A stretch of 11,429 nt of DNA. It comes from Fibrobacteria bacterium. Lineage in GTDB: Bacteria > Fibrobacterota > Fibrobacteria > UBA11236. The stretch covers positions 1 to 11,429 of the forward strand of contig JBGTHM010000094.1 of assembly GCA_041746255.1 (NCBI GenBank). Reading direction: 5' to 3'. Below the pieces are notes generated by a model. The model saw only the letters and a list, made by a program, of their open reading frames with translations. It did no database searches and was not told the origin of the DNA. Shown here piece by piece: positions 1 to 11,429 of the stretch; the stretch's first letter is position 1; each line of letters begins with the position of its first letter. The position numbers were made by a program, and so were the translations under genes.

Positions 1-1149
1 GAGGTCGATCCCGAACTGCTCCGGACCTATGAGAAACTGGGTATTCCGCTGAGCGAGCAGAAAATGCTGGCCGGCGTGGCGGTGGACGCCATCTTCGACA
101 GCGTGTCGGTGGCGACCACGTTCAAGGATAAGCTGGCGGAGTACGGGGTCATCTTCTGTCCCTTCTCCGAAGCTGTACGTGAGCACCCGGAGCTGATCGA
201 GAAGTATCTCGGTTCGGTGGTGCCCTACAATGACAATTTCTTCGCGGCGCTCAACTCCGCGGTGTTCAGCGATGGATCGTTCGTGTATATCCCCAAAGGG
301 GTGCGCTGCCCCATGGAGCTGTCCACCTACTTCCGCATCAACACCGCCGACGCCGGCCAGTTCGAGCGGACGCTGATCATCGCCGACGAAGGCGCCTACG
401 TGAGCTACCTCGAAGGGTGCACGGCACCCAAGCGCGACACCAAGCAGCTGCATGCCGCGGTGGTCGAGCTGGTGGCCATGGAAGGGGCGACCATCAAGTA
501 CTCCACGGTCCAGAACTGGTACGCGGGGGACGCCGACGGCAAGGGCGGGATCTACAATTTTGTCACCAAGCGGGGCAAGTGCGCCGGCGCCCGGTCCAAG
601 ATTTCCTGGACCCAGGTGGAAACCGGTTCGGCGATCACCTGGAAATACCCCAGCGTCATCCTCCAGGGGGACGACAGTGTGGGCGAGTTCTATTCCGTCG
701 CCGTCGTCAATGGCCGGCAGCAGGCCGATACCGGGACCAAGATGATTCACCTGGGCAAGAATACCCGCTCGAGCATCATCTCCAAAGGCATATCGGCCGA
801 CAGAAGCAACAACAGTTATCGGGGCCTGGTGCGCATAGCCAAGAACGCAACAGGTTCGCGCAACTATTCGCAATGCGACAGCATGCTGGTGGGTGACAAT
901 TGCGGAGCGCATACCTTCCCCTATATCGAAGCGGCAAATCAAACTTGTCAAGTGGAACACGAAGCCTCCACTTCCAAGATTAGCGAGAATCAATTGTTTT
1001 ATTTCCAATCGCGGGGAGTACCGCGGGAAGAAGCGATTTCCATGATCATCAACGGTTTTTGTAAGGAAGTTTTCAAGCAATTGCCGATGGAATTCGCCGT
1101 GGAAGCCCAGAAACTGCTCGCCCTGAAATTGGAAAACAGTGTGGGCTGA
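1..1149 (+). CDS. sufB: Fe-S cluster assembly scaffold protein SufB (5'-truncated at window edge)
   Basis: Frame +1 is open from base 1 ([22 protein letters not shown]...), so the ATG at 64 is internal. SufB motifs: [77 protein letters not shown]. Stop TGA at 1147-1149. Confidence 0.98.
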
Positions 1150-1204
1150 GGTTCGCATTTCCGAACCTGTTAATATCAAGTACTTCATGGCGGCGTTAGC
1201 CGCC
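1149..1204 (+). other. Two tandem intergenic hairpins between sufB and sufC
   Basis: AGGTTCG(1149-1155)/CGAACCT(1162-1168) is a 7-bp stem. GGCGGC(1189-1194)-GTTA-GCCGCC(1199-1204) is a 6-bp all-GC stem. Neither has a U-tract. Confidence 0.5.
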
Positions 1205-1223
1205 CCAACCAATGGACCTATTC

Positions 1224-1958
1224 ATGCTCGAAATCATCGACCTTCACGCCAACGTCGCCGGCACCGAAATCCTCAAGGGAATTACCCTTACGGTAAACAA
1301 AGGTGAAACCCACGCCATCATGGGACCCAACGGTTCCGGTAAAAGCACCCTGTCCAAGATTCTGGCGGGTCATCCGGATTATGAGGTCACATCGGGTCAG
1401 GTCCTTTTCAATGGGGAGGATTTACTGACTTTGGAATCGGATGTACGGGCCCGCAAAGGTTTGTTCCTGGGGTTCCAATATCCCGTGGAGATTCCAGGTG
1501 TGAACAATGCGGAGTTCCTGCGCGCCGCCTACAACGCGCGCCTTCGCGATAAGGGATTGGAAGAGCTCGATCCGCTCGATTTCGACGAATTGCTGGACGG
1601 GAAAATGGCTGAGTTGACCATGGACAAACGTTTCAAGGAACGGGCCATCAATGAGGGTTTTTCCGGGGGAGAAAAGAAGCGCAACGAAATTTTACAAATG
1701 GCGGTGCTGAATCCGAAATTAGCCATATTGGATGAAACCGATTCAGGTCTGGATGTCGACGCGTTGAAAGTGGTCGCGGGAGGCATCAATCGCCTGCGCA
1801 ATCCCGAGAACGCCATAATTTTGATCACGCATTACCAACGCCTGCTCGACTATGTGCAACCCGATCAAGTGCATATCCTCAATCGGGGTGTTATCGTGCA
1901 ATCCGGGGGCAAGGAATTGGCGTTGGAAGTGGAGGCGCAAGGCTATGACCGAGCGTAA
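1224..1958 (+). CDS. sufC: Fe-S cluster assembly ABC-type ATPase SufC
   Basis: Walker A GPNGSGKST, FQYPVEIPGV, signature FSGGEKKRNE, Walker B ILDETDSGLD, switch ITHYQRLL. Start 1224 (MLEIIDLHA, typical SufC N-terminus, with GGA about 7 nt upstream) is preferred over 1212. Confidence 0.97.
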   Translation: MLEIIDLHANVAGTEILKGITLTVNKGETHAIMGPNGSGKSTLSKILAGHPDYEVTSGQVLFNGEDLLTLESDVRARKGLFLGFQYPVEIPGVNNAEFLRAAYNARLRDKGLEELDPLDFDELLDGKMAELTMDKRFKERAINEGFSGGEKKRNEILQMAVLNPKLAILDETDSGLDVDALKVVAGGINRLRNPENAIILITHYQRLLDYVQPDQVHILNRGVIVQSGGKELALEVEAQGYDRA

Positions 1959-3267
1959 CCAGACGACGATGGTTCAACAACAAACGCCGCTCGATTCGGG
2001 CTCGGAAGCGTTGCGGGAATTACGTGCTCAAGCCCGGCACGCGTATGAACGTCTGGGAACCCCGCATATAAAAGCCGAAGAATTCAATTATGTCCGTACC
2101 TCGGAAATTTCACCTTTTCTTTTACCGGCGGCTTCCCTTGCCACAGTTGCAAGCTGCCATCCCTCGGTGGAGGAGGTACAAAAGCATATCCTACCCGAGT
2201 CCCGCCAATCTTATCTCGTGCTGGTGGATGGTCAATACCAGGAATCGCTATCGCGACCTCCAAAAGGACTGGAAATCAACCCAGTAGCCACCCTAGGTGA
2301 AGCCGAGGCCGCGTCAATGCTGGCTCCGTTTCTTCTCATGGAGGAAGAAGATGCCTTGAGCGCATTGGCCATAGCTCAATGTGAACACCCGTTGCACCTT
2401 TCCGTCCCCGCCAAGTGGAACTCGCCTACGCCCATCCAGGTGTTGGCGTATGCGGCTTCCCCTGCCCCGCGCACGGACATAGCTCTGATGCTTACCGCGG
2501 GCTCGCTATCCGAAAGCCGCTTTACCTTTTTGACGGCGGGTCCGGAAGCCATGCCGGAATCAAAACGCATGGATAATATTTCCATCCGTTTTGATATCGA
2601 GGAGGGTGCCTCGCTACGCTGGCAACAGGCCGAGAGAGCTTTGGACGATACCCTGCATCTATGCAAACTCAATGGCAGGCTCGCAAGAGATAGCCGTTTT
2701 TCCGCCTTGAGCGCCTCTCCGGGATCGCATTTGACGCGGCGCGTATTTACTTTCGCCTTGGCCGGCGAAGGCGTCGACCTCGAATTGAAAAGCGTAACCG
2801 CAGCCGCCGGACAGCGACAGTCGCATAGCCTGGTGCAAATCAACCACCTGGCGCCCCATTGCACCAGCCGCCAACAATTCAAGAACGTGGTCGCGGAAAA
2901 ATCACGTTCCAGCGTGAACGGAACCATCCATGTCGCCAAGGCCGCCCAGCAAACCAACGCCTCGCAGCTAATCAACAATCTCATGCTCTCGGACGATGCG
3001 CATGCCGACACCAAACCCCGGTTGATGATTTTCGCCGACGACGTAAAATGTTCCCATGGCGCCACCGTGGGCCGCCTCGATGCGGAACAAATCTTTTATT
3101 TGCGGGCACGTGGGCTTACCGCCGAGCAGGCACGAACCTACCTCACCGTGGCTTTCATCGAAGAAGTCTTGGAGTCCGCGCACTCACCGTCCCTACGCGC
3201 CCTTCTTGAGTCTTCCCTGATTGGGCCCTTGATGCCTCACTTGGCCCATGCCAAAAAGGAGCGCTGA
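1945..3267 (+). CDS. sufD: Fe-S cluster assembly protein SufD
   Basis: C-terminal SufBD beta-helix motifs: INHLAPHCTSRQQFKNVV, NNLMLS, DTKPRLMIFADDVKCSHGATVG, FYLRARG. ATG 1945 follows SD GGAGG (1931-1935) and overlaps the sufC end by 14 nt. The ORF-track start at 1852 lies deep inside sufC. Confidence 0.95.
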   Translation: MTERNQTTMVQQQTPLDSGSEALRELRAQARHAYERLGTPHIKAEEFNYVRTSEISPFLLPAASLATVASCHPSVEEVQKHILPESRQSYLVLVDGQYQESLSRPPKGLEINPVATLGEAEAASMLAPFLLMEEEDALSALAIAQCEHPLHLSVPAKWNSPTPIQVLAYAASPAPRTDIALMLTAGSLSESRFTFLTAGPEAMPESKRMDNISIRFDIEEGASLRWQQAERALDDTLHLCKLNGRLARDSRFSALSASPGSHLTRRVFTFALAGEGVDLELKSVTAAAGQRQSHSLVQINHLAPHCTSRQQFKNVVAEKSRSSVNGTIHVAKAAQQTNASQLINNLMLSDDAHADTKPRLMIFADDVKCSHGATVGRLDAEQIFYLRARGLTAEQARTYLTVAFIEEVLESAHSPSLRALLESSLIGPLMPHLAHAKKER

Positions 3268-3268
3268 C

Positions 3269-4498
3269 ATGTTGAGCATCGATACCGCCGCGTTGTTGGA
3301 TATCAAAAAAGATTTCCCCCTGCTGAACCGCGAGGGCGAAGAACCCCTGTATTACCTCGACAGCGCCGCCACCACGCAAAAACCTGCCGTCGTTATCGAC
3401 GCCATGGACAAGTTCTACCGGGAAGAATACGGCACCGTGCGCCGGGGAGTCTATCGCCTCAGCGAAAAAGCCACGGCAGCCTATGAAGGCACCCGTAAAA
3501 AAGTAGCCGCCTTTCTTGGCGCGGAATCCGAAAAGGAAATCATCTATACCGGCGGTACCACCGATTCCATCAATCTGGTAGCCTATGCCTATGCCCGAAA
3601 ATTCCTGAGCGCGGGCGACGAAATTTTATTGACGGAAATGGAACATCACGCCAATATCGTTCCCTGGCAACTGGCCGCCCAGGAAACCGGCGCGGTCATC
3701 AAAGTGGTTCCCATTACCGATGAAGGGGAGCTCGATTTGGAGGCCTTTACCAAGCTTCTTAATCCTCGTACCCGTATGGTGGCCGTCACCTATCTATCCA
3801 ATGCGCTGGGGACCATCAACCCTATCCGCCAAATCGTCAGGGATGCCCATTCCGTCGGAGCCGTGGTGCTGGTGGACGGCGCCCAGTCCACTCCGCATAT
3901 GCAAGTCAATTTGCGCGAATTGGACGCCGACTTCTACGCCTTTTCCGGCCATAAGATTTTCGGGCCTACCGGAATCGGGATTCTTTACGGCAAAATGGCG
4001 CTGCTGGAAAAAATGCCTCCCTTCAAAGCCGGGGGAGACATGATTATCCGTGTCACCTTCGCGAAAACCACCTACCAACAACCGCCGCATCGCTTCGAAG
4101 CGGGAACCCCTCCCATCGCCGAAGTGGTCGGATTGGGAGCCGCCCTCGATTATGTGCAATCGGTGGGCATACACAATATCGCCCGGCATGAGAAAGCTTT
4201 GCTGGATTACGGAACCGAGATAATCCAACAAGTACCGGGTCTGCGTCTTATCGGTACCGCCCGGAACAAAGCCTCCGTACTTTCCTTTCACATGGAAGAC
4301 GTTCACCCGCATGATATCGGCACCCTGCTCGATCAACAGGGCATTGCCATCCGGGCCGGCCACCATTGCGCCCAGCCGGTGATGGATCGTTTCGGAATTC
4401 CGGCCACCGCCCGCGCCTCACTGGGGCCCTACAACACCCCTGAAGATCTGGACGCCCTGGTCCGGGGTCTTTTGCATATTCGTGAGGTTTTCGCCTGA
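3269..4498 (+). CDS. sufS: SufS-type (class II) cysteine desulfurase
   Basis: YLDSAATTQKP, MEHHANIVPWQ, PLP-lysine FSGHKIFGPTGIG, FEAGTP, HPHD, catalytic RAGHHCA. ATG 3269 follows SD AAGGAG (3256-3261), 1 nt after the sufD stop. Confidence 0.97.
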   Translation: MLSIDTAALLDIKKDFPLLNREGEEPLYYLDSAATTQKPAVVIDAMDKFYREEYGTVRRGVYRLSEKATAAYEGTRKKVAAFLGAESEKEIIYTGGTTDSINLVAYAYARKFLSAGDEILLTEMEHHANIVPWQLAAQETGAVIKVVPITDEGELDLEAFTKLLNPRTRMVAVTYLSNALGTINPIRQIVRDAHSVGAVVLVDGAQSTPHMQVNLRELDADFYAFSGHKIFGPTGIGILYGKMALLEKMPPFKAGGDMIIRVTFAKTTYQQPPHRFEAGTPPIAEVVGLGAALDYVQSVGIHNIARHEKALLDYGTEIIQQVPGLRLIGTARNKASVLSFHMEDVHPHDIGTLLDQQGIAIRAGHHCAQPVMDRFGIPATARASLGPYNTPEDLDALVRGLLHIREVFA

Positions 4499-4953
4499 TG
4501 TCGCGCGGAAGCGAGCTCTACCAGCAAGTCATTCTGGACCATAACCGCAACCCCCGAAATTTTCGGGCTTTGGAAAATACGGAATACGTGTGTGAGGGAC
4601 ACAACCCCCTTTGCGGCGACAATATCACCGTATACCTGAAGCTGGAGGCGGACGAAACGATATCCGATATCAGCTTCCAAGGCAACGGTTGCGCCATCTC
4701 GAAAGCCAGTGCCTCCATGATGACGGCTTTTCTGAAGGGTAAAAAGCTGGAAGACGCGAAAGTGGTTTTTCAGGAATTCCATGAAATGGTGGTCGGCGAT
4801 TTCGATCCGGAAACCGCTCCGCACCATTTGGGCAAACTCAAGTTATTTCATGGAGTTAAGGATTATCCATCCCGCATCAAATGCGCTACACTGGCGTGGC
4901 ATGCCTTCATGGGTGCTCTTAAACGCGAAAAAATCGCATCCACCGAGGCGTAA
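4498..4953 (+). CDS. sufU: SUF system NifU-family sulfur-transfer protein SufU
   Basis: LYQQVILDH, NPLCGD, GCAISKASAS, RIKCATLAW. Long spacer before the third Cys and no IscU LPPVK motif. TGATG stop/start overlap with sufS. Confidence 0.95.
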   Translation: MSRGSELYQQVILDHNRNPRNFRALENTEYVCEGHNPLCGDNITVYLKLEADETISDISFQGNGCAISKASASMMTAFLKGKKLEDAKVVFQEFHEMVVGDFDPETAPHHLGKLKLFHGVKDYPSRIKCATLAWHAFMGALKREKIASTEA

Positions 4954-4985
4954 AGCCTATTCCCACGGCTTTTTAGCCCTTTTTT
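4952..4985 (+). terminator. Weak candidate intrinsic terminator of the suf operon
   Basis: AAAGCC(4952-4957)/GGCTTT(4967-4972) stem with a 9-nt loop, followed by T-rich runs up to 4985. The stem has only 3 GC pairs. Confidence 0.3.
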
Positions 4986-5020
4986 CCCCGCTTCCCACAC
5001 TTTAACTCCGACGCAGGTTT

Positions 5021-5038
5021 TGACTACTTTTATAGTCA
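5021..5038. promoter_or_regulatory. Palindromic candidate operator TGACTA-N6-TAGTCA
   Basis: Perfect 6-bp inverted repeat in the intergenic region, ending 8 bp upstream of the sigma54-like motif. Confidence 0.4.
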
Positions 5039-5046
5039 TTCCCAAG

Positions 5047-5061
5047 TGGCGGCGAAATTGC
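5047..5061 (+). promoter_or_regulatory. Candidate sigma54 (-24/-12) promoter for the tubulin-like gene
   Basis: TGGCGGCGAAATTGC: GG(5048-5049) and GC(5060-5061) are separated by exactly 10 nt, with TGGC and TTGC matching the RpoN consensus TGGCAC-N5-TTGC. The implied TSS near 5073 lies just before SD AAAGGA (5077-5082) and ATG 5090. Confidence 0.4.
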
Positions 5062-5089
5062 CGGCAAACCCTACATAAAGGAAAAAGTC

Positions 5090-6388
5090 ATGTCCAATCG
5101 CCTGAAATTCGCAGTAGTAGGACTAGGCCAATGCGGGGGAAACCTTGCCAACGCCTTCGCCAAGTATGGGTACCCCAGCTTAGCTATCAATACCTCCGTA
5201 CTTGACCTGAAGGATTTGGCGAATATTCCGGATAATCGCAAGGTGCATATCCCCTTGAAGGACAGCGACGGGGCCGGAAAAGATCCCCGCATTGGCGAAC
5301 AGGCGTTGCGCACCCACCAATCCTATCTCGTTTCCAACTTACAAGAGTTCGTGCAAGGCGCGGATGCCATTCTCCTCACAGCGGGACTGGGTGGCGGTAC
5401 GGGTAGCAATGTCGCTTATCTCGGGGAAATGTTGAAGCAAATCGGACTTCCGGTTGTTGTCCTTACTACCATCCCCACTCAAAATGAATCCGCCCTGGCC
5501 AAAGTGAATGCCCTGCGCGGCGTCAACCGCCTCATCGGAGAAAATTTCGAGAGCTTCATCATCATCGACAACGGAAAAATCCTTTCCCTTTTTCCCGAAG
5601 GCAATTTGGCCACCTTCTACACACAAGCCAACGATTACGTGGCCCGCACCTTTTCCAGTCTTAACTCCATGTCCACCGAAATGGCCAGCCGCAGCCTTAT
5701 CAGCTTCGACAACGAAGATTTCCGCAAGGTACTGCTCTCTCATGGCATTTTGATTTTCGGAGAGAAGGAATTGGCTACCAGCGATTTGTCGACCTTGGAC
5801 GATATCCTCCCCCGCTTGCGCGGAATCTGGGAAGCGGGGGGGCTCATGGCCGAAGGTTTCGACCATACCACCGCAGCCGTGGGCGCGGTGAGCATCTATG
5901 CTCCCGCCGCGCTTTTGCAGAAAACTTCCAGCCGTTTTCTGAACCTGCTTGGCGACGAGTTCAAAACTTTGACCAATGGAGCCACCTGTTATTTCGGCCT
6001 TTATGAGCACAACAACCCCTCGACGGTGAAGATTACCAGTATGCTGGGTCGCTTGGCCATTCCCGTGCGCTTACAGGAAATGCTCGCAGAAGCGTCCAGT
6101 GAAGGTAAAAATCTCAGCCAAAAAATCCAGAAGGAGCTTCCCCGTCTCGATATCTCGGCCTTGGACGATATGGAACTTTTCTCGATGGGGCCAGAGCCCT
6201 TAGTCGATACGACCCCACCAGCAGCCAAAACCCAGGCATTGGCTCGGGAAGATTCCGATGCGGAAACCTCCAACCCCACCGGAAGAGAATCCAGTTTTTT
6301 TTCCTCGGATGAATTACTCCAGAATGAGGGTAACCAAAGTTACACGCTGGAAGAGTACGTCAGGCTGAAAAAGATGAAATCCCCTTGA
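5090..6388 (+). CDS. Tubulin/FtsZ-superfamily GTPase, non-canonical (TubZ/RepX/CetZ-like), 432 aa
   Basis: T1 GLGQCGGN (aa 11-18), T2 INTSxxDL (33-40), T3 GAGKDPRIG (61-69), T4 GLGGGTGSN (99-107), T5 PxxxE (129-133), T6 IIDN (158-161), T7 SLISFDNED (202-210). These are followed by an activation domain, a long helix (aa ~325-349) and an acidic low-complexity tail. SD AAAGGA upstream. Confidence 0.92.
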   Translation: MSNRLKFAVVGLGQCGGNLANAFAKYGYPSLAINTSVLDLKDLANIPDNRKVHIPLKDSDGAGKDPRIGEQALRTHQSYLVSNLQEFVQGADAILLTAGLGGGTGSNVAYLGEMLKQIGLPVVVLTTIPTQNESALAKVNALRGVNRLIGENFESFIIIDNGKILSLFPEGNLATFYTQANDYVARTFSSLNSMSTEMASRSLISFDNEDFRKVLLSHGILIFGEKELATSDLSTLDDILPRLRGIWEAGGLMAEGFDHTTAAVGAVSIYAPAALLQKTSSRFLNLLGDEFKTLTNGATCYFGLYEHNNPSTVKITSMLGRLAIPVRLQEMLAEASSEGKNLSQKIQKELPRLDISALDDMELFSMGPEPLVDTTPPAAKTQALAREDSDAETSNPTGRESSFFSSDELLQNEGNQSYTLEEYVRLKKMKSP

Positions 6389-6434
6389 GAGAAAAAAAGA
6401 AGTATAATAAGCGCAAAACAAGCGAGAGGCGCAT

Positions 6435-6629
6435 ATGCTTTTATTGATATCCCTGGTTTGCGTTTTCAGTACCTTCGGTGGAATCCTGCTTGGCCAGTCA
6501 CTGAAAGGTCTGCTTATCCTTAAGAACGGTCTCGAAAGCGGCCAGAAGAAAATGTTCGCCATTGGCCTAGGCGCGGTCGCAGTGGCGCTTATTCTATCCA
6601 TGGTCGGACTTTTCCTGCCCTCCCGCTAA
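6435..6629 (+). CDS. Small hypothetical membrane protein (64 aa, two predicted hydrophobic helices)
   Basis: SD-like GAGAGG (6424-6429) 5 nt before ATG. Hydrophobic segments at aa ~1-20 and ~40-62 are separated by a Lys-rich loop. Tandem stops TAATAG. It fills an otherwise empty intergenic gap. Confidence 0.7.
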   Translation: MLLLISLVCVFSTFGGILLGQSLKGLLILKNGLESGQKKMFAIGLGAVAVALILSMVGLFLPSR

Positions 6630-6762
6630 TAGCCTTGTAAAATAGGCCCCATAAACCGGTTGCTCCCGACGGTACCCGCCCGGGATCCCGATATTCCCCA
6701 CCCCAAAATACGGATTAAATCCTCCGCCGATAAGTCAAAATGGACTTGTGGTTTTGGGGAAT

Positions 6763-6791
6763 TGAATAATGTACCATAGATGCATTATTCA
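6763..6791. promoter_or_regulatory. Operator-like inverted repeat TGAATAATG-N11-CATTATTCA overlapping a possible sigma70 promoter
   Basis: Perfect 9-bp arms (6763-6771 and 6783-6791), 10 of 11 matches when extended inward. A possible promoter TGGACT(6741-6746)-N18-AATAAT(6765-6770) overlaps the left arm. The repeat ends 76 bp upstream of the ACAD start. Confidence 0.55.
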
Positions 6792-6867
6792 CTCTCCGAA
6801 AGAACTCTTGAGAGAGATTCTGGAAGAGCAACATTCAGGGCCGAAACACCCTGGTAAGGAGTTGGAA

Positions 6868-8772
6868 ATGTCCGTTGAACCCCAGGAAGCCGAATTCAAT
6901 TTGAAAATCGACACCTCGAAGATGTCGAAGGCGAAGGCGGATGCCATGATGGTCGCCGAGTCTTCGCGCGAAGCCAAATGGGAGAACCCGAGTTTCGCGG
7001 GCGGCCTGTTCATGGGAAAATTCCAACCCGAACTCATCGTCCCTTACCCGGAGCAGAGCGCAGAGGATAAAGCCATCGGCGATAAAATAATCAAGGAGGT
7101 GTCGGCCTTCTTGAAGGCCAATCTGGACGCCGACGAAGCGGATAGAACACGGGAAATTCCCCAGAAGGTCATGGACGAGTTTACCCGCATGAAATTGTGG
7201 GCCATGAAAATACCCAAGGAATATAATGGCCTGGGCCTCAGCCAGGTCAATTACAACCGCATCGTGGGTTGCGTGGCCTCTTATTGCGGCTCCACCGCGG
7301 TATGGCTTTCCGCCCACCAAAGCATCGGAGTGCCGCAGCCCCTGAAAATGTTCGGCACTCCGGAACAAAAAAAGAAATACCTGCCCCGTTTCGCCGAGGG
7401 CGCGATTTCCGCATTCGCGCTTACAGAACCGGACGTGGGATCCGACCCCGCCAAGATGGCCACCACAGCCACCCCAACCGAAGACGGAAACCATTATATC
7501 ATCAACGGGCGCAAACTCTGGTGCACCAACGGCCCTAAAGCCGATATCCTGGTGGTGATGGCCCGCACGCCCTCGATCAATCGCAAGGGTCGTGAAATCA
7601 CGCAAATAACCGCCTTCATCGTGGAAAAGGGGACGCCGGGTCTCGAGGTGGAACATCGTTGCGACTTCATGGGAATCCGCGCCATTCAAAACGGTTTGAT
7701 GAAATTCACCAACGTAAAAGTGCCTAAGGAAAACATCATTCTCGGTCCGGGTAAGGGATTGAAACTGGCTTTGACCACGCTCAACACCGGTCGTCTCACT
7801 CTTCCCGCAGCAGCGGTGGGCATGGCCCGCCAGTGCCTGACCATCGTCCGAAATTGGAGCAACGAACGCGTGCAATGGGGTCTGCCCATCGGCAAGCACG
7901 AGGCCATCTCCAACAAAATCGCCTATATCGCCAGCACCACTTTCGCCATGGAAGGCGTAACCTGGCTGACCTCGGCCATGGCCGACAAAGGCGGAACCGA
8001 TATCCGCATCGAGGCCGCCATGGCCAAAATGTTCTGTTCCGAGGCGGCGTGGAAAATCATGGACGAAACCGTGCAAATCCGAGGCGGCCGGGGATATGAA
8101 ACCGCCGAGTCTTTGAAGGGACGCGGTGAAGCGCCGATTCCCGCGGAAAGAATGTTGCGCGACTGCCGCATCAACCGTATTATCGAAGGTACTACCGAAA
8201 TCATGCACCTGTTCCTGGCTCGCGAGGCTCTTGATCCGCATATGCAAGTGGCCGCGGAAATCATGCTGAAGCATTTACCCCTCGGCCAAAGATTGAAAGC
8301 GGGTTTGCGCACGGCGAATTTCTACAGCCGCTGGTATCCCGCGCAATGGTTGAACGGAAGTCTATTTTCGACTTATAGCGAATTCCATCCCAAGTTGTCG
8401 CGGCATATGGGCTATGTGGAACGCACCTCGCACCAACTGGCGCGCAGCATCTTCCATTCCATGGGCATGTATCAGAACACGTTGGAGCGAAGGCAAATGC
8501 TGCTCTCCCGCTTCGTAGATATCGGCACGGAACTTTTCGCCATGGCGGCCGCCTGTGCCCGCGCAAAAATGCTGCTGGACCGCAATCCCGAGGTGCTCGA
8601 ACCCATGCACCTCGCCAATTATTTTTGCAAAGACGCCCGTCGTCGCATCGAGAATCTATTCCTGGCCGTTTCGGATAATGACGACCGTCAGGGCAATAAA
8701 ATCGCCAAGGCGGTCATGAACGGCGATTACAGATGGATGGAAACCGATATCATCCCTTGTTTGGATACCTGA
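6868..8772 (+). CDS. Acyl-CoA dehydrogenase, long FadE10/VLCAD/ACAD9-like form (634 aa)
   Basis: SAHQSIG, AFALTEPDVGSD, INGRKLWCTNG, RVQWGLPIGKHEAI, VQIRGGRGYE, catalytic RIIEGTTEI and a C-terminal helical extension. N-terminal AESSRE..W..PSF..LF.G.F resembles mycobacterial FadE10 (from memory). Strong SD TAAGGAG (6855-6861) supports ATG 6868 rather than 6769. Confidence 0.93.
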   Translation: MSVEPQEAEFNLKIDTSKMSKAKADAMMVAESSREAKWENPSFAGGLFMGKFQPELIVPYPEQSAEDKAIGDKIIKEVSAFLKANLDADEADRTREIPQKVMDEFTRMKLWAMKIPKEYNGLGLSQVNYNRIVGCVASYCGSTAVWLSAHQSIGVPQPLKMFGTPEQKKKYLPRFAEGAISAFALTEPDVGSDPAKMATTATPTEDGNHYIINGRKLWCTNGPKADILVVMARTPSINRKGREITQITAFIVEKGTPGLEVEHRCDFMGIRAIQNGLMKFTNVKVPKENIILGPGKGLKLALTTLNTGRLTLPAAAVGMARQCLTIVRNWSNERVQWGLPIGKHEAISNKIAYIASTTFAMEGVTWLTSAMADKGGTDIRIEAAMAKMFCSEAAWKIMDETVQIRGGRGYETAESLKGRGEAPIPAERMLRDCRINRIIEGTTEIMHLFLAREALDPHMQVAAEIMLKHLPLGQRLKAGLRTANFYSRWYPAQWLNGSLFSTYSEFHPKLSRHMGYVERTSHQLARSIFHSMGMYQNTLERRQMLLSRFVDIGTELFAMAAACARAKMLLDRNPEVLEPMHLANYFCKDARRRIENLFLAVSDNDDRQGNKIAKAVMNGDYRWMETDIIPCLDT

Positions 8773-8780
8773 ACCGGATT

Positions 8781-10337
8781 TCAAAATTTGGAGTGGAAAT
8801 GCCGGTGACGCTCTAAAGAAACCCCTCCCCGTGTCTCATGAGGAGGGAATGGTTCCGGCCGCTTGGCTAAAGGTGAAAGCGAGTCCGCCGCACTTAAACC
8901 CGGAGCGAAACGCCCGTGTTTGCGGAGATTGGTAAAGGTCTGAGATAGACTATCCCTGGAAAAGGCCCCGGGGAGTCCAAATAGCGATTCCAGGAAACCT
9001 TCCGAGGGCACGGTCGCTAAATTGGAAACCGCTTGGATGAATTCGTGACGATGAAAAAGCGAACCGTGCCGCCGATGCAATAGTCGCACCAAATCGAATA
9101 CCGAGTGCACCCCTCCGCTGTTTTCGAAGATATGCCGATCCAATATCATGGAAGCCTGTGCCCCTTTGTTATAAACCAATCCCAACATGCCGAAAGAATC
9201 AGGCTGAAACTTGAATCCGGAATCCAGCGGGAGGAAAAGTCCTTCCCGAATCCGCTCCGACCTCAACGGTACGGACTGAACGGCCGGAACTTCAGAAAGA
9301 TCCATCAGCATTCTCGCGGCGAATTCGGTATCGGAGATCAATCCCGTCTGAGCCCCCAGCAGCAAGGCTAGATAAGAGGTCAATCCCTCTTTGAACCAAG
9401 GCTCTCCCCTATCGCCCGTAAGCACACCTACGAAAGTATGGATAAACTCATGCAAATGCACTTCGGCATTTAGCCTGATTTCACTTTGGATCCAATAACC
9501 CTGTGTTCCTTCAATTCCCGTAAATACCGAATTGGTTCCTACATAATAAGGCCCTTCCGGAAGGGGTAATAATGAATCTTCCACTATCCCCAGGCACTGG
9601 GCGACCAGGGGTTCCATCAGTTCTAACCCATTTTCCGAAGTCGTTTCATACAAACTCACCTTCCTCCCCCGATGACTGAAGACTATCTCCCGTAAAGGAT
9701 TGAAAGCGCCACGCACGAACATCAATTCATAATTGTTGTGCAGCGCGGAGTGGCGGGCATGTCCGACAAAACCGCGTGGGCCGCCGCCATCGAGGATAAG
9801 GCCGATGGAAACCGGCAAGCGCCATCGTAAAGCGGGGTCGGATGACAAATACGGTAAGGCGAAAAAATAGCCTCCATCAAAGAGGCTCACCTGGTTCGGG
9901 GAGTCGGGGATCGGCAGCGCGCATCCCCGCTGATCGGAGCGAGCATGTTGGACCGTATATTCAATCCGTACCGTACTTTCCGGAAATAGCCAAAGGTTAT
10001 CCGTCGCCTCCGCATCAGGTGCGGCTCCTATGAGCGGAAGTCTCTTCCCTATCGCATCATAGGCCTGAACCGATTCAGGAGCAACTCCAATTAAGGGCAT
10101 CCTAGGATTGTCGGCGTAATAAACGGGAAACAAAAAAGCGCGTGGGATATCGCGGGGCCATCGAAGAATTCGGATGGAAATACTGCACGCCTTTCCCTCC
10201 TCAGCCGCTTCTTTCACGGCATAATCCAGTCGAGGCGAAAGGGAATCGGTATTGTCGGTAGTTATCGGCGTAACGGTTTCACGGAAACAACTGGATAGGC
10301 AAACGCCAAATACCGCAAGGTAAAAGAATTTAAACAA
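8781..10337 (-). CDS. Putative lipoprotein zinc metallopeptidase (gluzincin, M61/M1-like), ~518 aa
   Basis: HEFIH zinc motif, third ligand in PWFKEGLTSY 16 aa later, downstream VYNKGA, upstream GIE in place of GGLEH/GxMEN. A TTG start at 10337 (GGGA 5 nt upstream) gives MFKFFYLAVFGVCLSS|C, a signal peptide II with lipobox LSSC, and overlaps the TSUP stop by 8 nt. Confidence 0.75.
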   Translation of the reverse strand: MFKFFYLAVFGVCLSSCFRETVTPITTDNTDSLSPRLDYAVKEAAEEGKACSISIRILRWPRDIPRAFLFPVYYADNPRMPLIGVAPESVQAYDAIGKRLPLIGAAPDAEATDNLWLFPESTVRIEYTVQHARSDQRGCALPIPDSPNQVSLFDGGYFFALPYLSSDPALRWRLPVSIGLILDGGGPRGFVGHARHSALHNNYELMFVRGAFNPLREIVFSHRGRKVSLYETTSENGLELMEPLVAQCLGIVEDSLLPLPEGPYYVGTNSVFTGIEGTQGYWIQSEIRLNAEVHLHEFIHTFVGVLTGDRGEPWFKEGLTSYLALLLGAQTGLISDTEFAARMLMDLSEVPAVQSVPLRSERIREGLFLPLDSGFKFQPDSFGMLGLVYNKGAQASMILDRHIFENSGGVHSVFDLVRLLHRRHGSLFHRHEFIQAVSNLATVPSEGFLESLFGLPGAFSRDSLSQTFTNLRKHGRFAPGLSAADSLSPLAKRPEPFPPHETRGGVSLERHRHFHSKF

Positions 10338-11100
10338 AAGTGTCCCAAACCAGCTTGACCGAAACGACAACCCCCATAAAGACAAGAAATCGTCTGATCC
10401 AGATTTCTCCTTTTTGGATTTGCCATCTCACTCCCCAAAATCCTCCCAAAACATTTCCCAGCGCCAGTGCGAATGCCATGGGCCAGTGGATTTTCTCAAA
10501 CCCCGTGAAAACCAGTATGGAGACAGCGGTAAACAGCACGGTACACGCCACCTTGAGGCCGTTTATACGTAAAAGATTCATGGAACTGAAGAAGCGGAAA
10601 AGAAAAATCATGAGGAATCCGGAGCCCACCTGTAAAAAACCTCCGTAGAGACCCAGGAGGAAATAACTTAACATGCTCATCGGGGATGCTTTCAGCTCGG
10701 CTGCTTCGGACTCGGACTGCGGAGTGAACGACATACCGAAAAAGGTTGCCGCCACCACGGTCAGCACCACCACCGCGAGCAGCATATTGAAGGCGCGATC
10801 CGGAATTGCCACCGCGCCCCAAGCTCCCAGCAAAGCACCCAACCCCACCGGTATCGCCAGCCTTCGGAGCGAAAGTGTTGGGACCAAACCCGCGCGAGAC
10901 ATGGAGTAGGTGGCGGAGAGGGAGCCTGCCAGGATGCCCAGACGGTTGGTCCCGTTAGCCATGGCACTGGGAAGTCCGAGGAATATGAGTAGGGGTAGAC
11001 TCAAAACGGAACCGCCGCCGGCGATGGCATTTATAAAGGAAACCAGTAGTCCGATACCGAACAGAACCGGATAATGCCACCATTCGAAAACGAAATTCAT
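10330..11100 (-). CDS. TauE/SafE family (TSUP) membrane transporter
   Basis: 256 aa with about 8 hydrophobic helices. Family motifs NAIAGGGSVLSLPLL...ANGTN and LGLYGGFLQVGSG...NGLK in two repeated halves. Confidence 0.92.
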   Translation of the reverse strand: MNFVFEWWHYPVLFGIGLLVSFINAIAGGGSVLSLPLLIFLGLPSAMANGTNRLGILAGSLSATYSMSRAGLVPTLSLRRLAIPVGLGALLGAWGAVAIPDRAFNMLLAVVVLTVVAATFFGMSFTPQSESEAAELKASPMSMLSYFLLGLYGGFLQVGSGFLMIFLFRFFSSMNLLRINGLKVACTVLFTAVSILVFTGFEKIHWPMAFALALGNVLGGFWGVRWQIQKGEIWIRRFLVFMGVVVSVKLVWDTFV

Positions 11101-11122
11101 TCCGGCAGGGGTCGTCGTAAAA

Positions 11123-11429
11123 CTAGGGTGATACGCGCGAATCGGGAGAAAAATGGGAATACAGCATGGGTGGATTCAACCTTCCGGATGAATAGAGACG
11201 ACCGAGCGTATGCCTGAGCTCGTCGATGGCCGTCAAGGCGCGGATTTGCCCTTCTTCACCCGGTTCCAGTCGTAGAATGAGGTTGTGCATGGCCATCAAG
11301 TCGACTTTTTCTGGAGCCTTGCCCGGCACAAAACCATCGCCTGCACGGGTCACCCTCCGGGTAAGAATATCCAGATCGACCAATGCGGCGAGACAGGAGT
11401 CCAGGTAACTTTCGGGCATATCCAACCGC
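11123..11429 (-). CDS. 3' end of a protein with a C-terminal Rrf2-like winged-helix domain (probably YihY/BrkB-Rrf2 fusion); 5'-truncated
   Basis: The frame is open to the window edge (R-L-D-M-P-E-S-Y-L...). MPESYLDSCLAALVDLDIL...GDGFVPGKAPEKVDL parallels the Rrf2 pattern IPxxYLxxILxxLxxxGLV...GGYxLAxxPxxIxL. No Fe-S Cys triad follows the wing. Confidence 0.55.
   Translation of the reverse strand, partial: RLDMPESYLDSCLAALVDLDILTRRVTRAGDGFVPGKAPEKVDLMAMHNLILRLEPGEEGQIRALTAIDELRHTLGRLYSSGRLNPPMLYSHFSPDSRVSP

What the first reader, a model, noticed from the sequence alone, without database searches (positions are those of the whole stretch)
5090..6388. Orphan chromosomal TubZ/CetZ-like tubulin homologue: candidate new bacterial cytoskeletal system
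Seen: all GTP-binding loops T1-T7 are present, but T1 is GQCG (tubulin/CetZ-type Gln, not FtsZ GGGG) and T2 is NTSxxDL (not NTDxQxL). FtsZ's PFxFEG and the C-terminal DIPxFL peptide are absent. From my recollection of Bacillus plasmid TubZ/RepX, similarity runs through the whole protein (LKF..GLG, GA...P..GE.A, F.S...IDN.K, FD...F..V....G.L, L..P.R then a long helix). Established: TubZ works in type III partition with adjacent tubR and tubC repeats on plasmids and phages, and FtsZ usually sits in the dcw cluster. Here the neighbours are sufU, a small membrane protein and an ACAD, with no adaptor gene, iteron array or mobility gene, and composition looks host-like. Inference: a domesticated cytomotive filament with a new cellular role.
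Basis: partly seen in the sequence, partly recalled or inferred. Interest (0 to 1): 0.85.

Follow-up and report, generated by a model that had tools for sequence, protein, structure and literature searches.

The report
Chromosomal TubZ-like tubulin relative, peptide-tailed
This gene encodes an intact bacterial relative of tubulin and FtsZ from an undescribed chromosomal family; it probably builds GTP-driven filaments that hold an unknown partner through a short conserved tail, and it is neither the cell's division protein nor a plasmid-partition gene.

Summary
The ORF at 5090-6388 (+, 432 aa) is real. It carries Pfam Tubulin and TubZ-like_C domains and is under strong purifying selection (core dN/dS 0.024). 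Its closest solved relative by sequence, profile and fold is Bacillus cereus TubZ/RepX (4ei7). The genome has a separate canonical ftsA-ftsZ pair.

The gene is not an orphan. It belongs to a well-supported clade (98/99) of chromosomal genes in MAGs labelled Fibrobacterota, Nitrospirota, Myxococcota and others. That clade is separate from FtsZ and from plasmid RepX.

In Fibrobacterota the gene sits between sufU and a small-membrane-protein/ACAD pair in 12 of 13 loci. Relatives that lack it keep sufU-orf64-ACAD, so the neighbours are position markers, not partners. I found no tubR, no iterons and no plasmid or phage copies.

After a TubZ-type long helix comes a hypervariable disordered linker, then a conserved C-terminal peptide, present in 42 of 44 orthologues. 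Sister branches carry HEAT repeats or whole domains there.

Earlier scan reports on other DNA (e1-7229922, e1-2431582) described the HEAT-tailed branches of the same family. Function is inferred, not shown.

The parts
5090..6388 (+). tubZ-like gene, 432 aa (P0001), stop included
   Evidence: ORF list and translation. The N-terminus aligns with orthologues from the first Met. Core dN/dS against the same-genus orthologue is 0.024.
5111..5587 (+). Tubulin/FtsZ-type GTPase domain (aa 8-166)
   Evidence: Pfam PF00091, E 1.1e-17, 65.4 bits against a cut-off of 33. AF2 pLDDT is 88-97 over this part.
5120..5143 (+). GLGQCGGN, aa 11-18 (nucleotide-binding loop, 'T1' by recalled nomenclature)
   Evidence: Position. 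G11 G13 Q14 G16 G17 N18 are invariant in 34 sequences.
5384..5407 (+). GLGGGTGS, aa 99-106 (tubulin signature, 'T4')
   Evidence: Position. G101 G102 G103 T104 G105 are invariant.
5702..5722 (+). SFDNEDF, aa 205-211 (synergy loop 'T7' with the two acidic residues that complete the neighbour's GTPase site in FtsZ/TubZ)
   Evidence: Position. D207 and D210 are invariant, E209 and R212 nearly invariant. The segment aligns to the equivalent RepX segment. The catalytic role is inferred from the FtsZ/TubZ literature (recalled).
5687..6079 (+). TubZ-like C-terminal domain (aa 200-330)
   Evidence: Pfam PF22453, E 2.8e-7, 31.1 bits against a cut-off of 26. It aligns structurally to 4ei7 and 2xka.
6065..6136 (+). 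Long C-terminal helix (aa 326-349), as in TubZ
   Evidence: DSSP helix 326-349 in the AF2 model. The alignments to TubZ chains reach model residues 345-349. A335, E338 and K345 are invariant.
6137..6337 (+). Disordered, hypervariable linker (aa 350-416)
   Evidence: pLDDT is under 50 over aa 350-417. Length and sequence vary among orthologues. dN/dS is 0.41 against 0.024 for the core.
6338..6385 (+). Conserved C-terminal peptide SYTLEEYVRLKKMKSP (aa 417-432), a presumed docking tail
   Evidence: The motif [SAP]Y[STA]xE[ED]Y[VI][KR]xK[KR] is present in 42 of the 44 proteins P0001-P0044 (P0031 is cut off, P0042 is aberrant). dN/dS is 0.058 over 17 codons. The model has a short helix at aa 420-429.
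4498..4953 (+). sufU, last gene of sufBCDSU: context only, not a partner
   Evidence: TIGR01994 E 7e-47, above the cut-off. It lies directly upstream of the orthologue in 12 of 13 loci. In three relatives without the tubulin gene it is directly followed by orf64.
6435..6629 (+). orf64, small hydrophobic protein: context; it travels with the ACAD, not with the tubulin gene
   Evidence: Translation. It is found in 22 of 41 relatives, including 6 that lack the tubulin gene.
6769..8772 (+). 667-aa acyl-CoA dehydrogenase with an ACAD9/VLCAD-type C-terminal domain: context
   Evidence: Pfam ACAD N, M and C domains plus PF21343. The orf64-ACAD pair is kept in relatives with and without the tubulin gene.

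Best explanation
The gene encodes the Fibrobacterota branch of an undescribed chromosomal family of TubZ-like tubulin-superfamily GTPases. The protein has four parts: a complete nucleotide-binding and TubZ-type C-terminal-domain core with a long terminal helix, a disordered linker of about 65 residues, and a conserved 12-16-residue C-terminal peptide. The most likely mechanism is as follows. GTP-bound subunits assemble head to tail. The two invariant acidic residues of the SFDNEDF loop complete the GTPase site of the next subunit, giving a dynamic TubZ/FtsZ-like filament. The flexible linker and the tail peptide tether that filament to a still unknown protein partner. Sister branches carry HEAT repeats, a PilM/FtsA-like domain, a ParA/MinD-like domain or an NTF2-like domain at the same position, so the family looks like a common filament core with an exchangeable adaptor. 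It is not the division FtsZ and not a plasmid or phage type III partition module. Its neighbours (suf operon, orf64-ACAD) mark an inherited position, not a functional partnership. Shown here: gene reality, fold, family membership, distribution, synteny and the selection pattern. Inferred: GTP hydrolysis, polymerisation, the adaptor role of the tail and any cellular role.
For: Domains: Tubulin plus TubZ-like_C, both above cut-off. Sequence and profile: the best solved relative is RepX/BcTubZ 4ei7, with phmmer E 7.9e-22 and family-profile E 3.9e-40. The next profile hits are CetZ2 at 2e-28, M. jannaschii FtsZ at 2e-25 and Bt TubZ at 1.5e-13. Fold: the AF2 model has pLDDT 79.5 and pTM 0.74. Foldseek's top hit is 4ei7 (E 2.6e-26, TM 0.80 normalised to the target). 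VIA-align gives Z 39.5 for 4ei7 (rmsd 2.4, 340 aligned), 37.6 for Bt TubZ, 36.0 for CetZ2, about 30 for FtsZ and about 28 for tubulin. Motifs: all nucleotide-pocket residues and the two loop aspartates are invariant over 34 sequences down to 27% identity. Separate division protein: FtsA (411 aa) is followed by FtsZ (463 aa, Tubulin plus FtsZ_C, tail DYETPAFLRHQAD) on contig C60. Tree (47 rows x 421 columns, LG+C20+F+G4): the 5 FtsZ rows split off at 100/100; the 4 plasmid RepX-like rows form their own 100/100 clade; the window's family (24 rows) has 98/99; the 5 Fibrobacterota rows (100/100) sit inside a 9-row group with HEAT-tailed proteins (96/89). Chromosomal and vertical: an orthologue is present in 17 of 41 relatives and in 21 of 251 genomes sampled across the phylum, all in two families. 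One of these is a single-contig 3.75-Mb chromosome (G012). It lies directly downstream of sufU in 12 of 13 loci, and orf64-ACAD follows in 12 of 13, the 13th being cut by a contig end. Selection: dN/dS is 0.024 for the core, 0.41 for the linker and 0.058 for the tail. The tail motif is kept in 42 of 44 orthologues. Exchangeable C-terminus: HEAT, PilM_2/FtsA in two clusters (P0123, P0274), Cds6_C NTF2-like in 4 proteins, ParA/MinD in P0172 and HD_5 in P0190.
Against: There is no experimental datum for any member of the family. Polymerisation, GTPase activity and the tail's partner are all inferred by analogy. No partner gene is conserved next to the family in any of the clades examined; the neighbours differ from clade to clade. 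The tail is short, and its conservation could serve another purpose, such as regulation, degradation or self-interaction. CetZ, PhuZ, artubulin and tubulin sequences could not be placed in the tree, so the family's exact position in the superfamily is open. The base of the TubZ-like clades is unresolved. dS between the closest pair is about 1.2-2.1, near saturation, so the ratios are rough.
Confidence: 0.7

Rival explanations
1. It is an accessory divisome filament. The tail imitates the C-terminal peptide of FtsZ and docks on the same hub (FtsA or another FtsZ-binding protein), so the TubZ-like polymer is recruited to, or competes at, the division site.
For: The tail SY[ST]LE[ED]YV[KR]LKK shares spacing with the host's own FtsZ tail DYETPAFLR (Tyr, then four residues, then aromatic, aliphatic, Arg). 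The FtsZ tail of a relative (G025) ends in DIPAYIRLKKRK. Two clusters of family members (P0123, P0274) are fused to a PilM_2/FtsA-type actin-fold domain. The overall build (core, disordered linker, conserved C-terminal peptide) is that of FtsZ.
Against: The resemblance covers a few residues of a short motif and lacks the conserved Pro of FtsZ tails, so it may be chance. No binding test was possible. The gene is not near the ftsA-ftsZ cluster. Most other family branches end in HEAT repeats instead of a peptide.
Confidence: 0.12
2. It is functionally tied to its neighbours. In this reading it is co-transcribed with the suf Fe-S assembly operon or with the orf64-ACAD pair, and it organises or positions these enzymes.
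For: All lie on the same strand with short gaps: 136 bp after sufU and 46 bp before orf64. The order sufU-gene-orf64-ACAD is kept in 11 of the 13 loci examined. One further locus lacks suf upstream, and one is cut by a contig end downstream.
Against: Three relatives without the gene keep sufBCDSU-orf64, and ACAD follows where the contig continues. Three others keep orf64-ACAD alone. orf64 occurs in 6 genomes that lack the gene. One orthologue (G003) has no suf genes upstream. Homologues in other phyla have unrelated neighbours, such as SLOG cluster 4, greA, ruvX, leuA and uvrA-like genes.
Confidence: 0.07
3. It is a relic of an integrated plasmid or prophage type III (TubZRC) partition system, kept by chance or as a selfish remnant.
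For: The closest solved relative is plasmid RepX/TubZ. Distribution in Fibrobacterota is narrow, 2 of 21 families sampled, and the branch nests within proteins of another phylum, which suggests one horizontal acquisition.
Against: There is no tubR-like gene. RepX loci on plasmids have a 102-111-aa gene directly upstream; here the upstream gene is sufU, and the small overlapping ORFs have no family match. There is no iteron array and no mobility gene in the window. Composition is host-like. Position is the same across seven genera, including a closed chromosome. Purifying selection is strong. The plasmid collection holds nothing above 30% identity, and the phage collection holds only Bacillus phage G, in two records.
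Confidence: 0.04
4. It is a tubulin-fold GTPase that does not polymerise and acts as a soluble switch or regulator.
For: No polymerisation evidence exists for this family.
Against: Both interface halves are invariant: the nucleotide pocket and the acidic loop that inserts into the neighbour's pocket. The long TubZ-type helix is kept. To my knowledge (recalled), every characterised superfamily member with these features forms filaments.
Confidence: 0.07

Closest known systems
TubZ / RepX of Bacillus plasmids (type III partition, TubZRC; PDB 4ei7, 2xka, 3j4s)
   Same: Same two-domain tubulin fold, with the TubZ-type C-terminal domain and long terminal helix followed by a flexible tail. It is the best match by sequence, profile and structure. 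Filament dynamics are probably similar (inferred).
   Different: Identity is only about 25%. It forms a separate clade in the tree. It is chromosomal, with no tubR, no tubC repeats and no plasmid or phage copies. The tail is a different conserved peptide, and sister branches carry HEAT or other domains, which implies a protein partner and not a DNA-bound adaptor (inferred).
CetZ (archaeal tubulin/FtsZ-family cell-shape proteins; PDB 4b45, 4b46, 3zid)
   Same: It is chromosomal, additional to FtsZ, and the second-best match by family profile (E 2e-28 for CetZ2) and by structure (Z 36.0). It shares a Gln in the first glycine-rich loop (the CetZ side is recalled).
   Different: It is bacterial. 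The Pfam CetZ_C domain gives no match at E <= 0.01. CetZ sequences could not be put into the tree.
FtsZ
   Same: Same superfamily. The overall build is the same: core, disordered linker, short conserved C-terminal peptide.
   Different: TIGR00065 scores 97 bits against a cut-off of 295. There is no FtsZ_C domain. FtsZ is split off at 100/100 in the tree. The genome has its own ftsA-ftsZ pair.
HEAT-tailed chromosomal TubZ-like proteins noted earlier in this scan (e1-7229922, e1-2431582)
   Same: Same family: the window protein is 40-46% identical to the Nitrospirota-labelled HEAT-tailed proteins and 30-37% identical to the Myxococcota-labelled ones, and it forms one 98/99 clade with them.
   Different: The Fibrobacterota branch has no HEAT module. 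It ends in a short conserved peptide after the linker.
FtsZl1 / FtsZl2 (Makarova and Koonin 2010, PMC2875224; passages read)
   Same: These are also non-FtsZ tubulin-superfamily paralogues on bacterial chromosomes.
   Different: In that paper FtsZl1 lacks recognisable T6-H7 elements and sits with vWA, OmpA and GTPase genes, and FtsZl2 is proteobacterial with a C-terminal region of about 300 aa. Here the core is complete, Pfam Tubulin_2 gives no match and none of those neighbours is present.

Membership tests
Tubulin/FtsZ superfamily | GTPase domain with the glycine-rich nucleotide loops and the GGGTG[ST] signature | tested here: met
   PF00091 E 1.1e-17, above the cut-off. Motifs located and invariant in the family.
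Tubulin/FtsZ superfamily | Second (activation) domain with the acidic loop that completes the neighbour's active site | tested here: met
   SFDNEDF has D207 and D210 invariant. The fold aligns over aa 1-345 to TubZ, CetZ and FtsZ at Z 30-39.5.
Tubulin/FtsZ superfamily | GTP-dependent polymerisation | not testable with these tools
   This needs biochemistry or EM.
TubZ / RepX (type III partition, TubZRC) | TubZ-type C-terminal domain and long terminal helix | tested here: met
   PF22453 E 2.8e-7, above the cut-off. Helix at aa 326-349. Top structural matches are 4ei7 and 2xka.
TubZ / RepX (type III partition, TubZRC) | Adjacent small DNA-binding adaptor gene (tubR) upstream | tested here: not met
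   The upstream gene is sufU, after a 136-bp gap. Small ORFs that overlap the region have no family match. The four plasmid RepX loci I fetched each have a 102-111-aa gene directly upstream.
TubZ / RepX (type III partition, TubZRC) | Centromere-like iteron array (tubC) beside the genes | tested here: not met
   Only two-copy chance-level repeats of 10-31 nt in 4800-6900, all but one inside coding sequence.
TubZ / RepX (type III partition, TubZRC) | Carried on a plasmid or phage | tested here: not met
   The chromosomal position is conserved in 13 loci, including a closed 3.75-Mb chromosome. Plasmid hits are all under 30% identity (208 records, all Bacillales-type). The phage collection gives only Bacillus phage G.
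TubZ / RepX (type III partition, TubZRC) | Branches within the plasmid TubZ/RepX clade | tested here: not met
   RepX-like rows form their own 100/100 clade on a stem of 1.55. The window's family is a separate 98/99 clade. The order between the clades is unresolved.
FtsZ | Scores above the equivalog model TIGR00065 | tested here: not met
   97.4 bits against a cut-off of 295.2.
FtsZ | FtsZ_C domain and an ftsA/dcw neighbourhood | tested here: not met
   P0001 has no PF12327 match. The genome's other tubulin-family gene has FtsZ_C and follows ftsA.
FtsZ | Branches with FtsZ | tested here: not met
   FtsZ rows, including the genome's own, are separated at 100/100 on a branch of 1.56.
CetZ | CetZ_C domain (PF21011) | tested here: not met
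   It is not among the Pfam matches at E <= 0.01.
CetZ | Branches with archaeal CetZ | not tested
   No CetZ sequences could be obtained for the tree. Profile and fold scores rank CetZ second to RepX/TubZ.
FtsZl1 (Tubulin_2) | Pfam Tubulin_2 match and vWA, OmpA or GTPase neighbours | tested here: not met
   No PF13809 match, and none of these neighbours is in the window. Family description from PMC2875224.

The most novel reading that the evidence does not exclude
This is one branch of a previously undescribed, multi-phylum lineage of chromosomal bacterial tubulin-superfamily cytoskeletal proteins, found in MAGs labelled Myxococcota, Nitrospirota, Fibrobacterota, Latescibacterota and others. 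The lineage is built as a TubZ-type filament core plus a disordered linker plus an exchangeable cargo or anchor adaptor: HEAT repeats, a PilM/FtsA-like domain, a ParA/MinD-like domain, an NTF2-like domain or, here, a short peptide. It would be a new cellular filament system beside FtsZ, and possibly the chromosomal pool to which plasmid and phage TubZ are related.
Probability: 0.5. Interest if true: 0.75.

Novelty: new variant of a known kind. Interest (0 to 1): 0.6.

Why it matters
Apart from FtsZ, few tubulin-superfamily proteins on bacterial chromosomes have been characterised (BtubAB, and FtsZl1/2 by prediction only). TubZ is treated in the papers I read as a plasmid and phage protein of Firmicutes (PMC9871819, passages).

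A conserved, selected, chromosomal TubZ-like family in several phyla, with a modular C-terminal adaptor, points to cellular filament functions that have not been looked for. It also gives the question of where TubZ came from a testable comparison set.

The Fibrobacterota branch is the simplest form: a 432-aa protein with a peptide tail. It is therefore a convenient protein for in-vitro polymerisation and for fishing out the partner with a synthetic peptide.

Tried and rejected
- Complex prediction of two copies of aa 1-352 with GTP and Mg returned 'no answer' (score 0.00, controls not run). I use it neither for nor against polymerisation.
- Sequencing-run search: no RNA holder is listed. Only one DNA run holds the stretch, and it may be the source of this DNA, so nothing can be said on expression.
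- PADLOC gave no match for the gene or its neighbours. PHROGs gave only weak matches: an unknown family at 3e-6 and PhuZ at 1e-3.
- The promoter and terminator scan of 4400-7000 found 2 promoter-like and 5 terminator-like sites, against 1.8 and 3.6 expected from shuffles. No operon boundary could be called.
- Small membrane protein as anchor: rejected, because orf64 occurs with the ACAD in 6 genomes that lack the gene.
- Tail as an amphipathic membrane-targeting helix: the best 11-residue hydrophobic moment in the tail is 0.40 with mean hydrophobicity -0.3, lower than many internal helices of the same protein, which reach 0.79. This idea is not supported.
- PilM as a co-occurring partner: Pfam PilM_2 matches occur in 41 of 41 relatives, and strong PilM-type hits also occur in families without the gene. 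There is no informative pattern.
- A conserved operon partner across the family: clustering of ORFs in the 80 loci found only clade-specific neighbours.
- Conflict-system tubulins (PMC7159879, passages): those sit with vWA, GTPase and HSP70 genes, which are absent here.
- CetZ, PhuZ, artubulin, BtubAB and pBtoxis TubZ could not be added to the tree, because no tool gave me their sequences.
- Look-up of earlier scan notes by sequence found nothing. The look-up by words found two notes on the same family.
- One paper search was rejected for a badly formed term and was re-sent in correct form.
Full report
**The observation**

The window holds an ORF at 5090-6388 on the + strand, 432 aa. Pfam finds a Tubulin/FtsZ GTPase domain (aa 8-166, E 1.1e-17) and a TubZ-like C-terminal domain (aa 200-330, E 2.8e-7). 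Both are above their curated cut-offs. NCBIfam's FtsZ equivalog scores 97 bits against a cut-off of 295.

- GLGQCGGN at aa 11-18
- NTSVLDL at aa 34-40
- GLGGGTGS at aa 99-106
- SFDNEDF at aa 205-211

The loop names are recalled nomenclature; no tool gave them.

The surrounding genes are sufB, sufC, sufD, sufS and sufU upstream. Downstream lie a 64-aa hydrophobic ORF and a 667-aa acyl-CoA dehydrogenase. On the other strand are a 534-aa protein with a weak M61 match and a TauE exporter. GC (0.527) and GC3 (0.628) lie within the range of the neighbours.

**A real gene under selection**

Against the same-genus orthologue (86% protein identity), dN/dS is 0.024 for aa 1-349, 0.41 for aa 350-415 and 0.058 for the last 17 residues. 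dS is about 1.2-2.1, so the ratios are rough. In an alignment of 34 relatives down to 27% identity, the glycine-rich loops, GGGTG, D160/N161, N181 and the two aspartates D207 and D210 are invariant.

**Closest relatives**

By sequence, the best solved relative is RepX/B. cereus TubZ (4ei7, E 7.9e-22 over aa 5-295). Archaeal FtsZ follows at about 1e-18.

With the family profile, the ranking is:

| Solved protein | E-value |
|---|---|
| RepX (4ei7) | 3.9e-40 |
| CetZ2 | 2e-28 |
| CetZ1 | 1e-27 |
| M. jannaschii FtsZ | 2e-25 |
| Bacterial FtsZ | about 1e-21 |
| Phage c-st TubZ | 1e-16 |
| B. thuringiensis TubZ | 1.5e-13 |

The AF2 model (34-sequence alignment, pLDDT 79.5, pTM 0.74) is confident over aa 1-349. 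It has a long helix at 326-349, is disordered over 350-417 and ends in a short helix at 420-429. Foldseek ranks 4ei7 first (E 2.6e-26, TM 0.80 normalised to the target). VIA-align gives:

| Solved protein | Z |
|---|---|
| 4ei7 (rmsd 2.4, 340 residues aligned) | 39.5 |
| Bt TubZ | 37.6 |
| CetZ2 | 36.0 |
| Phage TubZ | 32.6 |
| FtsZ | about 30 |
| Odin and eukaryotic tubulin | about 28 |

The fold, including the terminal helix, is TubZ-like.

**Not the division protein**

The genome (4.59 Mb, 130 contigs) has two Tubulin-domain genes. The other one, on contig C60, is a 463-aa protein with Tubulin plus FtsZ_C. It lies directly after a 411-aa FtsA and ends in DYETPAFLRHQAD.

**Not an orphan**

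The 5.8-billion-protein search found three bands of homologues:
- 56-88% identity: orthologues, most of them about 409-457 aa, some named as Fibrobacteria or Fibrobacterota MAG proteins
- 40-46% identity: 448-490 aa proteins that end in HEAT repeats
- 30-37% identity: about 400-700 aa proteins, where named from Deltaproteobacteria, Myxococcales or Polyangiaceae MAGs

The exhaustive representative search counts 96 clusters (50% identity) at E <= 1e-30 and 948 at E <= 1e-10.

In species-representative genomes, 175 stretches encode a relative. Of the 80 best loci:
- 20 are at 56-86% identity, and 18 of these are labelled Fibrobacter-.
- 9 are at 40-46% identity; 7 are labelled Nitrospirota or Nitrospirae.
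- 51 are at 30-37% identity. Most are labelled Myxococcota, Polyangiales, Sandaracinaceae or delta-proteobacteria. Two are Latescibacterota and one is Schekmanbacteria.

All 80 are MAG records.

The ESM Atlas's nearest cluster is an unnamed Myxococcota 'hypothetical protein' cluster with the same two Pfam domains.

**Phylogeny**

I built a careful tree of 47 rows and 421 columns (LG+C20+F+G4 by PMSF):
- Five FtsZ rows, including this genome's own and E. coli's, separate at 100/100 on a branch of 1.56.
- Four plasmid RepX-like proteins (B. thuringiensis, Planococcus, Lysinibacillus, Niallia) form their own 100/100 clade on a stem of 1.55.
- The window's family (24 rows) has 98/99.
- Inside it, the five Fibrobacterota rows (100/100, stem 0.74) sit in a nine-row group with the HEAT-tailed proteins (96/89).
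- The Myxococcota-type rows form an 11-row clade (100/99).

A quick 91-row tree gave the same groups. The order among the TubZ-like clades is unresolved. CetZ, PhuZ, artubulin, tubulin and pBtoxis TubZ are not in the tree, because I had no source for their sequences.

**Chromosomal and inherited**

Among 41 relatives, 17 have an orthologue. These cover all sampled genomes of genera g1, g2, g3, g4 (10 of 10), g6 and g8, and 1 of 10 in g5. The other 24 show only FtsZ-level hits or none.

Across 251 genomes sampled from the phylum, 21 have it. All are in families f1 and f3. There are none in 113 genomes of f5 or 46 of f15.

In 13 orthologous loci, sufU lies directly upstream in 12; the exception is G003. 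orf64-ACAD lies directly downstream in 12; the thirteenth is cut by a contig end. One carrier, G012, is a single-contig 3.75-Mb chromosome. G021, an unpublished genome, is one of these loci; nothing rests on it alone.

**The neighbours are not partners**

In three g5 genomes without the gene the order is sufBCDSU-orf64-ACAD, with the gene cleanly missing; in G022 the contig ends after orf64. Three genomes of family f2 keep orf64-ACAD without suf. orf64 is found in 22 of 41 relatives, 6 of which lack the tubulin gene.

In other phyla the neighbours differ by clade:
- a SLOG-cluster-4 gene downstream or nearby in 6 of 9 Nitrospirota-type loci
- greA (9 loci) and ruvX in one Myxococcota group
- a large MopE/FGE-sulfatase-domain protein (8 loci) and an epimerase in another
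- a uvrA-like gene, NUDIX, an unknown 260-aa protein, leuA and msrA in a third (6 loci)

No partner is shared across the family.

**Not a partition cassette**

The four plasmid RepX loci I fetched each have a 102-111-aa gene directly upstream. Here the upstream gene is sufU, after a 136-bp gap, and the small overlapping ORFs match no family. No repeat array flanks the gene. The plasmid collection gives 208 records, all under 30% identity and all Bacillales-type. The phage collection gives only Bacillus phage G. PADLOC finds nothing.

**The tail**

After the terminal helix, orthologues have a linker that varies in sequence and length. It is followed by a peptide matching [SAP]Y[STA]xE[ED]Y[VI][KR]xK[KR] in 42 of 44 proteins; one is truncated and one is aberrant. 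The pattern is a constrained core, a relaxed linker and a constrained tail, as in FtsZ.

In sister branches the same position holds:
- HEAT repeats
- a PilM_2/FtsA-type domain in two clusters, P0123 and P0274
- a Cds6_C NTF2-like domain in four proteins
- a ParA/MinD-type ATPase in P0172
- an HD_5 domain in P0190

The tail's helical hydrophobic moment is modest (0.40 at most), so a protein partner is more likely than direct membrane binding. Its spacing resembles FtsZ tails of the same order. I treat that as a lead only.

**Mechanism**

The best-supported reading is a GTP-dependent, TubZ-like cytomotive filament whose flexible tail docks an unknown partner. Fold, motifs, selection, family and distribution are shown here. 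Hydrolysis, polymerisation, tethering and any cellular role are inferred. The narrow distribution in Fibrobacterota, and the nesting among HEAT-tailed proteins labelled Nitrospirota, suggest one acquisition in the ancestor of families f1 and f3. Later loss in the small-genome genus g5 would follow. This is inference.

**Literature**

I found no description of this family.
- Santana-Molina et al. 2023 (PMC9871819, passages) treat TubZ as a plasmid protein of Firmicutes and do not mention Fibrobacter or Myxococc-.
- Makarova and Koonin 2010 (PMC2875224, passages) describe FtsZl1 and FtsZl2, which differ in motifs and context.
- The 2026 Asgard tubulin paper (PMC13394414, passages) lists only the known families.
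- Kaur et al. 2020 (PMC7159879, passages) describe tubulins in vWA, GTPase and HSP70 conflict systems.
- Searches for TubZ with Myxococc-, with Fibrobacter, for 'TubZ-like', for tubulin superfamily with metagenom-, and for tubulin, FtsZ, HEAT repeat and Myxococc- together returned nothing on it.

Supplements were not opened. Subscription journals are outside the library.

**Earlier notes of this scan**

Found after my own analysis, two earlier notes describe HEAT-tailed members of the same family on other genomes (e1-7229922, e1-2431582). They reach the same reading. They are not independent evidence.

**Verdict**

'Orphan' and 'domesticated' are not supported. The new points are the conserved tail peptide and the family's exchangeable C-terminal adaptors. 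I rate it a new variant of a known kind, interest 0.6.

Noticed in passing
window 6435-8772: The 64-aa hydrophobic ORF and the 667-aa ACAD (with an ACAD9/VLCAD-type C-terminal domain) form a conserved pair. The ACAD is 65-92% identical across the order. The pair is found with and without the suf operon and the tubulin gene beside it.
   Followed up: partly
P0123 (818 aa), P0274 (850 aa): Two protein clusters fuse a TubZ-like core of this family, via a linker, to a PilM_2/FtsA-type actin-fold domain, giving one polypeptide with a tubulin-like and an actin-like module. P0123's core is 60% identical to the unfused P0058.
   Followed up: partly
P0172, P0165/P0166/P0170/P0181, P0190, P0231: Other family or near-family members carry a C-terminal ParA/MinD-type ATPase, a Cds6_C NTF2-like domain or an HD_5 domain. 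One related clade member has an N-terminal glycosyltransferase.
   Followed up: no
P0211, P0215, P0238, P0248, P0252: Five more distant TubZ-like proteins have an intein (Intein_splicing, with LAGLIDADG or Hom_end domains) inserted inside the GTPase domain.
   Followed up: no
window 6338-6385; L001 1459-2850; L121: The tail peptide of the TubZ-like protein resembles FtsZ C-terminal peptides of the same order in spacing and in its basic end (own FtsZ DYETPAFLR; a relative's FtsZ ends in DIPAYIRLKKRK). This could be mimicry or chance.
   Followed up: partly
L049, L050, L052, L073 (directly downstream); L051, L071 (nearby): A SLOG cluster-4 (LDcluster4) gene of about 150 aa follows or lies near the HEAT-tailed relative in 6 of 9 Nitrospirota-type loci.
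   Followed up: partly
window 8781-10385 (-): A 534-aa protein has only a weak M61 glycyl-aminopeptidase match (E 9e-4, below the cut-off). It is conserved next to the ACAD in some relatives at 36-62% identity.
   Followed up: no
window 1852-1958: The listed sufD ORF overlaps sufC by 107 bases, so its true start is probably further downstream.
   Followed up: no
L124 (G032:C1:5786000-5790500): In one family of the class, the FtsZ-type gene lies in an open frame of 939-972 aa. This is much longer than usual for FtsZ. It still ends in an FtsZ-type tail.
   Followed up: no
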